Below, piece after piece: positions 1 to 64,000 of a DNA stretch of 64,000 bases. The stretch comes from Styela clava (Eukaryota): positions 6,696,001-6,760,000 of the forward strand of contig NC_135257.1 in the NCBI RefSeq assembly GCF_964204865.1. The letters run 5' to 3'. The translations under genes and the position numbers were made by a program. Positions within the stretch are counted from its first letter, which is position 1; each line of letters begins with the position of its first letter. The notes under the pieces were generated by a model. The model searched no databases. It had not been told where the DNA came from and saw nothing but the letters and a program-made list of their open reading frames with translations.

Positions 1-1855
1 AATGTCTGTGGCAGCTTTAGAAGGTTGGCAATCCCCACTCTCCTAATACGCCACACAGCACATTGAATATTATATGTTCTAATATGTAATTTTATAATTT
101 AGCATTATGACTGAGGTCGCAAGTCAAGCTAACTTCATGAAAAGTACTGCAATGAAAAATTCCTGAAGGCCTAAACCATTGGGGTATATATGGTGATTGG
201 TGAAAATAGAACTGACGCGAAGTGGACTTTCATGTTATTGTTGGAAAAGTATAACTTACTCATTCAGTTGTATCAAAGCGATTTTACGGGAGAAGATCTT
301 TATCCAAACCCTGACTTATACAAATTTTGACTCTAACTCTGGCTTGGGACTTCTGGTAGAAAAATCGGTTCTGACCACAATGCTAAAAAACGTCAACTGA
401 GTTGCAACAACTGAAATAAGTAGTTACTAGTTTTCATTTTATCCGCGAATGGAGTTGAATTTAACGATTGTCGCTTTAATATTTAGTTAATATTAGATAG
501 TCTGCTTTCAAAAAACATCGCAACATTTTCGAAACAAACATAAAAAATCACACAATATTAAAATATAAAAAGAATTATTTTGGGGCCAAAAGCACGAAAT
601 ACCTCCATTGCCAGTGGACATATTGATCTATTTTTGTTTTGTCAATGCAAATTGTGTTACCCCGCTTTCGTACGAGCATCACGCATAACCTTTTTTCATA
701 TTAGATCTCTTTTTGCTGGACTGAATTCCGTTGCACAACCGAAGGAGGCATTGAAATTAGACGTTATTAGATTTTCTTAACCGAATATATTCACTTTAAT
801 ATATTTGAGACATAATAGATGTGAATTAAATTGACCAAACAGACCAGACGAAAACTTTCTTCCCAATTCAAGATCAACTAGCACGAGTGATTTCCTGCTA
901 TTTATTGAATGTTTCTTATATCAACATTGTAAAATAAACAGTACGCCCGTCTACTCGTTTTGAAAGCGCAGAAGTTTAATAATTTGCTTTTCTAAATCAA
1001 TCTCAGACGACCGTATGCGATGCGCATCATTGTATTTACAAGCACTTGTTGAAAACCATCAATGACACTTAAATGGCTTTAAAAGACCTACGCGAGAGCA
1101 CATTAACTCAGAGTCAATAACATTTTTTCAATTTCAATGTTGGATGTAACAAACAGTTAATTACTTAGCCTTATGAATTTACTCGAAATATTTTTGTGAA
1201 ACATGTTACATATCATACTTGAAAATGAGAGATCTGTTTAATTTTGACATCTCAGCAAAATGGGTAAAAAACAGGAAGATTAAATTTATGATAAACAAGT
1301 AATGGTTCATATGTTAGCTGCATCTAGGATCGGTTCTTGTCCTCCAACTCCGCATACAGTATAGACAATAACTTAGATTTGATATAGTATCGGCAAAAAT
1401 ATCTCAAACCTCTGTGTTTAGAAGAACAGATCGTGTGTCATGTTCCAATAAGAAGAAAATGATAAAACTAAAATAATTTCAGCGATTCTGGTATTCTGTG
1501 ATAATTTTTTTTTTTTACATCGTCTTATTGGGAATGTTTGCGCTGCGAGACAGCTTGTAAACTGTAACGCTAAAATAATTACATTTGGTAACCGATCTTA
1601 GAGCAGTTAAGACCTTGTTACACACACGATTCGGTGTCAAAATTCCATCTTTTGTCTAAATCGAGGCGAACACAATACCGCCTACCGAAGAGCACAATAG
1701 GCTAATATTTACAAAAGTACGCAGAACACCTCGAAGCTATCAAAGATACATTGCGGATCACACTAGGAGAGAACGACGTTCAGTGCAAACAAAGCAAAAG
1801 AAAAAGCTTTTAGAAAATGGTTGAGTGCTGTAGATTGCGAGACGGGAGAGAGTCG

Positions 1856-1883
1856 GTTGCCAGGCACCAGGCGTCAGGGCAAC
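1856..1883 (+). promoter_or_regulatory. Pair of RFX X-box-like motifs upstream of the ODF3-like gene
   Basis: GTTGCCAGGCACC (1856-1868) and GGCGTCAGGGCAAC (1870-1883) resemble the X-box consensus GTTGCCATGGCAAC. They lie about 170-190 nt before the ATG of a cilia/flagellum gene, and RFX regulation is established for such genes. Confidence 0.5.
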
Positions 1884-2050
1884 CAGGTCGACAGGAATCT
1901 CGTGGGTCTTATACAGTCACTTTATCACTCCCATTAGCAAGCGAGAAGGCAGTGAAGTTTACTTTATTCTGCATTTCACTCTAATTACATAGATTAGTGT
2001 GTACTTGTGGCGTCTGATCTAGTTGGAAACACGTCAAAAGGTGAAATATA

Positions 2051-5000
2051 ATGGAGGATACTGAAAGAAAGAAAACAATGATCGCAGCGCGTGAAAGAGG
2101 TTAGTATGGATTAGGCATTTTTCTTGCATAGATTAGAGTTATAACAACACATAACTCTGACTGAAATCTGCCCAATGGTTACTATATTGTGTATTCAATT
2201 AAAATATACGTAGCTATATGTAAGTACAGACATAAATACAAGTACATGTGTGCATATACATATATATATATCTTCATAGTGAACAAAAAGTGTCAATAGT
2301 CAATTATCAGGAAAAAAAGACTTCACTGAGAAACTACTCATAGCCTTACAAAATATATCGGTGACATATTTCTGTAAGTGTAAAACAATACTTCTGAAAC
2401 TTCATATATTTTTCGCTATTCGTCTTAATTTTGCCATCCCTATTCTTGCAGTCAGACAAGGCGTACGCCCGTACATAGGCAGAAAAAGTAGTGATTAACA
2501 CCTTTCACTATCTGTATAATATAATGCTGGTGATATAAAATCAGGCAGCCTGTCTATCACATTAATGCCCGTGTGTTAATGTCCTTATTTGCCAATATAT
2601 TTGCACATTGGATAACTGTGCTCAAATGTGTATAAGTGCCCTTGAATATTAATTTTTGACAACGTACAATGTGCGCAAGAACTTGTATTATAGTAGATAG
2701 ATATAACGTAAGAGTGATGTATATTTTCAGGTCCTGGGCCTGGTAGATATGGACTTCCTAGTACGGTTGGGTTCAAAGGACATGATTTCACAAAACATCA
2801 AAAGCCTTCGTATTCATTCGGAATGAGACTAGACAATTCAAGTAAGTTTGCTGTGTATTGATAATCTGGTTCAAATGACGAAATACTTTCGCGTGTTTCA
2901 ATGTACAAGATGCAATGAAAACTGTAACGTTTTGTGGTCCGACGAGATCATAATAAGGATCTACCATGTGTGGTTGTGCGTGTTTGGAGGAATAAGCATT
3001 TTAGCAAATTGAGCTTGTTTGCTGAAATTCCGCCTATTTGAACGCGAAAAAGCTATCTGTAATCGAATGAGGTGAATTTCGAGTGCTGTCAGGCCGGTGC
3101 ATATTGCCACATTGTGTATTATGCAGACATTCTGAATCTATAGGGCACCAATTGAAACCGAAATGCACCTTATTCTATCATATTGAATCACGGTCCATGA
3201 TTTGCAGCATTTACATGCGTGAACAAATGTACTTGTACGTTAAGTTTTACACCGAACCCCAAATCAGCCGTGTCAACTCATCAACGTAACGATCTACATA
3301 TTCAAGCTTGATTTTGGTGTACAAAATAAATTTAAAATATACCGAAAAATGTAATTGCGACCTCCCTTCAAATATAATTTGAAATAAATTGCTTTTTTTT
3401 TAATCAGAATGAGATGATTCCTAATGGCCGCTATGTTAAATTAATTTCCAAAATAACTTCTTTGTGAAATTCATATATGGGATAATAGACCACACCACCG
3501 ATATCTAATATGTATTTAAATTTGGATTCAGCATTTGTTTATTATAACAAATGTCGTCTCGATCGAAACAGTTTTATGTTATTGGAGTCTGCCAACGTTT
3601 AATGGCGTACCTCATAAATGGCCATTGTAAATTGGCTTTCAATGTCCTTGAGGTAACAATGAGCGAAGTTCAATTGTGCGTTTACTTGGAATTTAAGGAT
3701 TATTAAAGAAACGTAGAAAATTATCTTTTGTAAATCACTTCTCAAAAGACAAGCCCATTGAACGGATTACACTATAACGTCTAAACGAGCTAATTTAAGT
3801 AATCGGAATAATCTAAAGAGACTTTCAAGTAGGGCCTGAAACTACTAAAGTTAGCTTTCAATTGAAGTCACGTTTGGGTAATATGAGATGTTCTAAAGTG
3901 TCCTCGACTTAATGATTTAAGTCAGCAGGGCCAAAAATTTTATTTGCAACAAGAATGCAGATGCCAAGTAAAGAACACTTAACAGATCCGTTTTCTCGTC
4001 TGGGTTTTATTTACAATTATGGAGTTAGTAACATGGCTAAAAACAAGCCTAGAAGCTAATTTACTCGAAATACCAAAATTTTTTAATATATACCTCGTAC
4101 AATTCGATGATGATTTTGGATATGTACCTAACGTTATAACTTGTTCGTAACCATTCACAAATGTAAAATCTTAGTAATTTTGTGGATGATTAACGACTAT
4201 CGCAACCACTTCGTGTAAATATATTTTAATTTCATATTGTGTGTGTGTTGGGACTGAGCAAACACAATAACGAAATAACTTTACTATGAAGAAATGTATA
4301 ATCTTCATAACATTCAGGCTGCCAAAACACGTGAATTTCACTCTCGCCATAATAAATTGGGTTAAATAAATGAACTGAACGGAATTTTTGTACTATCCCT
4401 CACTAATACGCAGCAAAATTGTAATGAACTATATGCGCGCATGTTAATACTTTCAGTTGTATCTGATAAGTCTTATCGTAATAGCATAATATTATTTACT
4501 CAAGGCAGGCCACTTCAATTATCGCAAAAAGCATGTCCGGTCTTTCATTGGTACTACATTGTTTGGAAACAATAAATTATGTGATCGTCAGGTAACCTTG
4601 CGCAAACAGCAACCGTATTTTTATCTAAACCTTCTCGTAACATTACTGAATCGTAAGTTATTGAAGAGTTCCAAAATCGGTGATATTTTTTTCATTATAT
4701 ATAACAGTGTTCTCTAAGGATGTAAGTCCTGGACCAAAATACCTGATAGAATCACGTTATACAAGGCATGGACCGGAAGGCGAACCTAAATATTCGATGC
4801 TTGCAAGACAGCCAGAATTAAGTAAGTGAATTTCCAAGTAAAACGAATAATGAAAAGCAATCTGCAATTCTTTTAGTAAGAAATAATCTCCTGTACAGTA
4901 GTGTTTATCATAGATGTGCTGCGCCTTTAATCAGTAGCATATTGTCATGATATTATTAAAATTAGAACTAGCAATATTTGGATAAAACTGGACATAAAAT

Positions 5001-6156
5001 TATTTGTTCTATACAACATGCTCGAGAATATTAGCAATACCATTTAGTCCCAGTTTCGTTGTGAGCTAAAAAAAAATTTTTTTACGGCATATTCCTACAA
5101 AAAAGATCATATTTATTACCTCTTGTCAATATACCCGCCATTTATTCCAATAAGCAAACACGCAACAAATTGCGTTAGTGATTAACACTGTTTACTGTTA
5201 TGGGAGAAAGATAAATCGTTGGATAGAACTCATATTTACGGAAGACTACTCAAATTCTATGTGGTGTAATACAAAAACATTTTTGAAAGTTTTGTGACAG
5301 AACCTGTAGAATGTATGTATCACTATGCCTCAATTGAATGTATTTCATCAAACTTGAGTTCGATGTAATTATAGCACTTCAAGCCAAATTTTATATAATC
5401 ATTTTACAAGCATCTTGCATTTGATTCTATCTTATACCTAGATTATTAGTATTATGTAGTTATGTAGTCTCTAATCAAGCATTCTGTTTTTTCATTTTCT
5501 CAACTTTCAATCTGCATCGTTGTTGCGTCAACTTCATCATCATGAAATCATCTCATCTTCTCGGTGTTCTGGTTTTGATTATTCCAATCGCATTTTCTTC
5601 ATTTTTATTTTCTTTGCTATTTTTATTTTATTCTTTACACAATGGTTATTTCATTGCATTATTTCACAAAAAAGGGGGTTTTAAAACACCTGGCCCGGGC
5701 ACATATGACAATCAACGGGTGCATCCCCAGGGTGAAAGACACGCCCCTAAGTATTCCATGTCTATGCGCACACGATTTAGGAAGCGAGATGCAAATCCAG
5801 CTCCCAATGCGTATTCCTTACCCCAACTAGTAGGACCCAGGGTAATCAATAAAAATGCAAGTTCAGCTTACTCCATGACAGGGCGTTCTAAAATTAACGG
5901 ATTTGATGAAGATTTGGCCCGAACCCCGGGCCCAGCGAAATACGATGTTACTAGTCCCAATGTAAGCCGAACAAAACAACCCCTTTATTCCATGCTAGGG
6001 CGAAACGAAATGCCTGGCGATAATACCCGAAAACCTGGTCCCGGTGCTCACTCTCCAGAAAAGGTATACATGAATAAAACCAGAGCTCCAGCATGTTCGA
6101 TAGGCATCCGGCATTCCGAATTTATTACTCCTCTGATCATAGACGTTCTTGACTGA
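2051..6156 (+). CDS. ODF3: Outer dense fiber protein 3 / SHIPPO-1 / CIMAP1-like protein (PGP repeats), isoform with proximal last exon
   Basis: Exons 2051-2099 (MEDTERKKTMIAARER), 2731-2841 (GPGPGRYGLPSTVGFKGHDFTKHQKPSYSFG), 4708-4821 (SPGPKYLIESRYTRHGPEGEPKYSM) and 5675-6156 (TPGPGTY...TPGPAKY...KPGPGAH...GIRHSEFITPLIIDVLD*). All introns are GT-AG and phase 1. Repeated PGPG-x-Y motifs. Confidence 0.9.
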
Positions 6157-8137
6157 TGTGCATTTTTATGCCATTTCGAAAAACAGGGTTGTGTTGACCA
6201 AACAAAAATTTAACGATTGTGAAAAGAAAAGTTAGTGATATGTAAATTTTCGTATTTTCGTATGTAAAATCTCGTATTTTTCAAAAAAACTATTAAATTA
6301 TAATATTATCAAGTGTTTGAAATTATGTTTTGATACCTCTAAAATAGTGATTTTTTTTTTTATAATTTTAAATAAGTATCAAACCCTATGCCCTTAGCGT
6401 TAAACACGAGTTAAGTTATAAGAATGGTCTTATGGCAATGTTCTTTAGGAACTAATGTAAAACATTTACAAAATTTATCATTTGAAATTAAGATTGCTGT
6501 AATAATAATTTATAAACATTTTTTCTTTTGAATGCACTTAGCCGTCCATGACCAAAAGCCATACCTTTTCACCATTGAGATTCATTTCCATATTTAAAAA
6601 AAATTAAGCCGTACATAATTATCGTGGGTGGAATTTTATCAAGATTAATCCGCCCATTAGTAGAATTTTGATTGGCCTCCAATTTTGAGCCAGATACAAA
6701 ATGTATATCCGAATTGAATACTTTATAGTGTCCGTCTTGTTCATATTAACCGTCCATACATTGTAAACTTTATATAACAGAATTTTTATAGTTGTTTCAT
6801 GTATAGTATGTTTCACTTTTCTTAGTGGTCCTTATACTTTGACTTAGCTGAATGTTTGTCCGACTTTATTAGAATATTATCATCTACAATGAAATTTTTT
6901 CTTTGTGAAAAATAAAATATTTCTTCTCCATCGAAGTACGTTGCTGATCATTTTATTTTTTTTTGCATGCTAATAAATTTTATCAAGCTTCGTTGAACTT
7001 TATGTAACTGCTGATTTACATATGGCGTTAGAATAGCTATCATAACATTGTTAGTGCAATTAGTTTAATTAGTTCTGTCTATTATAGAAAAAGTAGAAGC
7101 GTAGTTTTCGAAATTGTGACTTGCCAGTACAGGACACAGAATCATTCGATATATTATCTTTGCAACCAATGTTTTTCCCAATTTTGAAATATAAGAAGTT
7201 GAATTTTTCAATGTGACTCGGAATCAAAGGTCGATAGCCTACTGGACCCAATAAGCTTAATCCAAGAAGCCAGCCGTGGCCTTGGGAAATCATTACCCGC
7301 GATGATGAGATCGATCATTGGTACCTGAGCGCATATTATATATATATATCTATGAGTCTGTACGTGAGTTTGTCTGAGTCTGTACATGAGTCTGTACAAG
7401 ATCTATATTGTTTATTCTCAATTAGGTTCTCGGAATTAGATGAGCATAGCATTACGAAATGTGAATTTCATGCATCACATAAATCGGGAGCATTTCAGAT
7501 TTAATTTGAAGGTTTGTCCAAATTTGTCAAAGTTGTCCAATATGTATTATATCATTATTCATTAGACGAGCACAAGAATTCATTCTGATTTTAAATTTTC
7601 CCCAATATAACTCGGGATAAAGTTATTCTCTGCTGGAAACACTCAAAGTTGGTCAGAAAAATTGAATCAGAATTTCATAATTGTACTATTCCCACTTTTT
7701 CACTACACAACAATCATGCACAGCATAATTAATGTGACATATGCGTCAATTTTTCGTTAATTATGGATCTAGCTAGATTCCTGGCAATCTCAAGTGGCTT
7801 GTCATTAATGCCACAGTAAATATCGGGAGGTGTACGGAGTTGATTCATATTCGTAATTAGCTGAGAAATCCTGCAAGGCTCCGATGAATGAAAGGGATAA
7901 TAAATCTCTTTATTGAACTCGAAGGGTACATATGCATTGTTTTGCTATTTTATGTTCGAATCTGCTTCAATTTTGGATTTTGTTTCCCTTTGGAAATGAT
8001 GTATTGGCGGCATAATTATCTGCCCGATCTTTACGGTCTATAAACATTCAAATTACACTCGATTTATCTCCAAGTATGTAACATTTGGCTGTATGGATTG
8101 CTAAACTCCAACGCTCATTTAAATATGTAGGATTTTG

Positions 8138-8365
8138 GGTGCTCCTGAAGTATGCGTACCAAGATGGAGAACAACGGAACGTAGTATGTGTGCCAGGTTA
8201 GGGTTAGGCACAATTTCATTCCAATTTCCTTATTTTAGTTTTATTACGAGTTCAGGGACTAGCCAAGTGTCTTCCGTAGTATTTGTACCCAAAATTATGG
8301 CCTAACCTGGTACACATACTACGTTCTGGTGTACTCTATCTTGGTACGCATACTTCAGGAGCACC
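8138..8365. mobile_element. MITE, 228 bp, long TIRs, 8-bp TSD
   Basis: About 65-bp imperfect TIRs (GGTGCTCCTGAAGTATGCGTACCAAGAT... / ...ATCTTGGTACGCATACTTCAGGAGCACC). Perfect TSD GGATTTTG at 8130-8137 and 8366-8373. GG...CC ends; superfamily uncertain (Merlin- or MULE-like). Confidence 0.85.
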
Positions 8366-8756
8366 GGATTTTGTACACGCTGTGGCAAGTTATGAAAACG
8401 AACACTAAGCCTATCAAAACGGGGTCATTGAATGAGACATGGGTCGTGTATTCACATTATGAGCTAACAATTTCAATACCGCTAGTATAGTACGATACAG
8501 TTCTCAAAGACTGTCAGTTCTATACAACTACCCACGCATTTCCATCAGTTTTTTCATGCATGAAGTTAATCGATAAATTGTCAAGAAACGAGAGAATGAT
8601 ACCTAGTGAAAACAAGAGCATAAGCTCGTGAGTTGTGACCCTCGGGTGACCGCCCTGTTGCCTCCAAGGGGGCTCAGTTTGAAGAAACCTTTCCCTTCTC
8701 TAATGCAAGAAGAATAGTTAGAACAGATTATTTAACAACTTTCATATTCTATTTAG

Positions 8757-9241
8757 GACCCTTTAACAATCCCGGTCCAGGAACTTACCGGGTGGAATCG
8801 GTGCATCCCCAAAACGAGCGATGCGCACCGAGGTATTCCATGTCAGCACGAACACAATATAGAAGATTTGATGCTAATCCTTCCCCAAATACTTACAAGT
8901 TGCCTAGTGCTTTGGGATCCAATGTACCCAACAAGCCATCGAGCGCTTGCTACACACTGAGAGGTCGAACAAGTGCGATGGGGTTTGCCGAAGACCTCGC
9001 AAAGACTCCTGGTCCTGCTGGATACAGAGTTCCCAACTACAATACGGTAAGAAGAGCAGCTCCTCAGTATTCTCTGAGTGCCCGGTGTTATATGCCGAGC
9101 GACAGTACAAAGAAACCGGGTCCGGGAGCTCACAATGCAGAACGTGTATCATACCACTTGAAACGCAGTCCTTCATTTTCTATGGGTATACGGCACTCTG
9201 AATTCATCACTCCCTTGATAATCGACGTTGGCTTCAACTAA
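8757..9241 (+). CDS. ODF3: Duplicated alternative last exon of the ODF3-like gene
   Basis: Acceptor ttctatttag|GA at 8756/8757 has the same phase 1 as the 5675 exon. Open frame RPFNNPGPGTY...GIRHSEFITPLIIDVGFN* aligns without gaps to the 5675-6156 exon (90/160 identical residues by hand count). No copies of exons 1-3 were seen between 6157 and 8756. Confidence 0.8.
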
Positions 9242-11437
9242 TGAAACTATTTTTGTTTCTCTATTTTGTCATTTCATCACGCACTTCGCTCAAATTTTAT
9301 ACAGTCAGATTGATACATTTAAAATTTTAATGCCTGCTGTTTATTTGCTTTTAAAGCCCAATATTGTGTCGCGTCGATGTTGTAGTCTAGTCACCCTAGT
9401 GCTTTTCTGTTTTATGCCATAAATCAACTGAACACACGAAATTCTGTGAGTAGATCAAGTGAAACACGTTTTCATGGCAAGGGGAGGCGTTCATTCTTGT
9501 TATATCAAGTTCAGTTAAACCGAACAAATTGAATACTCGCGTAAAAACTGTTAATAATCGAAACAGGAGTGAAGCATATAAACTACCAGTGTTATGAAGT
9601 AGGCTATGGCACTTTCATAAACAAAAGACCAAGGACAAATTAGACTGTTAGAGTCTGTTAGACGAAGGCATAAAGTTTAAAAAATAGTTCAGTGCGTAAT
9701 AAACTGTTACAGTTGTTTTTAATGTTTGAAAGCTGTATTTGCAGCAGTACGACTTAACCGGAATACCGGTAGGTGCTCGCCACTAATACAGTCTAGTGAT
9801 ACTGTAATAATTAGTTCAGAAGATCCCGTGTGCTGCAAAGCCACACAAATAGGTTCGAAGTTCACGATGCCAACGAAGAGACTTTTTTTAAATAGTGTAA
9901 AATCCACGCTTGAAGCAGATAAAATAAGAGCGACAAAATACAACGCTTACTCTTAGGACAGCAAAGTAGAAAGAGGTTGACACTGCGAATCCGCAGCATA
10001 GTTCATATATGCAGTGGTGGTTGGAGTCGAGTAACTAAATCTAACTGTCGGGCGAATTAGGGCTCCACACACCAATGCATATGCAATAACTAGACACGAA
10101 ATATAAATAAAATACAAAACAATAAAAAAGTAGGACAATTCCAGTCCCGCCACATATTTGTTTAAATAAAATTAACAGGTGAGATTTTTCATACATACCG
10201 GTAGAAACGTCTTAGGTATGAGACCAATCATGAAGAATGGTGACTCGCCTCTGGGGGGACTAGTAGTACAGCAATACTCACGCGCATGGGATTGCAATTT
10301 ACAGAAATACGACCCGGCATGTTCATTTTCAACGCCGTCCACTTAGTTAACTGCTGTGAAATAGATAAAAGGCAAAAAAGAACCTATATTACGGACTACG
10401 CACATGGCCACTCACACTGCATCTTATGCGATAACAAAACAAGAGAGCTACGCACAAATATATGGACACGTCATATCAGAGCGAATCAGTCCTTACCGGT
10501 ACCTTTGACGCTACCGGTACCCTCAAAAAAGTTTTGAATTTCCAGTAGCAAGAATTTTGCAGAATCAAAACGTACAGCCAGTCATGACACTGACTAAAAT
10601 CCGTGTTCCCATGGATAAAAAATAATACAGCAAAATTTTAGATGAAATATCAAATTCCATAGAATTCACGCAAAATTTTGAAATAAATAAAAGTAATAGC
10701 CTTCTAGCGAAAAAATTAATCTTTAACCACTGAAAATTTCAAAGCAATTGGTCCAGTATTCGAAGAGAAAAGCGACTTTTCAAAAACGTGTCAAAGAACA
10801 AGAACAACAACACAAGAGAGCAATGCTCAAATATATGGACACGCAGAACAACTCCCCAAAAATCATATGCGGTGACCAACGACTAACATACCGGCGGTGA
10901 CTTACCAGTACCTGTATCGGGGTACCGTGACGGTACAGGGACTGTCATATATATTTTAGGTCCTGTGACAATTGAAACATCAGTTGTAATATCTCGTGAT
11001 ATGAGTCAGGATCAGGTACCGAACCACAGTCAAACATTTCACATAAAAACGTTACTAAATAACATGCGTCAACTTAACACCACCCGAATCGGGGTACAAT
11101 TTTTGGTACAGTGACTGTCATAGTCGTTTAAGGCTGATGGACAATTCGACTACACGGACAACTCACCAGGCCTAGGGTGGTGTAGCCAGTCTGCGGACAA
11201 TTTCATTCAAACCGCTATAAAACAAAAACCAATATATCTAACCCGTTAATTTTTTCACCGTGGGTGCATTGGCGGCATTTATTCTACACGCTAAACCTCG
11301 TATTAACTTTCTACGACAAAGGGTTAAAGCTATACAAATCCCCAAAGTACGGCACTCGAAAGACGTATTTGCGACCACGGATTTCAAGCCTTGATCATCG
11401 TTTCTGCTGCGTCGAGACTATCGTATACGCAGCCATA

Positions 11438-12115
11438 CAGCAATCAAACAGACAAAACACGGTGGTCGCAAATTGGTTGACAAAGATATTATCGACGTAT
11501 TAGGATAGGATTTACATATTTATCCCGGGGGAGAGAAGTAGCCTAACTATCAAATATGGTTAACACAACTCTACCCACCTGCCAAGTTTCATCTTTTTAT
11601 CTCTTATATTTGTACGGATTTTCAAGCTTTTGACAGCTACGAGTTAGTTCAGTGTCACCGCGCTGTGTTACGGTACCAGAACTACTCTATCTTTAGAAGT
11701 TCCTGTCTTGTGACAGCGTGAAAACATTGGGCTTCTAATTGCATTTCTGACCGTCATATATTTCAAGAACACGGTTATTTCGAACAAAACTCGTTAAATT
11801 ATAAACAAAGCACCACATCACAGCAATCAAACAGACGAAAACACGGTGGTCGCAAATTGGTTGACAAAGATATTATCGACGTATCGGAAATGCACACCCC
11901 CTATTCCCCCTCCTTCAAATGTAGAAACGCGAAACCTTCAAATATGGTTAAAAGAAACACAACTCTACCCACCTGCCAAGTTTCATCTTTTTATTTCCCA
12001 TGTTTGTATGGATTTTCAAGCTTTTGACAGCTACGAGTTAGTTCAGTGTCACCGCGCTGTGTTACGGTACCAGAACTTCTCTATCTTTAGAAGGTCCTGT
12101 CTTGTGACAGCGTGA
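11438..12115 (+). repeat. Local direct duplication of about 290 bp
   Basis: 11438-11722 and 11821-12115 share CAGCAATCAAACAGAC...GATATTATCGACGTAT and CACAACTCTACCCACCTGCCAAG...CTTGTGACAGCGTGAA. They differ in a central segment of about 50 nt. Confidence 0.85.
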
Positions 12116-12641
12116 ATTGAAATTGCAAGATGGTTCGTTGGACACAAAATGGCGTCCAATACCCGCAGAACGTTTAGTGACGTCATAGCAAACAAAAACA
12201 AATCTTACAGAGCTAACAGAAATATTTGAAATAAATAAAAGTAATAGCCTTCTGGAGAAAAATTTCATCTTCAACCACTGAAAATTTCAAAGCAATTAGT
12301 CCAGTAATCAAAGAGAAAAGCGACTTTTTAAAAACGTGTCAAAGAACAAGAATAAGAGAGCTATGCTCAAATATATGGACACGTAGAGTCACATAATTTT
12401 GATGACGTCATAGCGAAAAAAAAAGTAATAGCCTTCTGGAGAAAATTTTTATCTTTAACCACTGAAAATTTCAAAGCAATTGGTCCAGTATTCGAAGAGA
12501 AAAGCGACTTTTTAAAAACGTGTCAAAGAACAAGAACAACAACATAATATTGAAACGATCGTTATGTTCATTACGTGTCCAACAAAGAGATGAGAGCTGA
12601 ATTCACGGCGGTACCGGTACCTAACGTAGGTGCGGTACTGA

Positions 12642-14018
12642 GTTAGCAGCCAGGCAGCATCTTACCTGTACACTGTAGGCCAGGGGTGGCCAACCTTTCA
12701 CATACCATGCGCCACGTTTTAAACATAATGTTTCAGATGCGCCGTAAATCTCTTGTATTCCCACGCCTAATGTCCGCTTCTTGTTGAAATTATATAAATT
12801 TATAATACACACACATATATACACACGTATTTTACGCTTCGCTTTTGTTGACAACGGTCATTTGAAGTTTGGATGAAAAAGGTGGTATTTAGGGGTCCTT
12901 TTCAGCATGTTGTGGGTTGATTTATAATAAATTTTTTAGGCTTGGGCAATTCAACTGGTTGTTCAATGGTTATTGGGAGATATTTGGGAAGTCTGGGCAA
13001 TGGAAAATCCATGTTTCAAGCTGATAAATGACGATTTTCTATTTTTCCAGAAGTTCTGAACTTTTTACTTCAGTAGGGAAAAATAGTAAATTTTACTAAT
13101 TTTTGCTAAAAGTCTAGAATGAATGTGATAAAGTTCGTCCAAAAACTAAAGTCGATAATCGCCTGTTGTTTCCAATTCCAACAAGCCGTAAGTGGGCGAC
13201 GTGGAGTAAGGAGAATAAATTTTAGGTACAATCAAAAGTCACCATGTAAATCGCAAAAAAACGGCTCGGCTTGAGAAGCCAAGTGCAATTAACAATTTTG
13301 GCATGAAAAGGGTTAAAGATGCAATGCGCCACTTCTAATCATGCAATGCGCCACGTTTGGCGCATGCGCCATAGGTTGGCCACCCCTGCTGTAGGCCATA
13401 CACGGTAATTGATCACAGAACAGTTGTTCCCTTGCAAATTTTATGTTGTTTACACTTTAGGACAGATAATTGATCACAGAACAATTCTTCCCTTTCAAAT
13501 TTTATGTTGTTTCCAGTAGACTCTCATCAAAATAAACAAATATAGTAGGCTACAAGTGCTACAACGCTTGCATTACTGCACTGGTAGGACCGTGAAAGAA
13601 TAAGTTACCGTACGGTAATTTCATTGTGGTAAGACACCGGTACCGGCACCAGTACCAGTATCGTACTTACGTACTGAGCTACCAGTACCGGTTAGCAGTC
13701 AGCCAGCATCTTACCTGTACACTGTAGGCCATATACGGTAATTGATCACAGAACAGTTGTTCCCTTGCAAATTTTATGTTGTTTACACTTTAGGACAGAT
13801 AATTGATCACAGAACAATTCTTCCATTTCAAATTTTATGTTGTTTCCAGTAGACTCTCATCAAAATAAACAAATATAGTAGGCTACAAGTGCTACAACGC
13901 TTGCATTACTGCACTGGTAGGACCGTGAAAGAATAAGTTACGGTAATTTCATTGTGGTAAGACACCGGTACCGGCACCAGTACCAGTATCGTACTTACGT
14001 ACTGAGCTACCAGTACCG
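12642..14018 (+). repeat. Tandem duplication of about 330 bp; first copy interrupted by a hAT MITE
   Basis: Copy 1 is 12642-12680 plus 13397-13690 and copy 2 is 13691-14018. The copies are near-identical. Confidence 0.9.
12681..13388. mobile_element. Non-autonomous hAT (Buster-type) element
   Basis: TIRs CAGGGGTGGCCAACCT / AGGTTGGCCACCCCTG. Perfect 8-bp TSD CTGTAGGC (12673-12680, 13389-13396). Subterminal TGCGCC repeats. The empty site is visible in the duplicate at 13722-13729. Confidence 0.95.
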
Positions 14019-16189
14019 GTACCGAACCTGTAGGTCTGATATTCCGTTCCGCATACGATAGGCTATAAAACTTGCATTGCAGCATTAGTAATACCGCGGA
14101 AGGAATAAGTCAATTTCACTGCGTTACGGTACCGGTATGGCAACTTACCAGTACCGACCTACAGTAGCTGTAGTACTGAGCAAGACAATCGATCGCGAAA
14201 CCGCTTGAAATAAGTGTAAAACAGTGTTCCCATGAGTAAAAATAAATACCGCGAAATTTTGTATGAAATATCATATCTCATAGGATTCATATAAAATGTA
14301 AGAATAAACAAAAGTAATAGCCTTCTAGCGAAAAAATTAATCTTTAACCACTGAAAATTTCAAAGCAATTGGTCCAGTATTCGAAGAGAAAAGCGACTTT
14401 TTAAAAACGTGTCAAAGAACAAGAACAAGAACAACAACAACAACATAATATTGAAACGATCGTTATGTCCACTACGTGTCCAATAATATTGAAACGATCG
14501 TTATGTCCACTACGTGTCCAATAACACCAACATGGTGACAAACATTTACATTTACAAATAACTGGTCATTTTTTGTCATGAAGATTTACTTTTGTTGCAC
14601 TAACAAGAAATTGGTCCCGCAAAAGCTGTGAGAGAATTGGCTAAATTTAGCTATTAGTTCTTTTAATTGGTAGTGCCGTATTTTATAACTCAAAACAGTG
14701 ATCTTTAAGCGTCATTTAATGGCATATTATATCCAAAAACAAGTGCTTTGCCCTAGCCTGCTTTCATGTCAAAAACTGTCCTTTTGTACTTCGCTGCAGT
14801 CCATTGACAATCTGGGTAGGTAGTTCGCGAAGATTGAACAACGCGAACACGCACAAGGGTGATGGAATAAACAAGCCAGTTCTCCTTGTGTTCTCCAGTT
14901 CTCAGTGATTCGCCAGGAAGGTTTAGAGTAGTACTTTTGCGCAAAAGCTGATTTTAAGCATGGTACTGTTAGGTGAACTCCTATTTGTTTGTATGTTATA
15001 TATACTATAGAGAGACAAGATGCGGTCTTAGAGATAAAGGCTGTTCACCCTAATATTCAAAGTTCGATTCCCACGTTATTAATTTCACGTGTTATGGAAT
15101 GTGACTCCAATCTGGATTCCCTCAGACGATAATAAGCACACGATGATGATTGTCGAATTGTTGTATATTATTGAAAAGATGCACGATCCAAATTCCAAAT
15201 ACAGATAAAATTGTACACACTTAATTCTTAATTAGTAAGATTACGGTCAGATCTCAAGTCATATATCGAGTGAAACAAAAAACACAATATTATAGAGCAT
15301 TCTCGGCAAACCGGAAACGAACGTGGTCGAAACGAGAAAGGCAATACATGGAGCGAATCCATTATCGCTGTTGCGAAACATAATGCGGCCTATTTTGTGA
15401 AATATTACATGCTATTAATATGAAAGAGTTAAATACATTATAATCCATAATTACACAATGCACATTCGCTACAATACCTTCAGGCTAATGGTTAGAACCG
15501 GGCTGGGAAAAGTTTCATTTTGTGAAGGCCGCACTCAGAAAATATCTTTTGCAAATGACCGCGTTGAGAAAATAGATTGTTTGACGTCACAGTTACTATT
15601 GCCATCCGCTGTGATAGTGTTGATTTGAGATGGTGGCTGACATTGTTGAACCGGAGATGAAACAAAAACAATAATTTTAACAATTATTAGTTCAGATAGT
15701 TTTAATCTTAATACATTTTGTATGTAGCTGTACTACATTTGGCGCAAGTTTATAATTATAGCCTTATTAATATTCTGACTAATTTGTTTGTTGATTAGAG
15801 GATGTTTCCTCTGTTGTCACACGACAACGAATACCACTGCAGCGTCTGCACCGATTCCCCAGTCTTTCAGACACTTTAACGATGCGAAGTCTGTGTTGCC
15901 GAAAAGATAAAAGGATAAAAAACTAGTAATATTGCGTAGCTTATATATATACTAATTATCAACAGATTAAAATGTACTAATCAAGTAGGAAACAGAAAAA
16001 TTATATTAAACTGGTTTGTGATATGGCTTGGCTATTTAAATCAATTATGTTTACTAGCCAAATTTGTTTTGGCGGTTTATAATTTTAAGAAATTCTGGAT
16101 TATCTGGTTTTAATACAATTAATATTAAAAACAACAGTCAAAACTTAACAAAATAACAAGATTATTCCTATAAGTGCACTGAACGCTGA

Positions 16190-16295
16190 TTCCCTTTAAA
16201 ATAATATGGTGGGTACCAGGTAATCCGAACAAAACGTGCGATCCTGCGAAGGACCAGTGCCATGGGAGCTGATTAGAATCAGGAAACACTACCAT
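16190..16295 (+). repeat. Dispersed repeat fragment; second copy at about 29353-29470
   Basis: Both copies share AAATAATATGG(T/C)GGG(T/C)ACCAGGTAATC...GTGCGAT...AAGGACCAGTGCCA(T/A)GGG(A/G)GCTGATTAGAATC. Family unidentified. Confidence 0.65.
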
Positions 16296-18294
16296 AACTC
16301 GTCTTACCTACTGATAATTAATGCATTAACGATGATGGACGCGGCGGCGGTTTGTATTGTAGACTTTTTCAAAGGGCGGAGGACCGCACGAACTGCTTTT
16401 GCGGACCGTAGTTTGCTTCCTTCCTAGTTAGAATAAGCATTGCGGTTCATGGCGAAATGAATAACTGGAACCGAATGGATTCGGACGAAAATTTTGAATC
16501 ATAGGCATCTTGTCTTTTTGTCCGCCAAAGGTCAAGTTGAATCCCATCTCTTACATCGAGGCTGTATTTTCAAAACGCAATTGTGAAATATGACTTTTTT
16601 CTCCCTTGATGAAACATGCTTTTTATTGTGCGTGAAACTGTCCGAATGACAGTATTAGAGATTCGATTAAAAAAATACTCAATTCTGAAATCACCAGGTA
16701 TTCGAAAACGCTCAACTGGGTTGGTAAAAAAGCCTAAATCAAGCTATCATTCCCCACTGGATTTAAACCAGCGAACCCATCCAGGTTTATTGGCAAAAGG
16801 ATATTATCATTGTTACCATATGAGACTAGCTCAAAACAATCACTCGAAAGAAATACTGTACGAGGTTATTTATTGAACACTGTTTCAACTGAGACAGCAG
16901 TAACCGAATATTCAGAAAATGATGGATCTTCGCCGACCATGGTTCTTATACAACAATGAGACAGCAGAATAAGTGAGAATTTTCACTCAAATATGAATAC
17001 AATATTGACCATATATCATTTTTAAAGCCTTGACCTCCCTTTCTGATATGGAAGGAAGATTGTGCCAGTAAGAAACGGATTATAACGCAAATTTAATCAT
17101 AGTAAAGTCAACTTATTACGAAAGCCACATTTTTTTTAACATTTGTGTAAGTGTAAAGCAAAATCTAAATCAATCAAAATTTTTTAAATGCTTTCGAAAA
17201 TATTATATGCTTAATAGAAGTTGAATTGAAAACTGTTTTCCTTATCAACCAATATAATTTGTTTTGTGTATAAGCATAAGTAAAAACAGAAATTATGAAC
17301 CCTACTACTTAATATAATACATTACTTAGATTTAAGGTTAAAAACAAAATCAGAATTCTTATGTAAGAGAAAATAGATATCATTTTGCAATCACATCTAT
17401 CTATGATTCCAATGTCCTAATTGTAAATTTGCTTCACAGGACCAGCCTGAATCGTTAAAACATCAAAAAACATAGCATAAAAAATATTGAGCCATGTAAG
17501 TATTCAAATGAAAAATTATTGTAATTAAATCAATAATGTGAAGTATATATCACCAAGAGACAAAGTGCTAGTTGAAAAAGTTATATATTACCGCCAATTA
17601 CATTTAAATTTTCTACTCGAAAGGACCTAGTGGGCTTCCAAATTTAGGCATGCTTTTTAACAATAATATTTTTAAAAATCAACCAAAAGCACAACTAGAA
17701 ACGAAAATCAAAAACTTTTGAAATCTCGAACTTTTGAATTATATCTTATTGATAATATTAATACTGATAACTTTACGCTATCGGAACTATTAACTAGCTT
17801 GCCAATATTGCATTTGTTTTGGACAGAAATACTCCGTACACATGTTGGTTCACCCTGAACAATTATGTATACTTGAAGATCACTGACGACCAAATACTTG
17901 TTACTAAGAGCAAATGAAAAGATAGTCTATACATAAAATGCATCATGCATAAAGTCTCCATAAATATAATAAAATTATTCTCTCATAATTACCTAAGTAG
18001 AAACAAGGCATTAGATTTGAAAGAAAAAGAACATAAAATTACAATTTAATACTAATTAATGAAATTGTTATACCATTTCATGTCGAATATAATCACAATG
18101 GCCATGTAAATTGGATGGGACTATGTGAGACCTATTGAAAAATATTACTTGGTCTGACAAGGTCGCATTCAATTTGAAAAATAATACATTATAAATTATT
18201 TAAACATGCCAAAACATTTTGACACTGAAAACTAATTCTTGACATGAGAAATAAATCAACGACGCTTTGATTGGCAGATGTTTGCTTCAAAAAA

Positions 18295-21200
18295 TTATTG
18301 TTGAGTGATAACGCACTGATCCCCAAATTGGAATCGATAATGTTGAAGATTCGATATTCCATGAAAATGTACAACAGCAGCCAATACAACAAGAATGTGG
18401 AATATTTGATGACTTTGAAACTGAAAACATTAAGATAAAATTGAAATTCTCTGCATGGGAATGTTCAGAATGAAAACTATACAATTAGGAACATCATGCT
18501 CATCCACAATTTCCAAATCCAAGAGATATTTGAAAGACAAAACGCAATATTATCACCAGAATGTCTATTTTGTTATTTAAATTAATATAGAATGTGATAT
18601 TTTTGTGACAAACTGTTTATCTGTTAAATATTGTTTTAGTATAAGAAAGCGAAGAATAAAATCACAAAACCAAATGATTGAAACTATTTATAGCTAAAGT
18701 CTTGAAAATTCTGAAACTATGATATGCAAACATACGGCGCGGTGATATTTTTCATTATCATGGTTTTGAACAATCTGGCCATTGTGGGTCTAAATCAAAG
18801 ATATCTAATTGAAACATTGTGTTAAGAAGGTGACAGCACATTTGGACCCATGTACATTTGAACCCATACATTTGCACTCATACATCCGCGGGTTCAATCT
18901 ATATGCAGGTGCTTAAAATCATGGGTTAGGGTTAGTATGGGTTCAAATATCCGTAGGTGCAGTAATATGCAGGTGCAATTGTCCTGGGTTCAAATTACGA
19001 GTTCGAATGTACGTGGGTTCAAATGCAATGAAACAGTTAAATATTACATCCATTCAGGCTAAACATGAAATAATATTTATAAAACTTACCCACAAATCAC
19101 ATTTTCCTGGAAAATACTTTTCAGGAATTCGCTGTGCATAGAGAAAGGCACCTGAAAAAAAAACATGAAAACTTAGAAAAAGGGGTATAGTATCTTTTTG
19201 CAATTAATAAGAGAAATATGAAAATATTTGTTGTTATAGGTTGGGCAATATATCCATTGTTTCATTCTCCGATACTAACAAATTCACATTTGAATTTGGA
19301 CAATAAGACTGTTGAATAAAAAGAGGTACCTAACTAAAAGTTGTACCAATAGCAGATTTGGACTCAAGTGATTAAAACATTCGAGTTAAAGCAGCCAGTC
19401 AAAGTCTGAGACAAATGTATATATGGAATATTGTTCTGCATTTTTGATATAAAAATATTCATTCATAACTTTTTCTTCTACAACTCTATTTGTTATGCAA
19501 ATTAGATGCGTTTTTTTATCTCCAGCTTATGCAAATTAATTGAGGGAAGGATCACAAAGTACAAATTTCCTTAAACCTTACCGAATAAATACAAGAAAGC
19601 CATTAGAGACAGCCATCCTACTTGTCCATAATTGACAGCTTGCATAAATCCCATCCTAATAATAGTGTGTATACATGGTACAATTCCGCTCAATCCCAGA
19701 GCAGCAAACAATACTGAATAAGAAAGAATATGTGAACATTAATATTTCTCGTATATAAAAGTACTGAATATGTTCTATAATATAATTCTTCTGCTGGTTG
19801 ATAAATGTCCTAAAATTGTTGTATAAAGCAGGGGTAGCCAACACATCGATCGCGTCACCACGCCTGAGAATTCGGTAACATACCTCAAAATATTGCCTTG
19901 GACCAATTTCATCCAGTGCATGTTGTGTGCTTTAAAACAGGAATAATACAGTACTGTTTATGCGCAAAATACGATACAGATATAGTAATTGAGCTTGGAC
20001 GAGGCCGATAGAGCATATCATTACATAACAAAATCAAGTTTCGCCGCTGCCAATTTTAAGAAATGAACTTGCTCAATATCGTGTGCCTTGACTGAATAAC
20101 AATCGTACAAAAACACGCAATATAACACCTCGTAATGGCATCAGAATTCCTAAGCGAGCAGATAATAGGACTCTGGAGAAAATGTAAATTAGAAAGTTTG
20201 AGCAGTCAAGTTTGGGAATATTCATTTTTCGCTGTTCAGATAATACATGCATACTTGGCCAAGTTTTATAAAGAATGTTCAACACTTACGACTAAAAATT
20301 AGACAGGTCCTAAGTCTGAATTGAATAATTTGGATGATCTCAAATGAATGATCAATCATGAATCATTCACCTCGGGTACAATTACATAATCAAATTTACA
20401 AATTAAATAAAACATAAAAAAAAAAAAAAATTTATGGCGATTTCATTGGGAATCCAAAGAACCAGGCTTATTGGCAGTGGCGGAATTTTTTGTATGCGTG
20501 TGTGCAATTATTTGCATATTCGAATTCGTTTGTTTTTGTGTGCGATCTTATTACCGATCAGTCAATCGTATAGGCTATTTTGACAATATCAGTCGATCGT
20601 GGTCGCAGGTAGGTTGGCCAACCCTGATATAAAGCATAGGATAAATTAATCATTACATGATATTTTACATGATGAGTCACTTCCTCATTACAGCACAATG
20701 TCATCCCAGTTGCTTTAGCCAAAATTTATGACAATTATTACACAGAACACCTTTCAAGTTGTGTAATACCAATTTGAAATTAATTCAGAAATCATTTTGA
20801 AACCCATCTTTAGCAGTTAATATAATTCAGAAACGTCCTTGATGTTATGGAATAAAAAAAAATTAGGTCTTTAACTATTTGGGCAAACCAGACAAATTTG
20901 TTCAGCAAATTCAGAACTCTGTCGTGAGTTACCTGCTCTGACTCTCCTGAATCTAGCTGTGCTGAATTTATCCCATTGTGAAATCACAATACATAATACA
21001 CCAAGAACACAAACAGATGTCATGTATATTATCTGAATACAAATGAGCAAACATTTATTGATATAACATTCTCCAAAACGATGTATTTTATAAATAAAAG
21101 AACGATATTAAAGGTTTTTTATAGAATAACTATTTTCAGTCAAATATGATTTCAAAATAGAGTTTTTAAGAATTGCAGAGTTTTGAAAAAATAGTAGTAT

Positions 21201-24200
21201 TGTCTTTCACCAAATATTAAAATTGTCAACTTTTTTATTAGACAATCACTCTAACATTCAAGGATCTATTATTAAGGTTGGAAATGTGAAAAAAAATTCA
21301 GTTTGGCATGGTTTACAGTAACCTCACACATTTTTTTTTTAAGAATAAATGATCTAATTTGCAAATAAATTTCTGTCAAATCATCATTACTAATCATAAA
21401 TCTAATCATAAATCTAATATTGATACTATTCAAATATAGAATAGTTCTACCAAACACTTAATAAATTTCAGACCATGGGCAGGCATCAACTCAATAACTA
21501 ACTTCTTTAACATTTCACTATAAAAACTAAACCTACCTTTGGTTCTGTGTCACAATAGAATGAATAATAAATCCATGGTACAAATGATCCCATAATCATC
21601 AATGCAATCCCAGAATAATCAAGTCTGCAAATGGAAGAAAAAAATATGAATTCACATGTGTTCACATGTTTAGATGTAATCTCAAATAAAATTTTCTGCT
21701 ACATAATATATGCTGATCCAAGAAAAGTAATAATGTAGCTAACAATTTACTCTCCATTTATTTTGATATGAAATATTCCCTCTTGCTTCATAGTATCACA
21801 AAATCGCAGGCATTCACTGCATAAAAGTACAACTGTAAAACGATGACGATACAAAAGAGGGCCTATTACAGTAATAAATTTACAGTAAACTAAATATTCT
21901 CAGCAATTTTTTAATGTTACTCACTTCCCAAATATTCTATACACTCGTTCGCTATGGCAACCAACAGTATGAAATAGTGTCGAGAAGCACAGACATAAGA
22001 TTGCTCCGAGAAAAAACATTGTGAATACTGTTTTCTCTTGCCATTCAATGACAAAATATTTTCCAGGTAGACATTGAAAATAGATACAAATTCCAATGAA
22101 CATAATAAAACCTGTAAAACATATGAAAATACTCTTTTTAGCCATTTGTGACTGTAAAAATATTAATATGACATAGATTATACTATTTTAGGAATGGCTT
22201 CTTAAACTTGAGTGCTCTCAAATGATATATTATCATGAGCACTAAATGTTACACAAACATGATTTTATTTCCAAATTCCAATATATTTTTAATGACTTAT
22301 GTATTCTAGTCACATTCTAATCAAGCCCACATAACGAGCACTCATTGTGACATCACAGCCAGATGCTACATGATTAGGATTCAGCCAATTACTGTTTTAC
22401 TAATCAGGAGGTTGCTATGAAATTAGGAAACGCATCATGTACAATTTTCAGCTCAGATATGTATACGGCAACATTGAAGACGGAAGAATGAAGAGAATTA
22501 TTATTTCCTTTCATTATTCCGCAACTAGCTTTGTGAGACTCTTAAAATTTGTTTAAAAAAATATATTTTGACAGGGAATTCACCTATTAAATGTGTCCAA
22601 ATGTTTCCAGTTTCTGAATGAAGTCTGAATACTGATCCAAAGCATGCTCGAAAGGATGGCATGGGCGGTCTGTGCCAATGGTGTAGAAATTCATTGTCTC
22701 TCTGCCAATCCGGAAGTTGAAAATGAGATACAACACGCCATCTAAAAGAAACATATGCAGCCCTCAATGTATGGATTTCATACAGACAAGAAAAGAGTTT
22801 CACAATGACATTTCCGGTAGTACTGAAACACAGCCATTCACTCTATTACCAAAATGGGTCACAAAAACAAAATAAGAAAATTTTATGAAGTAGCGAACCA
22901 TATCATAGGATCCATTATCATAAGTTAGCCATTATCATAAGTTAGCCATTACATTGTCATAGATACTCTTCTCCCTTTCAGTCATTCTCCACTCATTCGA
23001 CAAACAAACAATATAACTCAGATGGTAAATAATAAAGTTTAGCTTCTTTCTTTCACAATTCTCACTTGCTAAAATCTAACAGCGCAACTTTTTGTTTTGC
23101 CTCGCTTTCAGCAGTAGATGAAGATGATTCAGAAGATTTCCGGCTTGATTTAGCTTGAACATTAGATTTCACTTCTATCCATAATTCATTAAAAAGATCA
23201 GAAAAACTGGCGTTTCTGCCTTCATTACTTAAATGATCATCTTGATCTCGAGACATCCTACACCTTCTATTTCTGAATTCTGCATATTGCATGGTTTTAT
23301 ATAATCCCAAGTTAACTCTAACATCACTGTATCCGTTGTTCAGAACCCATAATACTAACAAAATGATCTTAAACAATTTCCTACTATTTCCAGAGTTAAA
23401 AATATCAAAAAAAACATAACTAATTAGTACACATCAGTGCTTAATATCCAGAATCTGACTACACGAAATCAAAATAATAATGGAATTTTCAAAATTGCTA
23501 TATCTTAAATAAAATACCTAATTGCAACTAAACAATGCTTCCTATGATGTAACAATGGATATTAAATTGCAGCAATCCCAACAGCTGAAAATGGATCAGC
23601 ATAATAAAATATGGTTATGTAGAAACAAAGATAAAAAAAAACTTGGTATTAGTCACTAATGACCTAAAGGAAGTATGTATGTATTGAATCACATACACAA
23701 GGACAATAAATTTAAAAACATGAGCCCTTTCCGATTGTCCAAATTCACATAAATTCAGTTACTTGTAGTCATTGTACAGGCAAGTTTATTGAAAAAGCTT
23801 ACTGCCAAAGTATATTACATCCACCTACCACCTATATACATGATGAAAGTACAACTACAAATTAACAATGACTATGAGAGAAAAAACAACCTATTTACTG
23901 ACAAGCTCAGTTTAAACACAGACAGTATAGAACAGTGCTTCCTGGTTGGGAACCTATACAAAATGGGTCGCGAAGTTTTTCCAAATGTTACAAACAGTTT
24001 TCGATGAGATCGGGAAATTGATGTAAAAATCCTCAAAGAATGTAACAATTCCAATTATGCCTTGTCCCGTTAATAATTCCAGTACGCTACTACATGTTGG
24101 AAACTGTAGGTAGGCTACAAGGCAGATTATGAGTTGCATTTAAGTTACCGGCTAAACAGGGTTAATATACTTCATTTTAACACCCTAACTTTGTTTGATT

Positions 24201-27200
24201 TTTTTTTAGTAAGAAAAAGTAACAAAGTATGAGAAAAAAAGTTGCTTCGAAAAATTGTAGTGAAAAAATATGACACTGATTACATAAAATGTGGTTTCAT
24301 TAAGGCAAGAAATGACTTTGGGCCAAAAGCACAATATGTAGAGTGCAAATGCTACGTTGTGTGTGAGCTTGTCTTATATCAAGCTCCGACTTGATTCGAT
24401 AATATCCACTATACAAGCTCATGTTTCGCATTAAAAGTAAATTGCAAGGGGGAACATTGTTTCTTTTCTATTATATCAACCCCTCATTGTGGGTCGTACA
24501 AAGAATGGCAATTAAAAGTGGGTTGCAAACTGAAAATAGTTGGGAAGCACTGCTATTGACTGTTCATGTGAATGTTGGTAAAATAACAGGATTGATTATG
24601 ATTCAATCAATTTAAACATTTGAAATGATGAGAAATGGATCACACAATTATAGTGTTAAATAATAAACTTTAGTTTAGTTTTAGAGGTGACTTTAAGTTA
24701 TATTTTATTTTATATAGTATACCACACATGCCTCTATCTATTAGCCTTATTTGGATATGAAAACTATTCTTTCCTATTTTTCTACATAGCTGTAACTCCC
24801 TTGAATATTAGCATTTGAAACACAAACTCATAGAATTATTTCCATAAGCTACTACTCACCTTCCATCCCAAACTTTATGTGCAAATCTGTCAACACTCTC
24901 AAAAGCATTTTGCAATGATTCTTTCGCAGTTTGCATTGATTCTTCTACATAACTCATTGCGTGATGGACGGAATCTTGGACGACATTAGACGATGACGTT
25001 GCCGCAGCTGGGTGAGCCAAATTCAAATAAGAATTTAAAAATAAATGCCTATAAATCTTGGGCTCTTTCAGTAAGAACATATTGAGGTGAAATTCAGTCA
25101 GAATTTTCACATATAAACAGAGCAAAAGTTGATACATTATTTGTCCAAACCACCACACTATGAATTATATTCACTGTAAATTATTTCTCTTCGATTACTG
25201 AATATTAAAATACTTTTAAACCAATTCAATTATAAAAATGAATAGCATATGATGCAACATGTATTTATAAATAGCGCTATTCTAATGGCCGCATCATGTC
25301 ACCAGACATATTATGGGCTATCAATAACATTAATTCCGCAAATCCAGGTATTACCGTACCCCAAATCATGGTTGTTTTATATCCGAAACCATTGATATAT
25401 GCTATAATTTGAACAGTAAAATGAATCAACCTCAAGTCGATTTTTAATCATTTTATTTCACAAAGATATTGATCTGTTTTATATTTGAAAATTTGTAAAT
25501 AATAAGAAAATACTTCGTTATTGATCAGATTAAAATAAAGCGAGATTAAAAAGAGTACAATATTGATACTTTACCTAAAGGACAATGCAAGGCTTCACTT
25601 TCTTCAAGATTTGAAGGTGATGATGATCTTCCCTGATTGAGTAAACATGAAAGAAATTAGAATATATCACATGAAGTGATAATGCATTATAACTACAGTC
25701 ATCCGTGATACCTACTTCCATATCACGATGTCTCAAATTGCTTCTGGAATCCATATTGTAAGATTTAAAATTAACTAAAACAAAACCGTTGACAAACGTT
25801 AACAAAAATATAAGTTTTCTTTCTGGTGGCTATTTGATGCGTAACTGAACAATCTATATTCATGCATATAACGAATGTAACAACTTCCCAACCAGTTATG
25901 TGAGAGGCAAATAATGTCTGGGCTTATATAACTAAAACCAATAGAGAGTACAGTCATGGGTCCAAATAATATTACGACATACTAATATAAAGAGAGATAC
26001 ACATAGCTAATGCAAACATTAATTTATTTTTAGAGCTGACAAAGCTGACCAGCAATAAGTATGACAGCATCTAGTTTTTATGCTTTTTATCCATGTCCAT
26101 TGATAACTATAACTACCGAAAAAATAGTACATTATAATATTAAAATAAAGGCTTGAATTTTGAAAACATCACTATTTATTATGATGCAATTGTTACAATA
26201 TAAAATCGTTGTTACAATCAAAATGTACCAAAGTCTAAATTTTTATCAACATTCAAAATGTGGTTACTTTATATAAAGTTTGAAATATCTGATGAATAAC
26301 AAATAAAACTTTAAACAGAGGCTACAGGTTATGTGTTACATAACTTCTAAATATACCAGTCAGATAAGAAATTAATCATCAACTAATTGTTTAAACAAGA
26401 ACATGACAATCTCTTTTATATTTCACAGTCATAATATTAAAATAATATTAAAACCTAAATAAAGAGAAAATCCATGTGGTAGCCAATACAGGACAGTGAT
26501 TTTCTTTCTATATCAGAAGATAATTATCTAGAAAATGGCAAAAAAAATTGTAGGTTTTTGATGCACAACAAAATCAAAATGAATTAGTCTGCCATCATGA
26601 ATCATGATTATGAAAGAGAGCAATGTAAGAATAATTGGACAACCCAATTGGCAATTGCCCTTGTTTTCTGGTAAATTATTTACCCAAGTATGAGATACAA
26701 AAGGATCATGACTCATGACTTCATGATTTACCACATAAGCTGATCGCGCATATAAGCCGACTCCCCGAAACCAGTTTTGAAATGGCGATTTTATAAAAAT
26801 TCGCATATAAGCCGACCCTGCGAATTGTAACACGCCCGAGAAAGACGCAGAAAGAAAACAAAATTACTGTGAATCTGTAACACAAACATTTTTTTTTTAT
26901 GTTTATCGTTTTTGCCTGTTAGCGAGGGTCGTAGGTGGATTCTTACTTGTAAATTTATGTTAATGAAGTCTATATTGCTTTTCAATGCGCCATGATTTAT
27001 ATTAATGGAAGGGATTGTGTCAGGAGTTTAAAAGAAAGTTCCTGAATCAGCATATAACAATTTTATTTGATCACCCACAACGACGGTTAAGTTCGACCCC
27101 CCAGTAGGTGAGGAAAGGCTCAATGTCAATGTCAGAACTAGCCATATGGCTCTTTCGCCTCCACTTATCTGTGCGAAAAATCTTGCACAACTTATGTTAA

Positions 27201-27893
27201 AACCAAAATTGGCCAGTACTGATAACCATCATCGCCGAAACAGAACAAAGCTTCAATCTTTTGTGCGAGAATATGCGAGTACATTTGTCTGATTAAAGTA
27301 CCAGAGGTCCGCAAAAAAAAATAAAATTGGCCATTGGGTTAGGTCATGTTGAAAAAAGTTTGAAGAACACTGATCTACAACATATTAAATTTACCGTTGC
27401 TGTCAAATTAGGACATGAAGTTGACAATAGTGGTTCCACTTCCTCCTCATCTTCACTTGAAATATATCCCAGGTTATGAAGTTGTGTATCGTACATACTT
27501 GTACATCTGAAATTAAAAATAATTATTCTAATTTGTTCACAAATCTAGATAATCTTGGTGAGCAATGGACTGAATTCTCAGTGGGTAAAATTAGACCACA
27601 AAATAATTCAGCCAATTATATTGTCTAATTGACAAACTAAAATGCTTAAAGTAATTCATAAGAAATAACTGTTGTATTTCTTAACTGTCATATAAGTCTA
27701 ACCAAACAAATTCAAAACTGAGAAATATAATTCTATTATAACATTGTTAAAACCAACATTAAATATATGATTCAATTCAGAAAAAGTATGCTCTTGAAAC
27801 CTACCTATTTTTCCCTTGTTTCATGTCAGTTTGATTCGTTGCATCTTGTAAACTTTGGTCCAGAGCGCTGTCATCAACTAGACTAAATGCCAT
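18295..27893 (-). CDS. ADIPOR: Adiponectin receptor (AdipoR1/2-like, PAQR family)
   Basis: Exons 27805-27893, 27395-27506, 25575-25632, 24860-~25064, 22584-22741 (RWRVVSHFQLPDWQRDNEFLHHWHRPPMPSFRACFGSVFRLHSETGNIWTHLIG), 21925-22111 (FHTVGCHS), 21537-21624 (LDYSGIALMIMGSFVPW), 20933-21032, 19582-19713, 19090-19151 (RIPEKYFPGKCDLW) and 18295-18420 (FQSHQIFHILVV...QQ*). Zn-ligand His/Asp motifs are intact. The N-terminal exons are tentative. Confidence 0.93.
18829..19035. mobile_element. MITE with TACATTTGAACCC subterminal repeats (copy 1)
   Basis: Internally repeated CATTTG(A/G)ACCC / GGGTTCAAAT inverted units and a central GGGTTAGGGTTAG. Homologous to 30580-30766. Confidence 0.75.
19829..20626. 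mobile_element. Non-autonomous hAT (Buster-type) element in an AdipoR intron
   Basis: TIRs CAGGGGTAGCCAAC / GTTGGCCAACCCTG. TSD GTATAAAG / ATATAAAG (7/8). Subterminal TCGATCG motifs. Confidence 0.85.
23066..23292 (-). CDS. Candidate alternative first coding exon of AdipoR
   Basis: ATG at 23292 opens MQYAEFRNRRCRMSRDQDD...KVALLDFS. The exon ends AA|GTGAGA, a phase-2 donor matching the phase-2 acceptor of the 22741 exon. Confidence 0.5.
23933..24552 (+). mobile_element. Internally deleted Buster/Charlie hAT transposon
   Basis: Ends CAGTGCTTCC / GGGAAGCACTG. Relic N-terminal peptide KKYDTDYIKCGFIKARNDFGPKAQYVEC (about 24263-24347, resembling the BED-finger start of Buster transposases) and C-terminal RLDSIISTIQAHVSH* (about 24387-24434). 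TSD is degraded. Confidence 0.7.
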
Positions 27894-30579
27894 TATGACA
27901 ATAGCAGAAGAGTATTGGAAACAAATACTTAATCTAATTAAACTTTGTTTGGTTATTATATTAAATTATTTCTAAAAATAGATAAAAGAATATGAATCAC
28001 AACTTGCATCATAACAACTTCTCAGTTTAAATAATGCTATTACGCAGAATATATCGGAACAAGAGGTAGGTGGAAGATAAGTGTATAATTCAGTAGCAGT
28101 AATAAAGGATGATACAATTGATATCGAGAGAATAATTTACGTTTGTGACTTAAAAAAGCTACCAAACATAGGGGAAGCAATGTTGAATACCACAAAATAA
28201 TTAACACATAATATAACAGCTTTCATATACCTGGTCTATATGGGTTAACCAATCTGGTAAGCTGATTGAGTGCTGTTTATAAGATAATCTGCAATCAGGT
28301 AGCACTGCACAGAAGTACTTAATCTCAATGCCAGATGAAGGACTTAATGCCGATTTTCTACTGATTAACTTACCGTAACTAATGTCTGTCCGAATATAAA
28401 TAATCTAATAAAACAGAGGTAGATAACCATTCACGAAGGCTGACAAATGTTGATAGATGATTCTACGTTTAAGTGATATAATCAGTTCAACAATCAATCC
28501 ATATCCATCACAATAAATTGAATAGGATAAGAGAAATGTAAAAAATAACAGCACTTATAAATGTAGTGCTTCTCAAAAAATTTGAGATTGCAGTGCTAGC
28601 TTTAACTAGGGATGCGAAGAGTCCAGAATTTGATAGCTCATGCACTCAAATTGGATATTCAGAGTCGTATCTCGTATTTCCTTGCCAATTGGTGCTGAAC
28701 CATTCCAAGAATATATTTTTTTGCGTGTTGTTTGGCTATAATACAAACACGAATGTAGGGCAGTATGCCTTGTTGTAAACCGACCCACCGGTTTCGATGA
28801 ACTCTGAGCGTCTATTTAGCATAGGATGGTGTTGTATTCCGTTGGTGATGAACTTGGCTCCAAGTGAAATTTTGTAGCTTTCAAAAAAATTCTTTTTTCC
28901 GGAAGAAAATCGCATGTAATAAAGTTAATTTAAAAGAGTTCTTGATGATATAAGCCCTTAAGTTGATAGCCTACCCTTTATATTTTGTGTTTTATTAATT
29001 TGTTATGCATGAATAATAACAGTGATCGTGGAAAAGCATGGCAGACCGAAAACTCGAATACATTGTGCCATCACATCCATTTAGTTCATATATATAAGAA
29101 CAACGTTTTTAATCGCACCAAAAGAGTAAACATATCCAATTACTTGGAGTTCATCATAGGTACTCGTTGTTTCATTGCGGCAACATTGACATTAGTGATC
29201 AATCTAACAATTTTATTTCAACTAGAGCGGAAATACAAACAAGTCAACTGATAAGTACAAATTTTATTTTTTCTCGGTTCACTCAATGAGTGATTTTAAA
29301 TTGGTTTAATATGAAAAATGTACAAAATAGGGAGCAAGTTTACTAATCGGTGTTCCCTTTCTGCCTTTCCAAATAATATGGCGGGCACCAGGTAATCAAA
29401 ACGTAATGTGCGATTAAGCAAAGGACCAGTGCCAAGGGGGCTGATTAGAATCCGGAATCACTAGCTACCAGCGAAAGCGAACACAATACAAACAAAAGGT
29501 CAAAACACTGAAAAACCCTATGCCATTAGTAAACCAATATATAATCCTATTCAATGTAAAGAATGCCCTCGATAAAAAAAAATCGATAGAAACTTTGATT
29601 GCTAGTTTTTATGTGCAGCAATTGGACTGCCGTCAAATTTTAGTATCTGCATGTATGCGTGTTCTAGAATTTGTTTTTTTGTGTTCGTTTTGCAATCTCT
29701 TCAATCACATGTAAATATTGCCCAAATGCGTTGATTTGACTGAAACTGTTTGTGTCTGACACACTATCAACTTTATTATCATTTTTGTAACTTTTATGTG
29801 TGAAACGCCCCAGGAGCCTTTTACTGCTGCTCATCGAGTCTTTTGATTATTTCAGTATTAATAAATATATTATTCTGTTATTTGGGTTACTTTTGGTAAG
29901 TTTATTCTTAAGTTTTGCTCGTTTTCCAGGCATTTTTGTTACATGCTTCGTTAGTTTCATCAAGTTTTGTGTTTTCAGAATGCCGAAATGAATTGTGCTG
30001 TACCGCAATTCGTCTTACCGTACCGGTAACTACCTGAAAAAAAAGACAAAACTTATCATAAACCGAACATCTTAATTTCATATTTAAAATAATGCTTCCA
30101 ATAATTTTTGTAATTACTTTTCTAAGAGTTTGTCTACTCTAGAATTTGCTATATTTGTTCTCCACATTATATTGCATTTTCATACCTGTCTCATAAACTT
30201 TCGCCATATCAAAAATGAAATCCCGTATCCGACGTCGAAAAAATTTCTCCTGCCAGTCTTCTTCAATGTCACCGACAATGGTAAAGTCACAATGGTCACA
30301 TGACAAAAATTTGCCTGATACAGTGTGGTGCTAGGTGTATCTTCACTTTCTTAAAGTATGGCACCAGTACCGGTACCCTATTCGTATTTGCAGTAATACC
30401 GTATATTCTCAAAATGAATGGATATCGGTACCGTATATTTATAATTAACTCTGTAATAAGTATGGCACCGGTACTATCTTACCTAACAAACTCTTTTTAT
30501 TTGATCAGTAGCCATTGCGCTCGGTTTCCACTGGGGGCGAATTTTGCCAAATTAGAATGTTTACTGGTACGAGCTCGAT

Positions 30580-30766
30580 GGTGACCGTACATTTGAACCC
30601 ACGTACATTTGAACCCATGTCTATATCCGCGGGTTCAATCAATATGCGGGTGCTGAAACCCATGGGTTAGGGTTAGTATGGGTTCAACTATCCGTACAAC
30701 AAAAAAATTTCCATAGGTGCAATAGTATGCAGGTGCAATTGACATGGGTTCAAATGTAATGGAACC
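30580..30766. mobile_element. MITE with 9-bp TSD in the AdipoR/CENPV divergent region (copy 2)
   Basis: Ends GGTGACCGTACATTTGAACCC / GGGTTCAAATGTAATGGAACC. TSD GAGCTCGAT at 30571-30579 and 30767-30775. MULE- or Merlin-like. Confidence 0.85.
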
Positions 30767-31196
30767 GAGCTCGATATGTACCGGTACGCCAGGGGCAAAG
30801 CGGCTGGTCGTGGAAAGGACGCCGAGTGACTGCGGAGGTGAATTTTCAACCATAGTCCTGTAGTCGCGTGTGCACACTGCAGCTCTGCTGTGATTAATGG
30901 ATTTCTGGTGCGATATTGGCGGGTTGCGCGTATAAACTTACCGGTATAATTCCCAGATCGGTCTTTAGAATAGATTATTTTTGAAGTGTTCCACTGATTC
31001 CATCGCAGTATCTTATTGAAACCATTCCAACAATTTGGTTCGTTCTAATTAATATCTGTATGGGGTTTAAGTGTGCACCTGTTGTACAATTGTGCCTCCG
31101 GAAGAATTGTAAAGTTAGTTCAATAGATCATTTATATAATAACATTTGTTTCACTATTAGTTTCCCATATCTTTTACAGTATTATACAAATTTATA

Positions 31197-31977
31197 ATGG
31201 CATCCAAGAAGAAAGTGAAACATCATGGAGGTTGTCATTGCGGAGCTGTCAAGTTTGAGGTTTATGCCTCTGAAGAATTATATGTTTATGACTGCAAGTA
31301 ATTTTCTCTTGTTTTTAGACATAGAACACATAGCCTACTTGAAATATTGTCACAGCATTTCGACGATTCATATATTATGTTATAATACCGCTTCAAGACA
31401 AATTTCTTTCATTCTTATGCAACAGTTAGGCCTTATGATCTGATGACATCAATATATATATTATTGACAGATATGCCATCTTTTAGAATCAATCCATAGG
31501 TTTTGTTAGAAGAGCGCAACAGACTAAGTCCTCATTGAACCATGTTATAGCATTGTCATTACTTTCTCTCAGTTGCAGCATTTGTGTAAAGAAACACAAT
31601 ATTCACTTCATTGTGCCGGAAAAGGACTTTGAGCTAATCCAAGGATCCGATGCTTTGACCACTTATACTTTCAACACAGGCATTGCCAAGCATATGTTCT
31701 GTAAAATTTGCGGGGTCCAGAGTTTTTATAGGCCTCGCTCTAACCCGGATGGATATGGTGAGTGAGATATCCAGATGATTAGAAAAGAATTTATTTTTCA
31801 TTTTTAACATTTGTATAATATGAAAATAAATTATATCATGCAGGCGTCAACCCAAACTCGTTAGATCACTCCACAGTGAAAAGTATAACAATTGAAAAAT
31901 ATGATGGCCAAAATTGGGAAGCTTCATTCGATGAACAACTGGAGAAGCCTGTACCAATACAATCCTGGTCAAAATAG
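31197..31977 (+). CDS. CENPV: Centromere protein V (GFA/Mss4-like Zn domain)
   Basis: Exons 31197-31297 (MASKKKVKHHGGCHCGAVKFEV...DCN), 31573-31757 (CSIC...YTFNTGIAKHMFCKICGVQSFYRPRSNPDGY) and 31844-31977 (GVNPNSLD...YDGQNWE...SK*). AATAAA at 32035. Confidence 0.92.
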
Positions 31978-32179
31978 CATCATCAGTACAAGCAATGCAT
32001 AATTGGAAAAATCATCGGTGCTTAATTACTAATCAATAAAGATGGTCCAAGAAATACCACATGGATCCATTGTGACCTGGAAATGCCAAGAGAATTATAC
32101 AAGGCAGTTGCAGCCAACTCACTTTCATAATTGATTAATTAATCGGGTTGCAGGCATACTACAATTAGGCGAATCAAGT

Positions 32180-34860
32180 TTATAATTTTGAGTATTCGAC
32201 ATCTGCTGGTGTTTTCTTTGCCATAAATGCTTGTGCTGATTTTGTAATATCTTCAGTCTGCAACATAGCTGCATTCCATGATGCCTGAACAGTGCAAAAA
32301 TAACCATACTTATCCAAGTACTGGTTTCGTAAGGAGTCCTAAAGGATCTACAGAATTTTCTCAATATATCGGGTTGATTTTTAAATAAAATTTCAATGTG
32401 TGCTAATGTTTCATCAATCCAGTGGTATTGTTGAATGATTCAAAAAGTTTGTCGAGATGAGTGCAGATTCCAAATTGAAACTTTTTTGCATCAGATTATC
32501 AAACATTGGCATGTGTAATCTCAAGGCACTTTGTTCATAATTATCATTATTCTGCAAAGGATAATTGGATATAACATTATTACATACCATATAATCCAGC
32601 CCCTCCTGTGTTGTGTGATCCCTTGAGTAATTCATATGTATTTTGGTGCTTTGGACCGCAACAGGACTCTTGGTTGCAATAAGAGAAGCTAATTCCATGG
32701 CCGCTTCCATCATAGAATCTTTATCATCATAAACTCGACTGAAAAATTCGCTTTAACTATCAATCCAGTGGAGCACCAGTAGCCCCAAAGATGATAACAG
32801 AGGCAGTAAGTCAGTAACTAAAACTTATAGCTAGAGGAGGAAAGCAGTAGTTACCTGACCAAACCTATCTGTTTGGCTTCATCTGCTTCTAGTTTTCTGG
32901 CAGTTAAACATAGTTCTCTTGCAACACTGTCATTACCAATTACTTTAGGCAGTCTTTGCAAAGTTCCAACATCAGGGGCCAAACCAACATCAATCTCCTG
33001 AAGTTGAAAAAAAAATATTATGACAAAAATGGAATCTCACTCCACCTGATTAAAGTCTCAACTTGCATTATAAGAGATTAGATTATGGTATTTCGCAGTG
33101 TTGTACATCAATACAGCCTATTTCAAGTTATTGCTGCAACAATCTATAGAATTTCTCATACTACATCAATCTGCTCATTGGATCGTTTTTTATTGGAATA
33201 TTAGCTATGCAGACTTCCTCAAAAGTCCCTGATTCAAGTTTACCCAACGCTATTATTCAGTTGTTATAAGCACCTGCTCAACTGATTTCAACTTATTCAA
33301 GCATCCTTGTTACACCTAGATCCAGCAGTACAAGGAACATTGGAATGAAGGATAGGTAGTTTGGTAAAACAATCCAATCATTCAGCTTTGGGGTGATTTC
33401 AAATCATATACATGCAATGTAAATTTAAAATGTTATATCATCACTTGTCCGTTTGTCAAATATTATGCGCTCCATATTGACTTTATGTTTTATGAAATTC
33501 TCAACATACTTTGGCTAAGTAATATGCATCTTTTGTTTGAAGTCTGATATCACATGCTGTTATTGCATCTACACCAACTCCGATACAACCATTGTGAACT
33601 GCAGCAATCACAGGCTTTTGGCACTTGAAATGAAAACATGCAAAATTATATCACTGCAGTAACGAATATACCTTAGCGCAGAAATAGGATTCGTTGGTGC
33701 AGAGTCTCACATCACAAGCTGTGATTAGATCCACTCCTCCACCCACACAACCACCATGGACAGACACCAGCACTGGTTTGCTGCACTGTATAATTGTGTT
33801 ATAAATTAAGAACTACTTTTGACCAAAAATGAAAGGATCTTTGTTTGGTATACAGATATAATGCAGTCTTGCAATTTACAGTAATAAGGGTTGCTAATGC
33901 CAACTTGCTATAGCCCTTTTTCATTGTACAAGTTAAGAATTGAAAATATGACCAAATTTTCATAACAGTTTTGTATAAGAACCAATTGCATTTTAGATCG
34001 AAAAATTAGACTTACTATTTTGCAATCAATATATTAGAATTTGAAACAATTTAAGACTCTTGTCAAAATTCTTTCTATGAAACTGATATCAGAAATAATA
34101 ATAACTAGTAGCCACCCACCCGTTCAATAGAATTGCAACTTTCTTGAGCGAACTTGATAAAACCATGTATTCGAAATGCATTCCTTGCAACGTCACTGTT
34201 TGGATCTGGGGCAAGTGATGATGCAGCAGCCATGAGGTCCAGACCTAAAGCAAGACAATTTCACTGTTACAAATGAGGAAGGAATGAAAAAACAATGAAA
34301 GACATATCACCAGCACCTGCTGTAAACATTCTCCCTTTTCCCGATACCACAATGGCTCTTACATTGGAGTCTTTGGCTGCAATATCAAAGCATGATATCA
34401 TATCACTCCACATTTGGTTGTTCATTGCATTCAACTTGTCAGGTCTGTAAAGAAACAAAAAGATTTTGGACTTAATTGCCCTTGATAAACTTTATCATTT
34501 ATATATAATCATTATAGACAAGCTTACCTGTTCAATTCCACATGAAGTACAAAGTCCTTTGGGGATGTTACAGCTAGTGTTTCAAACTTATAGTTGCCAA
34601 CATCCGCTACATTTGCAGACATCGGTCTGACAGCTAAACGTTTCATGGCTAAAAACAAAGAGTTGAGTGTAAGCCATATTTAAATTGACTATAGTATTCA
34701 TCATTCTTTTTAACTGCTCGATCTCCCATGATAATGGTTATTCATATTCATTCTCTAGGGTTCAGAAACGAAGTTTTTCATATGAATATATATATATCAC
34801 TATATTAAATTATGGCTTACCATTCATGGTCTGCGTCATTATTCGAGATGATGACAACAT
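32180..34860 (-). CDS. ECH1: Delta(3,5)-Delta(2,4)-dienoyl-CoA isomerase, predicted dual mitochondrial/peroxisomal
   Basis: Exons 34821-34860 (MLSSSRIMTQTMN), 34528-34648, 34317-34444 (RPDKLNAM...GRMFTAG), 34120-34244, [33672-33785 or 33510-33623], 32855-32997 (EIDVGLAPDVGTLQRLPKVIG), 32588-32738 (KSPVAVQSTK) and 32180-32284 (ASWNAAMLQTED...EYSKL*). Arg/Ser-rich N-terminus and C-terminal SKL. Confidence 0.95.
33510..33623 (-). CDS. ECH1: ECH1 duplicated exon 5B
   Basis: tttcaag|TGC...AAA|gtatgt, 114 nt, phase 0-0, CQKPVIAAVHNGCIGVGVDAITACDIRLQTKDAYYLAK. Confidence 0.88.
33672..33785 (-). CDS. ECH1: ECH1 duplicated exon 5A
   Basis: tatacag|TGC...AAG|gtatat, 114 nt, phase 0-0, CSKPVLVSVHGGCVGGGVDLITACDVRLCTNESYFCAK. 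Confidence 0.88.
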
Positions 34861-35237
34861 TCTGTATGTTAAGTTAGACAATGTCTTTGGCAATTACCTT
34901 GTATTTAATGGTTAGAAAATTGGCAAATATCATTAAGATGCTCACAAATGATTTGAATGAAACATATCAATATAATTGGATTAGGATTTCCAGCTTTCAC
35001 CGACGGGTGTCGATATATCCCAGCTTGCTTGAAGCAAGTGTGAAACACCTATTGAAGATATTGAAATAAATTATGCATTTATCTTACACGAGTTATATTA
35101 CAATTGTTTATCACAGTGAAGTTGTTATTATCTGTTGCCATTATAGAAAAAATTTCCAATGTAACACAACCAACAAATATTGATACTTTAAATTGCAAAC
35201 ATCAGCATTGATCAATGTTTTCACTGGGTACTCGGTA

Positions 35238-35531
35238 TTATTTATTTGCTTTGAATATAGTTTCATGGTGGGGCTCATCCTTATAATACTTGTTTCTCAA
35301 TGTTCTGTATTTTTTCAGCATATACAATGCTTCAAGCTCCTTTATGATGTAATCCCCATGTTTCAACAACTGTTTGATTTTTTCTGGATCTTGGACATCT
35401 TTGTTTTTCATGAATGCATTGTGGCATTTATCACGAAAGTATGTGGAACCGAGTGGATAATCCTTTCCCATAAATATAAGGTTTTTATAGAGCGTTTTCA
35501 CAGCATAACGAAGTTCCCTGGCTGATGACAT
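35238..35531 (-). CDS. ETFRF1: Electron transfer flavoprotein regulatory factor 1 (LYR motif protein 5)
   Basis: 97-aa single-exon ORF with LYK motif and the family signature [21 protein letters not shown]...[15 protein letters not shown]...[14 protein letters not shown]. Confidence 0.93.
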
Positions 35532-36864
35532 CCTTGAACTTATTCTTACATTATTTTAACAATATCTTATCTCTAAACTAAAGAACTTGCAAGACAAAAA
35601 CACCAAGATTATCCACAAATAATGTAATGATTGCAATTAATTTTCTTTTAACACACATTAGCACAATATCCGGTCTTCTTTATGTCACAAATAAATCAAA
35701 AAAATGATGATGCAAATAAGAAAATCTTTTTCTTGCTTTCTGGGTATAATTATAAACAAGTCACTAAATCGACAAAGAAAATCGAATATTCACACTTTTA
35801 TGCTGCTAGAATGTGCTTTAAAAATTTCCATTTGCCTCATAAATTTTCATCAGATGCATGGAGTAACCCCCCCACTCACTGAAAAAATCTGATTTAGTGG
35901 AATCGATAGCATTACAAAAATAATAAGAAACACAACTACTGTTCAACAAATTGCCCAGATTGCGCATCAAAACCATTATCTTGCATCAACACCGAATTTG
36001 CATTACCAAATGTAAATTATATATCCATTTTCTGTAAATTCAGCATTGCTGATACCCAGATACTTTGTCTATTGAACATAAAATGTGGACCAGTGTTACA
36101 CTCCAATAACAATTTCTGCAAATAATGATAACTTACCGGTATATATCATTTGCAATTCATGTATTTCAAGTATGCCACTCAGATAAATTTTATAAACTGA
36201 CAAGACAGTGCTTTTGATAAAATTACAAGCAACAGATATGGCAGGTCAGTGGTGGATACACAAGGATTTTGAGGTATTATCACGACAAGCTAGCAAATTA
36301 TCTTATTGACGTAAGTGCCAAACAGTACATAATTAGAAAAATTGTTTGCCATTTCAAATACCACACATAATTATTTTCTCAGTCTCATGGAAAATTTGTC
36401 TGGTTACTTGGCAAAACAAATACAAACGACTCGTTCACCCAACACATATCAATACCATTACTGAAACTAGGTCCTTGTGATACCAACTGCCACACCATCC
36501 CAATTTCAATGACTGGGCAGGGAAGTAGGAATAGACCATGAAAGAAATAAATGCCATTATAATTCAATGAGTATCAGTGCATAATCACATAACGCACTAC
36601 ACAACAAATGCTCTGCGATTAGAGAGCATGAAGGCAGCTATACTATATTACTGTATTACGACAATGTGAAAAAAACAGCAAAGACGAATGACATTGATTT
36701 TCAGTATAAAAAGCAAAAGTCAGACACTGAAATAAACTGTATTATCTAGCATCATCGTAAGCAAGATTAGCACAGAATGAAATTTAGTTTGAGTTGGAAA
36801 TGCAACATGAACAAGTCAGTCAACCAGTGGAACATATAGGAAATAATATTAATACTGCAACATT

Positions 36865-37395
36865 TCATTCCCTATGAACAAGAACAAACATTCCTAGTAA
36901 TGCTAACACTGCATATTTTAGTTTAGGATAATCATTCATCAATATAGTCACTATCCCGACATACGGGACAAAACCCCGTGCCCTTCCCACGACATCTTTC
37001 CGCTCAACCCACAGTTGGCCGGGCTTATATAGTCCTCTATCATCGACTGAATTGTTGTCACCTTTGGTGAGAAATTTTACTTTGCCATCCTCCCGCTCAT
37101 GCACCTTTATGGTTCTATGAACGATTGGGATGTCACGTCCCTCAATTTTAAAAACAACAATTTCGCCTGCGCGAATTGGGTCTTGTTGGTAATTAGTGAG
37201 AAATAGTAGATCTCCTCTGTAAAACGCTGGTTCCATACTGCCACTCAAAACAACAACAATTGGACTTTCGCTGCCAGTCACAACCATCATTCCCTTCCAT
37301 ATCATCAGCGCTGAAGACACAATCATTCCAAAATTCAAAACTTGAAAATACAGTTGTCTTTTGTTCAATCGTCGCATTTCATCGATGTACTCCAT
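36865..37395 (-). CDS. SEC11: Signal peptidase complex catalytic subunit SEC11, intronless CDS
   Basis: 176-aa uninterrupted ORF from the ATG at 37395: [25 protein letters not shown]...[14 protein letters not shown]...IPIVHR...TKGDNN..DDRGLY...VHRE*. Catalytic Ser/His/Asp motifs are present. Confidence 0.96.
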
Positions 37396-38013
37396 AGCGC
37401 TCGAACTTTGATATGTGAATCGATATGACAGACAGACAGAAAAACGACTGAACAAGCGGCTGACCAGGAATGAGAGGAACGGGAGCTCGACGTGTACTTT
37501 TGGCGCTTACCAGAAATTTTTCACATTGATATAAAATGTCAATATTTTTGTAGTTTTCTTTCAATAAGTAACACAAAATTCATAAAAAATTTATATTGTA
37601 TAATTTATTATTATATACAATGTAATTGTTCACTGTTTTGCACGACACGTTTATTCATTCAATGGGAGCGTTATTGCCATAATCTGGCATCGCATATCAT
37701 TTAAGCTTTATTTCCCATATTATAACGTCACAAATATTAAATCAGCTGTAGCGTGCTAGTTCTGTTTTCATTGTCCACTGGCGTCATGATGATTTTTACA
37801 TAAAAAAGTGTCCGCCAAGTTGATGTGCCGACGGCAAGGTGAGCTAGAACGCGCATTAGTGTTTTATATACTCGATTTTGGGGTATTTTATTTATTTTTG
37901 TTTCATTGCTCTTGTCTTTTTACCTTAATAAATAGTAATCAAAATAACGCCATCTAATTACAGAAAGACAATAGGCTACTCGAACATTCGCTCGTGAACT
38001 AAGAATTTGTATA

Positions 38014-41000
38014 ATGCCCGCTGAAGAAAAAGATGGTGCAGCCGTTCAAACAGGTATGGCGTATATTTATGTTGTGTCTTACCTGGATCATGTTCAACCG
38101 TGTTTCTGTATGTGCAAATAGAAAATAAAGCAATATTCAGTATGTCACCCTGCACCCAGGGGGGGGGGGGGGACCCGACTTTTCTCTCTAGCAGTGTTTT
38201 TGAACCTTCGAACCGCTGCCGCGTGATTGGCACTTACTGTGTTGCTACATATATATTTACAGGTAGAAACAAACGTATTTTGGCGATTGGCTCCGCAATC
38301 ATCCTTGTTGCCGCAATTGGAACTTTGATCGTTGTTATCACAGGTTAGTATCTTAGAAAAAATTCTCATTCTTTGCCAAACTTCACGTTAATAGTATGGA
38401 GCAGCGTTTCCCAAACTTTTTCGGCCACGGAACACTTAGACTTTTTATCTCGCCTCACGGAACACCAGAAAATGGAAAGCTAAAATTGATAAAGAAAAAC
38501 GGTGTAATGTAGCGGTTCCCAATGGGTTCGCCGTGACGAGTTGCCAAATGCTCCGCGAAAACTAACAGAATTGTGTTAAACCGAAAATATATACTAATAC
38601 GGTTAAACATACCTGAAATATGATTGAATATTTTACATATTGCATTTATTATAAATTTTTTATTGTCTCCTAATTTAAATGCTGTGTATATGAATCAATA
38701 AATTCACCAATTCACAATTGTTTACCTATCTATGTCGTTTACTTTCCATCACGTAGTGCTTGCCTCCAATGTTACCTTTAATGGAGATAAAAGTACTTGC
38801 TGCAATTTCGCGAGCTGCAGTTTATTTATCTGCTGAATTGAATTTAGCGAACATGAGTAATTTTTCAGCATTTCATAGTAAAACCAGGCAGAGACGGACG
38901 GAGGAAGAAGAGTTGACCTTTTGCCTTTATTCTTTAGACCTACTTGTTTGCTTATAACAAAACCAAAAGGATTGCTGTAAACTTGGGGTTACCATATTTT
39001 TGTGACCTCAAAGCGGGACGCCTCTAAAGGCCATAGCTGTGTTTTTTTCATCTTCAAATTTACCGATTTTACATTAGGCACACATTTAAAACCATCCCGG
39101 CTGTCTTCATTGACTATATTGTCATCGAGAGTGCATGCGGTGTCTGTCTAAAAATAATCGGTTTCAATTCAATAAATAGAAAGGACTTTACGTTAAGCGC
39201 CCTTTTGGCGTCTGGGGCTCACGCGTAACAAATTGTAGCAATTAACCGCTAATAATGTTAGCGAAAAACAACGAAACAAACAAAACCACGCAACCACCAC
39301 CTTCAGTAAGTATGCTACCACCGGTACGCCACACGGCAACAACAGTATCGAGATTTTGGTAATGTTCATGTATCATGCTGACTAGGGGAACGCCAAAGCG
39401 GGACTTTTGGCTGACCGGTCGGGACGCCGGGACAAAACGTTAAAAAGTGGGACTGTCCCGCCTAAAACGGGACGTATGTTAAGTCTATGTAAACTTAACA
39501 GTCAAAAAGCTGCACCGACGGTCACGAATATGCCACTACTCTACCTCAGTTAGTCCGCTTTAGGCCGACGATAATACGATATTGAACGGTCAGTTTGGCG
39601 ACAACTTCACGATCCCTAGATCGCAATGACCATATTTTTGATTCCTTCTCCACGGAACACTCGAAAGACGCTCGCGGAACACAGTATGGGAAACGCTGGT
39701 ATAGAATATGGACTACTGCAAAGAATACTCTTGCACGATTATTCATCAAAACGCAGATCATAAGTATCAATTACTGATATACTAATTGCGTTGCTGCGAG
39801 TTATGTCGCTTGACAACATACTTTTTATTGATGTTCTTAAAGCGAGTGTAACTAACTTTTTCACAATGACGTATGTTCCTCGAACAAAACGATATTTTTG
39901 CCTGTCACTCAGCTAGATTTTCTCTTCTAATGGGTCACTTGGTAATAAGAATTCGAAAATAGATTTAATTTTGAACCCAGTTTTAAAATTCATTTTTCGT
40001 TATATTTCAGCGCCTACCAATGAGATCAAATCATGCCAAGCAATAAGGAAAGCGTCTGCTGAAGGTCGGGATTTCACCCTTGAATATGACGTGGCGGAAA
40101 TAAATGCGTGTGAAAGTAAGAACCAAGATTGTAAATTGAAATTATTTTGAGTCTTGACTATAATAATATATTATTTTCAGATTACGGTTGTACTTTCGAT
40201 GTATCTGCTTGCGACATTCCGTGCCCATTGGGTTTCGAAACAGATGATAACAGATGTGAAATAAGCTGCCGTTGTTCATCTGACTCAAAAGGAACGTTTC
40301 AGGGAGACATACAGTTTGATGACACCGAAGTTAACGGGCTGCTAGTAGTAAATATATTTCATTTGAATTGAAATGATGAAATTTGGTACTTGTGATCTCA
40401 TTTTAGATAAAGTCATAGAAAAAGTCACCTGGTATTCAATATTTCAGAGATATGGCTATGCTTCTCGTGAACAAACGTTTGCTGTTTTCTCGAGTTCTGT
40501 CAGAGAGTCAGCCATTTTGTGGGCAGAAAAAATAAATGACCGAATCAAGATCCCCTATACAATTGATGAAACGTTAGGTATGAGGATTTGCTATCTCTTT
40601 CCATTTCCAAAAGTGAATGGAGTTTCTATCAATTGAAAATATTTCAGGCGAAAGTAAACAAGCGATTCAAAAAGCTATTTCGGAATACAAAGAAAAGACT
40701 TGTATAGACTTTGTTCCCAGAAATTCGGAAGAAAATTATGTGACGTTTCAGTCAGGGGTTGGGTGTTGGTAAGAGGCTTGCTTATTCTATAGTAAACAGG
40801 ATTTTGATGAAATAGGATTTGAATTCGAACGAATTGGGAGTTGTGTGTTTCCGGTGTTCATTATCTAACAAGATCATCATATAGATTTACAGAGAAATAT
40901 AGTTCTAACCTTTTTATATCACTCGAACAGCGAAGAAGTATATAGAAAAGGAATTCTGTTTAATTGGTGAGTTGGAAAATACTTCAAAACGAATATATCA

Positions 41001-44000
41001 CAACGCACACATGAGTGTAAAGCAGAGTTGACATAGGGAGTAGCCAGTATCCTCGGTGATATAGAGACGCCTCACAATATGAAAAAATTCTCTTTCAATG
41101 AAAACGTATCTGATGTTTGCAAGACGGTGTTGACGACGCGTATATCAATAACCACTCAGCATCAGCATGGTTGCTTCAATTTTTAATCACTGGGATCGCT
41201 AACAAGTAGTTCTTTTTCACCCAAAGATGAAAAGTTTAATCAATATTTGTGTTTGACACAGACACACTAAATTTAAGTTTTCGTTGGGGCTTCAAGACTA
41301 TAAACTTGATACCAAATGATATGTCTATTATGTTCGCTTATCATTCGAGATTAAATTGTGCGTACGATTTACAATTAAAAATTGGACTTATCATGACACA
41401 TTTTAAAGATAGTTTCAGGATTAGTCCTTTCAATTACAGGTCAAGAGTTGGAATGATTGGTGGGCAACAAGATGTTGCAGTGGGGAAAAATTGTAAATCA
41501 GCCGGAATAATCATGCACGAACTAATGCATTCTATTGGGTTTGAACACGAGCATACAAGACCAGACAGAGACGCATTCATTACTATTGATATGAATAGAG
41601 TAGATCAGAGTACGTAAGTTTAATGTTGTTAATTTGTTTGGAATATACCGGTATTCAGAACACTCATAGAAATCCATGCGGAGCACGTTTGAAAATGCCT
41701 TAAGCAGAAATGTAGATTAACGAACCGCCTGTCAATGTTACTATTAAATTGATGAAACTCTTACACTACTATTATTTGGTCTCTCGTGGGATGTTGTCTT
41801 CAATATCTTGGCGTTTCTGCACTGCTTAATTTTGCAAATTTACTCTTTTTCGGTAAGGCGTCAACAATCCCCGGACCTTGAAAAGTGATTTTTCGCCGAA
41901 AATCGTAATCTTGTTGCAAAATTCCCAATGTTTCATTTCAAATTTAAAAGTTTTTTTTATTTTTACGGCGCAAGTATATCCCTTCTTTTTTTTGTAAATA
42001 GTTTGATGCAAAACTGTGACATTTTAATATATATGCTATAAAACGGATGCTATTTGCAGAGTATCTATTGAATTTTGCGAAGATATTAGACCCAGTGAAA
42101 AATCTTGGAAGACCATATGATATGGGTTCAGTGACACATTACGGAAGTAAAGCTTGGTCGATCAGTCCCGATGAATATTCATTTGTAAAAAAAGATGGCA
42201 CCCCAATCAAAGGTCAAAGGAAAAGCTTGAGTACAGAAGATGTGAAGGAGATAAATGCATTATATGAATGTGCTGGACATGGTGGCGGAGGAGGCAACAT
42301 TGAAGGAGTATCTGTTTTGACTGTGTCCGCTTCGAAAGAAGTCCCAGACGATATCGAAAATGATGAACAATTCGGTCAGCCGTACGATCCAGACGCACCT
42401 CCAGAAGGTATGATTTGATAGCATAGGATTCTTTTAAAATTGTTCTCACATCACATTATGCCTCTCCCGACCAAGGATAAAGAAAAATCTAAATTTTAAT
42501 GCAATTAGGTATTTTACATTTAGACGACATGAATGAAAACTTGTCATCAACAGAGTCAACTTCGACCGCTCAACAAACAGAAGGCGTCACAGTGTCTCCG
42601 TCATGTGAGTATGTATTTTCCTTTTCGTAGTTGAGAAGTTGGAAAAACAATATGTATTGCAATAATGCTCCTGGCTGCTACACTTCGTAAATATTATCAT
42701 TTTGACCAATATGATGTAAAGGCAACGTGATACGTCATTGGATCGCTATAGTACCGATCATTAGTCATGCATGATCCTCCACATGTTTGGGGACGTGGCA
42801 CAGCATAAATATATTAATCCGAATAGTTTATATTATTTCAATCAAGCATATAGTATCACATATTACACAAACCATATGCCTCGTATTTTATAGCTCAAGC
42901 AGTTTTTGCACCCCACGATGATGTATCATGGAGTGAATGGGTTACTTGGTCTGATTGTACACAAACTTGTGGAATAAGTGAAGCTTTACGATTTCGAAGT
43001 TGTATGGTATGCCTTTCCTTAAATGGATTTTTAACATAACCATAGCGAAACCCTATCTGATATCACTAAATCACAATCGATCCAGGCGGTCGTAATTTTT
43101 CGATATTGGTCTCTACCAATATGCAAATATGGCACATTGATATGAATATATTCCAAACATTATTATGACAATGCATATACATTCGTTTCATTCCAAGGTT
43201 AATATATAAATCAAAAGCATGACAATTATCGCGTTGCCAACAAAATTATGATCATGAATCAATTTAGCCGTTCAGATGTTTTTCACGTATTTCATCAGTA
43301 CTTCTAAATCAGTGATTTTGAATCATTTTCATTTACTGGAATAACTTACGAACCAATACTGTTACATTGGCACATACCTGGTGAGTAGTAAATTCGTTCT
43401 TTATGCTTATGATAAAGAGAGCAAGTGCCACAAACAATTTTGGCCCCAGTTTTTTAAAGTAGGCTGAATAGATGAATATTCGGTATAATTAGCGACCTTA
43501 TTTGAGTAATAATCTGCAGCAAAGGGATGGATTTTCTGGTTGGGGATGCGAGGGAGAATGGTATGATACGAGAAAATGTGAGAAGGATGCATGTCCTGGA
43601 AAATTTGGAGAATGGCAGCCATGGGAATCCTGGGAGTCTTGCAGTAGAACTTGTTCAATGGGTTACCAATGGCGGTGAGAATAACTTTATTTTGAATGTA
43701 TTGTTCGAAGCAAGATCGCAAACACTTACACAATGTCAACAATAAATGTAAAAACTACTGTAAAGCAAAGTAGCTTTTTAGTAATAGAATATTAATACCT
43801 ACCCAATGAAGACAAGTCGAAAATACGTCATAATTAAATGGCTAACAAGACATTAATAGTCAATAATTTGGCATGGAGCGTAAGAAAGTGATTGATGGTG
43901 GAAGTCGCATGGAGTCGGTGCTTACTTGCACCATCCCCCACTGGACAGTCTTACTATGGTCACCTCATATACGACCGAAAAGGCTGCAAAATGTCAATCG

Positions 44001-44216
44001 GAATGCCAGCAATGATTGACGTAAGATTGACTCTGGATAAACTGGTATGTCATATTTCCGCGCGACTACTGAACAATTCCACAAGATTAAATTAATCAAA
44101 TGTATCATTGTAGCTTAACTTTATAACATTATTTTAGAAATCGAAAATGCCCTGATGCTGAATTATGCGAAGGATTCGGTATAGATGGAAGGTATTGTCA
44201 AAATCCTGAATGCTGA
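38014..44216 (+). CDS. Astacin-family (M12A) zinc metalloprotease with N-terminal signal anchor, antistasin-like module and two TSP1 repeats
   Basis: Exons 38014-38053, 38263-38343 (TM), 40011-40115, 40181-40347 (CDIPCPLGFETDDNRCEISCRC, FQGDI), 40448-40577, 40648-40768 (TCIDF...GCW), 41440-41609 (HELMHSIGFEHEHTRPDRD), 42060-42407 (YDMGSVTHY), 42524-42604, 42894-43006 (WSEWVTWSDCTQTCG), 43520-43674 (WESWESCSRTC) and 44138-44216. Phases are consistent throughout. Confidence 0.9.
38402..39698. mobile_element. Non-autonomous hAT (Buster-type) element in astacin intron 2
   Basis: TIRs CAGCGTTTCCCA / TGGGAAACGCTG. Subterminal CACGGAACAC repeats. TSD GTATGGAG / GTATAGAA (6/8). Confidence 0.8.
38984..39487. 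mobile_element. Nested hAT (Blackjack-like) MITE
   Basis: Perfect 8-bp TSD TGTAAACT (38976-38983, 39488-39495). Degenerate ends TGGGGTTACCAT / ATGTTAAGTCTA. Many GGGAC subterminal motifs. Confidence 0.7.
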
Positions 44217-45243
44217 ACTTGAAATGAATTTTAGTCATATTATAGTTCAATATAAGTATATATTAAAGTTGTGAAATAATAAATTAACGAATTATCTATG
44301 TGTTTGACAAACAATTTTTTCGCCGAAATTTCAACTACATCATACATATAGTTGCTCCCCTAAGTGATTTTTCTGCTCGGGGTAATTTTCGAGTACGTAT
44401 TTAATTGCGAGAATGGAATACCAGCGTTTCACAACAGTTTGTGCTGAATTGATAAAGTAAGTGAGTTCGACTTCTGATTTTTATAGGGCCGAATTACTGC
44501 CTTATTGGTGGTAATATCGAAAGATTTCGGAGATGATCGCATCGCTTTTTAAATAAAATCGTGTGAAGACGCAGCAAAACTTTGAAGTCTTTTAATCTGC
44601 GGAGAGCATTTGACAGCCGATCCACTTTTGCTGGCGATTAAACGGTCGCGGCAAATGAACGGCTATTTTGCTAGTGATGTCATCAATCCCCATCCAAAGT
44701 AAATTCCTAAATTTGTCACGGGCTGGTACCTCCGAAAAGCCAGAGTGCGATCTGCGCGCGACCTACCTTAAGCTTTTTTCCTTAACAGCTAAAATATGCC
44801 GCATACCTCATGTGTATCCAAGTATAACCATGTACCAAATTCCATTGCATACTGTGGATGATTTATTTAGCGCCTTAAATACAATTTAAATTATAATACA
44901 GAGAAGTGCGTCGGTGCAAATTCGATATTACAAACAAATGTGTAATGAAAATGTAAAGTTGAAGAATAAAAACGCAATAATATCATGATCAAAACAGTAG
45001 GATTCGTAAACGACTTTCGCGCTGTAGTTGAGAGCTTTGTGCAAAAATGTGGAAATCATCGTGGAAAATAGTTGAATTCTACACCCTCCTAGAGGCAACT
45101 AAAATATACTGTTTATAATCAATATTTTTGAAATGATTCACCCGAAAGTTTTTTCACTTTCACATATGTTCGGTCACAAATTCACTGTGAAGTACACAGC
45201 TGTGGTAGAATTTGGACTCATTTCAACGAAAATTATTTGGTCG

Positions 45244-48200
45244 TTACGTCATCTCCATTACCTCGTACCCAACTGCAGTCACAGATTGCCCAGAGAATTT
45301 TCTGTTCCTGGACGTTTGATAAAATTTCCAGGTTTTATAAATCACTACTAAAATAATGTTATAAATAGTTTGCGATATTGAGTATAACAGTGGTATAGTA
45401 ATAACAGCCATGAACATATTCAAACGATTTCCATAAGTTAAAAAAACAACATTTGTCGAAAGACTTCCATTCTGTATTGACGTTTCAATTGCGATCGTTC
45501 GTCTTGCTTCCCGTGACAATTCAAGTCTCGGAATGAGAGAGATGCAGAATGAAATCACCATGCCGGCAATTGGTAGAACTGCTATTGGCTGTAGTAAAGC
45601 ATCAGTAAAATTTGATACAAACTAGTAAGCTTCTAATGATATTTATTTAATTTGCAACATAGAATTAAGCTCAAAGTTTACTGTAGTGGGGATTTCAAAT
45701 ACCAATCAAACACAACTGACCGAAAAATATTTACATCAACATTAGGCAGTTCGCCGAGTTGTCACCAACAATAAGAAACATGTTACGTAAGAAAAGATTC
45801 ATATGTAAAAATTGCGTTTTAAAAATGTGGCCTCAAAAATTATTAACTGCCGAATTCACCTCGGCCTTCTGCGGATAATAAAAATGGCGGTGCTTCGAAA
45901 TTTTCCTTCCCAATCGATTCGAATAATTTGCTACCCATCCCTAACGACGAGTTACCCTGGGATAGAACTGAAAATTCTGTTCCGAAACTAATATATTCTC
46001 AAGAGTAAAACATTATTAGACAAATCACACCCACGCAATCCGATATTGTCGTTATATATATAATAATAGAAATTAATTTACCAGTATAGTCTTCACCGAG
46101 AATACAATTGGAATGTCATTTCTTATCAACATCGCTGCAACAATTGCAACCAATAGAATAAATCCGAATATTGCACATCCCTGAGAAATAGGGGCGATAT
46201 AAGAAATAAATATAAAATCGGGAAAAATAAATACGCTTTGATAATATGTGTTATTATAGTCACCCCTACGTGAACATTTACGGCATTCATAAAAGTTGCC
46301 TTTTATATGTGAACAAGGTCTGCTTGGCTTTTATGAAATGATGAATTCAACAAAAATTTGTTGTTTTCTTAAATTCGTTCAATGATAATGATCAAATTCA
46401 ATGATAACAACAGCTCCACTAAGGTCAGTGAACCTGGCGATGCCTAAATAAATAAATATAGCTTTCTCGAGCAAGCTATAGTTTGAATTCTAAACGAGCT
46501 TAAGCAGGAGTAATAATGTCATATATATTTAATAGTTCAAGTATAACAAATACCATATCATCATAAAATACTGTCAATAAATTATTTGATTTTACTATAG
46601 TGTCATATCTGTAACGAAAAACTTTTCTACAGTAAAGATCAAATCTAAATTTCTCCAACATCGCTAAAAGATAGCACAATAATATCCAATCCAATTGTAG
46701 CAAGGCGACCATCCTGCTCACAAGTAATAACATGAATACCCAGCGAATAGAATAGTTATGTCGAAAATCGAACTGACCTTTGCTAGATATTTGGCTATTT
46801 TGACGAACTTGTATCGAAATAAGATTCCGGCAACAATTGGAATGATCAAACTTGCTAAAGTGATCCCTGGATTAACAAGAAAATTCTCAATTTTCATTAA
46901 TGCCTTTTTGGTGTGGCGTCGGAGAAAAAAACTAAGGCATTGACCAGCAGAGATGGCGATACTTTTTTACTGAATGGGGTCACACATTGCATTTTTATCA
47001 TGAAAAAATAACCCTCTGTATCTATAAAATCCGTGTGTGAAAACATGGATTTGCTTGAATATGAAAAACATAAAAGATATGGCAAATATTTCATGGTTCC
47101 ACTCAGAACTATATTTTCCGCTCGGACTCGACTATAGTAAAGTCACTACCATCTGTAGCCAAACTTTCATCACAGGTTTCTGCATATCGAGACCATTGAC
47201 CATTATAGTAGCCCACCTATTGTTATGCCTAACTAAAGACATGCCAACCTATATGGATGTCAACAGTATCCGATTTTAACATAATTCTATCATAATATAG
47301 AAATTTAATATCCATTCTACTAAACGTAAACAAGTTCCAGCAAAACGATGTTATTTTCTTATGCTTCAGTTTCTATTCCAGAAAACTATACACGAATAGT
47401 CTAAAACAGTGTTTCCCAACCCGAGTCCTCGGTCTCAAATGAGTCCGCAACGAGCCAGAAATTCACTGCGGGCCGCAAACGTTTTTGCGAAACTTAACCA
47501 TCAGCCACGGTTTACGTTAGAAATTACATAAAACATAAAAAAGCAAGTTTATCCATATAACATTAATCGAGTCAATAATTTCTGGATACTGAATGAGTAC
47601 GGCTTGGCATATATTCGAATATTCAACTATTAGAATAGCAATTTATTATTCGAAAATTTGGTAACAGGTGACGCGTCAGGTCACTTGCGCGTCGTTTAAT
47701 CAAACGATTGGATTTAGTCGTTGTTGTTCGAGGAATAATTTTTCTGGTAGGTGTCAATGGTGGCAACCTAAATTTTCTAAATTGAAAAGCGGCAATACAA
47801 AATACTGAAGATAATACTGAAAACACCATGAGTTTTTTAAAAACGCTTTTTTAGACATGTTGCAAATGCAAAATTTCGGGTGCTACCGTAGTATTCGTAT
47901 CAGGGCATTTCCCTCAGAATTCTTTGCTTTACTGCAGGGTCCGCAACCTATGGCCCGCGGAGCAATATAATCAGGCCCGCGACGTTTCTCTGAATTATAG
48001 TAACAAAACAGCTGTTTTTACGGTTATATTCTTTACGTGACAGAATTTATTTTGCGGCATGTTTAGACTAAATTATATCATAACCGAACAAGTATATAAT
48101 TCACAATTACTCGTTGAATGAGCCTATAAATTAATTATAATTAGGCATTCAATGGCAACAAAACGCAGAAAAGTTGAACGCTAAGTGCAATTGGTTCAAT

Positions 48201-50634
48201 ATTTAAATGGTCAGTTTTTGGGCGCTGCTTAAAATTCAATTTCTGATCTGTATGAAAAAATGTGATGCATTGGTCATACGTCAGGCTTTTACCTTTCCAA
48301 AAATATGCGCGGCCAATCAATGACTTGCAACCTTTAATTTTGGCCTGCAAGCGACTTGACTTCTGGCTTTACTGTTGCACAAACAGCTCATATTTGTCGA
48401 ATTCACAAAAATACGAATTAAAAAAAAATATAATCGGACACTTTACCCCGCATTTTTGTGTCCACGGATTGTCATGATATTTTCTGAATAGTATTGCTTT
48501 TATTTCGTCAACACAACCGCAGATTAAAATGATCACAAATAAATTAATATTAAAGCAAGGCGATGGATATTTTTTATTTTTATTTACCAATATACTAATT
48601 ATATTTTTAATAAGTACTGAATCAGGTTGTACAACGGCGATAATAAATTCGCAAGATCGCAAATAATTTATCTCAAAACTAAATATAACCGGGCAATATA
48701 TTCTCACATTATTATGTTCGCAAATTGCCGTGGCATTTAAAAGAATTAATGCTTTCGTCTTGTCATAACTCATAAGTCAACGCAACCGCGAATGACCATG
48801 AACACAATTAAATTAAAATAAGAACACATTTTAAATTTTTGTCGTTGTCAAGGATTGAATATTGTGTGACAGAAAAGGCCATTTATACACTAAATAAATC
48901 GGCCCTTTTAACATAGGCGTAATCTCCGAAATTTGGTAAAATTCTTTTGTGTTCGGTTTCATTACTTATTCGCACAGAGTACGGTTGCAATAAACTCACG
49001 TTGAGTCCGCAAAGGTTTTCGCCTACGAGAAAATAGTCCGCGACCAAAAAAGGTTGGGAAACGCTGGTCTAAAAGCTAATGGGTGATTATGCGTGTAACA
49101 TATACGGGGAACAGGATTCTCCCACACAACAGAAACTTGCCTATAGTGGCAACCATGAATAATAAAAATGCTTACCTAATGAACTGTACGGAATTTGAAT
49201 ATTTTCATCAACCTCTTCAATCCACGTGTATAAAAAGAGCCACATGGGGACTGTTCCAAGGGCAAACAAATTGCTCAAAGTTGTCAAGGCAACACTGAAA
49301 TATTTGTCATTGTGATACTATTTTTGAAATTTGATTCAATAATACTTTAGTATTCGATTTTGCAAATCTGTTATGTTTACATGCTTTGAAACTATATTAT
49401 TTACTCGTAACTAAATAGTTAACAAAAGTTGAAAGGAGTGTATGAATAAATCGCAATAATTATGAACATAATGATAACAGCAATGCATATTTCATTGAAT
49501 GAAATGTCTAAAGTCTAATTATACATCGCTGACTGGATGACAAATCTCTACCTATGAATCACCTAATATATATACACGTACATTCGCTGGTGATTTACGG
49601 ATAGCCATCATTACGAAATATGAGATATTTTTGCTATTTAATTTTGTCACTTCATTAATTTTCGGCAGTATTATCAACACAAAAAACACGAGTTTATCCT
49701 TGTAAGTCTCCAGCTAGGACTGCTTGCTCACCTTAGTGGCATATCTCCATCTACCATATATGCTAGAATATTACTGAAAGTCCCGCCAGGACTACAGCCT
49801 ACCACCATGAACGTGATTGCCTGTAATTCAGACATTGATGTCGCTTTTATCAATCCATACGCAATCACTGTAAAGAAATTAGTTTCGAGTTAATACGCAT
49901 TCGGTGATTTTCCATGAATGCGAGGCAGGAAATTCCCATTAGGCCTGAAATATGACTTTATGAGAATGTACTTCCTATGGACTCAAATCAAAACATACAC
50001 TGCTCGGGAAGTACAATGAAATTTTTGAAATTGACTTACTAGGCATCATCAAAATTTGACATCCGAGTCCAATAAGAATTCCAATGGGCCTTTTAAAATT
50101 GTCAATCAATTTTTCATGGTCCACCGCGCATCCCATTCCAAACATTACGAGTGCGAGAATACATCTGCAAAATGAGAGTAAGATAATGTGAACTATAAGC
50201 TCATAAATTCCACATTCGCATAGTACTATAATACAATTTATTGTACGCTGATTTTATAGTGGTGTTTTGGCAAGGAAACCAGGAGCCAGTCTATGCCTTG
50301 TGATATTGGCGGTTTCCAATACATACAACTATAAAGCAGCTTTGTGATTACGTCCAAGTAACATCGGTAACCAAAAAACATTGAATTGTGAAGTTTGTGA
50401 TATCTGTCGCGCCACATCGATTCGGTCCTTCTCAAAATTTCAGAATCATATGTGGCTGCTTGTTCAAAGCAGACGCGTGAAACACTAAACGCTAAAATAT
50501 AGTAAAGCGATTATCGTACTGAAACACACTCACGTCACAAGTATTTTGAACATTTCAATCTGGGGGTCAAATTCGTATCCCGCCGTTGTATTCCCGAATG
50601 TCGTTGCATTTCCTGCTGTAGTGGTAAATTCCAT
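45244..50634 (-). CDS. Sodium/bile acid cotransporter (SLC10A2/ASBT-like)
   Basis: Exons 50534-50634 (N-glycosylation sequons NAT, NTT), 50040-50164 (MFGMGCAV...KRPIGILIGLGCQ..MP), 49732-49867 (GCSPGGTFSNILAYMVDGDMPLS), 49176-49294, 46778-46866, 46082-46180 and 45244-45588 (RRTIAIETSIQN). Phases are consistent. Confidence 0.92.
47407..49066. mobile_element. Non-autonomous hAT (Buster-type) element, 1.66 kb, in an SLC10 intron
   Basis: TIRs CAGTGTTTCCCAACC / GGTTGGGAAACGCTG. Perfect TSD GTCTAAAA. GTCCGC subterminal repeats. A second hAT-like end (CAGGGTCCGCAACCTATGGCCCGCG) lies internally at about 47935. Confidence 0.93.
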
Positions 50635-53600
50635 GTCCAATGCCTGTGTCGGTTGGCGAATGAATAGCTTTGTGGGATTTTTATACAGGAATCTCTAACC
50701 AAAAGGCTGTATATAGTCTATTCCATTTCTACTGCAGGCTTTCACTACAAAATGATCCAAGACTATTTCAAATTAAATATCACGCTATAGCTGTTAACAG
50801 AAAAACGATTTGTCATCAAACTGACTCATAAAAAAAACATTCATATTACGTTTGAGAGAGTGCACATAATAATTAACTATTTTTTGGATCGCAATATGTT
50901 TGATGACATATTTAACAAAGGCTAAATCAGTACCAGTATCTGGGCAAAAATCCACGACAATAAGTGGAATATTATATGGCTATAGTTTCCACAACAAAAA
51001 CAGATGCTGTCCTGCTTGATTTCGCTATGATTAAGGCAAGTTTGACCTATCAGTGTCAAAAATCTGACACACAGCTTGCTAAAATATACGTTGAAATGTT
51101 ACGTCACTTTGATGATCTTATTCGTAACTGTGTAACAAATACGTAAGTGCCAATATGTTTCAACTGAAAAATACGATTAGACATTTTGCACAACTCTCGT
51201 CCAAATATTGTTTGTGACACTATCTATAATTCTATAAGATGATTTACACAGCATTCTTCCGGTACAAATTATCATTTCGCTGATCAAAAAGTAATGACAT
51301 ACATAACATTTCATGAAACTGTCCAGAATATTTTTTTACCTAAAATATGGCCAATTATGATCTTGTAGGGCCTACTTTCTACAAAATTGCTATAGCTATA
51401 ATATTCTGAGATATATGCATGGCCCAAAAGCGGAATTATGTCCGTACGTGTGCATGAGCTTGCAAGAGCTGAACGTTCCCATCTTTCTGTCCTACCCGAT
51501 AAGGGCATTACTGCTACGTGTCTGTGTGCTCTACCAACTGTGTTCTCGCGGTTCGTGGACGTGGTTCATATTCTCATATACACATAGACGCCAGTCCCTA
51601 ATTAACTAATTATTTCATAACTAATTAACCACCTATGTTGGAAGTCAAGCCTTAATCACTTTCTACCACGACTATCTAATAAGCCTGAAAGGTAGTATAG
51701 ATTAAGTTACGTACTGAATTTCCGCTTTCAAGTAATTTCTGACAAATATGTTGACGTATCGAATTCAAAATAGATAGTAAATTTGCCACATTACCTACCT
51801 CAATTCGCACATGTATTATATCGAGGAAAACTGTTTCTACCGCTTGCCAATCACCAAACATATTTTATGCCTAAGGAAAGGTTATTTTTCTGCCTGCTGT
51901 CGAAGCATACGGTTCCGATGTCATATAAGGAATTCCCCACCGAAGAAAGCGCTCGATTTCATCATACAAAACTAATTTTATAACTATGTATATACAATGC
52001 AGTAGAAATGTACTCAGTTCACCCAAGTCGATCTGTGCGCAATGTACCGAATAAATAAAGCATTTTAGGCCTCACAATCAAGAAAATGTTGTTGTTTAAA
52101 GTCAATTTATTTCTGTCAGCAAATCACTAGAGCGAGGCGTAACTTACTGAGAAGTACCGTATCACGAAATCCTTCAGTGTTCCATACTATAATACGCCTT
52201 CGCCTTAATTTGATCGAGGTACTACGCGGAGTAACGATGAGTATTGCGTTCGCTAAACTATTTTCCGGTGCTAAACAATGACCGCGCTTTTGATTGTGAA
52301 TTCAGGCATGCCTATAACGACGTATTATAGCTTGAATTTATGAGTTTCGGTTCGAGTAATTAATACCATTTTGACGTATTTTAGAGGTATTTATCACAAG
52401 CATTACTATTAAAAAATATATATAAGCTTTCAAGGCAGCAATGTTTCATCTTGTGCTGAGCAGAAATTGCTTAGGAATGCTGGAATTTTTGTATAACGGC
52501 GAATCTTAAAATTTGATAGAATTGTTTTATTTTGAAGCTGCTGAGAAATTCTGGAATAAATGGCTAGGATTCTGCTCCCCTACTCCCGCTTTGATGCCTG
52601 TCTTGTCATTCTGTGACATCAAACCTTTTTAAGCTAACGCTAATTGGTCCTGGTTTTGCATGATTCAAACCGTTACATGCATAGAAAATAAACCGGATCT
52701 TTTGTACAAAGCCCCCGCAAAAACAGCCTTGCCAACGCTGAAAAAAAGAAAATTAGTAATCATCTTGTCAGGGTTTTCGTTAGTGATGCAGACTGCGCTG
52801 GTACTTCAAATTTTATAATCATTCCTAACCCCAACTGGATAATTACTAATTTGTTATTTGAAAACATACGGGCGGTTTTTCTCGAATCCCACATTTTTGC
52901 ATTAATGGCGGAGGCATTGTACAAAAGATTCAATAAACCTTTTGGATAATCTAATCATATGTTTCTAATAAAGGAACTGCCATCAAACACTCTGGTAATA
53001 ACTGGTGTTCCTGGCATATACATGTCACAAAAAATGTCCATGCTTAATTATGATGAGAGGCACATGAAAGGAATTATTTGCCCTGGGTTTGAAAATCTAA
53101 TGGTGCATCACCCACATCAAATGGTGCCCAAAATAATTTCTGGCAATATGTAGAAAATGCGTACAGAATCGAAAAGCTTAAGAAGCACCGCGTAAGGACG
53201 ATACTGTCGGAAAATAGGTTGGATATTTGTTTCAAATACGTAAATACTACAAATAGTTATCATTATATCGAAAATTAGTATGAACTATGTCACTTCATGA
53301 ATTGTAGCATTAATAAAATTGATAGACATATTAGCTCAATCGATAAACAAGCGCAATCTAATCTCGTTTTCTTTCTAAACTACACTTCTCTTCTGACACA
53401 ACTAGTCGTTTTGAAATGTGATAATGTTCTTCTTTTCGGGATTGACTGACACAACTGAAAAACGCTTTTCTCATTTCATGAGTCAGCACACGCACTATTG
53501 TTATGAAATTATTGAATATCCAATGACAATGGCTACGAGCGAAAACTTTGTGGAAGTCTGTTTTTATTGTACGTCCATTTCGCATTTGTCACGAGACTAT

Positions 53601-55146
53601 TGTGTAAAGGAGGATTAACATCCTCCCTTTTGTTAATCTGAAGGCAATGTTATTGTAATTCTCAATTGACCTGAATATCATAATAAAAGAATCTCAGCAG
53701 TTGGTCATTTTTGGTAAGTGACGTGCATGTTCCCAATTAGTAAACTTGATTTTTCATTTCGCATCGTAATACACATAGTATATTATTATTTTTATGACTC
53801 TGTTGAAGTTACATTTCTTGGCTGAAATATTTTATTAAATAATTTCAAGTCACACAGCACGATTTTGTCACATTGAAGCTACATCATACGCTGTTAATTA
53901 ACCAGGTAAAAACTTTTCTTCAATAAAAATGATATTGTTTTAGCAGCGATCGTTCTTTAACATGTTTATAACTTTAGTAATAGGATATACTTTAATTGCG
54001 GGGTTACCTAACTACGAATGTAGTATTCTGGTATAAAAACATGCTTATATATATATGCTATACCAGGGCTTCCCAAACTTTTGAGCTCGCAGCCCCTTTT
54101 AACATATTAAAATTTTTAACGGCCCTTGTCCACGTTGATAATGCTAAACAGTTCGAAATATGCATTTTTGATATCTTATTGGCACAGCTAATTCTCAACT
54201 ATTATTATATCCTTACCAAATAAAAAACAAGCACACATTTATTCAAATTAACGTTACTCAATTATTCAGTGTAATGGGTGCGAATGCTTTTGCTGTATAG
54301 CAAGTCCAGCCGTTGTTCAATGTTTGTTTATGCAGGCCTAAATGATGAATTATGATGTCTGGCCAGTGGCCACTGACGACATGGTCCTCATCTCGAGTTG
54401 TTCACTCTTATAGATCGAACTTAGCGTAAGGCAGCGGTTTGTACGACGCCAAATTATCAGGGGAAAAACTCATGGCGCACCTACACGAAAAATATGCTGC
54501 CTCAAAACACAATTTTGTCATCGTTAATATGTACTTTATGTCTTTTGAGGGTTTTAAACATGTAGGTCTAAGAAATAAAGGCAAAAGGTTAACGTTTCTT
54601 TCTTATCTCTGCCAGGTTTTTCTTTAAAATGCTAAAAAAAATCATGTTTGATAATCTCGGTTCAGCAAATGAATAAACTGCAGCCTATGAAATTGCAGCA
54701 TGTAGGGTTTACCTCTTATCTTACGTGTAACAGAAAGTAAACAACAAATGGTAAAATGAATTTGATTCTATTACAATCATTATTTGATTCCCAGATACTG
54801 TTTGTTACGGGCTATCTTAGATTCTATACTTCACTTTTGGTCTCTTAAAATGCTATATTATAACTCTTTTTTTGAGACTTACTGTGAATCTGATTGTCAT
54901 ATCAGGTATTTTATGTATTTATTGCGTTATTTTAGTTTTGCTTATGTTTATTTGTTGTGTTGTTTTTATATGGACCACAGCGGTCTGGAGTAATAAACGA
55001 ATTGAATTTGCAACAATCAGAGACAATAAAACATTTAGAATAAATATAATATGTAATATGTTTCGAGGCGCACTCAGCAAATCGCCCTCGAAAACCGCTA
55101 GCTTAAGGATTGAAGCCGTCATTGTTATGCAAGCGCGATGATTCTA

Positions 55147-56058
55147 CCGTGTTTCCCCGAGTATAAGACCAGGCCTGAATTTTAACAAGGATGTTAATAT
55201 ATAAGCTCGCCTTTAAAAAAGACTTACTTAGTCGATAGCGTAACTATTGTTTTTTACTTAATCCCGTGGAAGTGCGTCGTTTCAATTTTGCTAGGGCGTC
55301 GCGAAATTTTGTGATCCGTGAACGTTTCAACCAAACCATATCTTCTACTGTTACAAAAAATTTTGTTTCGTATTTATATGAAGCAGTCTTTCTACCAGGG
55401 GCCATCAAATGCGATTTCACTGACTGTCGTGACGTTTTGTTTGTTACTTATCGATTTTAATCGGTAAGTATGTTGATAGGTATTTGTCTGTCTGTATGTC
55501 TGTTTATTTGTCTGTTAGATGCACGTGATATCTCACGAAAGCGTGATTGAATCTCGGACTTATCTTATCACGAATCATCTTATCTCGGACCAGAAGCCTA
55601 TTGATTTTTGGCGAATTATGTCGTATAATTAGCGAGTTATTAATTAATTAGTGATGGGACACAAGGTGTCTCTATGGAGTAAGAGCGCTGTTTTGGGATC
55701 CCCTAACTTTCGATCGATAAGTCTTCGGTCTCTGACCGATATTCTCGTTTATATGATCAATACGTATTTTCACGGGAGTCGATACTTGAGCATATTTTTG
55801 GAGGGCTTCACAATACAATGAAGTTCGAGAACCACTCAGTCTCAGTCGATAGCAAGAAATCTTTTCTACTTTTTAAATGGTTAATAATCTATATTTAGTA
55901 GTTATTTTAAATAAAAACGTACTATTTATAAGCAAATGGAAATCGGTATACATATTTTGTATAATAAAAAATCTCGGTATTCTCTATCCCCAATAAAAGC
56001 CCTAGTGTTATTTTCGAAATAAAATTGAAGACAGTGTCTTATTTTCCGGGAAACACGA
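55147..56058. mobile_element. Tc1/mariner-pogo-like MITE
   Basis: TA|CCGTGTTTCCCCGAGTATAAGAC ... GTCTTATTTTCCGGGAAACACGA|TA, i.e. imperfect TIRs of about 23 bp with a TA duplication. Confidence 0.8.
55446..55750 (+). mobile_element. DINE-1/HINE-like Helentron-associated element, family B
   Basis: 5' subTIR ACTTATCGAT with adjacent inverted partner AATCGGTAAGT, a (GTCT)n-like microsatellite, 3' subTIR ATCGATAAGT, terminal hairpin TCGGTC-TCT-GACCGA and a T-rich end. Confidence 0.8.
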
Positions 56059-56910
56059 TATTATGATGATGTATTCACTCGGAATCGTGAAATTTTTGAT
56101 TTACACTATTTTTAATAATTGTATTTCGCATCAAGAGTCTAAAAAGTACAATTGATATGGTACTTTGTGTAAAATTGTTGCTCTTTTCGCGGCCCCTAAA
56201 ATTTGTTTCGCGGCCTCTTCGAGGGCCGCGGCCCCTAGTTTGGGAAGCCCTGTGCTATACTGATTACTGACCATGTCAAAAATAAATAAAAATTTGTTGA
56301 ATAGTCGCGGACTCTGGCTGTTTTTATTGCGGAGTCGTTAGAAAAGTATGTTTTGCATGCAAATAGAACAAAAATGATATTTTCAATCACAAATAATTTC
56401 ATAGGCCATTTTTTAAAACAAATCAAGATCACGCCGTACAGATAAATTTGCCGATTATTATGTAGCTTCGAAAAATCAATCAATATTAATCGGCAAATTT
56501 ACGTCAATTTTTAAAACAAATCAAGAATGCGTAAATTTGCCGATTATTATTCAGTTTGGATCATTCTCTCGGTGAATCTTCAGAGATAGCCCGTTGAGAC
56601 GTTTCTTTCCTTGTGGGTCGCAAATAGGCTTGCTTTTATGGCAGGTACAGTGTCGAATGTTTTCAAAAGTATTGGCAAAACGGTCTTCCAAAAATACACT
56701 TCGTATCCAATAAAGTGTTGAAATAAATACTCAAAGTGTTTTCAAGAACATCAAGTTTATATTGTGGCTCTTCATTCAATGGATTGTCGACCTCATGCCT
56801 GATATCCTGGTGCCAGTAGACGCAGCGTTATTCAATCTGTTTTTTGAGTATCTAATTTGTCATTTACTGAACAAGGTCGGGTATGTTAACTTTGTCGGAG
56901 TGTATGAAGT

Positions 56911-56978
56911 GGGCTGCAGTGTAGTTTGTTGACTATCAGCAAAGTGTAGTAGGGCTGCAGTGTAGTTTGTTGACTATC
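56911..56978 (+). repeat. 27-bp direct repeat, two copies
   Basis: GGGCTGCAGTGTAGTTTGTTGACTATC at 56911-56937 and 56952-56978. Confidence 0.85.
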
Positions 56979-58446
56979 TGTCGTGGATGAGATATTCACG
57001 TACACATTGTCTCCAAAAATGCACAGCATTAAATAACGACTAGTGAAAAAATTATTAAAGATGCACATAGGATCCGAATTATGCTCCGAGCAAGCGACTC
57101 GTCAAAGTGTATGTCTTTGTTCATATACACATAACTCAAGTAAAAGTAGCTCCTAAAGCATGGGTATGCTCATCGACATATTGTAAACTAGGCTAACCAT
57201 AAAAACAACTACTAAACGTGGCATTATCAAGACTTTCTTGTATGCACTTTGTACAAGCATGAAAAGTTCATTCATACACTTGCGCTTAAGCTCCGCAAAA
57301 GCCATTGTCCGGCTATGATTCAAACTATGGGGTTTTGCCCTACGGCTTACACTATCTCTTCTCACTAGACTCTTCAGATGCATCTGCTGGAAATTTGTGT
57401 GAACATTGACATGTCAAATTACACCGTATATACTGTGCAGGTATGTTCATCACACCATCGCCCTCTTTTCCACCATATCTTCGGTCACGGAACCCCACTA
57501 TAGTATTGAGTAATTGCGCTTAGATAGATTACCGGTAGTTCAAAACCAATGTGTATACAAACACCACCAAACTGTTTAGTAGTTGTCTAGACAGAGCCTT
57601 GTTCAGTTCATTGCAAAGTTGAAAACGAACACTTTTACAGGTTATAGAGATAGACAGGTTATATATAGATTATATAGTTCAAAGGGACATCTCCACGATT
57701 CGAATATGTTACTTATATATACACTAAATGTGTTGATGAACACTCTCACATTTCCGAGTAGTTGCTTGTCCAGACAGTAGTTCAAAACGAATGAGTGACG
57801 ACAACGCATCGGCAAATAGTATATAATATTTTTGGAACTTTGACATGATACAAAAAAATTAACAAGACAGACACACAGTACGAAAATTTGTCGAACAAAT
57901 ATAGGCTATGAACATAAGATAAAAAAGTACTACACAGAAAATCGCCTCTTGTGATATAGAATAAAGGGGAAAAAACGCGATCACATATTTACCTACAATC
58001 GAGATTCAAGCCTGTGATCATACACCAATACAAGAGATTTATGCTCGAATATATGCACCATGTCCAAAACGAAGTAGTATCTTTCACCGTACTGGTGGGT
58101 CTCCTTAAAAACTCCCCACAATGCTGACCACCAAATCGCAGAAATGCGATCGCGGAAGGCCACAGGGCGCGCAATGTGTATTTTTCATGCTGTTATGACA
58201 CAAAACTTCAAAGTGAAAAACGAATCGCCCACAGAAATATTTGAAATAAATAGAAGTAATAGCTTTATAGCGACAACTTTTTTTCTAACTGCTGGAACAA
58301 TTTTACTGAAATACTGGAATACTGAAAAGAACAACAACAAATTTAACAAAACGATCCATAGATTCATTTTGTGTAGAAAATAAGTAGAAAGGACAAACTA
58401 TTAGTTACTTTTAAAATGAGCTTTGTACTTGTGATAATATGGGTAA

Positions 58447-60524
58447 TAAACCGCGAGCCGAGGCCCTGGAAAACGCCTAGAAAGTGAGTTTCGTAGCGCA
58501 CATCAGGTAACTACCTGAAAATGATTTTGAAATGTTCCTTAAAAATTTACTAACAAATATTGCCTTGTTCCCACTTCCAAAAGTTGCACGTTCTACGGAA
58601 AAGACGCTTTTACTACAAGAAATATGTGCTACGATCTGTCCTATATTCTCTACATTTTCGGCAATGAACAATGACTTCTGCATGACGTAACAGTTGAATC
58701 GAATCAGCTGTTAGCGAGCGGATGAATATTAGTTATTACTGCTCGACCTTGCGTTGAGTTGGGCAGCCTTTCCATAGCCCTGTTTAGTTATTATTGGACA
58801 CGTTTAGTGGCCATAACGATCGTTTCAAAATTTTGTTGTTATTGTTATTCTTGTTATTTGTCTCCGTCTCCATTTTTAAAAAATCGCTTTTCTCTTCGAA
58901 TACTGGACCAATTGCTTTGATATTTTCAGTGGTTAAAAATTTTTCTCCAGAAGGCTATCACTTTTTTTTTCCGCTATGACGTCATCAAAATTATTGCCAC
59001 TGGGTGGCGCTACGTGTCCATATATTTGAGCATAGCTCTCATGTTAGTTAAGTTATTCTAAGACGTTGTTGAAAAATGTATAAGTAAGTTATTAAACACT
59101 TGTAGATCCTTACCACAGATATGGGCCGTGAGACGAAGCCTTGAAAACGTCCAGAAAATGAGTTTCGTAGCGCACATCTGGTAACTAAATAAATTCTTCA
59201 GTTTTGTGTGAAAATGAACATACTGAACGCATTACAGCTTGTTCCACAATCCTGATGCGAAATTGAATATAAGGGGTTCCCGGAAATTCAATAACCATAA
59301 GTTTACAACACATACATAAGAACTATGCAATTCGAGAGCCCCACAGCACACTAACACAAATGTATTCCTGTAATGCTTTGCCTGACCAAAATCGGACTTC
59401 CTCAGTCAATCATAATTTATTAGGTAGATTACGAAAAATATGGCATACATGTAACCAACAACAAAAAATACTTTAATTGTGTGACAGGAGTCGCGAGTGA
59501 ACTCGAAAGCAGCGACACCAACATCGCTGATTCACATTAGCGAATAAATTTTATGTAATAACCACAAACAGTTTACAACAAGAACAGCATAAAAAGCGAC
59601 ATCCATTTTATAGAAGCTATCAAAGGTATTTATTTTTAAGCAATGAAGTCACAAATTAACATCGTGAGCACGAAAACACAAAAAAATCAGTTATTTCTCA
59701 CTTAGAAATTTCTCAATTAGAAAGTCAAGAAAATTATATGAATGTACAATATGTACATAACATAGTGAACAGAAATATTACAATTAGTCCTCTTTTAGTT
59801 TATGTGGTTATGTATTTGAACAAAGGCAATATTATTTCTAGGAACAGGACTACGACAATAACAAATGTCCGAAAAAACAAACAAATAAATGATACTTATT
59901 AAATCAACTGCAATATCTAATTCACTTTCTTCTGAATTGTTTTCGAAATCCACTATCTCGAAAATCGACTTTTCCTCTAAGAGTGTACTGTGATTTTTGC
60001 AGTCAATACAAAAACAAAAATTTGTGCAATATAAGTTGATTTTGGCACACTTGCATACATTATTTTGACTATTTTTTTTATATACTTGCAGTTTGCCAAC
60101 TCAAGAACTGATTTGAGGGCCACATGCTTCTTCAGTGAATCATTGTTGGGTGGGAGAGTATAATCCTTATGTTTGCCAGTGTTAAATAGACGTGCCCTGG
60201 TATCATTTACATTCTTCATATCCTCTTCATACAGTGAACAAACAAATTCCTCAGCTTTATTTATTAATGCCTCATTAACCTCAAAAGATCTTCATAGTTG
60301 AGAATAAAATGAACTGAAAACCCCAATGAAGGAGAAAATAGGACAGATGGTAACACATATTTATTGTAGTAAAGCGTTTTTTCTGTAAAACGTGCAACTT
60401 TTGGAAGTGGGAACAAGGCAATATTTGTTACTAAATTTCTAAGGAACATTTTAAAATCATTTTCAGGTAGTTACCTTATGTGCGCTACGAAACTGAAAGA
60501 TAAATGGCCTCGGCTCGCGGCCTA
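58447..60524 (-). mobile_element. Academ-like DNA transposon relic with TIRs of about 200 bp
   Basis: 58447-~58650 is an inverted copy of ~60332-60524. The right end reads ...CGCGGCCTA (TAG terminus) and both flanks are TAA. Relic peptide KAEEFVCSLYEEDMKNVNDTRARLF...LPPNNDSLKKH (- strand, about 60120-60258). An extra terminus copy lies at 59122-59187. The superfamily call is from recall. Confidence 0.6.
58794..59045 (+). mobile_element. HINE-like element, family A
   Basis: TTGGACACG...CATAACGATCGTTTCAA, (TTG/TTC)n, shared body, CGTGTCCATATATTTGAGCATAGCTCTC. Reverse complement of the 12355-12582 unit. Confidence 0.8.
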
Positions 60525-60700
60525 TAAGTAAAAAAAACATGATTCGCGGCCCGCACACAATACTGTACACTGAATGCATCGGCATTCGGTACGTACCGAA
60601 TTTTTCAGCTATGGAAAGTAACTTATCCAGTGTCTCGCATTATATACGGAATTATCGTAAACATGTGGTACGTCGATACAATAATCTACGATAGTTAGTT

Positions 60701-61075
60701 TTTGGACACGTTTAGTGGACATAACGATCGTTTCAATATTATGTTGTTATTGTTATTATTTGTTTACATCATTTTTTAAAAATCGCTTTTCTCTTCGAAT
60801 ACTGGACCAATTGCTTTGAAATTTTCTGTGAGTAAAGATTGATTTTTTTGCCAGAAGGCTATTACTTTTATTTATTTATAAATTTCGCATGAAATCTGAT
60901 ATTTCGTCTAAAATTTTGCTGTATTATTTTATCCATGGGAACACTGGCTGTCCGGTTTGATTCTGTAAATTATTTCTACGCGAAACTCGGAATTTTTTGT
61001 GGGTACCGGTGGCGTCAAAGGTAAATACTGCTTCGCTCTGGGAACGTGTTCATATATTTGAGCACAGCTCTCTTG
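60701..61075 (+). mobile_element. HINE-like element, family A
   Basis: Same termini and body as 58794-59045 and as the reverse complement of 10441-10813. Confidence 0.8.
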
Positions 61076-61459
61076 TAGTAATATTATGGTGCATCCGGTG
61101 AAGATTTCGAAGCACTTTCTGCAATGGACATTGCTGTCGACTATGATGATATGTACAAATAATCCCTGTGTTTAGGCAAAAGTGGGATTTCCCATAAGCC
61201 TAAACTGGAATATTTCGTAAGATTTGACATAAAATAATTTAGTACCGTAAATTATTCGTTGACAATACTGAGCTCTGGTTCAGGTCCGGATTTCATAACT
61301 TTTCGACTCCGCGACATTTTCTTCTCGGTATCGTCTTTTGGCGGGCGAGTGCTCAGCTAACGTTGGTGGTGAATGTTTTGAACCTTTGCAGTTGCCGCTT
61401 TACGCTTATTGCCAATTTCGTTTACACCACTAGTCTAGCTATTTACAACAATTTCAGTA

Positions 61460-63640
61460 ATGGATATAGTCGAATCGCGAGAAGATCTTCAGACAAAATT
61501 TGGTAAGTTAACGGTATCGTTACCGTACGGTATGGCCGGTGGGCAGTTCATGTTTCATTGTTTCGTCGTTCTGTACTGGTACCGTACGGCACCGTACTTT
61601 CAGTGTAATATGTACCGTACGACTGTATGTGCCGGTACTCAGATATGTACTGTCTACTGGTCAAATGTTTGAATTTAGCCTAGCCTACTGTATGGGCAAT
61701 TCTTTGATGCTAGGAATCTGTTGTTTGAATGAAACCGTTATGCACTTATGGTACTCACAAACGTACCGTAACGGTACCGTTCTGCAGTACTGGCAGACTG
61801 GAGCGAACTCACTCCAACCGCTGAACTTCCTAACAATAGGCTATAGCCCAGTCGCACACGGGTCAGTGCTGCAATTGCTCCTTCTATTAAGTCAATACGA
61901 CCTTGTTTCTCTGATAACATAGATTGGATGAGTTCAAATAAAATATTTACTGGCCCTGGTGCTACATTCGGAAATTTGGAATATTTTTCATTTATATGCT
62001 TATATTATGAGTTGAACGAATTATTGTAAGTAGAGAGTCCACCCCTACACTAACTCACATTTTCAGCTGGCACTTTTGGTACCAGTATAATGACTTTCGA
62101 ATCTTCCATATATTTTCCATATTTTTGCATTTTCACAGTATTTTTGTTATTAATAATCATCTGTCTATACAACTGTACAAGAGATACATCCGTTTGGAGC
62201 CCGTTAGTCAAAACTCTCAAACTTTTCCTTATGTACGCCTATATACTTTGCCTCAAATACAATTTTTTCAATTTACATACAAAATATGTCAAAATATTTA
62301 ATTACTGAATTTTCTAATTTATAAGGATCCACATCCCTAAAATGACCACGACGGATTGATGCATTTATGAATTTAATAATATATCTATATGGACATTTTA
62401 AATTCTAATTTGTATGATGCTTCGTGCAAATCGAATATCCTTATTTGTCTAATCATTGAATCATCAATTTTATTTCTGCAGATCCACAAGCCAAAAAACG
62501 CTGGGTTGTTATTTTCATCTCAGCTTCAGCAATTATTTCTATTTGTGCTATCATAACAGTGCTTGTTGTGGGTAAGATTTTCTTTGCAAGGATAAATAAT
62601 CAGGTGTATAAAGTGCAAGTTATGACATTTCAATTTGGATATCGGCACCATTTAATTGTATTTTTTATTCCACCTGCTGTCTGGTGTTATATGTGAAGCT
62701 ATATCAAAATAGCTCTCAACAGTTGATGATGAACTACATTTATAGTTAACCATTTTCATAATGCATACAGAGGCAGACATAAAAACAGTTCTATTTCTTC
62801 AAACTGGTTTTCAGTTCAAAATTCTTTCATGTTGTTTTACAGCAAAAACAGAAACTATAACTGTGTTGAAAGATTGCCATGTTGAATTCAAAGGTGATCC
62901 TGTTGGAATCAATGAATGCCTGAGTATGTTCACTGTTTGCTAGACGGGATACAATTTTAAAATGCAGTGATTAAAGTGTAGTGTTTCGTACAGATTATTC
63001 ACTTTACAATTTAGACATGGTTTAGTATTGTCTGGGATACATTATAAGTTTTTATGAACCTTTATTCAATGATATCTGAAAATGTTTGCTTGAAAATGCG
63101 TCATATGTGATGATGCCTTTATAAATGTAGTATATCTCACCAGTGGGAGTTCCAGACTATATATTGTCAATTATGGTCAGAAAGTTTGTATCAAAAGGTA
63201 TTCACAGATGGCCTATGATCAAGATGTACCGGTATATGTCCTTTACTTTTCTCCATGTTATTTGACAAATCAAGTTTTTTTCAATTTGGTTCACTGGAAA
63301 AAATTTATTAGTTTAACAAGACTATTGCAGCCATATGTCAAATACCCGATATGGTAACTCGATGAGCGATTGTGGCATGCCGTATGATTAAGTGTATATC
63401 GCCTTTCCTCTCCCCCAGCAATTGATATTGCATCCTTGTCTTGTAACTAGTATTATTAATATTATTTTTACCTATTCAGAGTCACATTGTAGATTTGATA
63501 CCGAGGTTTGTTCATCTCCATGTCCATTTGGTTATGAGACAAATGACAGAGATTGTCAGATTAGTTGTGAATGCGCAAGCGAAGGTGTATTTGAAGGAGA
63601 TATAAGATTTGATATGGATAGTCTTCCTACATTTTTAAAG
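61460..63640 (+). CDS. Second astacin-like paralogue, 5' part (continues beyond the window)
   Basis: Exons 61460-61502, 62482-62571 (TM: WVVIFISASAIISICAIITVLVV), 62843-62923 and 63480-63640 (CSSPCPFGYETNDRDCQISCEC, FEGDI). Exon order and phases match the 38014 gene. The catalytic domain is not in the window. Confidence 0.82.
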
Positions 63641-64000
63641 GTGCAGTTCAAGAAAATATTGCAGAAGTAGTTTTATATTCAATCTTCCGAAGATATAATA
63701 CCCCGCAATATGTATTCTTATGAAGTGATTCACATCTTTGCCCTGAACAAGGCTCTAGACAGGCAAGACTGGTTTGGAGGGAGATGCTACGTCTCTTGGA
63801 AAACCAGAAGCTTTCTGATGAATCACGAAGGCTATTCACTTTATTGTATTTTAGTCGGATTGATGGTATATAGTCTGATTAAAAGATCTGTAAACTTCGA
63901 TGCCAGCAGGGTCCAAGAAGCTGATTCATCGCGCCATTATGTTGTCCTGTAACACAATAAATTCAAATTTTGCCTCTCATTTGCAGAGCTTCTAGAATCC

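What the first reader, a model, noticed from the sequence alone, without database searches (positions are those of the whole stretch)
5675..9241. ODF3-like gene with two paralogous alternative last exons encoding about two-thirds of the protein
Seen: exons 5675-6156 and 8757-9241 both start in phase 1, align without gaps at about 56% aa identity, stay open, and end in GIRHSEFITPLIIDV. No second set of upstream exons lies between them. Inference: an old intragenic duplication kept by selection gives two axonemal PGP-repeat proteins with a shared N-terminus, for example sperm flagellum vs somatic cilia. This would mimic the separate vertebrate ODF3 paralogues through splicing.
Basis: partly seen in the sequence, partly recalled or inferred. 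Interest (0 to 1): 0.75.

Follow-up and report, generated by a model that had tools for sequence, protein, structure and literature searches.

The report
Sea-squirt cilia gene with two endings
A sea-squirt gene for a protein of the microtubules in cilia and sperm tails has two old, duplicated last exons, so it makes two proteins with the same start and different ends; this is real and conserved, but it is an ordinary kind of splicing that automatic annotation already holds.

Summary
The window is Styela clava (names).

**Gene model.** The + strand carries a CIMAP1/ODF3-family gene:
- exon 1: 2051-2099
- exon 2: 2731-2841
- exon 3: 4708-4821
- last exon: either A (5675-6156) or B (8757-9241)

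**The two last exons.** They are 57% identical over 156 aa with no gaps. Both have SHIPPO repeats.

**Splicing evidence.** Spliced contigs of public runs join 4821 to 5675 in 4 of 4 runs and 4821 to 8757 in 3 of 4, both GT..AG. RefSeq-type proteins for both forms exist, P0024 and P0001.

**Conservation.**
- Three unnamed relatives show the same pairs: identical N-terminus with an A-type or a B-type end.
- Clavelina has a B-type protein.
- A and B form separate, fully supported tunicate clades.
- Both are under purifying selection, and B evolves about twice as fast.

**Extras.**
- A ~195-nt AG-free zone lies before exon A and is conserved in another tunicate.
- An intronless, A-derived paralogue lies on another contig.

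**Untested.** The split between sperm and somatic cilia.

**Verdict.** New member of a known kind; modest interest.

The parts
2051..2099 (+). Exon 1, coding part (ATG at 2051; 16 codons plus 1 base; donor GT at 2100). The 5' UTR and transcription start were not determined.
   Evidence: Sequence read. It encodes MEDTERKKTMIAARER, the start of P0001 and P0024.
2731..2841 (+). Exon 2 (111 nt, phase 1 to phase 1), first SHIPPO-type PGPG repeat.
   Evidence: Its last 30 letters are the loose end in front of 4708 in the exon-3 contigs of X1, X5 and X3 (table 7).
4708..4821 (+). Exon 3 (114 nt, phase 1 to phase 1). Its donor at 4821|GT is shared by both last exons.
   Evidence: One contig covers 4708-4822 in each of the 4 runs (table 8).
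5479..5672 (+). AG-free, T-rich zone (about 195 nt, 50% T) before the acceptor of exon A. It implies a distant branch point. The acceptor context cacaaaaaag|G is purine-rich and looks weak.
   Evidence: the previous AG is at 5478, and this is the longest of 3126 AG-free gaps on the + strand of the window. The A acceptor of another tunicate (L012) has a 208-nt AG-free zone.
5675..6156 (+). Proximal last exon A, coding part (160 codons, stop TGA 6154-6156). It is the conservative, ancestral-like form.
   Evidence: The joint 4821>5675 (GT..AG) is seen in 4 of 4 runs.
6157..7331 (+). 3' UTR of the A form. Contigs run on from the A coding part to 6925, 6972, 7160 or 7331, depending on the run. True RNA ends are not shown by contigs.
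   Evidence: table 8, records 5, 11, 21 and 27.
8757..9241 (+). Distal last exon B, coding part (161 codons, stop TAA 9239-9241). It is the faster-evolving, tunicate-specific form. Its acceptor ttcatattctatttag|G is pyrimidine-rich.
   Evidence: The joint 4821>8757 (GT..AG) is seen in 3 of 4 runs. P0001 is 100% identical over the exon.
9242..9548 (+). 3' UTR of the B form. Contigs run to 9434, 9441 or 9548.
   Evidence: table 8, records 7, 16 and 23.

Best explanation
This is one Styela clava gene of the CIMAP1/ODF3 family, whose members are SHIPPO-repeat proteins of axonemal doublet microtubules. It has three shared 5' coding exons and two tandemly duplicated alternative last exons. Each last exon encodes the C-terminal about 160 of about 251 residues and carries its own stop codon and 3' UTR.

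Shown: the exon-3 donor is spliced either to the proximal exon A or to the distal exon B. This gives two proteins with identical residues 1-92 and ends that are 57% identical.

Inferred mechanism: splice-site and terminal-exon choice. Exon A comes first in the transcript but has a weak, purine-rich acceptor behind a ~195-nt AG-free zone, which implies a distant branch point. It can therefore be passed over. Its poly(A) sites then stay intronic, and the strong acceptor of B is used.

History, inferred from trees: the last exon duplicated in the tunicate stem. A kept the ancestral sequence and B diverged. Later an A-form mRNA was copied back into the genome as an intronless paralogue. All three lineages predate the split of Styela (Stolidobranchia) and Clavelina (Aplousobranchia).

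What the two forms do differently is not shown. My guess, at about even odds, is use in different ciliated cell types or stages.
For: Sequence and family:
- Anatomy and phases were read.
- A and B are 57% identical with no gaps, and both match SHIPPO-rpt.
- P0024 aligns end to end with ODF3/CIMAP1 chains of solved sperm doublet microtubules: 8snb at E 1.4e-96, also 8iyj and 8otz.

Splicing:
- Joint 4821>5675 is seen in 4 of 4 runs and 4821>8757 in 3 of 4, both GT..AG. Each A or B contig starts with 29 letters of exon 3. No A-to-B joint is listed.
- The depth of the exon-3 contig is near the sum of A and B in 3 of the 4 runs (the tool warns that depth is crude): X1 385.8 against 138.2+252, X5 415.3 against 340.8+113.8, X6 40.2 against 48.1+0. 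X3 fits less well (327.5 against 69.5+175.2).
- Database models exist for both forms: P0001 ('CIMAP1A-like isoform X1', B) and P0024 ('ODF3-like', A).

Conservation:
- Three further unnamed species have pairs with an identical N-terminus and an A-type or B-type end. The pairs diverge at the same codon, and the residues there are compatible with a shared first base A.
- A-type and B-type single-exon ORFs lie on ENA contigs of identical length in three assemblies.
- In an unnamed tunicate's contigs, both exon types have the same phase-1 AG acceptor.
- Tree: A clade 100/100, B clade 100/99, all 24 tunicate rows together 93/87, A plus the intronless paralogue 99/84. A+B as a clade without the paralogue has p-AU 0.025.

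Selection:
- dN is 0.12 for A and 0.23-0.30 for B, with silent sites saturated.
- 9 of the 10 coding variants listed in the RNA contigs are synonymous: 6 of 7 in A, 2 of 2 in B and 1 of 1 in exon 3. The exon-3 variant at 4754 was re-read by hand, because the script's frame was off by one.

AG-free zone: 195 nt here and 208 nt in L012, against 30 and 41 nt before B.
Against: - The runs are only guessed to be RNA, and they are contigs, so they show no RNA ends, strand or reliable levels. Rare forms are dropped, so a minor trans-spliced or A-to-B form cannot be excluded. 83 loose ends and 1162 contig pieces were not shown.
- B is missing in X6. This may be regulation or simply low coverage.
- In the one other tunicate with genomic contigs in hand, A and B lie on different contigs. 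No B lies within 3 kb after A, and no A within 3 kb before B. Linkage there is unproven.
- No A-type protein with Clavelina's N-terminus and no named B-type protein of Ciona turned up.
- The branch-point and weak-acceptor mechanism is inference from sequence only.
- The groups for the AU test were named after the tree was seen.
Confidence: 0.88

Rival explanations
1. There are two separate tandem genes. The 8757 block would belong to a second ODF3-like gene with its own promoter or first exons, or would be the downstream gene of an operon that receives a spliced leader at 8757.
For: Tunicates use spliced-leader trans-splicing and operons (established knowledge; another note on this window proposes an operon at 32180-37395). 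ORF callers on genomic contigs list the B block as a separate small protein (P0003, P0006).
Against: In 3 of 3 runs that hold it, the B contig begins with 29 letters of exon 3 (joint 4821>8757, GT..AG). No loose end at 8757 is among those shown. No copy of exons 1-3 lies in 6157-8756. The B frame has no ATG before residue 27 of the exon. Full-length proteins with the shared N-terminus plus B exist in Styela and three other species.
Confidence: 0.03
2. One of the two exons is a decaying relic, and its inclusion is splicing noise without function.
For: B evolves about twice as fast as A: dN 0.23-0.30 against 0.12, and a long stem and end branches in the tree. B is absent from 1 of 4 runs.
Against: Both frames are open, and both clades hold several species: 12 rows for A and 8 for B. 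78 of 165 columns are conserved within the B clade. Third-codon positions are near random (33-34% identity) while the proteins stay 69-82% identical. Both variants seen in B are synonymous. B contigs are deeper than A contigs in 2 of 4 runs (depth is crude).
Confidence: 0.03
3. Both forms are real and conserved but are co-expressed in the same cells. They might occupy different sites on the same doublet microtubule, rather than being split between sperm and somatic cilia.
For: Three of the 4 runs hold both forms at similar contig depth. One sea-urchin sperm doublet structure holds two different ODF3-family chains (8snb_5A and 8snb_1a), and the bovine entries hold three. So several family members can sit in one axoneme.
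Against: X6 holds A without B. Vertebrate paralogues are reported to be split by tissue in zebrafish: hair cells, olfactory epithelium and pronephros, and testis (passage of PMC10299642). The tissues of the runs are hidden, so neither reading is tested.
Confidence: 0.4

Closest known systems
CIMAP1 / ODF3 family (CIMAP1A-D of vertebrates; Pfam SHIPPO-rpt PF07004)
   Same: Both forms are about 251-aa proteins made of PG-rich SHIPPO repeats. They are colinear with the ODF3/CIMAP1 chains in solved sperm doublet microtubules 8snb, 8iyj and 8otz. ODF3A is listed among the sperm microtubule inner proteins of mouse (passage of PMC10663601).
   Different: Vertebrates diversify the family through separate genes with different tissue use (passage of PMC10299642). 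Here two of the variants come from one gene by choice of last exon. In the tree, the vertebrate ODF3L2/CIMAP1D-type proteins sampled fall outside the tunicate A/B/retrocopy clade. The tunicate variants are therefore an independent diversification.
Tandemly duplicated, mutually exclusive terminal exons (for example Drosophila pip and PGRP-LC, as reviewed in PMC9013439)
   Same: Homologous exons lie in tandem, each with its own 3' end, and one is chosen per mRNA from a common upstream donor (passages of PMC9013439; here).
   Different: Here there are only two copies. They are very old (before the Styela-Clavelina split) and encode two thirds of the protein. The competing RNA structures described for PGRP-LC were not looked for here. 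The visible feature here is a long AG-free zone before the proximal exon.
Exons with distant branch points marked by long AG-exclusion zones
   Same: A ~195-nt AG-free, pyrimidine-rich stretch lies in front of an alternatively used acceptor. It is the longest such gap in the window and is conserved as 208 nt in another tunicate.
   Different: The branch point itself was not mapped. The link to regulation is inference.
Retrogenes (processed gene copies)
   Same: The paralogue at G000:C2:11864579-11865043 lies in a single open frame of 286 codons (about 254 from the first ATG). It is colinear with the whole A form at 60% identity over 253 aa and lacks all three introns, and it lies on another contig.
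   Different: It is ancient and conserved (78% to Clavelina P0027; clade of 4 rows, 100/98), not a recent dead copy. No poly(A) remnant or target-site duplication was sought.

Membership tests
CIMAP1/ODF3 (SHIPPO-repeat) protein family | Several SHIPPO PG-rich repeats (Pfam PF07004) above the curated cut-off | tested here: met
   A scores 87.4 bits and B 65.9 bits against a cut-off of 20. The 40-aa exon-3 piece alone gave no hit.
CIMAP1/ODF3 (SHIPPO-repeat) protein family | Full-length colinearity with family members of known structure | tested here: met
   P0024 residues 6-250 align with 8snb_5A residues 32-276 (E 1.4e-96). It also aligns with 8iyj_Y0, 8otz_A1, 8otz_A0 and 8otz_At.
CIMAP1/ODF3 (SHIPPO-repeat) protein family | Location on axonemal doublet microtubules | not testable with these tools
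   Inferred from homologues only (PMC10663601 passage; Ciona sperm flagella proteome PMC4427456). Which Ciona gene 'ODF3 (TD11)' is may be in that paper's supplements, which were closed.
Alternative last exons from tandem exon duplication | Two homologous exons in tandem in one gene, same phase | tested here: met
Alternative last exons from tandem exon duplication | Both are spliced to the same upstream donor | tested here: met
   4821>5675 in 4 of 4 runs and 4821>8757 in 3 of 4.
Alternative last exons from tandem exon duplication | Each has its own stop codon and 3' end | tested here: inconclusive
   Both stop codons are present. Contigs run 0.8-1.2 kb past the stop of A and 0.2-0.3 kb past that of B. 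Contigs cannot show poly(A) sites.
Alternative last exons from tandem exon duplication | The two are never joined in one mRNA | tested here: inconclusive
   No joint from A to B is among the 4 joints listed in 4 runs. Contigs drop rare forms.
Alternative last exons from tandem exon duplication | Regulated (tissue- or stage-dependent) choice | tested here: inconclusive
   B is absent from X6 and present in X1, X3 and X5. Tissues are hidden.
Retrogene (for the paralogue on contig C2) | Intronless and colinear with the spliced parent mRNA, at another locus | tested here: met
Retrogene (for the paralogue on contig C2) | Poly(A) remnant and target-site duplications | not tested
   Not looked for, and unlikely to survive at this age.

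The most novel reading that the evidence does not exclude
Tunicates replaced part of the gene-family expansion seen in vertebrates by an isoform switch. On this reading, the ancestral-like A end and the derived B end give two doublet-microtubule proteins used in different cilia, for example sperm flagellum versus branchial or larval cilia. The switch would be set by a conserved distant-branch-point acceptor. An A-form mRNA, retrocopied in the tunicate stem, would then add a third, separately regulated member. This would be a dated, three-way partition of one microtubule protein by splicing plus retroposition, held across ascidian orders.
Probability: 0.35. Interest if true: 0.5.

Novelty: new member of a known kind. 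Interest (0 to 1): 0.35.

Why it matters
This is a clean, old case of a tandem duplication of a last exon. It does the work that whole-gene duplicates do in vertebrates, and it does so for a protein family now placed in atomic models of sperm doublet microtubules. A and B differ only in the C-terminal two thirds of the protein. They therefore offer a natural experiment on which SHIPPO repeats set the binding site or the type of cilium. The conserved AG-free zone gives a testable handle on how the choice is made. The practical weight is modest, because both forms are already in automatic annotation and the kind of splicing is well known.

Tried and rejected
**Hidden second set of 5' exons.** I looked for one between the two blocks by protein search and by DNA search. 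None was found.

**Genomic loci of other tunicates.**
- The one metagenome scan did not return the transcripts of P0008 or P0042.
- It did give contigs of an unnamed tunicate: exons 2, 3 and A on L010, L011 and L012, and a B-type exon on L009.
- These contigs neither overlap nor show both exons within the 3-kb flanks. Linkage outside Styela therefore rests on the protein pairs and on equal contig lengths.

**Clavelina and Ciona.**
- A search with the N-terminal 92 residues of Clavelina P0009 found no second Clavelina protein with that N-terminus (1 of 47 hits at 100%). The 'isoform X1' implied by its name was not seen.
- No named Ciona B-type protein appeared in the 120 listed of 284 hits.

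**Selection and type-specific residues.**
- The NG86 dS could not be computed because silent sites are saturated. Only the ML values and third-position identity are used.
- Only 3 type-specific fixed residues separate the A and B clades, so no clear 'switch' motif emerged.

**Literature.**
- No paper in the library holds both 'Styela clava' and 'outer dense fiber'.
- Of the 20 papers listed of 2,294 for CIMAP1, ODF3, ascidian, Ciona, 'alternative last exon' and SHIPPO, none is by its title or abstract start about alternative ODF3 exons in tunicates. I read passages of two of them. One search gave nothing useful on CIMAP1A location.
- I read passages only, not whole papers, of PMC4427456, PMC10299642, PMC10663601 and PMC9013439.
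- Supplements were closed. The S1 and S2 tables of PMC4427456 might say which Ciona gene model the sperm 'ODF3 (TD11)' is.

**Steps not taken.**
Exons were searched one by one. Full-length comparisons used database proteins that the tools returned (P0001, P0024, P0009).
- I did not fold structures or run the large representative search, because the family was not in doubt.
Full report
**What is there.**

The window is from the sea squirt Styela clava.

On the + strand I read a four-exon coding model:
- exon 1: 2051-2099 (ATG at 2051)
- exon 2: 2731-2841
- exon 3: 4708-4821
- last exon: either 5675-6156 (A, stop TGA) or 8757-9241 (B, stop TAA)

Every junction is phase 1. The last base of exon 3 (A at 4821) makes AGG with A and AGA with B, both Arg.

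A and B are 89/156 identical (57%) with no gaps, E 1e-63. Both match Pfam SHIPPO-rpt well above the cut-off.

Nothing resembling exons 1-3 lies between the two blocks.

**Is B spliced to the shared exons?**

I laid contigs of four public runs from three studies on 4300-10000. The tool only guesses that they are RNA. They do carry GT..AG joints and leave most intron sequence uncovered or very thin, as RNA would.
- The joint 4821>5675 stands in 4 of 4 runs (X1, X5, X6, X3).
- The joint 4821>8757 stands in 3 of 4 (X1, X5, X3; not X6).
- Each A or B contig begins with 29 letters of exon 3.
- In the 3 runs for which this loose end is listed (X1, X5, X3), the exon-3 contig runs on into the last 30 letters of exon 2.
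- No joint from A to B is listed, and no loose end at 8757 is among those shown. However, 83 loose ends and 1162 pieces were not shown, and contigs drop rare forms.

The depth of the exon-3 contig is close to the sum of A and B in X1 (385.8 against 390.2) and roughly so in X5 and X6. In X3 it is well above the sum (327.5 against 244.7). The tool warns that contig depth is crude.

Contigs continue past the stop of A to 6925-7331, and past the stop of B to 9434-9548. Each exon therefore has its own 3' UTR. True RNA ends cannot be read from contigs.

**Already in the databases.**
- P0001 ('ciliary microtubule associated protein 1A-like isoform X1 [Styela clava]', 252 aa) is 100% identical to B.
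- P0024 ('outer dense fiber protein 3-like', Styela clava, 251 aa) is 99% identical to A.
- The two share residues 1-92 exactly, equal to exons 1-3 of the window.
- One of the two differences between P0024 and the window's A (R>K) is the G>A variant at 5840 seen in X1 and X3.

Exons were searched one at a time, and the full-length comparisons use these database proteins.

**Family.**

P0024 aligns end to end with ODF3/CIMAP1 chains of solved sperm doublet microtubules:
- two chains named ODF3 in 8snb, at E 1.4e-96 and 8.9e-66
- 8iyj
- three different family members in 8otz

From recall, not from a call: 8snb is sea urchin, 8iyj mouse and 8otz bovine.

What the papers say (passages only):
- One paper lists ODF3A among the sperm microtubule inner proteins of mouse (PMC10663601).
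- In Ciona, an 'ODF3 (Shippo1)' was found mainly in sperm flagella, with a little in branchial cilia (PMC4427456). I could not tell which Ciona gene that is, because the supplements were closed.
- Zebrafish paralogues are reported in different ciliated tissues (PMC10299642).

**How old, and kept by selection?**

*Protein pairs.* Among 214 proteins fetched, four species show pairs with an identical N-terminus and either an A-type or a B-type end:
- Styela: P0001 and P0024
- unnamed species 2: P0008 against P0042, P0190 and P0191
- unnamed species 3: P0005 against P0198, P0201, P0203 and P0207
- unnamed species 4: P0184 against P0204 and P0208

The pairs diverge at the same codon. The residues there (R/R, S/I, T/N, R/N) all fit a shared first base A (my reading of the genetic code).

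*Clavelina.* Clavelina lepadiformis (Aplousobranchia) has a B-type protein, P0009, on an N-terminus 88% identical to that of Ciona's A-type protein.

*Shared contigs.* A-type and B-type single-exon ORFs sit on ENA contigs of identical length in three assemblies: 1,200,817, 98,652 and 729,044 nt. I take these to be the same contigs but could not fetch them.

*An unnamed tunicate.* Metagenome contigs carry exons 2, 3 and A on L010, L011 and L012, and a B-type exon on L009. The phase-1 AG acceptors are the same. The two exon types are on different contigs, with neither partner within 3 kb.

*Tree.* I built a careful tree of 82 C-terminal regions. These were 48 named hits and 33 unnamed ones picked from the lists, less P0001 and P0024, plus the window's A and B and the C2 paralogue.
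- A clade: 12 rows, 100/100
- B clade: 8 rows, 100/99
- a third tunicate clade: 4 rows, 100/98
- all 24 tunicate rows on one side of a branch: 93/87

The duplication is therefore tunicate-specific and predates the split of Stolidobranchia (Styela) and Aplousobranchia.

*Selection.*
- Against the unnamed tunicate, A keeps 82% and B 69% amino-acid identity.
- Third-codon positions are 33-34% identical, which is near random.
- dN is 0.12 for A and 0.23-0.30 for B.
- Among the variants listed in the RNA contigs, 6 of 7 in A are synonymous (the seventh is R>K), as are 2 of 2 in B and the one in exon 3. The exon-3 variant was re-read by hand, because the script's frame was off by one.

*Which form is derived.* In all 3 columns where the two clades are fixed for different residues, A has the outgroup state. 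A is 69% identical to Nematostella's protein and B 59%. So A is the conservative form and B the derived, faster one.

**A by-product: a retrocopy of the A form.**

The window's genome has a further close paralogue at G000:C2:11864579-11865043 (63% to A).
- It lies in one open frame of 286 codons, about 254 from the first ATG.
- It is colinear with the whole A form (60% over 253 aa) and has none of the three introns.
- It is 78% identical to Clavelina P0027.
- Its clade is sister to the A clade (99/84).
- Holding A+B together without it costs 5.35 log-likelihood units, p-AU 0.025. The groups were named after the tree was seen, so this is weak.

The simplest order of events:
1. The exon duplicated.
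2. An A-form mRNA was retrocopied.
3. The ascidian orders split.

**How the choice may work (inference).**
- The acceptor of A is preceded by about 195 nt without any AG (previous AG at 5478). This is the longest of 3126 AG-free gaps on the + strand of the window.
- The stretch is 50% T, and the last bases before the AG are purines (cacaaaaaag).
- The A acceptor of the unnamed tunicate has 208 AG-free nt, although the introns do not align.
- The B acceptors have 30 and 41 AG-free nt and a plain pyrimidine tract.

This fits a distant branch point and a weak, regulable proximal acceptor. If A is defined as a terminal exon, its poly(A) site ends the mRNA. If not, the whole of A stays in the intron and B is used. 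I confirm the observation, not the mechanism.

**Comparison and novelty.**

Tandemly duplicated, mutually exclusive terminal exons are a described kind, for example Drosophila pip and PGRP-LC (passages of PMC9013439). The protein family is well known, and both isoforms are in automatic annotation.

I found no paper on this gene's two ends in tunicates. One search gave 0 papers. Of the 20 papers listed of 2,294, none is by its title or abstract start about alternative ODF3 exons in tunicates.

What may be new is the dating, the spread across tunicates, the conserved AG-free zone and the A-derived retrocopy. I file it as a new member of a known kind with modest interest.

B is absent from one run and present in three, and the tissues are hidden.

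**Limits.**
- The runs' tissues are coded.
- Contigs give no RNA ends or reliable levels.
- Unnamed proteins could not be assigned to species.

Noticed in passing
G000:C2:11864579-11865043 (-), locus L002: Intronless full-length paralogue, about 254 aa from the first ATG within a 286-codon open frame. It is colinear with the A isoform (60% identity) and is probably an ancient retrocopy of the A-form mRNA. It is 78% identical to Clavelina P0027. Two more full-length members (P0028, P0035) come from large ENA genomic contigs.
   Followed up: partly
window 8138-8202 and 8301-8365: Inverted repeat with 65-nt arms, 92% complementary and 98 nt apart, in the intron between exons A and B. RNA contigs pile up here at summed depths in the thousands with many different loose ends, so it is a dispersed repeat (MITE-like) carried in many transcripts. 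In another tunicate, the contigs carrying exon A end about 3.4 kb after it, which may be a similar assembly-breaking repeat.
   Followed up: partly
window 9737-9941: Contigs of X1, X5 and X6 cover about 9737-9941, with loose ends before 9737 and behind 9926 or 9941. This looks like an internal exon of another transcript just downstream of the B 3' UTR. Gene and strand were not determined.
   Followed up: no
window 5479-5672; L012 about 2795-3002: The AG-free zone before exon A is the longest of 3126 such gaps in the window. It is matched by a 208-nt AG-free zone before the A-type exon of an unnamed tunicate, whose intron does not otherwise align.
   Followed up: yes
window 4793-5694: Thin contigs (depth 2.5-7.9) cover parts of the intron between exon 3 and exon A in all four runs. 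They probably come from unspliced pre-mRNA.
   Followed up: no
window 6251-6266: A run of small deletions relative to the window, in the 3' UTR of the A form, is seen in all four runs. It lies in a short repeated 'tttcgtat' motif and is probably an allele or strain difference.
   Followed up: no
G000:C2:21866866-21867015 (L004) and G000:C1:8627280-8627471 (L005): Two more distant SHIPPO-repeat genes in the same genome have their C-terminal region split over several exons. The family therefore has at least four loci in Styela clava.
   Followed up: no

Follow-up and report, generated by a model that had tools for sequence, protein, structure and literature searches.

The ECH1 locus of Styela clava

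The window analysed here is a stretch of 64,000 nucleotides of the Styela clava genome (contig NC_135257.1, positions 6,696,001 to 6,760,000), and all positions below are counted from its first letter. It contains a single ECH1 gene of this ascidian, which encodes a delta3,5-delta2,4-dienoyl-CoA isomerase with the crotonase fold (Table 1). The exons in the window matched the S. clava RefSeq isoforms X1 and X2 at 100%, and a six-frame search of the 377-Mb assembly found one ECH1 locus in the genome. Searches were made with the window's exons singly, and full-length analyses used the two RefSeq proteins. The coding exons are arranged in the order e1, e2, e3, e4, A or B, e6, e7 and e8, and the two RefSeq isoforms correspond to the two versions of the fifth position, with exon A in XP_039270795.1 (X2) and exon B in XP_039270794.1 (X1). 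Both proteins have 308 aa and one exon copy each, and they differ at residues 139-176 only. The exon pair is therefore already in the databases, as the automatic RefSeq models contain both forms. An N-terminal extension and a C-terminal SKL are common to both isoforms; the N-terminal ~23 residues were of low confidence and unstructured in both isoform models, which is compatible with a presequence, the expected partner of a C-terminal PTS1 in the dual targeting of ECH1. In the ECH1 family test, Pfam PF00378 was on record for P0195.

Table 1 Features of the ECH1 gene in the window
Feature	Position	Strand	Basis or remark
ECH1 whole coding region	32180..34860	-	RNA contigs and RefSeq match
e1	34860-34821	-	ECH1 coding exon
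e2	34648-34528	-	ECH1 coding exon
e3	34444-34317	-	ECH1 coding exon
e4, constitutive, ends ...SIER	34120..34244	-	Donor joined to exon B in contigs
Intron 5' of exon A, 334 nt	33786..34119	-	Kept in all contigs with exon A
Exon A, 114 nt, phase 0-0, 38 codons, HGGCVGGGVD form	33672..33785	-	RefSeq X2
A-B spacer, 48 nt, GT..AG, in-frame stop	33624..33671	-	Removed by no contig
Exon B, 114 nt, phase 0-0, 38 codons, HNGCIGVGVD form	33510..33623	-	RefSeq X1 and full-length mRNA contigs
e6, constitutive, starts EIDVGLAPDVG	32855..32997	-	Acceptor common to A and B donors
e7	32738-32588	-	ECH1 coding exon
e8	32284-32180	-	ECH1 coding exon

Anatomy of the exon pair

Exons A and B are adjacent and homologous, share length and phase, and are the sole two copies in the genome. 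Each begins in phase 0 after an AG and has GTAT directly 3' of it. They were identical at 23 of 38 residues (15 differences) and at 72 of 114 nucleotides. The first-pass annotation had described two intact phase-0 exons of this length and identity with canonical splice sites and a 48-nt gap, and this was reproduced exactly. Its remark that the gap is unusually short was also borne out, the other ECH1 introns measuring 172, 83, 72, 116 and 303 nt. The spacer, read from 33671 to 33624, has an in-frame TGA as its seventh codon. In the last 20 nt before the acceptor, pyrimidines made up 10/20 for exon A and 15/20 for exon B.

The only other match of exon A in the assembly was exon B (E 1e-10, six-frame search), and the best matches of the two exons among solved structures were the dienoyl-CoA isomerases 1DCI, 2VRE and 8SK6 (E 7e-14 for A and 1e-11 for B). 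Chance similarity of A and B was ruled out by these structure matches together with the genome-wide search.

Use of the two exons in RNA

Exon use was read from Logan contigs of four runs from three studies, with the tissue not given. The runs were classed as probable RNA automatically, and the spliced contigs show that they contain cDNA. Logan contigs omit rare variants, which means that the presence of a joint is informative and that absence cannot be proven. The joints 34120>33623 and 33510>32997 were present in all four runs within long multi-exon spliced contigs, and the joint 33672>32997, which leads from the exon A donor to e6 and skips B, was present in three of them. The splice sites named in the first-pass annotation for these three joints were thus the ones used. 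Full-length mRNA contigs carried the divergent exon B and not the canonical-looking exon A. The joint 33672>33623, looked for as the sign of double inclusion, was seen in no contig of the four runs, and neither was 34120>32997, in which both exons are skipped. The spacer was covered by one contig only, in unspliced form, from the run labelled X1. Constitutive use of both exons was ruled out by the contigs, in which e4 leads directly to B, and by the single-copy RefSeq proteins.

The junction expected from e4 to exon A, 34120>33785, was also looked for and was not found in the contigs of the four runs. Among the RNA contigs read, exon A was present only in short ones, every one of which ran 5' into the unspliced intron 33786-34119, and the word depth of these contigs was about that of ordinary intron contigs from the same runs. 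An RNA that keeps this intron would terminate four codons past e4. Because the e4>A joint was absent and the exon A contigs kept the upstream intron, the evidence for a mature A mRNA comes from the RefSeq X2 model alone, so that e4-A-e6 is predicted by this model while e4-B-e6 was seen in full spliced contigs in 4/4 runs. The earlier proposal that A and B are alternatives accordingly held for exon B without A (all four runs), for the A donor joined past B (three of four) and for the presence of both forms in RefSeq, but not for the joint from e4 to A. Taken together, A and B are old tandem copies of one exon, of which a transcript apparently uses one or the other.

Age, selection and relatives

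Identical codon positions between A and B numbered 29/38 at the first, 30/38 at the second and 13/38 at the third position. The proportion of differences was 0.71 at synonymous sites (pS, saturated) and 0.26 at nonsynonymous sites (pN), and dN/dS came to approximately 0.15 over both branches together, at saturated dS. In a tree of the exons, which has 38 columns only, exon B joined the exons of the related transcripts P0206 and P0208 with support 98/92, leaving A outside, and a sister relation of A and B was rejected by the AU test (p 0.012). These two transcripts carry an orthologous B-type exon. The branch lengths were 0.54 for A and 0.12 for B, and on the tree the duplication precedes a split at ~70% protein identity; the only evidence that A predates the species is this 38-column tree, with A on a long branch. 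Judged from the saturated synonymous sites and the tree, the A-B duplication is old. A rare residue, Ala at position 37, is common to A and B. No SNP was found in either exon in the four runs, and the flanking introns varied at ~1-4%.

No A-type exon was found in relatives among the transcripts and proteins searched. The search for an A-type orthologue with X2 residues 137-178 gave 30 candidates, the best from a plant and fishes and none from a tunicate; this search requires shared exact words of five residues and a similar protein length, and its blank means little. A metagenome scan with X2 returned only crotonases at 46% identity and one weaker match at 30%. The Ciona ECH1 isoforms X1 and X2 differ at one residue, which lies outside the exon. 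Among the annotated isoforms of the Clavelina, Phallusia, amphioxus, Mytilus, Pecten, Crassostrea, Saccostrea and Patella members, no second version of the exon was found.

Active-site residues and predicted fold

The exon encodes a beta-strand, the HGxCxGGGVD loop with the start of a helix, and then two strands. In a 46-sequence alignment, residue D157 of the 308-aa protein, in the duplicated exon, and residues E177 and D185, in e6, were invariant and were present in both isoforms; they are presumably equivalent to the catalytic Asp176, Glu196 and Asp204 of the rat enzyme in the 1DCI literature. G153 and G155 were also invariant, and all family-invariant columns were kept in both A and B. Flanked by G153 and G155 is residue 154, the middle position of GGGVD, whose Gly forms the oxyanion hole according to the same 1DCI literature; A has Gly at this site and B has Val. 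The first-pass annotation had placed this Gly and the conserved Asp in the segment, which is correct; the Asp is present in both copies and invariant.

In 305 homologous segments, Gly accounted for 58% at residue 154, Ala for 40% and Val for 1%, and the first Gly of HGG was replaced by Asn in 30%. The loops of the two forms do differ, as had been claimed for the active site, but with Asn in 30% and Ala in 40% of the homologues the difference is milder than it looks. Exon A has rare residues at two otherwise conserved positions, with Ser as residue 8 and with Glu at a site that is Asp in 96% of homologues, and at exon position 35 the two copies differ by Phe versus Tyr.

The AlphaFold model of X1 matched 1DCI, 8SK6 and 2VRE with E-values of 1e-35 to 1e-37, TM scores of 0.94-0.97 and 56-57% identity (for 1DCI, a target-normalised TM of 0.97 and 57% identity), and the next best structure matches were hydratases at 24-33% identity. 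Predicted secondary structure was the same in both isoforms, and mean pLDDT per 10-residue block over residues 141-180 was 84-98 for A and 78-98 for B.

Discussion

A short spacer as a probable steric block

We consider it likely that a symmetric exon of ECH1 was duplicated in tandem long ago and that both copies are coding, alternative and kept apart by steric exclusion. The contig-proven introns of ECH1 measured 72-512 nt, and 52 estimated introns in S. clava myosin genes were all at least 71 nt, with a lower mode of 71-95 nt; this floor comes from paralogous myosin genes and not from a census of the whole genome, and each estimate carries an error of roughly +/-10 nt. In human, a donor-to-branch-point distance of <50 nt is unspliceable (PMC5740500), and in C. 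elegans introns of <40 nt are unspliceable (PMC4165533). The 48-nt spacer lies below the estimated floor of ~70 nt and fits steric mutual exclusion, which makes the earlier suggestion of such a block a credible one. The branch point of the exon B acceptor and its pyrimidine tract would both have to lie in the spacer, whose length would put this branch point within ~30 nt of the exon A 5' splice site. Because of this distance, U1 at the A donor and U2 at the B branch point could not assemble together. Commitment to B would then lose exon A inside a 496-nt intron, and commitment to A would lose exon B inside a 674-nt intron. Since each exon has a length of 3n, the choice is beyond the reach of nonsense-mediated decay, and a steric block is the likely enforcer. 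The weak acceptor of exon A versus the good acceptor of exon B would make B the default, and exon A would probably need a tissue- or condition-specific factor. The two enzymes keep the invariant catalytic residues, so they would probably differ in kinetics or acyl-chain preference and not in reaction type.

A bolder version of this reading, which we hold only tentatively, is that the locus makes two dienoyl-CoA isomerases that differ in kinetics or in their acyl-chain properties, governed by a hard-wired steric switch. The B lineage would have fixed four changes near the catalytic Asp, namely Ala or Val for the middle Gly of GGG, a small residue following the Asp, Gln for Cys and Tyr for Phe, and would have all four in common with a relative that is 70% identical. 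Exon A would keep the ancestral states at the four sites and be deployed in particular tissues or conditions only, and the same exon would have been tandem-duplicated independently in an oyster-like genome. If this were true, the ECH1 exon would be a recurrent evolutionary hot spot for tuning the enzyme. The difference in substrate range that the first-pass annotation suggested is likewise purely an inference.

Alternatives to coding use of exon A and to a steric block

That exon A no longer codes for protein seems unlikely to us, but several observations point that way. Its strong donor would capture some transcripts while its weak acceptor goes unused, and the resulting RNAs, with the upstream intron kept, would meet a stop codon and be degraded; exon A would then be a relic, or serve as a decoy or in unproductive splicing, and the RefSeq X2 model would carry no biological weight. 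The retained intron 33786-34119 in all A contigs, the missing 34120>33785 joint in the four runs and an A contig depth similar to that of intron contigs are all as expected from such an RNA, and the poor pyrimidine tract (10/20 versus 15/20 for B), the long branch (0.54 versus 0.12 for B) and the two rare residues, Ser at position 8 and Glu in place of the Asp of 96% of homologues, point the same way. However, a neutral copy with saturated synonymous sites would lose its 38-codon frame and its invariant residues, whereas exon A has kept them. The excess of identity at first and second codon positions (29/38 and 30/38) over third positions (13/38) and the dN/dS of ~0.15, which covers both branches together, argue against neutrality, as does the lack of any SNP in the 114 nt next to introns that vary; the tree, moreover, dates the duplication before the split at ~70% identity.

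Somewhat less probable still is an arrangement in which competition between RNA structures, or else trans factors together with the strength of the splice sites, would determine the choice of exon, with the 48 nt incidental to the mutual exclusion. A stem with 12 of 14 bp paired, between 33702-33689 and 33667-33654, would loop out the A donor, and the two acceptors clearly differ in strength. The stem does not, however, exceed chance expectation (MFE -13.7 kcal/mol, z -1.18, with 28/200 shuffles folding as well), the other inverted repeats of the 1.1-kb region (32998-34119) are short and imperfect, and the equivalent region at the B donor folds with z +0.33. The spacer is also much shorter than any measured or estimated intron of the genome, and the A donor, when used, goes to the e6 acceptor 674 nt on and not to the otherwise favoured B acceptor 48 nt off.

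Inclusion of A and B in one mRNA, as a tandemly repeated 38-residue segment, would stay in frame with two exons of 3n length but has practically nothing to recommend it, given that no contig holds an A-B joint, that full-length contigs lead from e4 directly to B in 4/4 runs, that the spacer has an in-frame stop, that both 308-aa RefSeq proteins have one copy each, and that doubling of the strand-loop-helix would disrupt the crotonase fold which both single-exon isoforms are predicted to adopt.

Comparison with known exon pairs

Coding, alternative use of A and B under steric exclusion has parallels elsewhere. In mammals, exons 2 and 3 of alpha-tropomyosin are mutually exclusive exons enforced sterically. 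The same holds for egl-15 5A/5B and let-2 9/10 of C. elegans (PMC4165533), and 57 human clusters have a donor-to-branch-point distance of <50 nt (PMC5740500). Like the ECH1 pair, these systems have homologous neighbouring exons of equal 3n length; their intron is too short to excise, so that double inclusion is blocked physically and not cleared by NMD (PMC4165533, PMC5740500); the failure of short-intron splicing was tested there by experiment, whereas in ECH1 it is deduced from the spacer length, the intron floor and the missing junction.

Among enzymes of fatty acid metabolism, exons 3a/3b of vertebrate ACOX1, the peroxisomal acyl-CoA oxidase 1, are a close parallel (PMC3791418): as in ECH1, one gene for a beta-oxidation enzyme uses one of two homologous exons. 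Two isoforms result, and Oaxaca-Castillo et al. 2007 is cited on their substrate specificity. Unlike ECH1, ACOX1 is a flavin oxidase and not a crotonase, belongs to another lineage and has isoforms that were characterised biochemically, while the ECH1 pair is known from sequence. The mutually exclusive Phe-gate/Tyr-gate pair of ACSL6/ACSL1, in another enzyme that acts on acyl-CoA, swaps a short conserved motif at the substrate channel and spares the other conserved residues (PMC1543647), and Phe versus Tyr is among the differences in both pairs. It differs from ECH1 in that the enzyme is an acyl-CoA synthetase, that the pair is conserved across vertebrates and that forms without both exons occur (PMC1543647), whereas no ECH1 contig skipped both. 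Rat and human ECH1 (1DCI, 2VRE, 8SK6) resemble the Styela protein in fold, in the three acidic residues, in the N-terminal extension and in the C-terminal SKL. One survey of human tandem-exon substitutions did not mention ECH1, and searches for papers on the ECH1 exon pair, on mutually exclusive exons of Styela clava and on tandem exons of dienoyl-CoA isomerase found none that was relevant.

Significance

The A/B pair is real, but it is an ordinary kind of splicing and its mechanism class is a textbook one; with both isoforms already in RefSeq, the value of the finding is moderate. In the literature searched, mutually exclusive exons were not described for ECH1, an enzyme of the auxiliary beta-oxidation of unsaturated fatty acids. 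The compact pair of two exons and a 48-nt spacer is a convenient chordate system in which the steric model of exclusion can be tested. Where mutually exclusive exons swap parts of an active site, nature has in effect run an experiment in enzyme tuning, and this pair could reveal how a crotonase is affected by having Gly or Val in the middle of GGG.

Gene structure and annotated isoforms

The exon pair lies in the middle of a crotonase-family gene with 8 coding exons, ECH1, which runs from 34860 to 32180 on the minus strand. The first-pass annotation had described two intact 114-nt phase-0 exons separated by a 48-nt spacer, and the sequence bore this out to the base. The two exons, A and B, were identical at 23/38 residues and 72/114 nucleotides. 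When each was searched alone, the best matches were the same solved dienoyl-CoA isomerases, 1DCI, 2VRE and 8SK6 (E 7e-14 for A and 1e-11 for B). With exon A as query, a six-frame search across all 377 Mb of the assembly gave only A itself and B as close matches (E 1e-10), and the next-best matches were distant crotonases with E of at least 0.01, so the genome has a single ECH1 locus, and the exon is present there in exactly two copies. Four distant crotonase paralogues of S. clava, at C8:21332508 (L003), C9:18682991 (L004), C1:30452205 (L006) and C3:1189220 (L007), had uninterrupted frames of 290-755 codons and are apparently intronless, unlike ECH1.

Features of the ECH1 region (window positions)
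Feature	Position	Strand	Description
Exon A	33785-33672	-	114 nt; phase 0 start right after AG; followed by GTAT
Exon B	33623-33510	-	114 nt; phase 0 start right after AG; followed by GTAT
A-B spacer	33671-33624	-	48 nt; GT start, AG end; in-frame TGA inside
ECH1 5' exon	34860-34821	-	ordinary exon in RNA contigs; no obvious spliced leader
Intron upstream of A	33786-34119	-	334 nt; 4 SNPs and one indel against the assembly (4 runs)
Intron downstream of B	32998-33509	-	512 nt; about 22 SNPs and several indels against the assembly (4 runs)
Partly processed RNA	33671-34149	-	A donor joined to e6, 334-nt upstream intron retained; 3 runs from 3 studies
LYR-like protein gene	35238-35531	-	neighbour gene; 97-codon single ORF
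SEC11-like signal peptidase gene	36865-37455	-	neighbour gene; 196-codon single ORF; upstream of ECH1, same strand
Small Cys-rich protein gene	31197-31765	+	exons on the strand opposite to ECH1; presumably similar to the GFA/CENP-V family

A profile search returned a Styela clava RefSeq protein whose exons were 100% matched by the window, and its 90% cluster had two members, XP_039270794.1 (isoform X1) and XP_039270795.1 (isoform X2). Each is 308 aa long, and they differ only at residues 139-176, with exon B in X1 and exon A in X2, which means that both alternatives had already been modelled by the automatic NCBI annotation. Full-length comparisons were based on these two proteins, and the exon searches were run exon by exon.

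Use of the two exons in RNA

Of the words sampled from the 286-nt stretch, each of nine probable RNA runs of S. clava contained 64-82%, about the share expected if both exons but not the spacer were covered. Logan contigs of four of these nine runs (3 studies) were placed on 32100-34750, and joints were written as donor>acceptor on the minus strand. The two joints of exon B, 34120>33623 and 33510>32997, were found within long multi-exon contigs in 4/4 runs, so exon B is part of the full mRNA; it is the default form. Joint 33672>32997, from the A donor to the downstream exon e6 with B skipped, was found in three runs, one per study. The A donor is functional, and it passes over the B acceptor 48 nt away for an acceptor 674 nt away. 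Among the contigs of the four runs, neither the joint that removes the spacer (33672>33623) nor the joint that skips both exons (34120>32997) was seen. Joint 34120>33785, from exon e4 to A, was also absent from these contigs, and this absence is weak evidence because contigs drop rare variants.

Contigs with exon A extended upstream through the unspliced intron 33786-34119, in run X4 up to exon e4, and their word depth was similar to that of ordinary intron contigs in these runs, which is only a hint since contig depth cannot rank the parts of a gene. The spacer was covered by a single unspliced contig, in run X1 only. Exon A RNA in these contigs was only partly processed; no mature e4-A-e6 mRNA was found among them, and that form is a prediction of the RefSeq model. 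The partly processed RNA points either to splicing of the downstream intron ahead of the upstream one or to detention of the upstream intron. The earlier proposal that A and B are alternatives, and the junctions listed with it, agreed with the contigs for both B joints, the A>e6 joint and the missing A>B joint, and fell short at the e4>A joint.

Possible mechanism of exclusive use

The lengths of A and B are both multiples of three, so NMD would be triggered neither by double inclusion nor by double skipping, and since it is blind to either error a physical or regulatory mechanism remains. The 48-nt spacer would place the branch point of the B acceptor within about 30 nt of the A donor; by eye, the spacer sequence closest to the branch consensus has its A 26 nt downstream of the donor and 22 nt before the AG. 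The published lower limit is a donor-to-branch-point distance of about 50 nt in human and a whole-intron length of about 40 nt in C. elegans (PMC5740500, PMC4165533). In S. clava, the ECH1 introns proven by RNA contigs were 72-512 nt, and 52 intron lengths estimated in myosin genes were all at least 71 nt with a sharp lower mode at 71-95 nt, though the myosin lengths were taken from neighbouring exon matches, many from paralogues, and are good to about +/-10 nt. A 48-nt intron would be far below any intron length seen here, which fits with the A donor never pairing with the B acceptor. The too-short spacer would probably keep these two sites from being used jointly. The pyrimidine tract of the A acceptor was poor (10/20 nt) compared with that of the B acceptor (15/20 nt), a difference that would account for B being the default and for the persistence of the intron upstream of A.

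A stem enclosing the A donor (12 of 14 bp, 33654-33702 on the minus strand, with a 21-nt loop) did not fold more stably than shuffled sequence (z -1.18) and may be chance. The myosin search also showed at least seven myosin-head gene copies clustered at C16:12.61-12.71 Mb, with many introns of about 71-95 nt, and a myosin head in one 1032-codon open frame without introns at C6:13082844-13084853.

Constraint on exon A and effect of the swap

The codon positions of A and B were identical at 13/38 third, 29/38 first and 30/38 second positions. The dN/dS of the two copies was about 0.15 (pN 0.26, pS 0.71, which is saturated). Neutral drift for as long as the saturated pS implies would not have preserved the frame that is still open. 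Neither exon had lost any of the invariant or near-invariant columns defined by 305 homologous segments and by an alignment of 46 sequences; among these columns are the His and Cys, the ACD.R strand and, in the GxGVD loop, the Asp and both outer glycines. The 305 segments were cut by a regex that fixes 4 of these columns by construction, and the full-length alignments are free of that bias. No SNP was found in exon A or B in 4 runs while the adjacent introns were about 1-4% different, which is only mildly significant at 114 nt. The ECH1 exons had very few differences from the assembly in these runs, and this pattern of variation fits a highly polymorphic species.

AlphaFold models of X1 and X2 had the same secondary structure with high confidence over the swapped segment, and the X1 model superposed on 1DCI with TM 0.97. 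By alignment to 1DCI and 8SK6 and from the models, the segment comprises the beta-strand 143-147, a loop with the helix start, and two further strands. The loop leads into the first turns of a helix that begins at the GxG (154-160); residue 157 is the first catalytic Asp, and the other two residues aligned with rat catalytic residues are in the next exon, common to both isoforms. We take the rat residues to be Asp176, Glu196 and Asp204 (1DCI), a numbering that agrees with the alignment offsets. In crotonases, the backbone NH at the helix start is the second half of the oxyanion hole. The active-site contrast first proposed (HGGCVGGGVDL against HNGCIGVGVDA) was correct as sequence but is less dramatic than it appeared, since in the 305 segments Asn occupies the first-Gly position of HGG in 30% of homologues, and the middle glycine is replaced by Ala in 40% and by Val in 1%. 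Compared with other family members, the atypical parts of A are the first strand, where Leu-Val-Ser replaces Ile-Ala-Ala, and Asn-Glu-Ser in place of Lys-Asp-Ala; those of B are the site beside the catalytic Asp and the Cys>Gln and Phe>Tyr substitutions. These differences may bear on substrate range or rate.

Age of the duplication

Two transcript-derived database proteins, P0206 and P0208, were 70% identical to S. clava ECH1, and their exon matched B at 31-32/38 residues and A at 22-23/38. The unusual states of B recur in both: Gln for Cys at position 29, Tyr for Phe at 35, a small amino acid following the catalytic Asp, and Ala or Val for the middle Gly. A tree of the 38-residue segments placed B with P0206/P0208 (support 98/92), and the AU test on these segments rejected A and B as sisters (p 0.012). 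By this tree and test, the duplication seems to predate the split from P0206/P0208, with exon A retained since. The tree has 38 columns only, with a long branch for A (0.54) compared with B (0.12), and the rare Ala at position 37, common to A and B, counts against this reading. The annotated isoforms of Ciona, Clavelina, Phallusia, amphioxus and several molluscs had one version of the exon each, with no second version.

In each of two genomic ORFs from ENA assemblies, P0001 and P0271, the open frame spans two tandem copies of this ECH1 exon, about 100 codons apart. These copies are almost identical in their 3' halves, resemble each other in their upstream flanks and are closest to oyster ECH1 (33-34/38 residues). 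From sequence comparison, it looks as if this symmetric exon was duplicated independently, and more recently than in the ascidian, in a bivalve-like animal.

Relation to known exon pairs

Our literature search found no paper describing a mutually exclusive exon pair in ECH1. Tandem exon duplication with mutually exclusive use and a too-short intron is a well-known type of event; the ECH1 pair appears to belong to this type, with both proteins already in RefSeq, and it has close functional parallels in lipid metabolism in exons 3a/3b of ACOX1 and the gate exons of ACSL6/ACSL1.
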